From Gammaproteobacteria bacterium (GTDB lineage: Bacteria > Pseudomonadota > Gammaproteobacteria > CAISUE01): a DNA stretch of 64,000 bases. The DNA lies in NCBI GenBank assembly GCA_021156105.1, contig JAJNBD010000011.1, positions 48,654-112,653 of the forward strand, given 5' to 3'. The notes under the pieces were generated by a model that worked only from the letters and a program-made list of their open reading frames with translations, was not told where the DNA came from and made no database searches. This document shows positions 1 through 64,000 of this stretch, piece by piece; positions within the stretch are counted from its first letter, which is position 1, and each line of letters opens with the position of its first letter. A program made the position numbers and the translations under genes.

Positions 1-9258: not shown

Positions 9259-9519
9259 TTATTCATCTTCCATTGGAATTTGCACAGGTAGCAAAGTCAC
9301 GTCGTCCAACAAAGGATATTCCACCTTATCTAGCTCAGAAACATCAACCTCATAAGTTTTGAAAAAAGCTCCACCAGGCCCACGACGAATGACACGGATC
9401 GTATAATCCTCACCATCTACGGCAATAATACGGCAGTAGCCATAACGTTCATGCCAAGCATACATACCTGGCTGGAAAACCTTCTTAAAAAGATCAATAA
9501 CATTATTATCTTCTGTCAT
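9259..9519 (-). CDS. Small hypothetical protein, possible SH3/Tudor-like fold
   Basis: RBS aagga. FQPGMYAWHERYGYCRIIAVDG resembles the Fx.G..V.H..yG.g.I pattern. Confidence 0.6.
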   Translation of the reverse strand: MTEDNNVIDLFKKVFQPGMYAWHERYGYCRIIAVDGEDYTIRVIRRGPGGAFFKTYEVDVSELDKVEYPLLDDVTLLPVQIPMEDE

Positions 9520-9531
9520 GAACTTTCCTTA

Positions 9532-10125
9532 TTAAAATAAAATATAAAAACCTAATAAAATCAAGAAGCCAGGAAAAATCCAGTGGTTATACTTTTGAAC
9601 CTGCTGGGTATTTAAAAAACGATATACCACCAATGGCAAAAAGGAAAATACTATAGCCATAACCATAAAAGCGCTAGAAAATATAGTATAACCTAAATCA
9701 CTATGATGGTAAGCCAGGATCGGGAAAAATAAAACAACATTATCAATTGAGCAACTTAGCTGAGTAAAAACATTAAGAGAAAGCTGGGATAAGAACTTCT
9801 GCTGCGCTTCTTGCCCATTGACAGGTTTTACTTCTTTGCTCATTCCATGGCATAAGAAAGCACTTGTGAAGCCATATACCCCCATCAATAGCGGAATCAA
9901 GCCCAGATAGTTCAGATATTGACTAGGAATCATCCTTTTTGACGCAATACTTAAAACTATTGTCAATGTCAGAATAACCATTGCTGCAATAAAATAGCCT
10001 AAAATGACAGCAAGTTTTTTAAACTTGCCTATAGCTAATAATGACACCTCTAAAATAAAGCTATCAATATTGGCTAAAAAATAAGCAGCCATTGTAAGAT
10101 GCCATAATGCCATTTCTGTGGCCAT
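9532..10125 (-). CDS. CadD-like (cadmium resistance, LysE superfamily) membrane transporter
   Basis: ANIDSF, YLGLIPLLMG and SIDNVVLFFP motifs; about 5-6 TMs. Confidence 0.65.
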   Translation of the reverse strand: MATEMALWHLTMAAYFLANIDSFILEVSLLAIGKFKKLAVILGYFIAAMVILTLTIVLSIASKRMIPSQYLNYLGLIPLLMGVYGFTSAFLCHGMSKEVKPVNGQEAQQKFLSQLSLNVFTQLSCSIDNVVLFFPILAYHHSDLGYTIFSSAFMVMAIVFSFLPLVVYRFLNTQQVQKYNHWIFPGFLILLGFYILF

Positions 10126-10143
10126 TAGATTCTTCCATCAACC

Positions 10144-10656
10144 TTAAAGACTTATCAGAGCTTCAACTGGAAACTCAGCTAATAATGCCCTACCCTGCAA
10201 CGACTCAATTTCCAAGGTAAATAAGCAACCACTTACCTCGGCCCCTATTCGCTTAATTAACTGGGTTGCAGCAAAAGCAGTTCCACCCGTTGCTAAGACA
10301 TCGTCAACGAGCAATATTTTCTGCCCAGGCTGAATACTTCCATGCTGCAAGCTAAGATCCGTTTCACCATATTCTAATTTGCAATGAATTTCTTCTAACT
10401 TACCGGGCAATTTTCCAGGCTTACGAATCATAACAAAACCTCTTTGGCAATAAAAAGCAAGGATTGAGCCAAAAATAAAGCCGCGCGATTCAACACCTGC
10501 AATTAAGTCAAATTCTAGATCCTTTACGCGTGTAGCAAGGTCTTGGATAAGATGCGACAACACCTTTGCATCATAAAATAAAGGTGCTAAATCATAGAAC
10601 AAAATACCAGGCTTTGGAAAATTTGGGTGGGTTTTAATATAATGGAGATATTCCAT
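10144..10656 (-). CDS. apt: Adenine phosphoribosyltransferase
   Basis: PNFPKPGILFYD, ESRGF, IRKPGKLP, LEYG, VDDVLATGGT. Start reassigned to MEYLHY. Confidence 0.95.
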   Translation of the reverse strand: MEYLHYIKTHPNFPKPGILFYDLAPLFYDAKVLSHLIQDLATRVKDLEFDLIAGVESRGFIFGSILAFYCQRGFVMIRKPGKLPGKLEEIHCKLEYGETDLSLQHGSIQPGQKILLVDDVLATGGTAFAATQLIKRIGAEVSGCLFTLEIESLQGRALLAEFPVEALISL

Positions 10657-10675
10657 TAGGGTACCTAAAATTATT

Positions 10676-11653
10676 ATGTTAAATATATTTCGCAAAAAAG
10701 ACAAATCTGAGGACGATTCAAACCAAAACCAAGCGCGTGGAGGGTGGTTTTCGCGTTTAACTTCTGGCTTAAGCAAAACTCGTCACAAGTTATCTGAACA
10801 GGTTACCTCTTTATTTCTAGGCAAAAAAAGTATTGATGCTAATTTACTAGAAGAATTAGAAAATATTTTAATTGGCGCAGACCTTGGTGTAAGCACTACC
10901 CATCATATCTTAAACACTTTAACAGCAAAAATTGAACGCAAACAATTAAATGACCCTGAAGCCTTGTTTAATGCGTTAAAGGTGGAACTGACCGCCTTGC
11001 TAGAGCCCTGCCAAAAAACGTTTGAAACAGATACACATCAGCCTTTTGTGATGCTAATGGTAGGAATTAATGGCGCAGGTAAAACAACAACAATTGGCAA
11101 GCTAGCGCATCACTTCCAAACGAATGGCAAGCACGTAATGCTAGCCGCTGGAGATACCTTCAGAGCCGCCGCAGTTGAGCAGCTGCAAGCTTGGGGTGAA
11201 CGTAACCAAATTCCTGTCATTGCACAAAGCACTGGAGCAGATAGTGCGAGTGTAATTTATGATGCTGTTCAAGCTGCAAAAGCACGTAATATTGATATTA
11301 TTTTAGCGGATACCGCTGGCCGCCTGCATACCAAAAGCAATTTGATGGAAGAGTTAAAAAAAGTTAAGCGCGTCATTAATAAAGCTGAAGCCTCTGCTCC
11401 CCACGAAATCATTCTCGTGCTCGATGCAAGTATTGGGCAGAATGCTTTAAACCAAGTGAAAGAATTTCATGATGCGGTTGGTTTGAGTGCGTTAGTGATT
11501 ACAAAATTAGATGGAACGGCCAAAGGGGGAATTGTCTTTGCAATTGCTGAGCAATTTAAAATACCCATCGCTTTTATTGGCGTAGGCGAAAGCATTGAAG
11601 ACTTGCAGGTATTTAACCCCAAAGCTTTTGTGGATGCGCTGTTTGGCGAATAA
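10676..11653 (+). CDS. ftsY: SRP receptor FtsY (short, no long acidic domain)
   Basis: GINGAGKTT, DTFRAAA, DTAGR, TKLDGTAKGG. Confidence 0.97.
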   Translation: MLNIFRKKDKSEDDSNQNQARGGWFSRLTSGLSKTRHKLSEQVTSLFLGKKSIDANLLEELENILIGADLGVSTTHHILNTLTAKIERKQLNDPEALFNALKVELTALLEPCQKTFETDTHQPFVMLMVGINGAGKTTTIGKLAHHFQTNGKHVMLAAGDTFRAAAVEQLQAWGERNQIPVIAQSTGADSASVIYDAVQAAKARNIDIILADTAGRLHTKSNLMEELKKVKRVINKAEASAPHEIILVLDASIGQNALNQVKEFHDAVGLSALVITKLDGTAKGGIVFAIAEQFKIPIAFIGVGESIEDLQVFNPKAFVDALFGE

Positions 11654-12728
11654 CATCTTTTAATAAATCCATTCCTTCGCCTGTTAACGCCGAACAATTA
11701 ACCCGCGCAACAACTTTTGCGTCAGGGTTTTGTTCTATAACAAGTTTTGGCGCCAAAACTTCAATGCAATCAATTTTGTTATAAACTTCAATGATTGGCA
11801 CATGTGTCGCGCCAATATCTTGTAGTACTTTATAAACTTCTTCGATTTGTTCGCGATAATGCGGCGAAGAGGCATCAATGACATGAAGCAACAAATACGC
11901 CTTGCTCACCTCTTCTAAGGTTGCTCGAAAAGCGTCAACCAATTCGTGAGGTAAATCACGAATAAAACCTACGGTATCTGCGAGCACGATATATTCTTGA
12001 TGAGCCAACCAGACCCGGCGTAAAGTTGGATCTAAGGTCGCAAATAGCTGATTTTGCGCATAGACGTTAGCGCGCGTCAAGCGATTAAATAGCGTTGATT
12101 TCCCCGCATTGGTATAACCGACCAGCGACACCACAGGCGTTTCAGACGCTTGACGCATCTTGCCACTTTGCTCACGCTGACGCCGAACATTTTCTAAACG
12201 CGATTTGATTTTTTTGACACGGTCACGGACTAAACGGCGGTCAGTCTCCAGCTGAGTTTCACCTGGCCCCCGTAAACCAATCCCCCCTTTTTGACGCTCT
12301 AAGTGAGTCCAGCCACGCACTAATCGAGAGGATAAATATTCTAACTGCGCAAGTTCAACCTGCAACTTACCTTCATAAGTCCGAGCACGTTTTGCGAAAA
12401 TATCGAGAATTAAACCAATGCGGTCAACAACGCGCGCGCGCCAAGCAGACTCTAAATTTCTTTGCTGAGAGGGTGTTAAGGAAGCATTAATTAAAACCAG
12501 GCCTGCCTGATGTACTTGTAGCAACTGTTTAATTTCTTCGACTTTACCTGTGCCCATGCAATATTTAGGGTCAAGCTTATAGCGCTTCACAACTAAGGAA
12601 GAAACAGGTTCAGCACCAGCGGAAACCGCTAGTTCAGTAAATTCTTGCAAAGCATCTTCTGCGGCATATTGCCCAAGATCAATGTGAACAAGGATTGCTT
12701 TTTCTGGGGAGGTAGAATGGTCAAGCAT
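11613..12728 (-). CDS. hflX: Ribosome-splitting GTPase HflX
   Basis: GPGETQLETDRR, GYTNAGKS, LFATLD, DTVGF, NKID. Confidence 0.97.
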   Translation of the reverse strand: MLDHSTSPEKAILVHIDLGQYAAEDALQEFTELAVSAGAEPVSSLVVKRYKLDPKYCMGTGKVEEIKQLLQVHQAGLVLINASLTPSQQRNLESAWRARVVDRIGLILDIFAKRARTYEGKLQVELAQLEYLSSRLVRGWTHLERQKGGIGLRGPGETQLETDRRLVRDRVKKIKSRLENVRRQREQSGKMRQASETPVVSLVGYTNAGKSTLFNRLTRANVYAQNQLFATLDPTLRRVWLAHQEYIVLADTVGFIRDLPHELVDAFRATLEEVSKAYLLLHVIDASSPHYREQIEEVYKVLQDIGATHVPIIEVYNKIDCIEVLAPKLVIEQNPDAKVVARVNCSALTGEGMDLLKDVIRQTAHPQKLWG

Positions 12729-12741
12729 GCTAAAGGAGTTT

Positions 12742-12764
12742 TACCCGCGGTTAAGGCCGCGGGT
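12742..12764. repeat. GC-rich hairpin between hfq and hflX
   Basis: acccgcgg-ttaagg-ccgcgggt. Confidence 0.5.
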
Positions 12765-12789
12765 TATATAAATTTGCAAAGCAAATTTA

Positions 12790-13014
12790 TTATTCAACAT
12801 GAAGATCTAATTTAATACTGTGAGTAGGAACCACAGTTGAAATCGCATGTTTATAAACCATTTGACTGATTGTATTTTTTAGCAAAATAACTTCATCGTC
12901 AAATGCTTCGATTTGTCCTTGTAACTTAATTCCATTTACTAAATAAATGGCAACAGGTACGTTATGTTCTTTAAGGGCATCCAAAAATGGTGGTTGCAAA
13001 TGTTGTTGAGCCAC
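12790..13014 (-). CDS. hfq: RNA chaperone Hfq (divergent)
   Basis: [11 protein letters not shown] and [13 protein letters not shown]; upstream of hflX; GTG start with aaggag RBS. Confidence 0.95.
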
Positions 13015-13095
13015 AGCTTTCTCCTTTATAGATTATTTTGGCTGTTTTATCCAGTTCCAAATTTTATTGTACTCTAATTTTGCAAAAAAACAAAA

Positions 13096-13341
13096 TTATT
13101 TATCGTCAGCTTTGTGACTTGTGCCTGAAACAGCCGATTCTGACACATTTTTCTTAGGCTTATCTTTAAAGTCCGTGACATACCAACCACTTCCTTTTAA
13201 CTGAAAACCACTTGCTGAGATTAAGCGATTTAAACTTTCTTGATGACATTCAGGGCAAACTTTTAATTTTTCATCAGAAATTTTTTGCATTACTTCAAAA
13301 TGATGGCAACAAGACTTGCATTCGTATTCATAGATTGGCAT
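13096..13341 (-). CDS. FmdB family zinc-ribbon protein
   Basis: MPIYEYECxxC...CPEC...FQLKGSGWYVTD. Confidence 0.9.
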   Translation of the reverse strand: MPIYEYECKSCCHHFEVMQKISDEKLKVCPECHQESLNRLISASGFQLKGSGWYVTDFKDKPKKNVSESAVSGTSHKADDK

Positions 13342-13499
13342 AGTAAGACTTCCATTTTATGCTTAAGCTTCAAACTTCTAATAAATCAAGTTAGCAATGC
13401 TAATTTTTCAGAAGTTTGAAAGCCGTGAGTATATAATTATTTTAAATATGGAGTTTGAAAAAGCGTTTTTCAAGCCTGTTATTTTATAGAGAGATTAAG

Positions 13500-14972
13500 A
13501 TGAGCTTTACAAGCGTAATGAAAGAAAAATATCCGCCTGGACTTTTAGCGCTATGCGCCATGCAAGCAACCTCCATGGTTGGTTTTATGCTAATTTTCAG
13601 CATGTCCACCTTGTATATGACCCATGTACTGGGTTTTAGTGATAAAAATGCTGTTACTCTTTTTGCTGCTTTTGGCGCAATCGTTTATGGCTTACCACTC
13701 TTTGGTGGTTTCTTAGGCGATAAATACTTAGGTTATAAATTCTCAGTTTTAGTAAGCACTATTCTCTGCGGTATCGGGCTCTTACTTATTAGCATTCCCA
13801 AGCCTTTTTTCTTTATTATAGGCTTAGCTTGCTTTTCAATTTCCACTTGTGTCCAAGTCCCCAACACTTATTGCTTAGTAGGAAATTTATACGATAAGCA
13901 AGATGAACGACGTCATGGCGGCTTTACCCTTGCCTATGTTGCCATGAATATTGGCGCTTTTGCCGCAACTTTTGGCTCTGGCTTTCTCAGCACGCACGCT
14001 GGTTATTCCACAACTTTTATTATTGGCGCTGTCATCATGTTTTCAACTTTAATTGCTTTTTTCTTGGCAAATAAATATTTTGATGATGGCTTTCGTTCAG
14101 GCGACAACACCTCGACGAAAATTATTCATGATAAAAAATCACGTATCAAAGGATTATTATTATATTTTCTTGCAATCCCTGTTTGCGCGTTAGGTTTTCA
14201 CCATCCCGATGTATGTAACAATTTAATTTTGATTGTTGCTGTATTAGCGGCTATCTATATCTTTGTTATAGGCTTTCAATATGACCCTGCACAGCGTAAG
14301 AAACTCTATGTTTTTCTTGCGCTAACAACAGTCAGCATCGGCTGGGGAGTCTTATACATGATGGCCCCCACGGTATTAACTTTATTTGCTGAACGAAATG
14401 TTGACCGGCACTTTTTAGGCTTGCTCATTCCCCCATCCAGTGTACTTAGCTTAAATCCTCTTTTTATCATCATTTGTGGCCCTATGCTTAGTTACCTATG
14501 GTTGCTGTTATCCCATAAAAAACGCAACCCATCAGGTGCTTTTAAACTCTCCTTTGGGGTTATTTTAATGGGAATTGGTTTTATACTCCTTGTCCCCGCA
14601 ATTCTTTCCGCCAATAATTTAGGGCTCACCGCCTTCTTTTGGATCATTATTAGCTATTTTTTCCAAACACTGGGCGAATTATTTGTTAATCCTGTTGGAT
14701 ATGCGCTCGCAGGAACGCTTTCCCCTCCCGGCCGTGATGGGTTCTTAATGGGCTTTTTCCAACTTGGTAGCGGTGCCGCCAGCGTTCTTATGGGTTACCT
14801 TGCAAGTGAAGCAAACCAGCTAGAAGGCATTAAAGCGCCCCTACAAACCAATAACATGTACATGCATGCATTTTGGCATTATGGGTTATATAGCATTATT
14901 CTGGGTGTCATTGCGCTTATTTTCGTACCTTACTTTAGCAAAATCATTCGCAGCACAGGCAGTAACATTTAG
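13500..14972 (+). CDS. POT/PTR family proton-dependent oligopeptide transporter
   Basis: GGFLGDKYLG, GFTLAYVAMNIGAF, LNPLFII, GELFVNPVG; about 14 TMs. Confidence 0.85.
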   Translation: MSFTSVMKEKYPPGLLALCAMQATSMVGFMLIFSMSTLYMTHVLGFSDKNAVTLFAAFGAIVYGLPLFGGFLGDKYLGYKFSVLVSTILCGIGLLLISIPKPFFFIIGLACFSISTCVQVPNTYCLVGNLYDKQDERRHGGFTLAYVAMNIGAFAATFGSGFLSTHAGYSTTFIIGAVIMFSTLIAFFLANKYFDDGFRSGDNTSTKIIHDKKSRIKGLLLYFLAIPVCALGFHHPDVCNNLILIVAVLAAIYIFVIGFQYDPAQRKKLYVFLALTTVSIGWGVLYMMAPTVLTLFAERNVDRHFLGLLIPPSSVLSLNPLFIIICGPMLSYLWLLLSHKKRNPSGAFKLSFGVILMGIGFILLVPAILSANNLGLTAFFWIIISYFFQTLGELFVNPVGYALAGTLSPPGRDGFLMGFFQLGSGAASVLMGYLASEANQLEGIKAPLQTNNMYMHAFWHYGLYSIILGVIALIFVPYFSKIIRSTGSNI

Positions 14973-14977
14973 TTAGT

Positions 14978-15019
14978 GTAGTGCGTGCGCGGACAGGATT
15001 GTTTTTCCGCACACGCACT
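14978..15019 (+). repeat. GTAG-tagged palindrome (REP-like) between convergent genes
   Basis: gtagtgcgtgcgcgga...tccgcacacgcact stem-loop. Confidence 0.55.
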
Positions 15020-15116
15020 GCTTGGAGAGGCTAAAGATGAAGAAGAAATTAGCTATATGGGTATAGATTGTGAAAGTGCCGCAGGCTTATTGATTTAACA
15101 ATTCGCGGATAAAAAA

Positions 15117-16208
15117 TTAATCAAACCTTTCCATACGGCGCTTTTTCCGTTGCCCTATCCATCCAGCTTTAGAGAATATGATTATTAACCCAATTGCAAT
15201 TATTAACATAATCGCTAAAGCCATTGGATAGCCATAAACCCAATGCAATTCTGGCATATTCCAATGAGAAACACTGTAATCGAAGTTCATTCCCCATAGC
15301 CCTGCTAAAAAACTTAAAGGCAAGAACACCGCAGAAAAAATGGTGAGAACCTTCATCACTTGGTTAATCTGATTAGAGTTACTGGAAAAGTAAATGTCAA
15401 TTAAACCACTATAGTGATCAATATAGGAATCCATCAAATTGAGGATTTCACCAGATCTTGCAACACAATGCTGAAAACCTGAAAGCGCATCTTTTCGGAT
15501 TAAACAATCCGTATCGGACAAGTCATCGATGAAGTTTAACTGCGACAAGATATCGTACTGCAACCAAATATCACGTTTTAATGCAGTTAACTTTGCTCTC
15601 TGCTGAATAAAGGTTGCCATATCAAAGCTGTTTGGATAGACGACTAAATTGTCTTCAATTTCACTAATCCCATCACCCGTGTGACGCACAACCCGAAGAT
15701 AACTATCCACACTCGATAGAAGCAGATGATAGAGCAGAAAATCAGGACCCTTTTGGCGAATTAAAAAATCACGATGCCCCAAATTCATGGTCACTTTTTC
15801 AATGTTTGAATCTAACTCCTCATGAAAGGATAAAAGGAATCTTTCTCCAAGAAAATAAGTTGATTGATGTTTTTCATATTCTAAGTCGTAAAAAGCAACA
15901 TGGCTTAGCTTAATTAGCCGATTAGAAAAATAAGTCAAATGTGTTTCATGAGTATGATCAAAAAGATGATCAAGCTGTAATTTGGCAATATTAAAAATAG
16001 TTAGCAACGGTTGAATGGCAGCAACATCAAAGCTGCCAACAACTCGCACCCAAACCGAGGGATATTTTTTTAATAAATCAGTTATGCTACTAAAATCACC
16101 GTGAAGATCTGAGCAAAATAATTCTTCATGGTTATAGGCATAAACAGAAATTAGCGGAGAGTTTTGTACTCCTGTACTTGCTGTTGTCGCTTGAACGCTT
16201 TCACTCAT
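15117..16208 (-). CDS. corA: CorA family Mg/Co transporter
   Basis: NQVMKVLT..FLPLSFLAGLWGMNF...MPEL.W.YGY. Confidence 0.9.
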   Translation of the reverse strand: MSESVQATTASTGVQNSPLISVYAYNHEELFCSDLHGDFSSITDLLKKYPSVWVRVVGSFDVAAIQPLLTIFNIAKLQLDHLFDHTHETHLTYFSNRLIKLSHVAFYDLEYEKHQSTYFLGERFLLSFHEELDSNIEKVTMNLGHRDFLIRQKGPDFLLYHLLLSSVDSYLRVVRHTGDGISEIEDNLVVYPNSFDMATFIQQRAKLTALKRDIWLQYDILSQLNFIDDLSDTDCLIRKDALSGFQHCVARSGEILNLMDSYIDHYSGLIDIYFSSNSNQINQVMKVLTIFSAVFLPLSFLAGLWGMNFDYSVSHWNMPELHWVYGYPMALAIMLIIAIGLIIIFSKAGWIGQRKKRRMERFD

Positions 16209-16218
16209 GCTTCGCTCC

Positions 16219-18573
16219 TTAATTGCGTAATGGCTTTCCTGTTTCTAACATTTGTTTTACTCGAGCTTGCGTTTTGGGGTTCTGCAATAGCTCCATAAAA
16301 TAATCCACTTCCATTTTTAAGTACCAGGCTTCATCAACAACACTACCAGCTTCAATCATACCACCACAAAGAATAGTCGCAATTTTCATCGCAATATTAA
16401 AGTCATACTCAGAAATAAATTGACCTTTCAACATATTCACAAGCATCATTTCAAAGTCAGCGATACCAGGCTTACCAATAACTGGAATACGTGCTGGCAT
16501 GGGTGGACGGTAACCTGTTGCCGCCATTGCAGAAGCTTGCTGAAGCGCAACATAGAGAACTTCGTAGGGATTCATCACAATAATATCTGACGCTCGCAGA
16601 TAACCTCGTGACTTAGCATCCATCGCGCTACTAGAAACTTCACCCATCGCGATTTGTTTAAAATAAGCCACCATATCACGGTAAGGGTTATCGCCGCGCG
16701 CTTCTTGGAATGCTCTTAATGCAAATTCTTTACAGCCCGCACCCGCTGGTAATAAACCTACGCCCACTTCAACTAAACCAATATACGATTCAAAGGCTGC
16801 AACCACACGATCGCAGTGCAATAAAAATTCACATGAACCTCCCAGCACCATACCTTTTACCGCTGCAACCACTGGGATGGTCGCAAAACGTAAAGCTTGG
16901 GATGCGCGCTGGAATTTTTCCACCACGGGACGAACAGCATCAGGACCAAATTTTGTAAACGTTTCGCCCACTTGTTTAAGGTTAGCGCCATAGCTAAAGT
17001 GGTCCCCTTGTCTTTGCCAAATCACTAATGCTTTAGCTTTTTCTTCGGCAATTTTGACTGCCGCTAAAACGCCATCAAGCACATCATCCCCAATCGTATT
17101 ATTTTTACTTTTGAAACTTAAAATACCCACTTGTTGATCTAATGTCCAAAGCCGAACGACCTCAGTCTCATACCAAGTTTCCCCTTCATTGAAGCTTTCA
17201 TCTAAAACTGGCGCAGGAAATAATTGACGCGCATAAACAGGCAGTTTAGAACGACCAACGAAAGTATTTTGCTCTGGATCATAAGCTACATTGGTTTGGT
17301 AAACCGCTTTTACCTGGTCAAGCCAATTGGGTAAAGCGACTTTCACTAAAGCTTTTCCTTGGGTAATATCTTCTTTCACAAAAGCTAATATGTCAGAAAA
17401 ACCGGCTAACTGCCATAACTCAAATGGGCCTTCACGCCAACCGAACCCCCAGCGCATAGCCAAATCAAGGTCTCGCACATTATGTGCAATATCAGCCACA
17501 TGATAAGCACAATAATAAAATAAATCACTTAAAGATAACCATAAAAACTGTGCTTGTGGGTGAGTTGATTCACGCAATTTTTTTAAACGTTGGTTTGGAT
17601 CTTTAATTTTTAAAATTGCTAATACTTCTGCATCGGCTTGTTGGCTCGCCTCACGATAAGATTTTGTTGCTAAATCGTAAACTTGAATGTTCTTGCCAAC
17701 TTTTTGATAAATACCAGCACCCGATTTTTGGCCAAGCTTACCTTGAGCAATTAAATCTTTTAAAAATTCTGGCACTTGATAATAAGGATGCCAAGGATCA
17801 TCTTTTAATTGATCTGTCATGGTTTGAATCACGTGCCCAAGAACATCAATACCTACCACATCCAGCGTTCTAAAAAGCGCGCTTTTAGCACGACCAAAAT
17901 CTTTACCTGACAACTGGTCAACAACTTCAAAAGGAATTTGCATTTCAACCGCACGATGCATCATTGCTAAAATAGAAAATACGCCAATGCGGTTAGCAAT
18001 AAAATTAGGCGTATCTTTTGCGCGAATGACGCCTTTGCCAAGCGCTGAAGTTAAGAAAGTTTCTAGCTGATCCATAATCGCTGGATTGGTGGTCAAATGA
18101 GGCGTAATTTCAACTAATGTCATGTAACGAGGCGGATTAAAAAAATGTACACCACAGAAGTTAGGCTTTAAACTATTTGGCAAAACACTCGCTAGCGTCT
18201 CAATACTTAAGCCAGAAGTGTTGCTACCCACAATGGCATCCGCATGGATAAAGGGGGCGATTTTTTGGTAAAGGGATTCTTTAATATCAATACGTTCAGC
18301 AACAGCTTCGATAATAAAATCACAATCGCTGAGTTTTGTTAAATCATCATGATAGTTTGCAGGGATAATAAAGTCTGCAATACTGGGAACACCTAACGGT
18401 GTAGGTTTTAGCTTTTTTAAATTCGCAATCGCTTTTAATACAATACTATTGGCGTCGCCTTCTTTTGCTGGCAAATCAAATAGCAAAGTCGGAATTCCTG
18501 CATTCACCAAATGAGCGGCGATTTGCGCTCCCATGACCCCAGCACCTAATACAGCTGCTTTACGTATAAACAT
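16219..18573 (-). CDS. 3-hydroxyacyl-CoA dehydrogenase/enoyl-CoA hydratase (FadN-type bifunctional)
   Basis: GAGVMG, SNTSG, HFFNPPRYM, FIANRIG; C-terminal crotonase motifs GGSCE, GLVEVGVG. Confidence 0.92.
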   Translation of the reverse strand: MFIRKAAVLGAGVMGAQIAAHLVNAGIPTLLFDLPAKEGDANSIVLKAIANLKKLKPTPLGVPSIADFIIPANYHDDLTKLSDCDFIIEAVAERIDIKESLYQKIAPFIHADAIVGSNTSGLSIETLASVLPNSLKPNFCGVHFFNPPRYMTLVEITPHLTTNPAIMDQLETFLTSALGKGVIRAKDTPNFIANRIGVFSILAMMHRAVEMQIPFEVVDQLSGKDFGRAKSALFRTLDVVGIDVLGHVIQTMTDQLKDDPWHPYYQVPEFLKDLIAQGKLGQKSGAGIYQKVGKNIQVYDLATKSYREASQQADAEVLAILKIKDPNQRLKKLRESTHPQAQFLWLSLSDLFYYCAYHVADIAHNVRDLDLAMRWGFGWREGPFELWQLAGFSDILAFVKEDITQGKALVKVALPNWLDQVKAVYQTNVAYDPEQNTFVGRSKLPVYARQLFPAPVLDESFNEGETWYETEVVRLWTLDQQVGILSFKSKNNTIGDDVLDGVLAAVKIAEEKAKALVIWQRQGDHFSYGANLKQVGETFTKFGPDAVRPVVEKFQRASQALRFATIPVVAAVKGMVLGGSCEFLLHCDRVVAAFESYIGLVEVGVGLLPAGAGCKEFALRAFQEARGDNPYRDMVAYFKQIAMGEVSSSAMDAKSRGYLRASDIIVMNPYEVLYVALQQASAMAATGYRPPMPARIPVIGKPGIADFEMMLVNMLKGQFISEYDFNIAMKIATILCGGMIEAGSVVDEAWYLKMEVDYFMELLQNPKTQARVKQMLETGKPLRN

Positions 18574-18631
18574 AAAAAATTTTCCTTAGCTTAACCGCGC
18601 ACTTACGCTTGCGGCCCTGATGGTTATTTAA

Positions 18632-19717
18632 TTATCGCTTTAATAGTTTATCTTTTTCGTGACGCGCACAAGCTAAATCAATCAACGATTCAATTAAAGT
18701 AGTATATGGCAAGCCTGCTGCTTCCCACAGCATAGGATACATACTAATAGAAGTAAAACCTGGAAAGGTATTAATTTCATTTAAATAAACTTTTTCATCT
18801 TCGGTAACGAAAAAATCAACTCGGGATAAATCCGCGCACTCTAAAACCTGGTAAGCTTTAATCGCAAGCGCACGGATTTTATCGGAAAGCTCAGAAGAAA
18901 TTTTCGCGGGAATTTCTAGCGTAGCACCCTTTTCATCAAGATACTTGGCTTCATAAGAATAAAAATCGTGATGCAGAATAATTTCACCAACAACAGACGC
19001 TTTAGGGTTTTCATTACCTAATACTGCGCATTCCATTTCGCGTCCTTTAATGGCTTCTTCAATAATGATTTTACGGTCATGCAAAAAAGCTTCTCTTAAT
19101 GCCGAGTCAAATTCTTCACGTGAAGAAACTTTTGATACGCCTATAGAAGAGCCTAAATTACAAGGTTTTACGAAAAAAGGTAAACCCAAAGCTTCTACAA
19201 CTGCGTCAAAATCAACCTTTTGATAATCGCGAAAGGTAAGAAACTTTGCTTGACAGACGCCAGCATCACGTAAAAGACGCTTCATGACATCTTTATCCAT
19301 GCTCACAGCAGAGCCTAAGACATCACTGCCGACAAAAGGCAACCCCATTAAACGCAATAAACCTTGCATTGAACCATCTTCACCATTAGGTCCATGTAAT
19401 ACAGGAATTACCATATCAATTTTCGAAATTGCTAATGCTTGAGATGGCGCACGAATCAAATCCTGTGTATCACCAACATTTAATACCAAATCTTGGATAT
19501 CCTTGGGTTTTGATTCCACTCGTGTCATGCCCTGGTGCTCAAGCAAGGCTTTAGGATTAAGCTTATGCCAACGGCCTGATAAGTCTATACCCACAATACT
19601 TACATCATATTTTTCAGGATTAATTGCTTTATACACATTGGCAGCGGACCGTAAAGAAACTTCATGCTCTGAAGATTGGCCACCACATAAAATTAACAAA
19701 TGCTTTTTTGATGTCAT
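18632..19717 (-). CDS. ddl: D-alanine--D-alanine ligase
   Basis: GGQSSEHEVS, LHGPNGEDG, GSSIG, YEAKY, NEINTFPG. Confidence 0.96.
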   Translation of the reverse strand: MTSKKHLLILCGGQSSEHEVSLRSAANVYKAINPEKYDVSIVGIDLSGRWHKLNPKALLEHQGMTRVESKPKDIQDLVLNVGDTQDLIRAPSQALAISKIDMVIPVLHGPNGEDGSMQGLLRLMGLPFVGSDVLGSAVSMDKDVMKRLLRDAGVCQAKFLTFRDYQKVDFDAVVEALGLPFFVKPCNLGSSIGVSKVSSREEFDSALREAFLHDRKIIIEEAIKGREMECAVLGNENPKASVVGEIILHHDFYSYEAKYLDEKGATLEIPAKISSELSDKIRALAIKAYQVLECADLSRVDFFVTEDEKVYLNEINTFPGFTSISMYPMLWEAAGLPYTTLIESLIDLACARHEKDKLLKR

Positions 19718-19775
19718 AAAAATAATTTCTTAGTAACTCCATTAACCAGCTTTTCACAGCTGCCAAGATAAATAC

Positions 19776-19812
19776 CAAGGTGGACACTTGCCTCGTACTT
19801 CTGTCCACCTTG
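19776..19812. repeat. REP-like hairpin after fba
   Basis: caaggtggaca-N15-tgtccaccttg. Confidence 0.5.
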
Positions 19813-19830
19813 CCTCCAAAATTAAGTTAA

Positions 19831-20895
19831 TTAACCATGAACTCTTGGGTCAAGTTCGCCTTTTTTGTAACGTTTATACATATCTTCCATTAAAAGGGGT
19901 TTAATTTTTGAAGCTTGTCCAGCAGTGCCAAACGCTTTATAACGCTCAATGCAAATATCTTTCATCGCATCTTGCGCAACGCCTAAATATTTCCTAGGAT
20001 CAAATTCTTTTGGATGCTCAGCTAAAAAGCGACGGATTGCCCCTGTTGAAGCCATGCGTAAATCGGTATCAATATTAATTTTACGTACGCCATACTTAAT
20101 TGCTTCTTGAATTTCTTCTACGGGCACACCATAAGTTTGGCCAAGCTGACCACCGTATTGGTCAATAATTTTTAACCAGTCTTGAGGAACACTTGAAGAA
20201 CCATGCATCACTAAATGGGTGTCAGGAATACGCTTATGAATTTCTTTAATTCGATCAATAGCAAGAATATCGCCTGTTGGTGGACGGCTAAATTTATAAG
20301 CACCATGGCTGGTTCCAATCGCAATCGCAAGGGCATCAACTTTAGTTTCTGCAACAAACCTTGCTGCTTCTTCAGGGTCCGTCAACAGTTGGCTATGTGA
20401 CAAATGACCATCAGCACCAACGCCATCTTCTTTACCGGCCGTACCGGTTTCTAAAGACCCTAAACAGCCTAATTCACCTTCTACAGAAACGCCACATGCA
20501 TGCGCCATTTCTACCGTACGTCGCGTGACTTCTACGTTATATTCATAAGATGCTGGCGTTTTCTGATCCTCTTTTAAAGAACCATCCATCATCACGGAAG
20601 TAAAACCCAACTGAATGGAGCGCTGGCAAACATCGGGTGAGGCACCATGGTCTTGGTGCATACAAATAGGAATATGCGGAAACTCTTCGCTAGCTGCAAT
20701 GATTAAATATTTTAAAAACATAGGGCCAGCATACTTTCTTGCTCCTGCGGAAGCTTGTACAATCACAGGGCTATTCGTTTCATGAGCCGCTTCCATGATG
20801 GCGCGCATTTGTTCTAAATTATTAACGTTAAAAGCAGGAATGCCATAACCATGTTCTGCCGCATGGTCAAGCAATTGACGAAGTGTAATAAGCAT
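19831..20895 (-). CDS. fba: Fructose-bisphosphate aldolase class II
   Basis: [37 protein letters not shown]. Confidence 0.96.
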
Positions 20896-21019
20896 GAGTT
20901 TTCCTTAAAATCATCCCGTTGCTAAATGCGCTGGGTTTAAATTTATTTAAATTGATAAACTTCTGCTATTATACTGCAACGCTAATTTGGTTCAACTATA
21001 ATTAAATTGAATAAATCTT

Positions 21020-22330
21020 ATGAGCCTCTTGACAAAACTTCGAACCATCGCCTCATTTTGTGTAGAAAAAGTCCGCGGTACTAGAAATTCCGCAGCCAAT
21101 ATACCGCTGCAGCAATTGCAGCAACCTTTACTCACTGTTACAGATGCTACGCCCACCTCCCAATTGCCGATTCCTGTGCCAACTCAAACACCAAGCTTGA
21201 GCGAGCGCTTTTGGAATTCGAGTATTTTGGATGCCATGAGTAAATGGACGAATCCGATTAGCTCATCACTAAAAAAGTTTTTTATTGTCTTGAATCTTTC
21301 TGGCGCTTTATTCGTGCAATTTGGCGCTCGTACAACTTACGATTTTATCGCGCCTTATTTAAATGTGACTTTAATGGGTTTAGCCACCACGTTAATGCTT
21401 ATAAAATACGCACTTATTTGCCACGGACGTTCAATAAAATATACCGATATCCCCAGCGAAGCAGGTGAGAACTTACTAAACAATTTTTTACTTTGGGATT
21501 ATTTAGGCGCCAACAAAATCGCTATTGGCTGGACAGGCCTTCCGCTCATTGTTGCAACTAGTTTTGGCGAAGAAAGCAATAAAAATATCCATAATCATGG
21601 TTTGCCTTTTACGCAAAATGTTTCGCAAGACAAATCTAATTCTAAGTTACATCGCTATTGCAATATCTGCTTGCGTATCGGACAGCGCATACTTCAAATG
21701 ATTTCAGTATATTTGAATGCTTTTGTTTCGCTCTCCCGCCTTATTTCTTTTTTATCAGAAACTTCTCCAGAAACTGAACAGCCACTACTGGCTAGCTTTC
21801 GCTGGGGGGTTAGTGCCAGCTGGGCGGGTCTAGTATTACTTACCTTTTTCTTACTTGCTCGTGCTATTTTAAATAATCCACATGGCACACGCATACAAAA
21901 CAGTTTTTTATTTAAACTATCAAGCGCTCTTACTTTTTTAAATGTCTTTAAAAATATTTTTTGGACAAACTTTTCTGCTATCGGTTTTTTTACCACCGCT
22001 TGCGCTGACTTAGCAAGAAAAGCACCTTTTGTCGTTGGAGTTAACCCGCTCACCTTAGTGTATAGTTTAATCTCCTTCACCTTTGGATTTTTTAGTGCGA
22101 GAGAGGCTGTCCAATTACATAAGCAGCGACATATCGATATTCAAGAAATAACCGATGAAAATCTGCTGGTGCAGCAAAGATCTGAACCAAGTTCATGTGG
22201 TACTTTCGCGCACTCGCTGGCCGTTACTTTTACCGGAGAACGAAAAAGAGTTACGCAACATCAAGATCAAGATCAAGATCAAGAATCAGGCCACGCAATG
22301 GACAGATTAGAAATTACTCCGAGGGTTTAA
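21020..22330 (+). CDS. Orphan multi-TM protein with disordered termini, candidate effector
   Basis: 436 aa ORF with several hydrophobic segments, Q/P/T-rich N-terminus and QDQDQDQ tail; no recognisable family. Confidence 0.6.
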   Translation: MSLLTKLRTIASFCVEKVRGTRNSAANIPLQQLQQPLLTVTDATPTSQLPIPVPTQTPSLSERFWNSSILDAMSKWTNPISSSLKKFFIVLNLSGALFVQFGARTTYDFIAPYLNVTLMGLATTLMLIKYALICHGRSIKYTDIPSEAGENLLNNFLLWDYLGANKIAIGWTGLPLIVATSFGEESNKNIHNHGLPFTQNVSQDKSNSKLHRYCNICLRIGQRILQMISVYLNAFVSLSRLISFLSETSPETEQPLLASFRWGVSASWAGLVLLTFFLLARAILNNPHGTRIQNSFLFKLSSALTFLNVFKNIFWTNFSAIGFFTTACADLARKAPFVVGVNPLTLVYSLISFTFGFFSAREAVQLHKQRHIDIQEITDENLLVQQRSEPSSCGTFAHSLAVTFTGERKRVTQHQDQDQDQESGHAMDRLEITPRV

Positions 22331-23144
22331 CGGATAAGAGATATAAACGGCGATAATCAGCACGTAGTACCGTAAAGGTAAAATCACCTAAATGAAATAC
22401 TTCACCTTTTCTTGGTACTCGATGAGCCTGAGCCATTAAAAATCCTCCAATTGTATTTGCTGCAGACTGCTCAGGGTATTGTGTCGCAAAATACTCATTA
22501 AACTCATGTAAAGGCATCATGGCTTTAACCACAAAAGAGCCATCTGCCTGTGGTTTGACGGTATAGCCTTGGTCTTCTTCCGTATCAGATTCGTCCGCAA
22601 TATCGCCTACAATTTGTTCAAGAATATCTTCAATTGTCACCAAGCCCACCACACTACCATATTCATCTACTGCAACAGCCATATGCTGGCTAGTTTGGCG
22701 AAATGCTTGCAATAAGCTTTCCAAACGCTTAGTCTCTGGGACCACCATAACAGTACGTACATAATCTTCAAAATCAAAATTAGTCATTTTGCTAGGATCA
22801 ACTAACAAAGGCAGCAAATCTTTGGCTAATAAAACACCAATAACGTGCTCATATTTTGCATCAAAAACAGGAAAACGTGAGTGCCCAGACTCAGTTACTC
22901 TCGCAATAAAATCTTCCGGTTTTTCAGTCACACAAAGCGAAGTCATCTGGGTGCGAGGAACAAGAATTTGCGAAACCGTCAGCTCAGAAACTTCCAATAC
23001 GCCTTCCAGCATCATCAAAGCATTAGCATCAACAACGCCTTCTTTGCAAACTTCACGCAACAGTTCAATTAACTCTGCAGTACTTTCTGGCACACGGTTA
23101 AACCAGTGTTGCACTTTTTCAAACCAAGTCTTATCTTCACTCAT
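22314..23144 (-). CDS. corC: CBS/CorC-HlyC domain protein
   Basis: SGHSRFPV, VDEYGSVVGLVTIEDILEQIVGDI; downstream of ybeY. Confidence 0.92.
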   Translation of the reverse strand: MSEDKTWFEKVQHWFNRVPESTAELIELLREVCKEGVVDANALMMLEGVLEVSELTVSQILVPRTQMTSLCVTEKPEDFIARVTESGHSRFPVFDAKYEHVIGVLLAKDLLPLLVDPSKMTNFDFEDYVRTVMVVPETKRLESLLQAFRQTSQHMAVAVDEYGSVVGLVTIEDILEQIVGDIADESDTEEDQGYTVKPQADGSFVVKAMMPLHEFNEYFATQYPEQSAANTIGGFLMAQAHRVPRKGEVFHLGDFTFTVLRADYRRLYLLSVKPSE

Positions 23145-23610
23145 AAGGATTTTTGATCCCTAATTTACTTAAAATTTTTATCTCTAGCGCTTCCATAATC
23201 ATAGCATCAGATGCTTTAATATGGTCGTATTTAAGCAGATGCAAACAACCATGAATTAAAATATGCGCAAGATGGTCTTGGAACTTTTTATCTTGCTCCT
23301 GGGCCTCTTTAGCAATAACCTCTTCACATAATACTAGATTGCCTAAAAATATTTTTCCTTTAGGTAATGGAATCGCCTCTTCAAAGGATAATACATTCGT
23401 CGGATAATTTTTTTTCCGGTATTGCTGATTCAAAGCCTTTATCGTATCTGCATCAACAAAGTCGACATGTAAACTAATATCTTTATTATCAGCATTAGGT
23501 GCATGATCGGTTTCAGCTGAATCTAAGGCTAACTTTATCCAGCTTTTCATCAAAGCTTTTGTTGGCAAGCACCGCTTTTTCAATGAAGAAAGAATATTGA
23601 TTTTTATCAT
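23137..23610 (-). CDS. ybeY: rRNA maturation RNase YbeY
   Basis: LNQQYRKK..PTNVLSF, HILIHGCLHLLKYDH; ATGA overlap with cysQ. Confidence 0.95.
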   Translation of the reverse strand: MIKINILSSLKKRCLPTKALMKSWIKLALDSAETDHAPNADNKDISLHVDFVDADTIKALNQQYRKKNYPTNVLSFEEAIPLPKGKIFLGNLVLCEEVIAKEAQEQDKKFQDHLAHILIHGCLHLLKYDHIKASDAMIMEALEIKILSKLGIKNPYE

Positions 23611-24401
23611 GAAAAAAATTGGCTCCATCCAACCGAAGGATCAGCAACTGCTAAAAAATAAGGATTCTGATACGTTTCGCGCAAACCATAAACCAGTGGT
23701 TTGCCATTTAAATCCATGACACAGCCACCAGCGGCCTCAACAATACATTGACCTGCGGCCGTGTCCCACTCGGAAGTAAAACCTAACCTCGGATAAAGAT
23801 CAACTAAACCTTCTGCCAATAAACAAAATTTCAATGAGCTGCCACGCAGTAATAATTCAGCTTGAGAATAATGAGAGCTAATTTTTTCAATTGCATTAAC
23901 ACCATGACGGCGACTAGCCATGACTCGAACTGCTTGGTGCGAATCTAAAGCAACAGCATGAATTTCCTCGACCCCTGTCGTTGTTTTTTTCCAAGCGCCA
24001 GAATGCTCGCTAGCATAATAAACAGTACCACTAACAGGAACGCCAACAACCCCTAACACGGGACGATGGGCATCAATTAAAGCAATATTAACGGTGAAAT
24101 CACCATTTTTTGCTAAAAATTCTTTCGTGCCATCAATAGGATCTACCAACCAAAAGCGCTGCCAATTTTGACGTTCAGCAAAAGATACATCACAAGATTC
24201 TTCAGAAATAATAGGGATATCAGGTGTAAGACTTTTTAATGTCTCCAGAATCATTTGATTAGCAAGATCATCTGCTTTAGTAAAGGGGGAGCCATCATCC
24301 TTAAGCAATAATAATGATTCATCTTGAGAACGGTAAAGCGGTAAAATAGCTTTACCCACTCGCTCAACCAGTGCAATGATTTGAGATAATAACTCAGCCA
24401 T
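23607..24401 (-). CDS. cysQ: 3'(2'),5'-bisphosphate nucleotidase CysQ
   Basis: SPFTKAD, ISEE, WLVDPIDGTKEF, EWDTAAG. Confidence 0.95.
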   Translation of the reverse strand: MAELLSQIIALVERVGKAILPLYRSQDESLLLLKDDGSPFTKADDLANQMILETLKSLTPDIPIISEESCDVSFAERQNWQRFWLVDPIDGTKEFLAKNGDFTVNIALIDAHRPVLGVVGVPVSGTVYYASEHSGAWKKTTTGVEEIHAVALDSHQAVRVMASRRHGVNAIEKISSHYSQAELLLRGSSLKFCLLAEGLVDLYPRLGFTSEWDTAAGQCIVEAAGGCVMDLNGKPLVYGLRETYQNPYFLAVADPSVGWSQFFS

Positions 24402-24945
24402 GATTTTTTAAAAACTCCAAGGCCAAAAATAGTGCAGCAATACAACGACCTTCAGTAAAATCTTCACGCTCAAGCAAGGTATCAATTTTAGCAATCGGCC
24501 ACTCTACTACTTCCAAAGGCTCTGGCTCATCTCCCTCTTGCTTTTCAGGGTATAAATCTTGCGCCAGTACACAATGCATGCGAGATTTCATATAACCTGG
24601 AATAGCAGTCATGAGTTTCATATAAGTTAGCTTACGCGCGCCAAACCCAACTTCTTCCATCATTTCGCGATTGGCAGCTTCGCAAGGATCTTCTCCAGGC
24701 TCCATAATACCCTTAGGAAAACCTAACTCATAACGTTCTACACCAACACTGTATTCTCGAATTAATAAAAGCGTATCTTGATTCAAGACTGGAACAGCAA
24801 GCACAGCCGCGTCACCGCGCGTACGCACATACTCGTGCGTCCTTTTGATGCCATTGCTGAATTCCAAGTCTGCTTGCTCAATAGTAAAAATGTTGCCTTT
24901 AGCAGCAACACGACGCTCAAGAATTTTTGGCAGTATTTTAGTCAT
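24394..24945 (-). CDS. nudE: ADP-compounds hydrolase NudE
   Basis: LEFSNG..R.HE, Nudix box G-x5-E...ANREMMEEVGF, EGDEPEPL; adjacent to cysQ. Confidence 0.92.
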   Translation of the reverse strand: MTKILPKILERRVAAKGNIFTIEQADLEFSNGIKRTHEYVRTRGDAAVLAVPVLNQDTLLLIREYSVGVERYELGFPKGIMEPGEDPCEAANREMMEEVGFGARKLTYMKLMTAIPGYMKSRMHCVLAQDLYPEKQEGDEPEPLEVVEWPIAKIDTLLEREDFTEGRCIAALFLALEFLKNHG

Positions 24946-24951
24946 AGACCC

Positions 24952-24988
24952 GCCCCTTATTTTTTCCCTTCTCAGCAAGAGAGAGGAA
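24952..24988. repeat. Degenerate copy of the BoxC-like GC-rich palindromic repeat
   Basis: gccccttattttttcccttctcagcaagagagagg aligns with gccccctcatccccggcccttctcccc..ggggagaaggg. Confidence 0.4.
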
Positions 24989-24992
24989 AATA

Positions 24993-27341
24993 CTAGAACT
25001 GCGTACCAAAGTTAAAGTTAAACCATTGCTTCTTATCATCCTTACGCGCATTCAAAGGGTCAGCAAAGCTAAAGTCAATCATTCCAACAATTGGAACACG
25101 CCATTCAACATCTAAACCAGTAGAATATCTTACAGGACCGGCATGCGCATCCGAAGAGCCGCCCGTAATCGCTGTTGCTGCATGGGTGTTATAAACGTTA
25201 CCAGCATCCACAAACCAGGAAGTCCTTAAACGGTCAGGGCTAATGAAGTTCGGGAAGATAACAGCAACTGAGCCATTAACAGCCATGTTGCCCCCTAATG
25301 AGTTACCTAATGAGTCAACAGGACCTAAGCTGTTATTTTCAAAGCCTCGCACGACGGCATTCGTCTGCGCACCACCGGCATAGTAGTTTTGGAAGAAAGG
25401 CAAGTTTTGCGTGCCACCAAAACCATTACCATAATTAACGCCCCCAAGTGCACTGAAGATAAAATCTTTCACGATCGGATGATACCAATGCGTGTTATAA
25501 CCTAGTTTATAGTATTTTAATTTATGCTCGCCTAACGGTAAGGAAAGCTGGCTAGTTGCCCCTTGTGTTAGACCATCTGTTGGGAAATTCGCGCGATCTA
25601 ACCCATTGCGGTTCCAACCAAGATTCAACAACGCTTGATCGAAAATCAAATTCGAGGTTGAAGGCACATTATATTGATTAAAGAAATCTAAAACCTGCAA
25701 AGATGGTGCTGAACCAACACCAATTTTACTGTTTTCATAACCATAACCAAACGTGATTTGATCATTTTTTTCAGAAATAGGCACACCATAATTTACTGCA
25801 GCACCAAAATTTTGATAAGAGTAATTTGCAATATTTACTGCACCTGGATCAAAGCGTTGCGCGTAAACATTGACGCTGCGCGAAATGCCATCAAATGTAT
25901 AGTAAGGATTGAAATAAGTAATGTTATAAGATGTTACATAAGGCTGTTTATTAAAAGATAAACTTAATGCCTTACCGGTTCCTAATAAGTTATAGTTATT
26001 TAATGACGCACCAAAACCCCAACCGTTAGTACCATAGCTTACTTGACCCACAGCGGTTGCAGGAGGAGATTCTGTAATAGTGTAATGCAAGTCAACTTGA
26101 TCAGGCTTACCAGGCACTGGCACGACATCAGATTTTGCATCTTGAATATATTGGCCTAAGTTTTTGATACGTCGTTCCGTTTCTTTAATAGCGCTCGTAG
26201 AGGACAAGGAGCCTTCTAGCTGGCGCGCTTCACGGCGTAGCACAATATCTGAGGTTTGGTTGTTTCCGGTAAAGATAATGCGATGTACATAAACACGCTT
26301 GCCCGGGTCTACAAACAGACTGAGAGCAACCGTTTTATTTTGCTCGTCAATTGTTGGTGTCACGGTAATATTTGCAAAAGCATAACCTTTATCCCCTAGT
26401 GCATCGGTCATAGCTTTTTGGGTTGCGGTTAATTTTGCTTTGGAAAAAATATCACCTGATTTCAGCTTAAGCATTTTTTCAAAATCAGTAAGCGGCAAAA
26501 TGGTATTGCCAAGAATTTTTATTGCGCTTACTTTGTATTGGTCGCCTTCAGTTACCTTGAACGTAACATAAATTGCATCACGCTTAGGTGATAATGCCGC
26601 TTGAGCGGAATCGACTCTTGCATGTAAATAACCATGGTCTTGATAAAAATCAACCAGCTTATTAGCAGAACTATCTAATTTCTCGCTTGAATATTCGTCT
26701 TCTTTGGTAAAGAAACTGACAATATTCGTCGTCGCAATATCTAATTGTTTAATTAACTCACGCTCACTGAAAACATGATTACCCACAATCTGGATTTGCT
26801 CAATTTTTGCAACGCGACCCTCGGAAACATTAATTAGAATGGTAACCCGGCCTTGTTTATCTGCTTCAGAAATTTTCGTGGTAACCTTCGCGTTATACCG
26901 CCCCATAGAATAATATTGCTGTTGCAAACTATCCACAAATTTATCTAAAGAGGCTGCATCGTACTCTAGGCCTTCTTGTAAACCTGCATTTTTCATTACT
27001 TCTTGAATCTTATCTTTTGGAATAAGTTCATAACCAGAAATTTTAATACTGCCAATCACTGGACGCTCTTTCACATCAATCACTAAAGTTGAGCCATCTC
27101 GGTGAACAGAAACATCTGTAAAAAAACTAGTTTTATACAAGTCTTTAATTAATTCTGAAGATTTTGCCATATCAAAAGACTGGCCAACAGAGACAGGGAG
27201 ATAACTTAAAGCCGTTTGCTCAGTAACACGCTGTAAGCCATGGAAAATAATTTTTTGTACAGTAAATGTATCAGCCAAAGCACCAGAACTTGCACCTAAG
27301 CTAGAAATAACAACAATAGGAGTAATGAAGCGTTTAAACAT
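24993..27341 (-). CDS. bamA: Outer membrane protein assembly factor BamA
   Basis: Signal peptide, POTRA repeats (GLQRV, GNHVF, GNNQTSD.VLRRE), VRGF motif, C-terminal FNFGTQF. Confidence 0.95.
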   Translation of the reverse strand: MFKRFITPIVVISSLGASSGALADTFTVQKIIFHGLQRVTEQTALSYLPVSVGQSFDMAKSSELIKDLYKTSFFTDVSVHRDGSTLVIDVKERPVIGSIKISGYELIPKDKIQEVMKNAGLQEGLEYDAASLDKFVDSLQQQYYSMGRYNAKVTTKISEADKQGRVTILINVSEGRVAKIEQIQIVGNHVFSERELIKQLDIATTNIVSFFTKEDEYSSEKLDSSANKLVDFYQDHGYLHARVDSAQAALSPKRDAIYVTFKVTEGDQYKVSAIKILGNTILPLTDFEKMLKLKSGDIFSKAKLTATQKAMTDALGDKGYAFANITVTPTIDEQNKTVALSLFVDPGKRVYVHRIIFTGNNQTSDIVLRREARQLEGSLSSTSAIKETERRIKNLGQYIQDAKSDVVPVPGKPDQVDLHYTITESPPATAVGQVSYGTNGWGFGASLNNYNLLGTGKALSLSFNKQPYVTSYNITYFNPYYTFDGISRSVNVYAQRFDPGAVNIANYSYQNFGAAVNYGVPISEKNDQITFGYGYENSKIGVGSAPSLQVLDFFNQYNVPSTSNLIFDQALLNLGWNRNGLDRANFPTDGLTQGATSQLSLPLGEHKLKYYKLGYNTHWYHPIVKDFIFSALGGVNYGNGFGGTQNLPFFQNYYAGGAQTNAVVRGFENNSLGPVDSLGNSLGGNMAVNGSVAVIFPNFISPDRLRTSWFVDAGNVYNTHAATAITGGSSDAHAGPVRYSTGLDVEWRVPIVGMIDFSFADPLNARKDDKKQWFNFNFGTQF

Positions 27342-27451
27342 GCGTCTGTCTCGTGATTACAGGAATTATTAAGCCTACTATTATATCATGGATCCCAAGA
27401 ACTTATATGCTATAAAAAGTAGCAGATTTAAGAATGGCAACTGCATTTACC

Positions 27452-28384
27452 CTAAACCTCTAACTCTTGAACAAATTGCAAATGATGAGGGACTTCTAAT
27501 ACTGAAATTGCCGGCGGAAACATTCTCAACACAAACTCGCCTGGCTCACTAAGTTTTAAGGTAATATCTCGAGGAGAATCTGAATCAAACACCAGGAGTG
27601 GCTCTGGCCGGTTAACCTTTAGGTAAACTTCATAGCTGGAAGACACTTGAATTAAAGCACTATTTTGTTCGCTACTAGGGTCACCCAGATAAAAGACTGT
27701 CTCCGCCTTAACCCCATATTTACTCTCTATTTTAGAATAATAATATCGGGGTAAAAAATTTTCTTGGCTCGATGAACATAGTTGTGGAAATTTAGTTTGT
27801 AAGCTTTCACAAGCCACCGTACCTATAGGTTCGACAAGTTCTAATGCTGCCCACAACAACTCATTATCATGTGTTAACTGGCTTTTTATATATGCTAAAC
27901 GGGAATCCTGAGGGAGTTTTATCGTGCATTCTCCATTGACGATTGCCCGCCCTTGCCCTAAAACCCGATTAAGATAAGATCGTGTATTATCAGCGTGTGA
28001 AAGCTGATCTATCATCAAGGCAAAAAAATCATCGTTTAATTGTGATAAAAATGAAAAATCTGAGAGAGAAGTTGTTTCAGCAAACAATGAATGATGGGAT
28101 CCTAGTAGCCCAGGCAATATTTCTTTAAAACTGTCCATTTCCGATAACTCTGAGCTGTTATCCATACATAATGCCAATGGTAACTTCGGGGCAAACATCT
28201 TGTGAAGGTATAAAAAAATGCCATGGTCTGAAACTTTAGATTCCGTCTCACTTAGATTAACCCCTAAACTTTGCCAAGCCGTACGAAATATACGGGCTTT
28301 ACCAAAAAAAGGATGACATGGAGCCAAGCGTGCTAAAGTAGGCTCAGACAAATGCGCTAATACTTCTATTATTTTTGCTCGCAT
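27452..28384 (-). CDS. Hypothetical protein (orphan)
   Basis: 310 aa ORF with RBS aggggc and upstream TAGAAT; no recognisable family. Confidence 0.6.
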   Translation of the reverse strand: MRAKIIEVLAHLSEPTLARLAPCHPFFGKARIFRTAWQSLGVNLSETESKVSDHGIFLYLHKMFAPKLPLALCMDNSSELSEMDSFKEILPGLLGSHHSLFAETTSLSDFSFLSQLNDDFFALMIDQLSHADNTRSYLNRVLGQGRAIVNGECTIKLPQDSRLAYIKSQLTHDNELLWAALELVEPIGTVACESLQTKFPQLCSSSQENFLPRYYYSKIESKYGVKAETVFYLGDPSSEQNSALIQVSSSYEVYLKVNRPEPLLVFDSDSPRDITLKLSEPGEFVLRMFPPAISVLEVPHHLQFVQELEV

Positions 28385-28506
28385 AAAAAGCCCCTAAAAC
28401 GTATCTAGGTAGCTCCATTCTAACCAACCACAAGCAAAATAACAAATATCTTATTTATTATAAAATATAAAAAGATTACAAAATAAGACCACAACAAGCC
28501 TTCCTA

Positions 28507-28950
28507 CTATTGGCATGCTTTCATTTTACTAACGGCAAGCCTAGCCGCTTGATCCACCAATTCATTTTCTCGATGGCCGTTATGCCCTTTTACCCAATGC
28601 CAATGAATTTGATGCGATTGAATCGCTTCATCAAGTTGCCGCCATAAATCTTCATTTTTAACCGGTTCTTTATTAGAAGTTTTCCAACCACGTTTTTTCC
28701 AATTATGAATCCATTGCGTAATGCCCTGGCGAACGTATTCAGAGTCAGTGGTAAAGTGAATTTCACAAGGCTCTTTAATGCTTTTTAGCGCTTCAATAGC
28801 GGCCATTAGTTCCATACGATTATTGGTGGTTAATGTCTCGCAACCGGAAATTATTTTCTCATGTCCTTGATAACGCAATAGTGCCGCCCATCCGCCAGGA
28901 CCAGGATTACCAGAACAAGCACCATCGGTAAAAATTTCTATCTGTTTCAT
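28507..28950 (-). CDS. rnhA: Ribonuclease HI
   Basis: [40 protein letters not shown]. True start is MKQIEIF. Confidence 0.97.
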
Positions 28951-29035
28951 AAAAGGTCTCTGTTTTACGGAGAAAGCCCACAACCTCACAAAAGCCAGGT
29001 GTATAATATACAAAAAACCCAGGATTATACCATTT

Positions 29036-29953
29036 ATGTCTGAAAATATTTCTTGTATCAAAACTTTTTTATTAGACTTCCAGCAACGATTTTGCCATAC
29101 AATGGCCAACATCGATGGCAAAGAAACATTCTTGCAAGATAGTTGGCAGCGAGAATCCACCAGCGTTTTACAAGGCAACGGCATTAGCTGTGTATTAGAA
29201 AACGGCGCTGTATTTGAAAAAGCAGGCGCAAATTTCTCTTGTGTGTCAGGCAAAACTTTACCTCCTTCTGCAACAGCACACCGCCCGGAACTCGCTGGCG
29301 GTGCTTTTTCAGCTTTAGGCGTATCTATTGTTATGCATCCTCTTAATCCTTATGCGCCAACAAGCCATGCCAATGTCCGCTACTTTGAAACCATTACGCC
29401 TGATGGCAAACAACATGGCTGGTTTGGCGGCGGCTTTGATCTAACACCTTATTATGGCTTTGATGAAGACTGCATTGAGTGGCATCAGCACGCCAAAGTT
29501 GCTTGCGACAGCTTTGCCCCCAATGCTCATGCTAAATTCAAACAATGGGCCGATGAATATTTTTATTTAAAGCATCGTCAAGAAGAACGTGGCATTGGTG
29601 GAATTTTTTATGATGATTTGAGCGAACCTACTTTTGAAAAATGCTTTAGTTTTATGCAAGCTGTTGCGGAAAATTATTTACTTGCCTATGAAAAATTAGT
29701 CACCCGTAGAAAATCGCATGCTTACGGTGAACGTGAAAGAAATTTTCAATTAATGCGCCGTGGACGATATGTCGAATTCAATTTGCTTTATGACCGCGGC
29801 ACCTTATTTGGCTTACAGTCCGGCGGCCGCACAGAATCAATTCTCATGTCACTTCCTTCGCCCGTTGCTTGGACTTATGATTGGAAGCCAGAGCCCGGCT
29901 CGCCAGAAGCAAAGTTAACCGAATATTTTTTGCAACCGAAAGACTGGATTTAA
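29036..29953 (+). CDS. hemF: Oxygen-dependent coproporphyrinogen III oxidase
   Basis: [50 protein letters not shown]. Confidence 0.97.
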
Positions 29954-29961
29954 TTAATAGA

Positions 29962-29986
29962 TGAGACAGGTGGCAGCCTGTCTCTA
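29962..29986. repeat. Palindrome between convergent hemF and dxr (same family as 63437)
   Basis: gagacagg-tggcag-cctgtctc. Confidence 0.55.
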
Positions 29987-29992
29987 GAAATT

Positions 29993-31351
29993 TCAACGCG
30001 ACCATTCCCGCGCTTTTGCGCGAGTTTCCTGGTCAATTGCTTGGATAGCTGTTAAATCCTGCGGATTAATCTCTGGTGCCGCTTCTAATATTGCTGTATT
30101 TAAACGATAAATATCTGTAAATAAAATTTCATGATTTAAAAAACGTTCGCTAGCAACTTCATTAGCAGCGTTCAAGACATTAGCAGCACAACCGCCTTTC
30201 TTTAAAGCTTCATAAGCTAGCATCAAGCAAGGATAACGCTGTAAATCCATTGCCTGAAAAGTTAAAGGCATTCTTGTTAAATCTAGCGAGGGAACGGTTG
30301 TCGCAATACGATTAGGCCAAGCCATCGCATAAGCAATGGGCGTACGCATATCTGGTTGGCCTAATTGCGCTAATACCGAAGCGTCATCATAATAGACCAT
30401 TGAATGGATGATGCTTTGAGGATGCAATAAAACTTCTAAGCGATCTGCTGGCACACCAAACAAATAATAAGCTTCAATGACTTCTAAAGCTTTATTCATC
30501 ATGGTTGCAGAATCTAGAGTGATTTTTTTTCCCATTGACCAGTTAGGATGCGTACAAGCAAACTCTGGCGTAACATCTTGAAGCTTATCGAAAGCCAGAT
30601 CGCGCGTTGCGCCACCGGATGCGGTTAAGACAATTTTTGAAATGCCGTAGTTTTGGGCTTGAGAATAGCTTCGCCCCCTCATCCCCGGCCCTTCTTCCCG
30701 GCCAGAAAAAGTTTGGGCGCTTCGCCCCCTCATCCCCGGCCCTTCTCCCCGGAGGGGAGAAGGGAGAGGATCAGACATCCCTCTCCCCTCCGGGGAGAGG
30801 GACCGAGGGTGAGGGGAAGATTCTTGCGCCATCTCTGGAAACAATCGCCCAGCCAAAAAACCTTCAGGTAAACATTGGAAAATAGCGCTATGTTCACTAT
30901 CAACAGGAATAAGTTGTGCTTGTGAATCCGCTAATGTTTTTAAGACTAAATCACCTGCCATAACTAATGGCTCTTTATTGGCAAGCAAAACTTTTTTATT
31001 CGCTTGCAAAGCCGCTAATACTGGACGCAAACCTGCCGCACCAACAATTGCGGCCATAACGATATCCACTTCATTTGCCGAAGCAACTTGGCATAGCGCC
31101 TCTTCACCCACCAATACTTCACAAGCTAGTGTAAGACCAGCAATTTTTTCCCGAAACAGTTTAGCCGCCTGATCACTAGGTAACACAACATAATGTGGCT
31201 TAAAGCGTAAGCATTGCTCAATAAGGGCACCTATCTGTTTATAAGCCGTTAGTGCAAAAACCTCATATTGCTCTGAGTGATGCTCGATAACATCTAAAGT
31301 GCTTAACCCTATAGAGCCTGTTGAACCAAGTATCGTTATCTTTTTTCTCAT
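29993..31351 (-). CDS. dxr: 1-deoxy-D-xylulose-5-phosphate reductoisomerase with in-frame repeat insertion
   Basis: LGSTGSIG, LANKE, PVDSEH, LTASGG, HPNWSMG.KI..DSATMMNK.LE, HPQSIIHSMV, NAANE. Confidence 0.96.
   Translation of the reverse strand: MRKKITILGSTGSIGLSTLDVIEHHSEQYEVFALTAYKQIGALIEQCLRFKPHYVVLPSDQAAKLFREKIAGLTLACEVLVGEEALCQVASANEVDIVMAAIVGAAGLRPVLAALQANKKVLLANKEPLVMAGDLVLKTLADSQAQLIPVDSEHSAIFQCLPEGFLAGRLFPEMAQESSPHPRSLSPEGRGMSDPLPSPLRGEGPGMRGRSAQTFSGREEGPGMRGRSYSQAQNYGISKIVLTASGGATRDLAFDKLQDVTPEFACTHPNWSMGKKITLDSATMMNKALEVIEAYYLFGVPADRLEVLLHPQSIIHSMVYYDDASVLAQLGQPDMRTPIAYAMAWPNRIATTVPSLDLTRMPLTFQAMDLQRYPCLMLAYEALKKGGCAANVLNAANEVASERFLNHEILFTDIYRLNTAILEAAPEINPQDLTAIQAIDQETRAKAREWSR
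30668..30816. repeat. GC-rich BoxC-like palindromic repeat array inside the dxr coding sequence
   Basis: 28-bp direct repeat at 30668 and 30719 (51-bp period) plus an inverted unit at 30776-30816; near-identical to 36474-36633. Confidence 0.9.
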
Positions 31352-31353
31352 AA

Positions 31354-32166
31354 TTAGCGGTAATAAATAGCAATTATCATTAAACCAGCCGCATAGACAG
31401 GCGCAGCAAAAAACAAACTATCTAAACGGTCTAGCAAGCCACCATGGCCGGGTAATAAGCCGCCACTGTCTTTACAATCAGCCATGCGCTTCATCATACT
31501 TTCAAATAAATCGCCGTAAACACAAGCAATAAAAGTCACGGCGTTTAACAAAACTGTCACTAAGAAATGAGGGAAATCTAAGCGATAACAAATCGCTTCA
31601 ATAATCGTTAACACAAACACTGCCATTGCTGCGCCTTTAAAGCCTTCCCAAGTTTTCTTTGGGCTAACGAGTGGGGCTAATTTATTTTTGCCAAAAAACC
31701 GCCCGCTAAAATAAGCAGCAATATCTGCTGTCCAAACAATTAACAATAACATTAATAAGTGTGTGCTATCAGCTGCTTTAAAACGAATAATGTTTAAGCT
31801 ATACCAGCACGTAACAAAGAGTAAAAGCCCAAGCGCATACCACCAAGCCTCGGATAAAGAAAACTGCCCTTGCCTTTGCTGATAATGATGAACTAAAACG
31901 CATAACACAATGACACCCAGACTCATTACATATAAATAAATTGCCATTGGTAAAAAGATCACAGCAAAACATAGCAAAGCAATTAGCAGTAAATAAAGCG
32001 CCTGCTCATACCAAGTTTTCATTTTCATTAAACGCGTCCATTCCCACCCACAACCTAACATGATTAATCCAAGGATGAGTTGAAAAGGCAAAAGAGGTAA
32101 ATAAAAAATAGCGAATAGCGCTAAAGGAATTAAGACAAGCGCGGTAAGAAAGCGGTGTAAAAGCAT
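31354..32166 (-). CDS. cdsA: Phosphatidate cytidylyltransferase
   Basis: ADIAAYFSG, SPKKTWEG, GDLFES..KR...KDSG.LLPGHGGLLDRLDS. Confidence 0.96.
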   Translation of the reverse strand: MLLHRFLTALVLIPLALFAIFYLPLLPFQLILGLIMLGCGWEWTRLMKMKTWYEQALYLLLIALLCFAVIFLPMAIYLYVMSLGVIVLCVLVHHYQQRQGQFSLSEAWWYALGLLLFVTCWYSLNIIRFKAADSTHLLMLLLIVWTADIAAYFSGRFFGKNKLAPLVSPKKTWEGFKGAAMAVFVLTIIEAICYRLDFPHFLVTVLLNAVTFIACVYGDLFESMMKRMADCKDSGGLLPGHGGLLDRLDSLFFAAPVYAAGLMIIAIYYR

Positions 32167-32249
32167 AAATAAGGCATCCTGTTTTTGCCCCCTTATTCTC
32201 GCATCAGCAAGAACCTATTTGGAGCATTTTTTTAAAATTTTAACATTAT

Positions 32250-32945
32250 CTAACCAACATCCCCAAACCGCCTTTGTCGCTTAGTGTACTCTTCGAGAGC
32301 CTTTTTTAGCCCTGCGGCATCAAAGTCCGGCCATAATGTATCGGTAAAATAAAGTTCCGCATAAGCAATTTGCCAAAGCAAAAAGTTACTAATGCGGATT
32401 TCGCCACTGGTGCGGATAAATAAATCGACTGGCGGTAAATCCCCTGTACTTAAATGCATTTGGAAATTTTCTGGCGTAAATTCTGGTTTTGCTTCATGAC
32501 AAATTTTTTCACATGCTTGGAGAATATCCCACTGCCCGCCATAATTTAAGGCAACAACAACCTGCATATGATGATTTTGACATGTCAGCGTTTCTGCCTC
32601 TTGAATACGCTGCTGCAAGTTGGCATTTAGTTGAGAATGGTCGCCAATGAAACGAATACGAATATTATTTGCGTTTAGCTCAGAAATCTCTTGTTCAAGC
32701 CGCGTCAGAAACATACTCATTAAATGATCAACTTCTTCTTGCGGGCGCCGCCAGTTCTCGCTACTAAAAGCAAATAATGTTAAAACTTTAATCCCTATCT
32801 CAGCAGAAGCTTGAATAATTTCTTTAACCGTATCCGCTCCGGCTTTATGCCCCATTATGCGTGGTAAAAAACGCTTTTTAGCCCATCGCCCATTCCCATC
32901 CATCACAATTGCTACATGAGTAGGAACATTATTTTGTTTTGTCAT
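32250..32945 (-). CDS. uppS: Undecaprenyl diphosphate synthase
   Basis: HVAIVMDGNGRWA, FSSENW.RP..EV, IRTSGE.RISNFLLWQ.AYAE. Confidence 0.97.
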   Translation of the reverse strand: MTKQNNVPTHVAIVMDGNGRWAKKRFLPRIMGHKAGADTVKEIIQASAEIGIKVLTLFAFSSENWRRPQEEVDHLMSMFLTRLEQEISELNANNIRIRFIGDHSQLNANLQQRIQEAETLTCQNHHMQVVVALNYGGQWDILQACEKICHEAKPEFTPENFQMHLSTGDLPPVDLFIRTSGEIRISNFLLWQIAYAELYFTDTLWPDFDAAGLKKALEEYTKRQRRFGDVG

Positions 32946-34089
32946 ATTTCACCATAAAATAAAACCAAGTATATCCTAGCACTGCAGAAATAAAAGAACC
33001 CGTTAATATTGCCGCTTTTACTTCACTCAGAATATGAAAATTAGCATGCTGGAACGCTAAGTCACCCAAGAGTAGACTCATTGTAAATCCGATACCACAG
33101 AAAAGGCTTACCCCAAATAAATTTCTCCAGTTAATTTGTGTAGGCAGCCTGGCTAAATTCAGCTTAACAGCCAAATAAGAAAATAAAAATACACCTAAAG
33201 GCTTACCTAATACTAAGCCTGCTATGATTCCCCAAGCCAATGTCGAAAACAATCCTTCAGCATCAGCGTGCCCAAAACTAACCCCAGAGTTAGCAAGCGC
33301 AAATAGCGGCAAAATGCCATAGGTTACCCAAGGATGTAGCCTCTCATACAATTGCCGCAAGAGACAAGGCTGGCTTCGCAAAGGGACACAAAACGCAACA
33401 AATACGCCAGTAATTGCCGCATCAATACCTGCTTGTGCAACCAAATACCATAAAACAACACCTGCTAATAAGTAATAGCGTAACTTATTAATATGAAAAA
33501 AGTTAAACGCCCAAAGCAATAAGAAAACAAGCACTGCCATCTCTAACATCAATAGGTGGAGCTGATGCGTATAAAAAATCGCGATAATCACAATCGCCCC
33601 AAGGTCATCGAAAATTGCTAGCGCTAATAAAAACAGCTTGAGCCCAACAGGAATTTTCTTTCCAAAAAGTTGTAATACTGCCAATGAGAAAGCAATATCG
33701 GTCGCCAAAGGTACCGACCACGCTGGCCAATAATGTGGGGAATTTCGATTGATCAGTAAAAATATTAGAGCAGGAATACACATACCGCCTAAAGCAGCAA
33801 TCCCTGGCAGTAAAGCTTTTCGAACAGTGTTTAAATCGCCTTCTAAAATTTCTGCTTTAATTTCTAAGCCGACATTTAAGAAAAATAAAGCCATTAAGCC
33901 ATGATTAACCCAATAAATAAATGAGTGTTTAAGCGGAATTCCTAAAAGCGCCGTTGAAGCAAAAAATTCATGATAGAAAACTGAATATGGAGAATTACTT
34001 ATAGCTAATGCCAAAACTGCCATAGCTAGCAATAATACACCAGTGAAAGCATCGGCACGTAAAATATTTCTAATCCAATTAAAAGGCAT
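32929..34089 (-). CDS. nhaA: Na+/H+ antiporter NhaA
   Basis: ATDIAF, LAIFDDLGAI, LFALANSGV, GKPLG, CGIGFTMSL. Confidence 0.95.
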   Translation of the reverse strand: MPFNWIRNILRADAFTGVLLLAMAVLALAISNSPYSVFYHEFFASTALLGIPLKHSFIYWVNHGLMALFFLNVGLEIKAEILEGDLNTVRKALLPGIAALGGMCIPALIFLLINRNSPHYWPAWSVPLATDIAFSLAVLQLFGKKIPVGLKLFLLALAIFDDLGAIVIIAIFYTHQLHLLMLEMAVLVFLLLWAFNFFHINKLRYYLLAGVVLWYLVAQAGIDAAITGVFVAFCVPLRSQPCLLRQLYERLHPWVTYGILPLFALANSGVSFGHADAEGLFSTLAWGIIAGLVLGKPLGVFLFSYLAVKLNLARLPTQINWRNLFGVSLFCGIGFTMSLLLGDLAFQHANFHILSEVKAAILTGSFISAVLGYTWFYFMVKYDKTK

Positions 34090-34092
34090 AAA

Positions 34093-34692
34093 CTAATTTT
34101 TCACCTCAAGAAATTCTCTGATAGCAATTAACTTGCCATGAAAGAAATGGCTAGCTTCTGGTACATTCAAAATACGTTGAAAATGCTGAGTAGAAGCCCA
34201 AGCAAGGATTTGGTCGGTTGGGACAACCTCGTCTTGCGCCGCAACAATTAATTCACATGGACAGTTCGGCAACTGGAGACTCATAAAGCCTTCATATTGG
34301 GCGGGAGGCGCAACCAGCAGTAAATAAGCTGGTTTAAAGCGCTGGCAAAACTTTAAGGCAACATAAGCCCCAAAAGAAAATCCTCCGAGATAAATAGGTT
34401 GCTCCCCTAAGTTTTCTTCTGCCCAATGGATAACCGCTTGTAGATCATCTTGTTCACCATCACCATTACCAAAAGAACCCGTGCTTTCTCCCACACCCCG
34501 AAAATTAAAATGTATCGTGCTTAACCCCAAGGCTTGCCAAGCTTTAACAATGCTGGACACAACTTTATTGCTCATGGTTCCGCCATATAAAGGATGCGGA
34601 TGACACACAATGCCAATACCCTTGTGCTGAGGGGAGCGACTGACAATTGCTTCAAGTGTTCCGTGAGCAACGGGTATAAAATATTTTTCCAT
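34093..34692 (-). CDS. Alpha/beta hydrolase
   Basis: HPHPLYGGTM.NKVV, FNFRGVG.S.G, GFSFG, HFF. Confidence 0.9.
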   Translation of the reverse strand: MEKYFIPVAHGTLEAIVSRSPQHKGIGIVCHPHPLYGGTMSNKVVSSIVKAWQALGLSTIHFNFRGVGESTGSFGNGDGEQDDLQAVIHWAEENLGEQPIYLGGFSFGAYVALKFCQRFKPAYLLLVAPPAQYEGFMSLQLPNCPCELIVAAQDEVVPTDQILAWASTQHFQRILNVPEASHFFHGKLIAIREFLEVKN

Positions 34693-34768
34693 GGTAGTCC
34701 ATAATCTTTTAAAAATTGTAGCACAGTTTATGATAAACTATTGCCCACTTTACACATGAGAAAATCCA

Positions 34769-36439
34769 ATGGCAGAATACGTTTTTACCATGAATGGCGT
34801 GGGCAAAGTTGTCCAACCTAATAATAAAGTTATTTTACGGGATATTTATCTTTCGTTTTTCCCAGGTGCTAAAATTGGCGTACTCGGTTTAAATGGTGCC
34901 GGAAAATCGACGCTATTGCGCATTATGGCAGGTATTGATAAAGATATTATCGGTGAAGCGCGTCCACAGCCTGGTATTCAAATTGGTTATCTACCTCAAG
35001 AACCACAATTAGATCCAAATAAAACCGTTCGCGAAGAAGTTGAAGGCGGCCTTAAAAAAGTATTAGATAAATTGCATCGCTTTAATGAAATCAGCATGAG
35101 GTTTGTAGAACCCATGTCTGACGACGAAATGAATAAGTTATTAGAAGAGCAAGGCGAGCTACAAACTGAAATCGATAATATGAATGGCTGGGAGGTCGAG
35201 CGTCAACTAGAAGTTGCCGCAGATGCTTTGCGTTTGCCGCCTTGGGAAGCTGAAATTAAGAATTTATCAGGTGGTGAAAAACGTCGTGTGGCATTGTGCA
35301 AATTATTGCTTTCCAAACCTGACATGTTATTGCTTGACGAACCAACCAACCACTTAGATGCCGAGAGTGTTGCTTGGTTAGAGCGCTTCTTACATGAATA
35401 CCCAGGTACAGTGGTTGCTGTTACCCATGATCGTTATTTCTTAGATAACGTTGCCGGTTGGATTCTAGAATTAGATCGCGGCCATGGTATTCCTTATGAA
35501 GGTAACTACACAACTTGGTTAGAGCAAAAAGAAAAACGTTTAGAAATTGAAGAAAAACAAGAAACCGCACATCAAAAAGCCATGAAAGCGGAATTGGAAT
35601 GGGTTCGTCAAAATCCAAAAGGACGTCAAGCGAAAAGTAAAGCCCGTTTGGCACGCTTTGAAGAAATGAACTCGCAAGAGTTTCAAAAACGCAATGAAAC
35701 TTTGGAAATTTATATTCCACCAGGTCAACGGCTTGGTGATTTGGTTGTTGAAGCAAAACATCTTTGCAAAGCTTTCGGCGATCGCATGTTAATTGATGAT
35801 TTAAGCTTCTTAATGCCTAAAGGCTCTATTGTTGGTGTAATTGGTCCAAATGGCGCCGGTAAATCTACCTTCTTAAAAATGTTAATCGGCAAAGAGAAGC
35901 CAGATAACGGTGAACTCATCATTGGTGAAACCGTACAATTAGCTTATGTTGATCAAAGCCGCGACCATTTAGATGGTAAGAAAAATGTCTGGGAAGAAGT
36001 TTCTGATGGTTTGGATTTTATCCAAGTCGGTACTTATCAAATTCCTTCACGTGCTTACATCGGCCGCTTTAATTTTAAAGGTGCAGATCAACAAAAATTA
36101 GTGAAAGATTTATCAGGTGGTGAACGTAACCGTTTACATTTAGCGAAACTGTTAAAAAGTGGCGGCAACGTATTATTACTTGACGAACCAACTAACGACT
36201 TAGACGTCGAAACTTTACGTGCGTTAGAGGAAGCGCTGCTTAATTTCGCAGGCTCTGCCATTGTGGTATCGCATGACCGCTGGTTCTTAGACCGTATTGC
36301 AACACATATCTTAGCCTTTGAAGGTGACAGCAGGGTTACTTGGTTTGAAGGTAACTATACTGAATACGAAGCGGATTATTTAAAACGTGTCGGTGATGCA
36401 ACACCCCATCGAATTAAATATAAGAAAATTGATTTGTAG
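34769..36439 (+). CDS. ettA: Energy-dependent translational throttle ABC-F protein EttA
   Basis: [23 protein letters not shown], two ABC domains, [19 protein letters not shown]; 556 aa. Confidence 0.96.
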
Positions 36440-36473
36440 TACTACTGCGCTTTCTCTTTGGGAGGTGTGGGCT

Positions 36474-36636
36474 GCCCCCTCATCCCCGGCCCTTCTCCCC
36501 GGTGGGGAGAAGGGAGTGGTGTTCTTTTAGACTTTGGGGGGGGTGCCTGCCCCCTCTCCCCGGCCCTTCTCTCCGTAGAGGAGAAGGGGCGTCATCCCTC
36601 TCCCCACCGGGGAGAGAGACCGAGGGTGAGGGGGCA
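36474..36636. repeat. Cluster of three BoxC-like GC-rich palindromic units (two direct, one inverted)
   Basis: gccccctcatccccggcccttctccccggtggggagaagggag; gccccctctccccggcccttctctccgtagaggagaaggg; catccctctccccaccggggagagagaccgagggtgagggg. Confidence 0.9.
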
Positions 36637-36696
36637 GGCGCGGCTGCCCTCCCCCAGTGAGAAAAAACCCCGAGAATAAGGGAGAAATGTGACGCA

Positions 36697-37146
36697 TTAT
36701 TTAATTGATAGCGTCAATTCAAACTCAGCCACTGTTTCTTCTGGGGTTTCGATTGCATAAGCTTTAACATACACGGGAATATTGACACGCTTTTTTTCTG
36801 CAATTACTTTTTCAATTGCCTCTTGAATGCCCGCCTCATCCGAGCACTCAAAACACAAATCGTCATAGGCACGCTTTAAAAAGTTTGCTTTAAAATCTTT
36901 GAACTGCACATTTAAAGACTCTTGAGTTTGCTGAATTAAATAGTAAGCCAATAAACCCGCGGCAGCGTCAGCACCAATAGCTAGCGCACCAAAATACATC
37001 GACTTTAGATGATTCTGATTTTGCGATAAAAAAGGAATTAGGATTTTACACCGATGCTGATTTAACTCTTGAACTTTAAGCGCCGAATATTCAATCATTG
37101 GCACTTGAGATTTAAGCCATGCCTCAATATTTTTGATCTGCTCCAT
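36697..37146 (-). CDS. Hotdog-fold thioesterase-like protein (DUF4442/YiiD C-terminal-like)
   Basis: NQNHLKSMYFGAL..GAD.A.G, FKDFKANFLKRA. Confidence 0.8.
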   Translation of the reverse strand: MEQIKNIEAWLKSQVPMIEYSALKVQELNQHRCKILIPFLSQNQNHLKSMYFGALAIGADAAAGLLAYYLIQQTQESLNVQFKDFKANFLKRAYDDLCFECSDEAGIQEAIEKVIAEKKRVNIPVYVKAYAIETPEETVAEFELTLSIK

Positions 37147-37434
37147 AAAATATCCCCTTTGATATTAAACTTATCATAGCAAAATCTTGCTTAAATTTAA
37201 CCACACAGAGAGCTATGGTTTGGAGTTAATCAAGCATTGCTCGCAATTCGCAATCACCTTAACCGAAAAGTTCATCTCCTTGTTTTCAGGCACTGCCTCA
37301 ACAAGCATCTGCTGAATAAATTTTTCATTTACACATTCGCAACAATAATTGAATTATTAATTTTGCCACTAAAAAAATATTTCATGATATACTTTTTGTT
37401 TATAAAACCAACCCAAAAAAATTTACTTCAGCTT

Positions 37435-38658
37435 ATGAATATACAACTATCTCGCACACAATGGAAAATCATTTCCCTATCCAGTCTTGGTGGTGCATTA
37501 GAGTTTTATGACTTTATCATTTTTGCTATTTTTGCCGCTAACATTGGTGCAGCGTTTTTTCCTGCTACCAATCCTTTTACTGCAACCTTAAGCGCATTTG
37601 CTGCCTTTGCGATTGGTTACCTTGTTCGCCCTATTGGCGGAATATTATTTAGCCATTTTGGTGATCGTTATGGCCGAAAAAATGTTTTTATTATTTCCAT
37701 GAGTATTATGGCTTCCGCCACCTTTTTAATGTCAATCACTCCCAATTACCATAGCTGGGGGATTACCGCCACGATAATTTTTATGCTTTTACGCTTAGGT
37801 CAAGGTATGGCAATCGGTGGCGAGATTCCTGGCGCTATTACTTTTGTGAAGGAGCATGTTAATACCTGCCCAGGCTTTGCTTGCGGCATCGTGTTCCTTT
37901 TTATTAATGCAGGAATTTTTTTGGCGGACCTAGCTTATGGCGTCTTAAATAAAGTTACCACTGCCGATTATGCTTGGCGCATTGCTTTTTTTATTGGTGG
38001 CATTCTTGCGATTTTAAGTTATTTTTTGCGTCGGACTTTACATGAATCACAAGAATTCAATCAAGCAACTCAGCGCTATACCGTTCCACTTTTTGCTTTA
38101 ATTCGTCATCAATTTAAAAAAGTATTTCTAGGTTTTTTAATTGTTGCTTGCCAAGCGACTTTGATAAGCTTACTTTACCTGTATGTCGCTAGTTTTATGA
38201 AACTTCATGACTATAGCATTGAGCAAACCGCCTGGATTTCAGGCATAAACTTAGCCATTTTTTCGCTTGGTTGTGCTTTTTGGGGCTGGGTATCCGATTA
38301 TATTGGGGCAGCAAAAGTCATGATTTGGGGTATTTTGCTTTCCATTCCACTGACTTTTTGGTTTTATCATGCAATACTAACTCATCAGAATGTCATGTTA
38401 GCCTATGTCATTTTATCTTGCGTCTGCTCAACCTATACAGGCTCATTTAGCGCTTATCTAGCCAGTTTATTTCCTGTCAATGTACGCTTTAGCGGCGTGG
38501 CATTCACTTACAATTTAGGGTTCGCTATATTTGGCGGTTTAACCCCTTTTCTTGCAACTTATCTCATTAAAGTTTTTGACCACCCCTTAATGCCTGCTTA
38601 TGTTTTTCTCTGCGTAAGCTTACTTGGCATTATTGGCATCATAAAATCACGTCACTGA
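37435..38658 (+). CDS. MFS metabolite:H+ symporter (ProP-like)
   Basis: LGGALEFYDF, RPIGG.LF.HFGDRYGRK, LRLGQG.AIGGE.PGA. Confidence 0.9.
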   Translation: MNIQLSRTQWKIISLSSLGGALEFYDFIIFAIFAANIGAAFFPATNPFTATLSAFAAFAIGYLVRPIGGILFSHFGDRYGRKNVFIISMSIMASATFLMSITPNYHSWGITATIIFMLLRLGQGMAIGGEIPGAITFVKEHVNTCPGFACGIVFLFINAGIFLADLAYGVLNKVTTADYAWRIAFFIGGILAILSYFLRRTLHESQEFNQATQRYTVPLFALIRHQFKKVFLGFLIVACQATLISLLYLYVASFMKLHDYSIEQTAWISGINLAIFSLGCAFWGWVSDYIGAAKVMIWGILLSIPLTFWFYHAILTHQNVMLAYVILSCVCSTYTGSFSAYLASLFPVNVRFSGVAFTYNLGFAIFGGLTPFLATYLIKVFDHPLMPAYVFLCVSLLGIIGIIKSRH

Positions 38659-38713
38659 TTGCCAAAAAAATAATATCACAAGTTAAAATAATCCTTAAAA
38701 AGGAGCAAATCCT

Positions 38714-39937
38714 GTGTTAAATGATTTACAACAAGCATCGCTTGAAGCAACTTTATATTTCTATCTTGCGGCTTTGCTAAATAAGCCTGAACAAGTTGAT
38801 CATTTTTTAAAAGCCGCTATAGAGGCTGATTTCTATATCGCTATAGAAAAAACACTGAGCTCCCCTGAAAAAGCCGCGCTGATATATCTAAGAGGCTTGT
38901 TTGGTTTCACCTGCCCTCAAAACCGGGCTATCGGTTTTGCACATGACCACAATCCTGACTTAATTGGCTGGCGCCCCTCTTTATCATCACAAGAAAAAAT
39001 CTATGAAATAAAAGGGCTTTTAGGTTTAACTGCTTTATGTAGCCCAGAGGACGCCGTAATGCTGACACGTAGTGAAACGCTACAGCAAGTTGAAGTTTTT
39101 TTACGTCGTGAACATCAAATACTAAAAGCAATCAAAATCGCTCTTCCAATAGAGCGCGAAAAAACCTTAATGGCAACAGCAGCGGCCAGCCAAAGTAAAG
39201 TATTTTTTTCTGTACAACCCTCATTAAAAGAGCGCATAAAAAGCCTGCTAGCCGCAGACCAGTATCTAACCGCAATTGATTTTATCACTGAGCATGGTAT
39301 AGAAGCCTACCCTACGGATGTTACTTGTTATTTACAACGCGCAAAACTTTATAAACACGAAAACTTGCTTAACCTTGCTATTCAAGACTACACCTTGGCG
39401 ATTCTGATTGACCCTCAAAATACGCACCATTGGGTTCTGCGCGCTAACTTGCTTGAAAAAATAGGCGATTATGCTGGCGCTTATCGAGATTATTCTCAAG
39501 CCATTAAATTGAAGCCCCAAAATCTAGAGTTTCTTATTTTTGCTGCTAATTTTTTATTTAAAGTAGGTTTTACGCTTGATGCGATCAAGGAATATTCTCA
39601 TATACTAAAAATTGATCCTAATAACATCTCAGTACTAAAAAACCGTGCGTGGGCTTATATTCAACTAGAGGATTTTGACTCGGCGCTCCAGGATTATGTG
39701 AACCTGTTACAATTTCCACTTAACCCAAAAGAGATGCTTTCAATTCAGGCTAAAATGTTTTTCTATATCAAACGCGATTATCAAACCGCGGCAAATACCT
39801 GCAAAAAACTGCTCCAGCAACTACCACCTGAAGAAAAAAGGGAAATTAGCCATGCGCAGAAGCTACTAGCTTTAGCACAACAAAAATCTCAAAGCTCGCT
39901 AAACCAGAGACAAGAAAGATGTTGCGTTTTATCATGA
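38714..39937 (+). CDS. TPR-repeat protein with C-terminal CaaX motif (CVLS), candidate effector
   Basis: GTG start after aaggag; TPR repeats (AIQDYTLAILIDP, AYRDYSQAIKLKP, AIKEYSHILKIDP); ends RCCVLS. Confidence 0.8.
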   Translation: MLNDLQQASLEATLYFYLAALLNKPEQVDHFLKAAIEADFYIAIEKTLSSPEKAALIYLRGLFGFTCPQNRAIGFAHDHNPDLIGWRPSLSSQEKIYEIKGLLGLTALCSPEDAVMLTRSETLQQVEVFLRREHQILKAIKIALPIEREKTLMATAAASQSKVFFSVQPSLKERIKSLLAADQYLTAIDFITEHGIEAYPTDVTCYLQRAKLYKHENLLNLAIQDYTLAILIDPQNTHHWVLRANLLEKIGDYAGAYRDYSQAIKLKPQNLEFLIFAANFLFKVGFTLDAIKEYSHILKIDPNNISVLKNRAWAYIQLEDFDSALQDYVNLLQFPLNPKEMLSIQAKMFFYIKRDYQTAANTCKKLLQQLPPEEKREISHAQKLLALAQQKSQSSLNQRQERCCVLS

Positions 39938-40107
39938 TCAAGCCTTAACAGCGTCAACAGCTAAAACAGCGGAATACATGGGCTCAAAATGATTCGGGTT
40001 TTACGATGAGACTTATCTAGCATAGCAATTCCTCTTAGCTAAGCAAATTCAATCATCAGCACTTGTGACGTTAACCAAGCTTTTATTGCCAAAATATCGT
40101 ATTCGAA

Positions 40108-41451
40108 TCATGATGGCTGAAAGCTTGGTTTTTCATCGACCTTAACATACTTTTCAAACATCTCTTGGTGATATTGCAACCATTCGGGGAAAAAAGTCTC
40201 AAGCATATCCATATCTAACAAAGCAGCAATTTCTGGATCAGTTTCCATAAGAAAAAGATTCTCAGCATCCATGCAGGCTTGTTGCCCCTGCTGATATTCT
40301 TTAGTAACAAAATCAAAAATATATTGAAAATCTTGGACAAAGCCAAATAGTTTTTCCAGGGAAGTATTAGCTTTAGAAAATCCACCATAGACTTCAAGCC
40401 CTTTTGGCGTCTCATTAACCGTGTGGATATCCTCAAAAATATATGGCTTATCACTGGTACCAAGATAAACTATTTCCTTGCGTTGTTTAATTTTCTGCAT
40501 TATCACCGTTGCTTTTTCCCCTGGAGATAAACGAACCAGGAATGTTCTCTCACGAGGCATATAGTTTTTAGCGGCTTGCGCATACTGCTTAATCTTTTCA
40601 ATCTCAGCTTTAGATAGCTCTTGCTTCTTAGTCTGCATGAGCCGTGCACAATCAATAATTCTTTTCTTACCCGCCATAATCGCTTGCTTTAACTGTTGTT
40701 TTTCGCTCAAGGTACTGAATGGCGCTTGTTTCTTTTCTGTCTCTTGGCAACTTAGCCGCCTTTTCTCTTTGGGATCATGCTTTGAATCACGTAATATTGT
40801 TTGAAATGCATGCCAAAATTCATGTTTGATGGAGGCCTTAATAGATGGTGATGAAAGGTGCTCGTACACCATTCCAATGATATTTTTCGCGCCGATATAT
40901 TTTCCTCCAAATTTAACAGGCTCACTTCCATCAACTGAGGCGGGTAATAAAGCAATAGAGAACGAAGGACAATCTAATACAAACTGAATGTACTCAGCTG
41001 AAAACGCTGATGTAGTCATTATCTCTTGAATCAACTTAGCTAATTTAACTTCAGATCCTTTGGGTACAAATAAAGGCTTAATGCGAGGCATTAATAAGTC
41101 GGCGATTTCAGCAGATAAAGCTGGCTGCTTAAGCGGATAACATGAAGAATCAAAAAAGCAAAATCTAGGCTTGTTTAACATTTGGGCGGGAAAGATACTG
41201 GCAGCTGGGGCCACTAAATCTGCCGCAAAGCCAACAGGCTCATTCATCGCCATGGCTTGGCCCCCTTGTGCCAGCTGCTGTGCTTTCACTGGAAAAGATT
41301 CGATAATTAACATGAGCATAAAAATCGAATAAAGAAATTTATGCGAGTCAGCAGAGTGCATAACAGGCCTCACGAAGCTTGTTAGAGCCGTGCTTTTTGG
41401 TAGATAAAGCTCAATTTTTTTCTGGTGTTTTTTAAAATCATCGATTGGCAT
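40108..41451 (-). CDS. Hypothetical protein with HExxH metalloprotease motif, candidate effector
   Basis: IKHEFWHAFQ; N-terminal hydrophobic segment; probable start MPIDDF. Confidence 0.6.
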   Translation of the reverse strand: MPIDDFKKHQKKIELYLPKSTALTSFVRPVMHSADSHKFLYSIFMLMLIIESFPVKAQQLAQGGQAMAMNEPVGFAADLVAPAASIFPAQMLNKPRFCFFDSSCYPLKQPALSAEIADLLMPRIKPLFVPKGSEVKLAKLIQEIMTTSAFSAEYIQFVLDCPSFSIALLPASVDGSEPVKFGGKYIGAKNIIGMVYEHLSSPSIKASIKHEFWHAFQTILRDSKHDPKEKRRLSCQETEKKQAPFSTLSEKQQLKQAIMAGKKRIIDCARLMQTKKQELSKAEIEKIKQYAQAAKNYMPRERTFLVRLSPGEKATVIMQKIKQRKEIVYLGTSDKPYIFEDIHTVNETPKGLEVYGGFSKANTSLEKLFGFVQDFQYIFDFVTKEYQQGQQACMDAENLFLMETDPEIAALLDMDMLETFFPEWLQYHQEMFEKYVKVDEKPSFQPS

Positions 41452-41665
41452 AATGTTATTTTTATATAAAAAATTCAAGCTATAATACCGTATTTTTTGA
41501 TAAATTAAAAATCTCTCGCAAAAAACCATCGCCCTACAAATTATGAACTTCGAGTCTGTATTTAACGAATCTTTTTTGTGAAGCGATCGATTATACAATC
41601 AAGCCACCATGACAAGCGCCTCATAAAATGCGATACTTAGACATTTCACCACTCATGAATTAGCT

Positions 41666-43720
41666 ATGGCGTTTGGGATTAACGATTTTAAACCTTTCAT
41701 CGACTGGATGCAGATGAATCCCGGCCTTTCTGCACTTGCTGTTTTCTGTATTTCATGTGCGGAGTCTTTAGCTATTGTTGGCCTTTTTATTCCTGGCACG
41801 ATTGTCATGCCAGCCATTGGCAGCATGATTGGCGCTGGCGTATTGCCCGCACACTGGATTATTTTGGCGGCTATTTTAGGTGCGATACTAGGCGATAATT
41901 TAAGCTATTGGCTTGGGTACTATTTTCACAAACGTATACGCAATATTTGGCCCTTTAATCATTTTCCTAAGCTATTATCCAATGGCGAAATATTTTTTAA
42001 TCGCTATGGTGGTTTAAGTGTCTTTATTGGACGCTTTGCAGGACCTGTACGTCCTATTATTCCCGTAGTTGCCGGCATGCTGAACATGCCACCTTTAAAT
42101 TTTTTTATTGCCAATATCACTTCCGCAATTGCTTGGGCCGTCATTTATATGGCGCCTGGTATACTTCTTGGGGCGATTTCAGAACAACTTGCCCCTCATG
42201 TTGCCGCAAGACTACTCGTTATTTTAGCTATTATCACTTTTTTAGTTTGGTTGTGTTGTTGGCTTTTAAACAAAGCCTGGAACCATACATATCGCGCCAT
42301 TGAGCGTTTTAGTATGCACTGGTGGCTTTATCTTGTTGATCGTTTTTCGTTTGTGCAATTTTTTATTCACGGTAATCGACGCAATAATCCAAAACCTTTA
42401 TCTATTTTCTTCTTTTTTACTTTTTTCACCATTTTATTGGCGGCCACCAGCTTTTCAGTCGCCCATCAAGGCTTAATAACCTTATTAAACTGGCCCGTTT
42501 TCTTTTTTTGCCGCAGCATTCAAATCTTTCCCTTAGACATTTTAATGGCTTATGTCTTTAACATGACACATGCAGTGACGCTTACTTGTGTTTGCCTTAG
42601 TGTACTTGCCGCTTTATTTTTTCAGCATGCTTGGCGTGCTAGCTTATTTTGGCTGCTGAATATTTTTCTTGCTTTTTGTCTTTCGGTAGTGATCCAGCTT
42701 GTGATGAAAGCCTCTCCACCTGATCCACATAGCAGCTTTTATGCGATTTATTCTTATCCAAGTGTCCACCTGGCCGTATTTACGGCCATGGTTGGCAATT
42801 TCATGATGTTTACTTATTACAATCCTGTTTGGCTGAAGTATAAGAAATATATTGTTTTGGGCTTACTTGCCTTAATTGCTTGTGCGTCGGTTCCTTTATT
42901 GTATTTTGGCTTTAACTGGTTAAGCGATTGCATTGCATCCTTTGCTTGTGGCTGCCTTACCACCTGGCTAAGCATCTTATTTTTCTACCGAAAATCTCAA
43001 CCCATTGAGACTCGGCCATTAGTTTTCATCGCATTTACCACTTTGCTTGTTGCTATGTTTTCAATTGGTATTACCAATACAACTCACTTTTTAGAGCGCT
43101 TAGAAAAACCCGCCTTTTCTTTAAATTACTCTCTTGATAATTGGTGGCAGAAAAACAGTCTCCCTATTCCTTTTTCACGAACTAACTTTTTAGGCACACA
43201 GTCTGAATTACTCACCGTTCAGTATGCTGGCAATTTGCAAGTCTTAATTAAAACCTTAGAGAAGCAAGGCTGGGTAATTGCCCCAAAAGCTAATTTAGCA
43301 GTTATCTTGAATAGAATTGGTGCCAAAGACCGCTCTCAGCAACTCCCCCTCTTCCCTGATCTTTATCAAGCACAAAAACCTGTGCTCATCATGACAAAAT
43401 TATTAGCAGAAAATCATCAAATGCTTATTTTGCGCTTATGGTCAAGCCAGATTCTATTACACCCTAAAAATGTTCCACTTTGGGTCGGCACGTTAAAGTT
43501 TCATCAAACTTGGCATTGGCACAAATCAGTCGCTGCTTCTCCGGAAGCCAATATATCGCCAACATCGGTTTTGGTAAATGATTTGCCTCGCTTCAAGAGC
43601 CTCCAAACTCAAACGGATCAATCCTTATGCCATAACGATAGCTGCCAAGCAGATATTTTAAAATTAATGACCCTACAAAAAAATCCTTTACCCGATGATT
43701 TGGATGATGATGACCAATGA
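41666..43720 (+). CDS. DedA/VTT + PAP2-like + LssY C-terminal domain membrane protein
   Basis: AESLAIVGLFIPG, GAILGDNLSYWLG, FIGRFAGPVRP; degenerate PAP2 SYPSVH...WLSD; C-terminal LRLW..LWVG as in Legionella LssY. Confidence 0.8.
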   Translation: MAFGINDFKPFIDWMQMNPGLSALAVFCISCAESLAIVGLFIPGTIVMPAIGSMIGAGVLPAHWIILAAILGAILGDNLSYWLGYYFHKRIRNIWPFNHFPKLLSNGEIFFNRYGGLSVFIGRFAGPVRPIIPVVAGMLNMPPLNFFIANITSAIAWAVIYMAPGILLGAISEQLAPHVAARLLVILAIITFLVWLCCWLLNKAWNHTYRAIERFSMHWWLYLVDRFSFVQFFIHGNRRNNPKPLSIFFFFTFFTILLAATSFSVAHQGLITLLNWPVFFFCRSIQIFPLDILMAYVFNMTHAVTLTCVCLSVLAALFFQHAWRASLFWLLNIFLAFCLSVVIQLVMKASPPDPHSSFYAIYSYPSVHLAVFTAMVGNFMMFTYYNPVWLKYKKYIVLGLLALIACASVPLLYFGFNWLSDCIASFACGCLTTWLSILFFYRKSQPIETRPLVFIAFTTLLVAMFSIGITNTTHFLERLEKPAFSLNYSLDNWWQKNSLPIPFSRTNFLGTQSELLTVQYAGNLQVLIKTLEKQGWVIAPKANLAVILNRIGAKDRSQQLPLFPDLYQAQKPVLIMTKLLAENHQMLILRLWSSQILLHPKNVPLWVGTLKFHQTWHWHKSVAASPEANISPTSVLVNDLPRFKSLQTQTDQSLCHNDSCQADILKLMTLQKNPLPDDLDDDDQ

Positions 43721-44370
43721 TTTCCCACATACTTTTTGATTTAGATGGCACCTTGCTTGATAGCGCAAAAGACTTGCATGCCTGCTTATGCAAAGTTTTA
43801 GCAGCACATAACCAACCCAATATTAGCCTTGAAACTGTTCAATTACACCTTAATGTCGGTGCGGTAGGATTTTTAAAACTAGCCTTTGGCGACAATATAA
43901 CGCCCGAAAAGTTAGAGGCTTTACGCGAAGAGTTTTTACAATATTATGAAGACTTAATTTTTGAAGGCCAGGCGCACTTTTTTCCTGGCACCATAGAAAT
44001 GCTTAATCAGTTAGAAGCAAAAAACCTAAGCTGGGGAATTGTCACGAATAAACGTGAACGCTTTACTCGCCCCATTCTAAAAAATTTAGGCTTATTAGAT
44101 AAAGCTTCTGTGGTTATCTGTGCCGACCATGTTAAGCAAACTAAGCCAGCCCCTGAGCCGCTTCACTTAGCCTGCGAAACACTTAAAATAAATATTAAAG
44201 ACTGCTGCTATGTTGGCGACAGCTTAGCTGATATGTTAGCCGCAAAAGCAGCGCCAATGCCTGGTTTGCTCGCACTTTGGGGTTATTGGCGCTATTTACA
44301 ATATCCTATTCAAGGCTGGCCAAATGCTTCAATTCTGCACCAGCCAGATGATTTACTTGTTTGGTTATGA
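43717..44370 (+). CDS. HAD phosphatase, phosphoglycolate phosphatase-like
   Basis: FDLDGTLLDS, WGIVTNK, KPAPEP, YVGDS..D. Confidence 0.88.
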   Translation: MISHILFDLDGTLLDSAKDLHACLCKVLAAHNQPNISLETVQLHLNVGAVGFLKLAFGDNITPEKLEALREEFLQYYEDLIFEGQAHFFPGTIEMLNQLEAKNLSWGIVTNKRERFTRPILKNLGLLDKASVVICADHVKQTKPAPEPLHLACETLKINIKDCCYVGDSLADMLAAKAAPMPGLLALWGYWRYLQYPIQGWPNASILHQPDDLLVWL

Positions 44371-44844
44371 CCTTTGTAAATCTTTTCGATAGCCAAGCAT
44401 CCACAGAATTTCAATAACGACAAATAACGGCGCGGTAAAAACCTGCGACAAATTATCCATCAATGCAGGTTTACGCCCTTCAAAGGCATGGCCAATAAAT
44501 TGAATAATCCAGCCCATGACAAAGCAAATTAAAAACAACCATAATGAAAGCAACGTTGCACCATCTAAAGTCAGCCAAGTCGTTACCAAAGCCATTAAAC
44601 AAAACCCTAGCGAAATACCTGCACCTAACTTCCAATCTAGGCGGATATAATAAATGCCAATGGCAATCACTAATGGCCAGACTAAAGGCAATGAAAATAA
44701 AGGTGGTATGCTCAAGCGTATCCAACTAAAAAATATCATAATGGAAAAAACCACTAATGGTACACCAACAACATGCGTGTATAGCGTACTGCGCTTAGTG
44801 TGGTAGGCACCATAAGATTTTAAAAGTCCTGATAAACTTTGCAT
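44365..44844 (-). CDS. Mpo1-like (DUF962) membrane protein
   Basis: Y..YH.....H.VGVP, GWIIQFIGH.FEGRKPAL.D. Confidence 0.88.
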   Translation of the reverse strand: MQSLSGLLKSYGAYHTKRSTLYTHVVGVPLVVFSIMIFFSWIRLSIPPLFSLPLVWPLVIAIGIYYIRLDWKLGAGISLGFCLMALVTTWLTLDGATLLSLWLFLICFVMGWIIQFIGHAFEGRKPALMDNLSQVFTAPLFVVIEILWMLGYRKDLQRS

Positions 44845-45008
44845 ACCCTCATCCTTTCATCTTATCACTCTTAGAAAAGAATGATACCATTTTTAGCTGA
44901 AAACAATGCATTATGAGGAAAGTCGAAATGAGTGCATATGCCCAGCTCCAGCTGACGTCAACGACGAACTGCTGACGCCAGCTGGAATGTGCGATACATA
45001 TCTTGAGA

Positions 45009-45602
45009 CTATAACATGACACAGCCGCGATAAGGCTCTTCAGCATGAGGTTCTTCAGCACGCTGAGGCTTTGCAGCGACTCTTGCCTTCATAGTTGGTA
45101 TTTGCCGCTCACCATCTGCAATCGCGTGTTTTTCTTGAGTTATAGGCAATTCGCGTTCAGCTTGGCCTGTATATTCAACTGCGTGACGCAACAGTTCGTA
45201 TAGATCTTTTCGCGCAATCATGCTACTAGACGCAAACGCATCAAAGTGGAGCCCCTTCTCTTGGATAGTAATCCCAAGATTATTTAAAAGAGCATTTATG
45301 TCATCTTCCTTCTTACCACAAAGAGGAAGCCTTAACTTGAATACTATGTGGTGTTCCACAAGTCCATCACAGCCAAGCCTGCGTCTCATAGGTCTGCGCA
45401 ATTCATTTATGTTGTCACCAACATCAATGAAGCATAAGTTTGTAGGGTAATGGCCATTTAATATTTTTACTGGGTCAATCCAAGTGCCAGGCCTTTCTAA
45501 AGTTGCAATAATAACGCTATACTTGTCTGTTGTTTCCTTGGACGCCGGCGTAAAAAACCTTTTTTGTGTTCCTAGTGGCAGAACCATTAGAATGTACCTC
45601 AT
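45009..45602 (-). CDS. Orphan protein with C-terminal CaaX motif (CVML), candidate effector
   Basis: 197 aa, ends AEEPHAEEPYRGCVML; PmrA-like box upstream. Confidence 0.65.
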   Translation of the reverse strand: MRYILMVLPLGTQKRFFTPASKETTDKYSVIIATLERPGTWIDPVKILNGHYPTNLCFIDVGDNINELRRPMRRRLGCDGLVEHHIVFKLRLPLCGKKEDDINALLNNLGITIQEKGLHFDAFASSSMIARKDLYELLRHAVEYTGQAERELPITQEKHAIADGERQIPTMKARVAAKPQRAEEPHAEEPYRGCVML

Positions 45603-45623
45603 TTTTTAAATAAATAATGTCAA

Positions 45624-45657
45624 ATAATATCAATTAACAGCTTAAGATATGCTTAAG
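45624..45657 (-). promoter_or_regulatory. PmrA-type tandem box plus -10 element upstream of the CVML protein gene
   Basis: Minus strand reads CTTAAGCAT-AT-CTTAAGCTG-N8-TATTAT, matching the Legionella/Coxiella cTTAA-N7-TTAA architecture. Confidence 0.6.
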
Positions 45658-45701
45658 CTCTTATTTTCTGCATCAAGCGTTGCTCTATGCGGTATAAAAA
45701 C

Positions 45702-45793
45702 TTTGCTGCAGGCTGGATTAAGCAGCGAAGCTGCATATCCGGCATCGATAATCGGATACAACGCTCTCGCGCTTTAATCCAGCCTACAGCAAA
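45702..45793. repeat. Inverted GTAG-type REP dimer (REPIN-like) upstream of dnaK
   Basis: tttgctgcaggctggattaa ... ttaatccagcctacagcaaa, 20-bp arms with 1 mismatch and inner hairpins. Confidence 0.75.
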
Positions 45794-45842
45794 TTTTCCC
45801 AATCATTTTAATAAAACCTCTTTTGGAAGCTTAAACAAAGCC

Positions 45843-45870
45843 CTTGAAATCCCAATCTCAATCCCCATAT
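45843..45870 (+). promoter_or_regulatory. Sigma32 (RpoH) promoter of dnaK
   Basis: CTTGAAA-N13-CCCCATAT, 33 nt upstream of the dnaK ATG. Confidence 0.9.
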
Positions 45871-45903
45871 TATTTTTAGTCAATTAAATTTGAGGAAAAA
45901 ATC

Positions 45904-47829
45904 ATGGGAAGCCCAATTATCGGTATCGACTTAGGTACCACCAACTCTTGTGTTGCTATCATGCAAGGTGGTTCACCAAAAGTTATTGAAAATAGCGAAG
46001 GTAACCGCACAACACCTTCTATTGTCGCTTATCTTGAAGATGGCGAAGTCTTGGTTGGCCAAGTAGCTAAACGTCAAGCGGTAACTAATCCAAAACGTAC
46101 ACTTTATGCAATCAAACGTTTGATCGGTCGTAAATTTACCGATGATGTGGTTCAGCGCGACATTAAAATGGTACCTTACCAAATTATTGCCGCCGATAAT
46201 GGCGATGCCTGGGTACAAGTAGGCGACCAAAAATTAGCGCCACAACAGGTTTCCGCACAAGTTCTCATGAAAATGAAAAAAACTGCTGAAGACTACCTAG
46301 GCCATAAAGTCACTGAAGCAGTAATTACCGTTCCTGCTTATTTTAACGACGCGCAACGTCAAGCAACCAAAGACGCTGGCCGTATCGCTGGTTTAGATGT
46401 TAAACGTATCATTAACGAGCCTACGGCTGCAGCATTGGCTTATGGTCTTGATAAGAAAAAAGGCGATTCTGTCATTGCCGTATACGACTTAGGTGGTGGT
46501 ACTTTTGACGTATCTATCATTGAAATTGCTGAAGTTGATGGCGAACATCAATTCGAAGTATTAGCAACTAACGGTGATACTTTCTTAGGCGGTGAAGACT
46601 TTGACATGCGCTTAATTGACTTCTTGGTAGAAGAATTCAAAAAAGACAGTGGTGTTGATTTGCGTAATGACCCACTTGCCTTGCAACGCCTTAAAGAAGC
46701 CGCAGAAAAAGCTAAAATTGAGCTTTCTTCTGCTCAACAAACCGACATTAACTTGCCTTACATCACAGCCGATGCTTCAGGTCCAAAACACTTAAACATT
46801 AAAATCACGCGCGCAAAATTTGAAGCGTTAGTAGAAGATTTAATTAAGCGTACCATTGAGCCTTGCAAAATTGCCTTGAAAGATGCTGGCAAGTCTGTTG
46901 ATCAAATTAATGAAGTGATTTTGGTTGGCGGTCAATCCCGTATGCCAAAAGTGCAAGAAGAAGTACAAAAATTCTTTGGCAAAGAGCCTCGTAAAGACGT
47001 TAACCCAGATGAAGCAGTTGCTATTGGTGCAGCAGTTCAAGGTGGCGTATTATCAGGCGATGTAAAAGACGTACTCTTGCTTGACGTCACCCCGCTTTCT
47101 TTAGGAATTGAAACCATGGGTGGCGTGATGACCAAAATCATCGACAAAAATACGACTATCCCAACAAAAGCAAGCCAAACGTTCTCAACAGCAGATGATA
47201 ATCAAGCGGCGGTCACCATTCATGTATTACAAGGTGAACGAGAAATGGCATCTGCCAATAAATCTTTAGGTCGCTTTGACTTAGCCGATATCGCACCCGC
47301 ACCCCGTGGCGTACCCCAAATCGAAGTAACCTTCGACATTGATGCTAACGGTATCTTGCACGTTTCTGCAAAAAATAAAGCAACGGGTAAAGAGCAATCG
47401 ATTGTAATCCGCGCATCTTCTGGCTTATCTGAAGAAGAAATTCAAAAGATGGTGAAAGATGCTGAAGCCCACAAAGAAGAAGATCGCAAATTCCATGAAC
47501 TGGTAACTGCACGTAACCAAGGTGATGCTATGGTTCACGCAACGATCAAAGCTTTAGCGGATGCGGGAGATAAAATCCCTGCTGATGAAAAAGCCAAAAT
47601 TGAAGCAGCGATTAATGAGTTAAAAGAAGCTGTTAAGGGCGATGATAAAGCGGCAATTGAAGCTAAGACACAAGCTTTAGCTGCTGCTTCTGGCAAATTA
47701 ACTGAATTCTTACAAGCTCAAGCAGGCGGTCAACAAGCCCAAGGTGGCCCAACTGAAGACGCAGGCTCAAGCAGCAAAAAAGGCGGTGATGATGTTGTTG
47801 ACGCCGAATTCGAAGAAGTGAAGAAATAA
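45904..47829 (+). CDS. dnaK: Chaperone DnaK
   Basis: [35 protein letters not shown]-terminal DAEFEEV. Confidence 0.99.
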
Positions 47830-47834
47830 AATGA

Positions 47835-47956
47835 GCCCCCCTCTCCCCATCAGGGAGAGGGGCTTGGAGTGAGGGAGAGAACGTATCAAAATGCAAAGTG
47901 GTAGCGTCGTCCCCTTACCCGGCGCTTTGCGCCACCCTTTCCCCACGCGGAGAGGG
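47835..47956. repeat. Two BoxC-like palindromic units between dnaK and dnaJ
   Basis: ccctctccccatcagggagaggggcttggagtgaggg and ccccttacccggcgctttgcgccaccctttccccacgcggagaggg. Confidence 0.75.
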
Positions 47957-47976
47957 AATTTTGTAAAGAGAATTTT

Positions 47977-49089
47977 ATGCCACGCGATTACTACGAAATT
48001 TTAGGCGTTTCAAAAAGCGCCCCCTCAGATGAAATAAAAAAAGCTTTCCGCAAGCTTGCGATGAAATACCACCCTGACCGTAATGCAGGTGAAGCAAGCC
48101 CAGAAGCAGAAGCAAAGTTTAAAGAAGCCAAAGAAGCTTATGACGTATTAATGGATGATCAAAAGCGCAGCCTATATGATCGTTTTGGCCATGAAGGGGT
48201 AAAAGGCAGTGCTGGTGGTGGTTTTGGTGGCGGTAGCGCATTTGATATTTTTGGCGATATTTTTGGTGATATTTTTGGCGGAGGACGAGCCCAGTCGCAT
48301 GCACAACGTGGCGCCGATTTGCTCTACCAATTAACCTTAACTTTAGAAGAAGCTGCACTTGGCTGTACAAAAGAAATTGAAATACCTAAGCACGCTACCT
48401 GTAAAACTTGTGAGGGTAGCGGCGCCAAAAAAGGCACCAGCCCTATTACTTGCAAAACTTGCGAAGGCTATGGCCAAGTACGCATGCAACAAGGCTTTTT
48501 CTCGATTCAACAAACTTGTCCCGATTGTCATGGCAATGGGAAAATTATTAAAGACAAATGCTCCGATTGCCGAGGGCATGGCGTTGTAAAAATTAAGAAA
48601 ACCCTGAACGTCAAAATTCCGCCAGCGATTGACACTGGTGAAAGAATTCGTTTAACGGGTGAAGGCGAAGCAGGCTTACGCGGCGCGCCTGCGGGTGATT
48701 TGTATATTCAAGCGAATATTAGCCAACACCCTATTTTCCAGCGTGATGCATTAGACTTATTGTGTGAAGTTCCCATCAGCTTTGCTACCGCAGCCATTGG
48801 CGGTGAAATCGAAGTCCCAACGCTCGAAGGCAAAGCCACTTTAAAAGTGCCAGCAGAAACGCAAACCGGTAAAACTTTCCGTATTAAAGGTAAAGGCATC
48901 CACAGCCCACGCCATAATCATACCGGTGATCTTTTCTGCCGCATCCATGTTGAAACGCCGGTTAATTTAACCAGTGGGCAAAAGAAACTTTTAACAGAAC
49001 TGGAACAAAGCTTCAAAAAAGCGGATAATAAACACATGCCTAAGCAGTCAAGCTGGATAGAGGCGATGAAAAAATTCCTTAAAAAGTGA
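47977..49089 (+). CDS. dnaJ: Chaperone DnaJ
   Basis: J-domain HPD, G/F region, four CxxCxGxG repeats. Confidence 0.98.
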
Positions 49090-49111
49090 CCTCTTTTGGA
49101 AAAAAGAGGTT
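49089..49111. terminator. Hairpin directly after dnaJ
   Basis: acctctttt-ggaa-aaaagaggt. Confidence 0.4.
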
Positions 49112-49179
49112 GAAGAACAAAATGAGGCAAAATAACTCAAGCCCCAAGAAGAAATAGATTTAATTAAAAAGGACATTTT

Positions 49180-49395
49180 ATGGTATTTGAAATACTTCCG
49201 GCCCTAACCGCTGGATTAACAACAATTATCAGCGTTGGGCTCGCACTGATTATTTTAAAAGTTTTGAAAGTACCTCACGGCGGCTTTCCTTGGTATGCTT
49301 TATTTTTTATGATGATTTTTTGTCTACAGTATCCCGTAGACATTTATTTAAAGCCGTTAATCCATCAACAATTAGCTGAACATATAGCGAAATAA
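49180..49395 (+). CDS. Small two-TM membrane protein
   Basis: RBS aagga; two hydrophobic helices; 4 nt from greA. Confidence 0.65.
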
Positions 49396-49399
49396 TTTT

Positions 49400-49873
49400 A
49401 TGCAAAAAATTCCTATGACGCTGCAAGGCGCTGAAAAACTTAAAAATGAACTTGCTCATTTAAAATCTGTTGAACGTCCTGCGATTATACAAGCCATTAG
49501 TGAAGCTCGTGCCCATGGTGATTTAAAAGAAAATGCTGAATACCATGCCGCTAAAGAAAAACAAAGCTTTATTGAAGGCAGAATTCAAGAAATTGAAGCC
49601 AAAATCTCTAATGCACAAATCATCGATATTTCAAAAATCCCTAATGAAGGAAAAGTCATCTTTGGTGCTGTTGTCACCTTATCAAACCTAGATAGCGGCG
49701 AAACGGTTAGCTATCAGATTGTTGGTGATGATGAAGCGGACATTAAAGCTAAAAAACTTTCTTATAATGCTCCCATTGCACGCGCCATGGTTGGTAAATC
49801 TGAAGGTGATACCATTAGCGCACAAACCCCCGCAGGCGAAGTTGAATATGAGATTATGGAAGTAAAATACTAA
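49400..49873 (+). CDS. greA: Transcription elongation factor GreA
   Basis: [26 protein letters not shown]. Confidence 0.97.
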
Positions 49874-49910
49874 ACCATTTAAACGGAATTTAATAAGCCA
49901 CATCTATATC

Positions 49911-50966
49911 ATGTATCATTTAGCGTTCACGATTGCCATCGCTTTTTTTGTTAGCCTCATGCTTATTCATGCATTGAAGCCAGTTGCACAAAAAATTGAT
50001 TTGGTTGATCGCCCTAATCAGAGAAAACTACATAAAGGCGCTGTCCCTTTAGTGGGTGGCATTGCTATTAGCCTAGGTTTTTGTATTGGTATTTTGGCGC
50101 TAAATATTAGCCTTGCACCTTATCGTGCTTTATTTGCCGGATATTTATTTTTAACTGTCATTGGCATTATGGATGACTTTAATGAACTAACGCCCCGCTT
50201 AAGAATTATTGCACAAATTGTCGTGGCATTATTAGCAACCTGTTGGGGCGGCGCCACCCTGCTACACTTAGGGCATATCTTTTCAAATTCATTTTCTTTT
50301 TATTTAGGGCCTTGGGCTATTCCTATCAGCGCAGTTGCATTGATCGCCCTGATTAATGCGAATAACATGCTGGATGGCGTTAATGGCCTTGCAGGTGGTA
50401 GCAGTTTTGCAACATTAGCTTGCATTGATTGGATTGCCTGGCGCACTCATGCTGTCAATGATTTCCAGATATTGCTTATCTTGTTAAGCTGTGTATTTGC
50501 TTTCCTTTGTTTTAATTTTCCGGTATTAAAATATCGTAATCGCCTAGTATTTCTTGGCGATGCTGGCAGCACAGGCTTAGGCTTAATGATGGGCTGGTTT
50601 GGCATTCAGCTATCTCAAATCCATCAGGCTTTTTTTAAACCTGCTTATTTGCCCTGGTTATTAATCTTACCCATTTTTGACTTAACTTCCGTAACACTGC
50701 GGCGCGCCTTAGTTAAGCGCGTATCCCCACTAACTGCTGACCGCGAACACGTTCATCATCTGTTACAAAGCATGCGACTTAGAGGCTCAATTACCGCCTT
50801 GATTCTTGTACTCTTTGCTTTAGCAGGAGGACTTATTAGCATTTTTATGGCAGAATATCGCTTTCCAGAAACCGAGGCTTTTAGCCTATTTCTGGTATTA
50901 TTGCTTGCCTATTGCATAGGCACCAATATTTATTGGCAAAGAAACACCCCTCTTCCCTCTGGGTAG
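49911..50966 (+). CDS. wecA: Undecaprenyl-phosphate GlcNAc-1-phosphate transferase (WecA/MraY family)
   Basis: LVDRPNQRKLHKGAVPLVGG, DD, NANNMLDGVNGL, VFLGDAGS, ADREHVHH. Confidence 0.88.
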   Translation: MYHLAFTIAIAFFVSLMLIHALKPVAQKIDLVDRPNQRKLHKGAVPLVGGIAISLGFCIGILALNISLAPYRALFAGYLFLTVIGIMDDFNELTPRLRIIAQIVVALLATCWGGATLLHLGHIFSNSFSFYLGPWAIPISAVALIALINANNMLDGVNGLAGGSSFATLACIDWIAWRTHAVNDFQILLILLSCVFAFLCFNFPVLKYRNRLVFLGDAGSTGLGLMMGWFGIQLSQIHQAFFKPAYLPWLLILPIFDLTSVTLRRALVKRVSPLTADREHVHHLLQSMRLRGSITALILVLFALAGGLISIFMAEYRFPETEAFSLFLVLLLAYCIGTNIYWQRNTPLPSG

Positions 50967-50983
50967 AAGGGCTAGGGGTAAGG
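50947..50983. repeat. BoxC-like unit overlapping the wecA stop codon
   Basis: cccctcttccctctgggtagaagggctaggggtaagg. Confidence 0.6.
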
Positions 50984-51076
50984 AAACAGAACTAGCACGA
51001 CACTTTTACCCTACACATTGCACCCTCCTCTCCATTAGACTGAGGGAAAATTATTTTTAATCTTAGGAAAATCTAT

Positions 51077-51559
51077 ATGACTGCACAAGAACAAAACCAC
51101 AATCCTGAATCTGTTTTCAGCATTCAACGCGTTTATTTAAAAGACTGCTCTTTTGAAGTACCTCATAGCCCAGAAATTTTTCGTATAGAATGGCAGCCTA
51201 ATGTTGAGTTTGAATTACAAATTTTGACACAAGCATTAGCCGATGATGTTTTTGAAGTCATTGTTGCAGGCACAGTCACCGCTACAGTTGATAAAAAAGT
51301 CGCATTTTTAGCAGAAGTGAAGCAGGCGGGTATTTTTACCTTAAAAAATATTCCTGAAGAGCAAATGCCATTATTATTAAATATCGTTTGCCCAAATATT
51401 TTATTCCCTTATTTCCGCGAAACAGTTTCAAGCTTAACCGCACGTGGCACTTTCCCACAATTAACGCTTGACCCAATCAATTTTGAAGCTTTATACCAAC
51501 AACGCCTTGCTCAACAAGCAACTGGCAACGCTGATGAAGGTTCAAAAACCATACAGTAA
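51077..51559 (+). CDS. secB: Protein export chaperone SecB
   Basis: FSIQRVYLKD.SFEVP, EVKQAGIF, CPNILFPY.RE, L.PINFEALY. Confidence 0.96.
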   Translation: MTAQEQNHNPESVFSIQRVYLKDCSFEVPHSPEIFRIEWQPNVEFELQILTQALADDVFEVIVAGTVTATVDKKVAFLAEVKQAGIFTLKNIPEEQMPLLLNIVCPNILFPYFRETVSSLTARGTFPQLTLDPINFEALYQQRLAQQATGNADEGSKTIQ

Positions 51560-51569
51560 TCTTATCATT

Positions 51570-51596
51570 CCTTGGGGCTGCATCTTAGCCCCAGGG
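51570..51596 (+). terminator. Hairpin after secB
   Basis: ccttggggct-gcatctt-agccccaggg. Confidence 0.5.
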
Positions 51597-51778
51597 TCTC
51601 GCCCAAAAAATTTTTTTAACTTCAAGCATAGTGATTAAGTTTAATCGCTTAATTTTATTCGCTCATAAAATTTTTTAATAATATGAAACACAGCCTTAAG
51701 GCATGGCTGGTAGAAAATGAATAAATAATAAGGTTAAAATAGCCCCTTTTATTTCCAATAAAAACTTAGCCAACATCT

Positions 51779-52327
51779 ATGAGCAACGACCTAATTAGTT
51801 TGCACAAAGCGATTGAAAAAAAGGTAATGAGTATTATTACAGACATTGCCTACCTTAAAACTTGTTTAAATAATTTATCAAATCTAGCTTTAGAACCACC
51901 CCGTCACAAAAGGATTGCAACGCTCAATCCTTATAAAGGTATTTTTTCAGCCAATAAAGAGCTAAGAAAAAAAATACACGAGGCTTTAGAACAAACAGCG
52001 CATAACATAAAATCTTTAATCAGTATTTTTCAGGATTTGCTTGAGGAACATAAAACCGTTCTTGCTAAAGAAGGACGACAAAAAAGGCTTTTAAAAATTA
52101 AAGAAGTCGTAGATACAAGTTTAAGCGCGTTTACTAAGGCACATGACAGCACGCTTTCTAGTAGTAGCCTTACTAGTGATTTAAGTGAAATGCTTGCCAC
52201 TTTTGAAAAGGTGATTAATATTCTCGAAAAGGGATATAAAGTATTATTAAAGGAAATCATTAAAGCCACCCCAAGCTTTATAGGTAACCTCGAGAGATCT
52301 TTGCAAGCCACCATCCATCCTATGTAG
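51779..52327 (+). CDS. Coiled-coil hypothetical protein
   Basis: 182 aa helical, heptad-rich ORF; no family recognised. Confidence 0.6.
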   Translation: MSNDLISLHKAIEKKVMSIITDIAYLKTCLNNLSNLALEPPRHKRIATLNPYKGIFSANKELRKKIHEALEQTAHNIKSLISIFQDLLEEHKTVLAKEGRQKRLLKIKEVVDTSLSAFTKAHDSTLSSSSLTSDLSEMLATFEKVINILEKGYKVLLKEIIKATPSFIGNLERSLQATIHPM

Positions 52328-52428
52328 CACCATTGGTTCCAATATAAAATTTTAATTGCTTAACGTGGCAATTTATACTAATATCAGGTAAGTTTTTTTC
52401 GTCTATTAATTTTAATAAAGGAGTTTTT

Positions 52429-52944
52429 ATGAGAAGAGTTGCATTCCTAATAAGCATTCTAGTAACAAGCCTAACAGTAAGCCACATTGCAAATGCAAGT
52501 TCATTGGTAACTTGGCAAAATTTCGTTATTGCTCCAACACAAGGCAGCGCAGTTCAAAGTGCATCACTTGATTTATCACAACTGGATACAGAATTAAACT
52601 ATTCAATGACATGTACGGTTTCCTCTGGTAATGATGAGAGCTTTCCTGCTCATTCAACACCAGCCAATGCTATGATGAAGATTAAATACACACCAGGAAG
52701 CGGCGTTTCTTCGCCTATTTATTCACCTTTTTCCTTAAAGGTAGATGGACAATCATTCAACGTTGGTTACAATATTAATAGCACCTCCTTTCAAACTCCT
52801 TTACACTTTTTAACCGTAACAATTAATGCTTCTACCTCTATCAAACAATATGGAAGTTTAGTTTTTTATAATTTAGATAATACAGCTTCTTTATATTTTA
52901 CAAATTGTGTAGCAGCACCACTTAACACAGTGAAAGGTCATTAA
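52429..52944 (+). CDS. Secreted beta-rich hypothetical protein
   Basis: aaggag RBS, signal peptide ending ANA, Ser/Thr-rich with two Cys. Confidence 0.7.
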   Translation: MRRVAFLISILVTSLTVSHIANASSLVTWQNFVIAPTQGSAVQSASLDLSQLDTELNYSMTCTVSSGNDESFPAHSTPANAMMKIKYTPGSGVSSPIYSPFSLKVDGQSFNVGYNINSTSFQTPLHFLTVTINASTSIKQYGSLVFYNLDNTASLYFTNCVAAPLNTVKGH

Positions 52945-53105
52945 AAAGCCTAAGGATCGTTCAGGTAAAAGTTCCTCTATGCTTGGGGAGATTTTAAAAA
53001 TGAGCATTTTTTTAGCAAAAAAATAAGTTGAGAATAATATTCTCTGAAGCCGCTTATTTTTCAAGCCTAGTGGAGGCCATCAGCATGGCCCCACTGCTTA
53101 GCCAA

Positions 53106-53672
53106 TTAGGTCTTTGGTAGGGTTACGCCTGTCTGACCTTGGTATTTACCGCCACGATCTTTATAGGAAACTTCGCACTGCTCATCTGACATTAAAAACA
53201 ACATTTGCGCAACACCTTCATTCGCATAAATTTTCGCTGGCAAATTAGTCGTATTAGAAAATTCTAAAGTGACATGCCCTTCCCACTCTGGTTCTAATGG
53301 CGTGACATTCACAATAATGCCACAGCGAGCATAAGTTGATTTACCCAAGCAAATAGTTAAGACATTGCGAGGAATGCGGAAATATTCTACAGTTCTTGCC
53401 AAAGCAAAAGAATTTGGGGGAATAATACAAATATCACTTTCAACATCCACAAAACTATCATTAGAAAAATTTTTGGGGTCAACAACCGCAGAATTAATAT
53501 TGGTAAAAATTTTGAATTCATTGGCACAACGTACGTCATAACCATAGCTTGAGGTACCATAAGAAATAATCTTGCCAGAAGCATTTTGGCGTATTTGCCC
53601 CGGCTCAAACGGCTCAATCATGCCATGTTTTTCAGCCATTTCTTTAATCCAGCGATCAGATTTAATTGTCAT
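53106..53672 (-). CDS. dcd: dCTP deaminase
   Basis: [46 protein letters not shown]. Confidence 0.97.
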
Positions 53673-53967
53673 TAATAGATCCTTATCTATGAGGTTGTTT
53701 AGGTAATATGCCAAACTTAGCTGAAACTAGGTCGCTTAAAGTTTAAAAGCAAAGGGTGAAAAAAAACTTAACAAGCAATGAGGGCCACCCAATGAAAACT
53801 TTACCAAAGCGCAACGTAAGAAGCAATGGATCACATCAAAAGCCTGGCTCTCTCGCCACGTTTTTATAGAATAAAAAATAATAAGTTGCACCTCTAGAAA
53901 TTGACTTCTATTTTGAGAATCAATAAAATGCAAAATCGAAACAATTAATTAATCCTTAAATAACAAT

Positions 53968-54621
53968 ATGATAAAAAATCAAACTTCTATTGAATGCATC
54001 CCAAATGATGTACTGGCCATTATAGGCGAAAAAGCTGTTAAGAAGGATCCAAATTTAGTACGTGCTTTACCTTTAGTTTCTAAACGCTGGAAGAGTATCT
54101 TTGCTGACTCAACAGGCGATCCTGTTTACCTAGAAAAAGCGAAAATAGCAAACCTAAAATGGAAACTAGCCCAACTAAAACACGCGAATGAAATATTAAA
54201 AAGGGAAATTGAGCTTTCTGCACATACCCCGTTCAGTCCAACTTATCGCCAAATATTATTGTTCTTAATAAGTGGAGGAATTATGCTAAGTTCTTCCATG
54301 CTGTTATCTTATCTTTTCAATCGCATTACAGGCATGGATATTTTGCCTGTTAGCCCTAGCGAATATAAAAGATCACCTCTCTCCATATACTACAGCGGAT
54401 TAAATGCCACTGGCATGCTAATCCTTTTCTCCCGTTTGACAAAAGCCTTCCCTAATGCTGCGAAAGACTCTATAGATATAGCTAGAGAGAAAAAAATAAA
54501 AATTGAGCAGCAAATAAAACAAACACAAGACCGCCTCGAAAACACAGAAGCCCACAGTCAAATAGACAACGCAGACGAACAGCAAGTACAGCAAGTACAG
54601 CAAACTCAGTTTAACCTTTAA
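53968..54621 (+). CDS. F-box domain protein with coiled coils and TM segment, candidate effector
   Basis: IECIPNDVLAII...LVRALPLVSKRWKSI F-box pattern. Confidence 0.7.
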   Translation: MIKNQTSIECIPNDVLAIIGEKAVKKDPNLVRALPLVSKRWKSIFADSTGDPVYLEKAKIANLKWKLAQLKHANEILKREIELSAHTPFSPTYRQILLFLISGGIMLSSSMLLSYLFNRITGMDILPVSPSEYKRSPLSIYYSGLNATGMLILFSRLTKAFPNAAKDSIDIAREKKIKIEQQIKQTQDRLENTEAHSQIDNADEQQVQQVQQTQFNL

Positions 54622-54685
54622 CTGGCATTAAAATTAGTCAAGCGCTATTTTTACCGCATTATGCTTGTCTGTACTGCGATCACTA

Positions 54686-55294
54686 TCAATGATTAGCGCT
54701 AAAAATCTTTAACGCTTGACGTGCCTGCTCCGCATCTGTAAATTGAATTCCATGAATCCCATGCTTTTTAGCGCCTTCAATATTTTTTGCTAAATCATCG
54801 AAAAAAACTGTTTCGTGCGGTATTAAGTCATGTGTTCTTAATAGGTGTTGATAAATTTCAGCAGAAGGTTTTAAGTGCCCTATTTCTGCTGAAACCACCG
54901 CACCTTTTACTTTATGCCAAAAATCATAACGTGCTTTTAAATGGGAAACAATTTCATGCACATTATCGGTTAATAGATATAAATGATAACCGGCTTCATG
55001 GAGCTCATTAAAAAATTCAAATGAGCCAGGTAATGGGGTCAAAGAATGCTTAACAGTTTCCATTAAGCGCTGTAATTTAGTCTGCTCAATACCAAATTTT
55101 TGATGATAAATTTCGATTGTTTCTGTTTCAGAAAATTTACCTAAATTTAAGTCAGCCCAAATGCCGGAGTTGAATATTTGCTGTAAGCGTTTTTCTTTAT
55201 TTTCATAAGAGGCAAAAGTATTTTCGATAATCCAAACAGGATCCCAACGAACCAGAACATTGCCGACATCAAATACAATATTTTTGATTGGCAT
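54686..55294 (-). CDS. HAD family phosphatase (YihX-like)
   Basis: IVFDVGNVL, KPSAEIY, FFDD...N..GA. Confidence 0.88.
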   Translation of the reverse strand: MPIKNIVFDVGNVLVRWDPVWIIENTFASYENKEKRLQQIFNSGIWADLNLGKFSETETIEIYHQKFGIEQTKLQRLMETVKHSLTPLPGSFEFFNELHEAGYHLYLLTDNVHEIVSHLKARYDFWHKVKGAVVSAEIGHLKPSAEIYQHLLRTHDLIPHETVFFDDLAKNIEGAKKHGIHGIQFTDAEQARQALKIFSANH

Positions 55295-55314
55295 ACCGCC
55301 CCACTGAAACTGTT

Positions 55315-55350
55315 GTAGGGTGGGCAAAGTCGCAAAGCGACATGCCCACC
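55315..55350 (+). repeat. GTAG-type REP element
   Basis: gtagggtgggca-aagtcgcaaagcgaca-tgcccacc, nested hairpin. Confidence 0.7.
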
Positions 55351-55360
55351 ACCATTTTAA

Positions 55361-56422
55361 TTAACGAGTGTTTGCATTCAACGCTTGGAATGGTGAAAAC
55401 ACTTCATTTAGCTGCTGCGTCACGCGAATAAATGTCGTACGCTTGGAGAGTTCTTTCAGCTGAGCCGCACCAACATAGGTGCAAGTTGAGCGTAAACCGC
55501 CAAGAATGTCTAATACGGTTGTTTCCACATGGCCTTTGTAAGGGATATCGACAGATTTTCCTTCACTTGCACGATAATTATCAACTTGACCGCGATGCTT
55601 AATCATGGCTTCTGCAGAACTCATGCCATAAAAGCGTTTATATTTTTGGCCATCCTTTTCAATAATTTCACCTGAGCATTCATCATGGCCCGCAAGCATT
55701 CCGCCTAGCATCACAAAATCTGCGCCTGCCGCAAAAGCTTTTGCCACATCACCTGGTACCACACAGCCGCCATCAGAGCATAGCAAGCCTCTTAAGCCAT
55801 GCGCTGCATCTGCACATTCAATCACGGCAGATAACTGCGGATAACCAACACCTGTCATTTTACGTGTGGTACAAACAGATCCAGGGCCAATACCGACTTT
55901 AACGATATCCGCGCCTGACATAATTAATTCTTCCGTCATTTCAGCAGTCACTACGTTACCTGCCATGATCGTTTTAGACGGATATTTATCGCGTAACATT
56001 TTAACGACATCGACAAAGCGCTGCGTATAACCATTAGCAACATCGACGCAAATGAAGTTAACATTTAAATTTTTGATGGCTTTATCTAAGGCCTGTAAGT
56101 CATGTTCACCAATGCCGGTAGTTGCAAAAACAAACTGGTTTAATTCAGCACAAGCTTTAAAGTTTGCTTCCCACTCATCATGTTGAATAAACTTATCCAT
56201 CGCCACCATCAATTTATGCTTAGCTAGCACATTTGCCATAGCAAATGTTCCAGTATGATCCATGTTGGCTGCGACAATTGGAACACCTTTCCAAGTTTGC
56301 TCGGAATATTTGAACGTGAATTCACGTTCTAAATTGACTTCGACGCGTGATTTAAGGGTGCTTCGCTTAGGGCGAATTAATACATCTTTAAAATCTAATC
56401 TAATCTGTTCTTCAATACGCAT
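55361..56422 (-). CDS. guaC: GMP reductase
   Basis: MRIE...[53 protein letters not shown]. Confidence 0.96.
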
Positions 56423-56491
56423 TGGTTAACCCTTCGGATAAAGATAAATTATACCTGTGATACTGCTAGAGAAACAACATTAATTAAAAAT

Positions 56492-57817
56492 TTATAAAGC
56501 TAACTCGCCTTTTAGCGTTGTCACGCGATGCGCAGTTACTTTTACTGGTACAATTTTACCAATTAAATCTGTTGAACCTACAAAGTTAATCACGCGATTA
56601 TTTTCTGTACGGCCCGCCACTTCATTGGGGTCACGCTTAGAAGGCGCATGAACTAAAATGGGCTCTATGGTACCAATCATCGCTTCACTAAATTTTTGGG
56701 TATTTTGATAAATACGTGCTTGAAGAATATTTAAACGTTCTTTTTTTACTTCCATTGGCACCGTATCATTTAACATTGCTGCTGGTGTACCTGGGCGCTT
56801 GCTATAAATAAAACTAAAGGATTGATCAAAATCAATAGCATGAATTAAATCCATCGTTGCTTGAAAGTCTTGATCGGTTTCACCTGGGAAGCCAACAATG
56901 AAATCAGACGACATAGCGATATTCGGACGAACTTTTTTTAACTTTTCAATTTTGCGCAAGTATTCCGCTGCGGTATAACCCCGCTTCATTAAGCTTAAAA
57001 TTTTATCAGAACCACTTTGAACTGGCAGATGTAAATGGTTGGCGAGTTTTGGGATATCCGCATAAGCTTGAATTAAAGCATCCGAGAATGCTAAAGGATG
57101 GGAGGTGGTATAACGAATGCGCTCAATGCTATCAATTTCTGCCACATAATACAGCAAGCTTGCTAAGTCTGCCGTGCTACCGTCATGGGTTGCGCCACGA
57201 TAGTCATTAACGTTTTGCCCTAAAAGATTAATCTCTTTAACACCTTGTTCCGCTAAAGCAACCACTTCGGCTAATACATCATCTAAAGGACGGCTAATTT
57301 CTGTACCGCGAGTATAAGGCACGACACAAAAACTGCAATATTTGCTACAACCTTCCATAATGGAAACAAAAGCCGTTGGCCCTTCAGCTCGAGGCTCAGG
57401 CATGCGGTCAAATTTTTCAATTTCAGGAAAACTAATATCAACAACTGATTTTTGCTTTGCCTTTACTTCATCAATCATATCAGGCAAGCGATGCAAGGTT
57501 TGCGGGCCAAACACCATATCCACAAAAGGCGCGCGCTTTAAAATAGCTTCCCCTTCTTGGCTTGCGACACAGCCACCAACGCCAATCAAAATATGCGGAT
57601 ATTTTTCTTTAATTTCGCGTAACACACCTAATTCTGAAAAGACTTTTTCTTGCGCTTTTTCGCGAATCGAACAAGTATTCATTAGCAAGACATCTGCTTC
57701 TTCTGGATTTTTTACCAGCTCATAGCTTTTCTTATCACGCAAAATATTGGCCATGCTCGATGAATCATATTCATTCATCTGGCAACCATGGGTTTGAATA
57801 TATAGCTTCGCAGTCAT
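56492..57817 (-). CDS. miaB: tRNA-2-methylthio-N6-dimethylallyladenosine synthase
   Basis: [30 protein letters not shown] domain. Confidence 0.97.
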
Positions 57818-57969
57818 AAGTAACTCAATAATTTTTAATCAAATATTATAACACGAAGCCAGCTTTTTACCCATCTATGGCTTAAACTTTTATTTTTGGG
57901 CCTTTCTTTCTCAAAGCCAGAAAAAGTGGGGCCTGGCTCGAAGAATTATTTGTCTTGCAAATCTTTAGC

Positions 57970-58533
57970 TTAGTGCTTATAAACCAATTCATTAAGCACT
58001 TTTTCTTGCGCAATAGCTTCTTTCGCTTCCTCTAATTGCACTAAGTTTTCTTTCATATTATCTAGCTTTTCGTTAAGCGGCTGCCTAGCGGCATTAGTAA
58101 GCTGGGTAAATAAACTTTGGCCTTGAAACCACTTTACAGCAATGCGGTAAGCGCGCGTAGTCATTTCAATAGAATCAAATAAAGCAAAAACGCTCGTATC
58201 ATCTTCTCTCAAATTAAGGACTGATGCGAATGCAAACAAGGCAATTGTATTTTCAAGCCTAACAAGTCGGGATTGCGCTGACTGTGCTTGAGAAACAGCG
58301 TGATCAACACGCGAGATTTTTGATTCAAGCTCTTTAACTTGGGTTTGTAAAGGGATTTTTTGCAAGGCTTTTAATTGAGGACTCTTTGCTATCCTTTGAG
58401 GCTCGTAGATGGCTTTTCTTATCTCATTAAATCTTTTGCTTGCTTGGCTAAAAGCACTTTTTTCAGGTTTGTCACAATGCGCAAAAATCTTGCAAACCAC
58501 ATCATCAGGTAAATCATAGATTGTTATTGGCAT
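57970..58533 (-). CDS. F-box domain protein with coiled coils, candidate effector
   Basis: MPITIYDLPDDVVCKIFAHC..PEKSAFSQASKRFNEI F-box pattern. Start reassigned. Confidence 0.75.
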   Translation of the reverse strand: MPITIYDLPDDVVCKIFAHCDKPEKSAFSQASKRFNEIRKAIYEPQRIAKSPQLKALQKIPLQTQVKELESKISRVDHAVSQAQSAQSRLVRLENTIALFAFASVLNLREDDTSVFALFDSIEMTTRAYRIAVKWFQGQSLFTQLTNAARQPLNEKLDNMKENLVQLEEAKEAIAQEKVLNELVYKH

Positions 58534-58627
58534 AACAGCACCGACTTTATTTGTTATTTTTTTATATTTTATCACATGGTTACAAGAAATACAAAAAGCT
58601 TTTAGCCACAAATAAACAAAAGAGAGC

Positions 58628-59503
58628 TTACAAACTCCCCTCTAGATGCATTTTTAATTTTAAGAATAATTTACGCTGGCTTTCAGGAGAAAGGCGATGA
58701 ATAAAACCATCCAAATTTTCTGGCAAGAGAATTAAACTATCGACACTCGCCCCAAGCAAATGCTTTTCAATTGCTTCAAGCTTATGACTATCTTGTTTTA
58801 ATAATTTCTTCAGATGCTCAGCATGGTCCTTGCCAACAAAGTAAGCAGAGATGGTCGCTGTCACAACAGAAATTAAAACCATACCAAAACACATGATGAC
58901 AATTGATAACATTTTGCCAAGCATGGTAACAGGCACTACATCACCGTACCCAACCGTTGTCATGGTTTCAAACGCCCACCAAACACCTAGAAAAGGGTTT
59001 TTTATGCCTGGGTCAAAAATAGAAATGATAACCCCACTTAAACACGTTGCCACAATAAAGACAGCAAAAGTTAAACTTATTCGATTTAAGGTTAAAGTAC
59101 GATGCGCATTGTAAGCCCAAGGCAAAATAACCCTTATTAAAACTAATAATCGCACAGCTCTTATCGCACTAACCTGCCAAAAATAAGAAAACCAAATAGG
59201 ATTAACTAGCACAATAATCACAAGATTAAGCCAGTTACCTAACAAGTAAGCTTTTTTGTTCTTAACCAACGATGTCAAGACTAGCGTTTCAATAATAAAA
59301 CTTAGCCAAATTACCCAATCAGAAACATAAACATAGGTTTTAGCAAAGTGCCCTTTGGATTGTAGATACCACTGAATAGGTAGCCAAAAAGCAATCGCCA
59401 ATAAAACCCAATCAAAGACAATGCCAACACGCCAAGCCTGAAGCCCCTGGGTTCTTGGGACGCCTGCTAAACCAATAATATCTTTAAAACGTAAAAGTGC
59501 CAT
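58628..59503 (-). CDS. Voltage-gated-type potassium channel protein
   Basis: Selectivity filter TTVGYGD; S4-like IRAVRLLVLIR. Confidence 0.88.
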   Translation of the reverse strand: MALLRFKDIIGLAGVPRTQGLQAWRVGIVFDWVLLAIAFWLPIQWYLQSKGHFAKTYVYVSDWVIWLSFIIETLVLTSLVKNKKAYLLGNWLNLVIIVLVNPIWFSYFWQVSAIRAVRLLVLIRVILPWAYNAHRTLTLNRISLTFAVFIVATCLSGVIISIFDPGIKNPFLGVWWAFETMTTVGYGDVVPVTMLGKMLSIVIMCFGMVLISVVTATISAYFVGKDHAEHLKKLLKQDSHKLEAIEKHLLGASVDSLILLPENLDGFIHRLSPESQRKLFLKLKMHLEGSL

Positions 59504-59559
59504 AAATTTTGTAAATACTCTTAATAAAATTAAAAAGAACAATACTTGCCATAAATAAC

Positions 59560-60918
59560 TTAAGCAGGCATCCATGAACCATGTAGCCCATGCGGTATAC
59601 GGTGTGGTATTTGTATACGCGCTATTGGTTCAGCACCGATATTTTTAGCATCTAATATCACAAGCTCACTTTGCTTTAGCTGGTTGTTATAAGCAAATAA
59701 AATCAAGTAACCATCATCTTCTGCTGTACTTTTTTCAGCAGAGACGAAAACAGCTTCATCAATTTCAGTATGGTCACCAAAATCATGCAAGCTAGATACA
59801 CTATGATCAACATCATATTTTACTATGGCATTAAAGCTTAAAGGATTTTTGCCAGTTGCAGTTAATGTTGGCGTATAAATGAATCGATGCTTAAAACTAT
59901 CCAGCGCTTCACAAATGCGTGGAAATTCTACATCACGATTATCTAAAGCCATATGTGTTGCTAAACCTTCTTCTAGCTTAATATGAGTGCGATATAAATT
60001 GGCGGGGATCACTTTATTATCTTCCAATGAAAATTCTGCATAACGGATATAATCAACAATGATTTCTCCATTGGCTTCATAAGCATTAGCAAAGTGATAA
60101 ACAAAAAAACTTTCGGCTTGGATCCACTGTACCGGGCCGCCTTTTTTAGGCATAACTCCAATACGCGTACCTAATTCAGGCTGCCAGCCAAATAAAGAAC
60201 CGCCATGCTCAAGCGCTTTAATATCAAGCACTACTGGACAATCAAAAAATACGACGTAGTTTTCTGTTAAAACAAAATCATGAAACATCGTACAATAATC
60301 TTTTTCAACGTTAACACTTTTGGTGACTTTGCCACTTACGTCCACGCAATAGATACTTAAAAAAGGCGGCACAACATCATAGTTAACAAACCAGCGACTT
60401 CCTGTGCGCGGATCCAAACGTGAATGTGGACTAACTGCTAATGGCGTTGCATTTGGTAAAGGCGCCCATTTGCCTAGAGTTTCCAATTCTGCTGTTATTT
60501 CATAGCCTGGATTTGCCTCACCTAAAGCTAAGTAGTGCCCTGCATGACGAATAATATGAATATAAGCGCCATTTTTTATGGCAAGTGTTTTTTCCCCGGG
60601 TTGGGCCGGATCAAAAAAATAAGGTGCCTTCACGCCACCATATAAAGCACGGCCCGCTTTTTGTTCTTGCAATAATTCCTCTGTTTTAACAAAACGATTA
60701 CGATAACTTGCTTTGCCATCATTAATATAGACCGCATGAATCATGCCATCGCCATCAATTGGATAAGTATAAGTAATCGGTGGGAAATATGGATTTGGCC
60801 CATTGCGCATATATACGCCATTAAGCTTCTCAGGAATTTTACCAATAACTTTTAAATTTTGAACATCCAGTTCATCATGAACGGGTGCAAAATCATTTTC
60901 CAGAAATGGGTTATTCAT
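59560..60918 (-). CDS. Carotenoid oxygenase / RPE65-family dioxygenase
   Basis: G.YMRNGPNP, DGDGMIH, Fe ligands in PHSR, FHDF, YHFAN, GLHGSW; EFPRI, EDDGYL. Confidence 0.92.
   Translation of the reverse strand: MNNPFLENDFAPVHDELDVQNLKVIGKIPEKLNGVYMRNGPNPYFPPITYTYPIDGDGMIHAVYINDGKASYRNRFVKTEELLQEQKAGRALYGGVKAPYFFDPAQPGEKTLAIKNGAYIHIIRHAGHYLALGEANPGYEITAELETLGKWAPLPNATPLAVSPHSRLDPRTGSRWFVNYDVVPPFLSIYCVDVSGKVTKSVNVEKDYCTMFHDFVLTENYVVFFDCPVVLDIKALEHGGSLFGWQPELGTRIGVMPKKGGPVQWIQAESFFVYHFANAYEANGEIIVDYIRYAEFSLEDNKVIPANLYRTHIKLEEGLATHMALDNRDVEFPRICEALDSFKHRFIYTPTLTATGKNPLSFNAIVKYDVDHSVSSLHDFGDHTEIDEAVFVSAEKSTAEDDGYLILFAYNNQLKQSELVILDAKNIGAEPIARIQIPHRIPHGLHGSWMPA

Positions 60919-64000: not shown

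Follow-up and report, generated by a model that had tools for sequence, protein, structure and literature searches.

In-frame triplex-motif repeats in dxr and other conserved genes of a gammaproteobacterium, with a YcjD/DUF559 nuclease as candidate partner

The dxr gene of this soil gammaproteobacterium carries, within its reading frame, a 168-bp array of BoxC-like repeats that adds ~52 residues to a surface loop of the encoded enzyme, which is an antibiotic target. In the explanation that we consider highly probable, an inverted doublet of triplex-motif repeats landed in this loop of Dxr and was later enlarged when 51 bp of one arm were duplicated in tandem. The repeat family would have invaded the lineage after its split from the nearest genome relative and grown to about 95 units at 38 loci. 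Rare insertions that fall in tolerant loops and have a length divisible by three would then survive as presumably neutral, translated, disordered loops rich in Pro, Gly, Ser and Arg, while selection removes all other genic insertions. Such in-frame survivors are possible because the repeat unit, rich in GC, has no stop codon in four of its six frames. These inserts would thus work like the Rickettsia palindromic elements (RPEs), with a different repeat and with a candidate partner enzyme, a YcjD/DUF559 nuclease. BoxC-class repeats, it appears, are able to enter coding sequence and make essential enzymes longer, here also the DNA polymerase III alpha subunit and three tRNA synthetases, which would extend the Rickettsia picture of selfish DNA in proteins to a further class of repeat and a further class of bacteria.

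The array inside dxr

In the window (the whole stretch of 64,000 nucleotides that was analysed), dxr ends a uppS-cdsA-dxr run, its neighbours being recognised by Pfam as Prenyltransf and CTP_transf_1 (Table 1). All three Pfam domains of Dxr score above their cut-offs (PF02670 158.3, PF08436 114.8 and PF13288 128.2 bits), and the PF08436 match begins only at profile position 17 (residue 231) because the array interrupts the domain. As the initial annotation had noted, the interval between FQCLP (ending at residue 162) and GISKIVLTASGG (starting at residue 236) is unusually long: on recounting, it holds 73 residues versus 15 in E. coli Dxr (3r0i), the latter counted by hand from an alignment in which query residues 3-164 and 227-448 correspond to chain residues 14-175 and 180-402. 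The array has a GC content of 64.3%, compared with 41.8% in the remainder of dxr. It was first placed at 30668..30816, directly after the DSEH metal-binding motif (residues 151-154). It does lie there, downstream of DSEH, but the nhmmer range is slightly wider and the start is about 20 residues past the motif.

The 51-bp period and the inverted unit described at the outset were both recovered. Two 34-nt copies (30668-30701 and 30719-30752) are 97% alike at a spacing of 51, and two inverted 38-nt arms (30726-30763 and 30779-30816) are 87% complementary; the 27-mer at 30726-30752 has 3 matches in the window with up to 3 mismatches, versus 0 in 100 shuffles. Unit A arose through the tandem duplication of 51 bp. 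Unit B in antisense reading gives ...GEGPGMRGRS, unit C gives the peptide SPHPRSLSPEGRGM, and the two units pair as a hairpin of about 45 bp. The sister array in the window is flanked by an ABC-F ATPase gene and a DUF4442 gene, and the near-identity to it that had been reported is confirmed: 30724-30766 and 36474-36516 are identical at all but 1 of 43 bases (the difference falls in unit B), and 30776-30816 and 36593-36633 at all but 2 of 41.

Table 1. Coordinates of dxr and of the repeat units and arrays in the window
Feature	Position	Strand	Basis and remarks
dxr (1-deoxy-D-xylulose-5-phosphate reductoisomerase, IspC, EC 1.1.1.267)	29993..31351	-	452 aa; ORF and Pfam PF02670, PF08436, PF13288
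In-frame array of three triplex-motif (BoxC-like) units	30660..30827	.	nhmmer locus C12:79313-79480; encodes about residues 175-231
Unit A, degenerate, 3' hairpin arm lost	30660..30713	+	40.2 bits; fails the triplex-motif test
Unit B, near-consensus, triplex motif intact	30716..30767	+	57.2 bits
Unit C, inverted, second sequence type, triplex motif intact	30776..30827	-	nhmmer
Intergenic sister array, unit order '+ + -' as in dxr	36473..36637	.	nhmmer locus C12:85126-85290
Single unit in the dnaK-dnaJ spacer	47836..47889	-	nhmmer locus C12:96489-96542; flanking HSP70 and DnaJ ORFs
Single partial unit	50945..50983	-	nhmmer locus C12:99598-99636

Apart from the insert, Dxr appears to be intact and needed, with predicted activity. 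The columns invariant among 61 Dxr sequences are retained, including G9-G15, D151 S152 E153 H154, S245 G246 G247 and H268-W271, in agreement with the earlier statement that frame and catalytic motifs are preserved. An AlphaFold model has a mean pLDDT of 89.1 and falls below 50 at residues 181-231 only; Foldseek aligned it to 1jvs_B with a TM-score of 0.92 and an rmsd of 2.3. The model therefore predicts a preserved fold in which the insert alone is a disordered surface loop. The gene is single-copy, and the genome also encodes intact Dxs, IspG and IspH of the MEP pathway. The named best protein matches of Dxr come from Pseudomonas and the like, and the genome relatives belong to the same class.

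Empty sites, a close relative and independent contigs

Dxr was found in 25 of 30 relatives, and in none of the 25 does it carry the insert. In every case the match consists of two adjoining pieces (query about 2-176 and 231-450), and all 18 aligned relatives (19 fetched loci minus one, L012, dropped by the ORF filter) have a gap of 52 residues at the insert, so that the relatives provide an empty site.

One metagenomic Dxr (P0002; 433 aa, 88% identical in alignment) has an insert at the same site, shorter by 17+2 residues. It is without the 17-codon duplication, and unit A is missing from it; the 51-bp duplication is thus private to the studied genome. The insertion in dxr is therefore older than the split from P0002 and does not itself support the initial view of a recently active element; the family as a whole is a lineage-specific expansion (see below). 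Over the part of the insert common to both proteins (about 33 residues) there are 5 substitutions and one 2-residue indel, a divergence close to that of the remaining protein. The other Dxr matches among those listed are all 386-410 aa long, and the four of them that were aligned (P0003-P0006) are without the insert. When metagenomes were scanned with P0002, 80 loci were recovered; the best of these was 52% identical, and P0002's own contig was not included. A protein search with insert residues 174-230 returned 6 candidates, none scored, and gives no measure of how frequent the peptide is.

The genome is metagenome-derived, consists of 15 contigs and holds about 95 repeat copies, and a repeat from elsewhere could have been mis-joined into dxr during assembly. 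Both junctions of the array are seen in public data, however: in two soil-metagenome runs from two studies, each run covering both sides, long Logan contigs span 30300-30746 and 30787-31200 with 0 differences, entering the array from one side in contigs of 19.7 and 8.5 kb and from the other in contigs of 5.6 and 5.7 kb. These contigs break inside the array, and positions 30747-30786 are bridged by no Logan contig in the two runs, so that the arrangement of units within the array depends on the assembly together with P0002. The separately assembled P0002, with its insert at the same site, the intact frame, and seven other in-frame cases in six further genes also argue against a mis-join, and we consider an artefact extremely unlikely.

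The repeat family and its class

A whole-genome nhmmer search gave 126 matches, which resolve into 95 units at 38 loci. Seven of the 38 loci lie in frame inside long ORFs, encoding Dxr, DnaE, ValS, LeuS, PheS, ComEC and a QueE-like protein. The suggestion that the element adds in-frame peptide segments to proteins thus extends, at the level of sequence, well beyond Dxr. These seven genes contain eight inserts, seven of them outside dxr; each of the eight is a whole number of codons long and free of stops in the frame of its host gene, and all are missing from the orthologues in same-genus and same-family genomes. Different frames are used in the seven genes, giving different peptides.

Long frames make up about 86% of the genome, yet only 7 of 38 loci are genic, a depletion in genes. 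No gene split by an array was found when the arrays were excised in silico at the 31 non-genic loci: a long frame crossed the junction at 12 of the 31, and each of these 12 candidates proved to lie between two complete, different genes.

The frame and the lack of stops suggest that the insert codons are translated. The predicted mRNA fold over the dxr insert is very stable (-112 kcal/mol, z -5.4) and could hamper translation; it might also be taken as a sign that the array never reaches the mature protein, being removed in an intron- or intein-like manner or by translational bypass, which would leave a Dxr of normal length. Removal is, in our judgement, very unlikely, since it would not need eight inserts that are all stop-free and divisible by three. 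In addition, no out-of-frame array interrupts a gene, the Pfam scan of Dxr contains no intein domain, and the Rfam scan over 30500-37000 revealed no intron or other family, the only matches being to microRNA models (19-44 bits versus cut-offs of 58-105), which we regard as hairpin noise.

The family appears to be a lineage-specific expansion of very similar copies: 51 pattern matches were found in the studied genome versus 0 in three family relatives (G001-G003), and of 27 other relatives 4 had between 1 and 6. Intragenic units are about as well preserved as intergenic ones (14 of 18 versus 68 of 77 pass the motif test; 39.9 versus 42.4 bits, p 0.54), which fits recency, concerted evolution or some selected role. 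It is therefore worth considering whether the insert in Dxr is a functional, lineage-specific loop, derived from a repeat by chance and selected for partner binding, localisation or regulation, for example. Its in-frame retention in two lineages whose Dxr proteins are 88% identical, its divergence near that of the rest of the protein and the lack of excess decay would all agree with such a role. Against it, the insert DNA is 1-2 bases away from intergenic copies, the loop is predicted to be disordered, the inserts of the seven genes are read in different frames and so yield different peptides, and relatives outside the lineage do without the insert. We consider a selected loop unlikely, and prefer a tolerated repeat insertion.

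In other phyla, in-frame copies were sought among 122 foreign loci with the exact 24-mer. At 10 of them an open frame ran on for 70 codons or more to either side; these mostly look like chance frames of GC-rich DNA, and a few may be real.

Repeats of the BoxC/PIT/TMECO type have been recognised in E. coli since the 1990s and are present in hundreds of genomes; to our knowledge, their origin, mover and function are not established. The units found here have the same architecture, as first proposed for dxr: a pyrimidine arm, a complementary purine arm, and a second purine block that is mirror-symmetric to the first. A motif finder that uses 9-nt arms and allows up to 1 and up to 2 mismatches detected 84 such motifs in the genome versus 0 in a shuffled contig, and 82 of the 95 units pass the triplex-motif test. 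The published TMECO pattern, for which an intrastrand triplex was shown in vitro, is CCCTCNCCC N3-6 GGGNGAGGG N3 GGGNGAGGG (Holder et al. 2015, PMC4666352). Our main unit does not fit it, having by eye CCCTTCTCCCC / GGGGAGAAGGG / GGGGATGAGGGG, while unit C has the correct TMECO blocks with a second loop of 5 instead of 3. Judged by its sequence, the dxr repeat is a variant of the BoxC/PIT/TMECO type, not TMECO proper.

As that class is described by Holder et al. (PMC4666352), further likenesses are the many near-identical copies, the frequent inverted pairs, the occurrence in distant bacteria, and the lack of an adjoining transposase; according to the 2015 survey, a mobility gene has never been found next to such repeats. 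The differences are that E. coli copies were described as 'always located intergenically', whereas 7 of 38 loci are genic here; that stems are 11 nt here versus 9; and that our units are longer by about 15 bases at the tail end and occur in tandem arrays whose period ranges from about 51 to 152 bp. A short terminal motif resembling GTGCCAC is common to the ends of 17 '+...-' loci, and inspection by eye of the sequence bordering 17 doublet or array loci revealed no target-site duplication. We found no transposase or related IS tied to the repeat in this genome. A RAYT was also rejected as mover: the two Y1_Tnp genes (PF01797; C3:62076-62888 and C14:233629-234120) have no repeat unit within 40 kb. 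One of these two genes adjoins a different REP-like sequence.

Mobile GC clusters of yeast mitochondria, GC-rich palindromes in an AT-rich genome that can lie in frame in coding genes, may be a similar case, but belong to an organelle system and are not known to be related in sequence to the dxr repeat. Among bacterial systems, RPEs resemble the dxr insert in effect: they are described as palindromic selfish repeats inserted in frame in unrelated housekeeping genes, with an added peptide compatible with the fold, and are said in a MITE review to carry one conserved ORF (PMC10969869). The likeness lies in the in-frame insertion in unrelated conserved genes (seven genes and eight inserts, with the fold checked for Dxr alone); by description, which is the level of this comparison, the repeat family, host class and size differ, and several frames are used here. 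ERIC/RU of enterobacteria and QMITE1 of Coxiella are likewise reported as small open-frame repeats that overlap or are fused with annotated genes, but these resemble MITEs in having terminal inverted repeats (QMITE also has target duplications), and the genes that they occupy are for the most part non-essential or hypothetical (PMC2759123, PMC5896051).

The YcjD/DUF559 nuclease

The sole YcjD/DUF559 nuclease gene of the genome lies between its two largest repeat arrays, and the best-scoring repeat units of the genome are those around this gene. The protein matches PF04480 above the cut-off (144.5 bits), E. coli YcjD (48% identity, E 6e-36) and the 'endonuclease-like protein' of PDB 3hrl (E 1.8e-26); its match to NCBIfam PRK09767 (104.6 bits) is below the cut-off of 218. 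YcjD is present in E. coli K-12 and uncharacterised, and we know of no activity for it.

The association extends to other bacteria. Triplex repeats flank the homologue at 20 of 29 gammaproteobacterial loci, where about 1 is expected by chance, and at 20 of 30 cyanobacterial loci; one triplex repeat adjoins E. coli ycjD itself. Across 400 genomes the gene and the repeat co-occur with an odds ratio of 15. The repeat sequences vary between genomes and the bracket around the gene is kept. Exceptions occur on both sides: 9 of the 29 gammaproteobacterial loci have no repeat, 21 genomes have the gene without the repeat pattern, and a Rhodopirellula YcjD-like gene has no repeat by the motif test; conversely, 9 of 41 genomes with at least 20 repeat copies are without a YcjD homologue, and a Stenomitos genome has the 24-mer and no YcjD-like match at 1e-6. 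We found no earlier report of a link between YcjD and these repeats, though Table S2 of Holder et al., on flanking genes, may name ycjD.

REP/REPIN-RAYT systems offer a published parallel, with short GC-rich palindromes that are found singly, as inverted doublets and in arrays, an enzyme gene in single copy that lies between inverted copies of its own repeat, and co-occurrence of gene and repeat (PMC3333891, PMC2817692); the bracketed gene here differs in encoding a PD-(D/E)XK, Vsr-like nuclease rather than an HUH Y1 transposase. By this association we hypothesise that the YcjD/DUF559 nuclease is the likeliest agent of the spread or upkeep of the repeats. This makes it a concrete, testable candidate for the missing partner, and an old question becomes accessible at the bench.

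The nuclease may instead have no part in moving the repeats: it could be a homing-type passenger on existing ones, the repeats could act as expression or termination signals, or both could simply share variable spacers. The bracket has two opposite geometries, with tails towards the gene in most gammaproteobacterial loci and hairpins towards it in many cyanobacterial ones; the upstream repeat ends a few bases from the start codon; repeat-rich genomes can do without the gene; and, as Holder et al. describe it, triplex repeats are tied to variable loci (PMC4666352). Readings of this kind deserve real weight, though we doubt them somewhat, considering the excess over chance, the bracket kept while the repeats diverge, the co-occurrence across genomes, and the position of the best-scoring units in the studied genome.

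With a confidence only just short of even, we propose that triplex repeats are the cis part, and the YcjD/DUF559 nuclease the trans part, of a widespread selfish system. Its smallest form, about 430 bp long, would consist of the nuclease gene between a repeat and an inverted repeat, and the gene-less doublets and arrays would be non-autonomous offspring, in a pairing that resembles RAYT-REP. Both forms would be able to settle in frame inside genes because their ends are stop-free: doublets in dxr, dnaE, valS, leuS, pheS and comEC, and the whole cassette in cyanobacterial restriction-modification genes of the Type ISP, MmeI-like, Eco57I-like and DUF1156 kinds. Insert-bearing proteins and DUF559 'fusions' are easily mistaken in annotation for new domains.

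A repeat array inside dxr

The dxr gene, the final gene of an uppS-cdsA-dxr run, encodes a protein that matches all three Dxr Pfam domains, with the match to the middle domain beginning at profile position 17 (residue 231). In alignment, the interval from FQCLP to GISK measures 73 residues, compared with 15 in the E. coli enzyme, as the initial annotation had pointed out, and the insert is GC-rich (64.3% versus 41.8% for the remainder of dxr). We also recovered the internal structure that had been described: the 51-bp period corresponds to 34-nt direct copies spaced 51 apart, the inverted unit to a 38-nt inverted repeat (87% complementary), and the likeness to the intergenic array at window positions 36474-36633 to 1 differing base in 43 and 2 in 41. 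Two other single repeat units of the window lie in the dnaK-dnaJ spacer (47836-47889) and, as a partial copy, at 50945-50983.

Coordinates and extents of the repeat arrays, inserts and associated genes
Feature	Location	Strand or orientation	Description	Basis
dxr	window 29993-31351	minus	ORF, 452 residues, Dxr	
dxr array	window 30660-30827		three units	repeat profile search
unit A	in dxr array		degenerate; product of 51-bp duplication	
unit B	in dxr array		close to consensus	
unit C	in dxr array	inverted		
Dxr insert			52 residues	protein alignment
DNA polymerase III alpha insert			59 residues	protein alignment
ValS inserts			25 + 9 residues	protein alignment
LeuS inserts	leuS C8:183676-186222		11 residues; second, decayed, 23 residues	
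PheS insert			13 residues	protein alignment
ComEC inserts			21 + 152 residues, five tandem copies	protein alignment
QueE-like protein insert			69 residues	protein alignment
largest array 1	C9:155442-155850		faces largest array 2 across 420 bp	
largest array 2	C9:156272-156568	inverted relative to array 1		
YcjD-like gene	C9:155872-156216		115-residue ORF inside the 420-bp gap, outside window	
cyanobacterial in-frame cassettes	L311, L312, L316, L321, L325, L327, L331, L335, L336, L337			

Dxr was found in 25 of the 30 relatives searched, and in all 25 the match is split into two neighbouring pieces (roughly query 2-176 and 231-450), which in a relative of the same genus (G001) are separated by 6 nt. 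The proposed alignment with relatives (19 loci fetched, 18 kept, one lost at the ORF filter) gave a clean 52-residue gap in these 18. Among the 120 best database matches of Dxr, the sole sequence longer than 410 residues is a 433-residue Dxr from a different metagenome assembly (P0002), 88% identical in alignment, which carries an insert at the identical site minus the 17-residue repeat and two more residues. Since P0002 has the insert and G001 (62-68% identical over the two aligned pieces) does not, the repeat doublet entered between the split from G001 and that from the P0002 lineage; the 51-bp duplication is the later event. The earlier suggestion of recent activity is thus borne out in part: the family looks young, but the insertion in dxr, which predates the split from the P0002 lineage, is not recent.

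An array of this kind could also be a product of misassembly. However, the dxr stretch is present in two soil-metagenome runs from two studies, one of them perhaps the source of this genome; in each run one long contig spans 30300-30746 and another 30787-31200 with 0 differences, the 40 bases between them being unspanned because the assembly graph breaks inside the repeat. These junction contigs, the insert at the same site in P0002 and the preserved reading frame together make misassembly very unlikely.

The AlphaFold model of the protein (mean pLDDT 89.1, pTM 0.86) has only one segment below 50, residues 181-231, predicted as coil; this low score is partly expected, as just one other sequence in the input alignment spans the insert. 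Outside the insert the model matches E. coli Dxr (TM 0.92 to 1jvs_B), and the residues invariant across 61 Dxr sequences are retained, in agreement with the catalytic motifs reported as preserved. The gene is single-copy, and the genome also encodes uninterrupted Dxs, IspG and IspH; the concern that dxr might be non-functional in a genome lacking the rest of the MEP pathway can therefore be set aside. The predicted mRNA fold over the insert reaches -112 kcal/mol (z -5.4), with a predicted hairpin of about 45 bp between units C and B.

A BoxC/TMECO-type family residing in seven host genes

A genome-wide count in the source genome (2.39 Mb, 15 contigs, 39.6% GC, 95.5% complete) gave 126 profile matches, or 95 units at 38 loci after removal of overlaps. 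A convergent "+ -" pair is present in 18 of the 22 multi-unit loci, with one arm often tandemly amplified. Counting the in-frame coding insertions placed seven of the 38 loci within long ORFs, whose products were identified by Pfam except for the QueE-like protein, where NCBIfam matches were sub-threshold only. All host-gene inserts are absent from the G001 orthologues, and likewise from those of the same-family genomes G002 and G003 and of two other relatives (G007, G015) where an orthologue was found. The 23-residue LeuS insert has decayed beyond what the DNA profile can pick up and is visible in protein alignment only; older insertions may therefore be under-counted. Between them, the genic units use at least five different combinations of orientation and frame, and in our own reading of the consensus 4 of 6 frames are stop-free, so a single "designed" ORF does not exist.

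Long frames cover about 86% of the genome, whereas only the seven loci are genic (binomial p ~1e-20), the depletion to be expected if most genic insertions are selected against. We found no array-broken gene when each of the 31 other arrays was excised in silico and the junction frame inspected: excision gave a long frame over the junction at 12 arrays, and all 12 were spacers between two complete, different genes. Among these 12 are atpD/atpC, atpA/atpG, atpB/atpE, dnaK/dnaJ, gatA/gatB and skp/lpxD; those of the ATP synthase operon hold three separate arrays (C3:105905-106168, C3:112765-112970 and C3:116115-116156). Inspection by eye showed no target duplication at 17 repeat loci. Elsewhere, two GC-rich islands 180 bp apart (C14:223180-223243 and C14:223364-223422) share one 207-codon frame and encode a near-identical Arg-rich peptide; the repeat profile does not match them, so they are another repeated element.

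Each unit has a C-rich tail and then a pyrimidine arm, which a 3-nt loop separates from the complementary purine arm; the opposite strand reads as a hairpin, a short loop and a second G-rich block mirroring the first. BoxC repeats, later named PIT elements or TMECO (Holder et al. 2015), are built in this way, in line with the label "BoxC-like". The arms are 11 nt long and the exact published pattern, CCCTCNCCC N3-6 GGGNGAGGG N3 GGGNGAGGG (Holder et al. 2015, PMC4666352), is not matched, so the units represent a variant; no Rfam family matches the repeat. For E. coli K-12 the same paper describes 23 copies, "always located intergenically", including five inverted pairs, and reports no neighbouring mobility gene (PMC4666352).

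Association of the repeat with YcjD-like nuclease genes

A YcjD-like gene lies bracketed by the genome's two largest arrays, and the top-scoring repeat units adjoin it. The ORF is the sole strong DUF559 match in the genome (144.5 bits) and shares 48% identity with E. coli YcjD. YcjD-like proteins are described as predicted PD-(D/E)XK nucleases akin to Vsr, and the only relative with a solved structure is an "endonuclease-like protein" that is itself uncharacterised. The genome's two Y1-transposase genes have no repeat unit within 40 kb of them.

Of 400 genomes of the class, 92 have YcjD homologues; none was found in G001 or G002. A generic, custom-written triplex-motif finder, which returned 84 motifs in the source genome but none in a shuffled contig, detected motifs at 20 of the 29 best foreign homologue loci, compared with none of 37 control loci (together 145 kb) chosen in the same analysis and about 1 locus expected by chance from per-genome repeat counts. 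At 17 of the 29 loci a "+" motif lies immediately upstream of the gene, at 15 (16 with one overlapping the gene end) a "-" motif lies immediately downstream, and 12 or 13 have both. These bracketing motifs are mostly -9 to +50 nt from the gene ends, and their sequences vary between genomes. Across the 400 genomes, 71 hold gene and repeat, 21 the gene alone, 56 the repeat alone and 252 neither (odds ratio 15.2, Fisher p 3e-25; without three genomes marked unpublished 68/21/56/252, odds ratio 14.6, p 4e-24), p-values that overstate the association because related genomes are not independent. In three more MAGs (Sedimenticolaceae, Algiphilus and Sphingomonadales labels) 6 of 8 genes are repeat-flanked, partly by the source genome's own repeat type. 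In two MAGs (L299, Algiphilus; L300, Sedimenticolaceae) and at locus L268, the arrays adjoining the nuclease gene switch back and forth between two repeat sequence types, reminiscent of the E. coli pairs of type A and type B (Holder et al. 2015); the source genome holds the same two types, including dxr units B and C.

In E. coli K-12 a TMECO copy (L298, record 1351205-1351239) lies 168 nt downstream of ycjD, the chance of any of the 23 copies falling within 400 nt of this gene being about 0.006. The copy is number 9 in Table 1 of Holder et al. 2015 (PMC4666352), and ycjD is not mentioned in that paper's text. Of 5426 E. coli genomes, 3346 carry the segment made up of ycjD and the repeat; one strain lacking this segment has a TetR/RND/MFS efflux-pump operon in the fabI-sapF gap instead (L298, L338).

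Among Cyanobacteria, 72 of 151 genomes have YcjD homologues, with motifs within 300 nt at 20 of 30 homologue loci; these 20 include 12 of the 13 loci at which the nuclease domain sits inside a long frame. In those, read from the ORFs alone, the whole bracketed cassette (repeat - DUF559 domain - repeat) is in frame within restriction-modification ORFs of 450 to 1571 codons (Type ISP, MmeI-like, Eco57I-like and DUF1156), and in both Type ISP cases the Type_ISP_C domain matches in two stretches. DUF559 "fusions" may therefore be insertions.

Distribution and possible origin of the family

Allowing up to 3 mismatches, the source genome has 51 occurrences of a 24-base core of the repeat. The three same-family genomes (completeness 86, 99 and 58%) have none, and of 27 other relatives 4 have between 1 and 6. 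The exact core is found in at least 122 genome stretches (L023-L144) from at least six phyla or classes, among the matches listed Cyanobacteria, Planctomycetota, Chloroflexota, Bacteroidota and Alpha-, Beta- and Gammaproteobacteria; a homologue of the nuclease gene lies within 300 nt of the exact 24-mer at 5 of the 122 loci listed. Such identity across phyla requires horizontal transfer or a common recognising factor. The lineage-specific burst combined with a core shared across phyla points to horizontal arrival, and the family may have come along with the nuclease gene. The inserts are probably translated as disordered, near-neutral loops, with selection probably sieving insertions by frame and place. 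We hypothesise that the nuclease acts on the repeat, either spreading it as RAYTs spread REPs or targeting it in the manner of a homing gene; the two bracket geometries would fit either reading.

In-frame selfish repeats are known from Rickettsia as RPEs (PMC10969869) and, to a lesser degree, as ERIC/RU elements and QMITE1 (PMC2759123, PMC5896051), and BoxC/TMECO repeats themselves are already known. What is new is the residence of BoxC/TMECO-type repeats in essential coding sequence and the possible partnership with a DUF559/YcjD nuclease: judged by titles and abstracts, a full-text search of literature that excludes most subscription journals returned no report of either, and it found the terms TMECO, PIT elements and potential intrastrand triplex in Holder et al. 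alone. Separately, a RAYT-like Y1 transposase ORF (C14:233629-234120), its C-terminus apparently cut short, is preceded by a stretch that presumably translates like a different REP type, and there may be a second repeat system around it.
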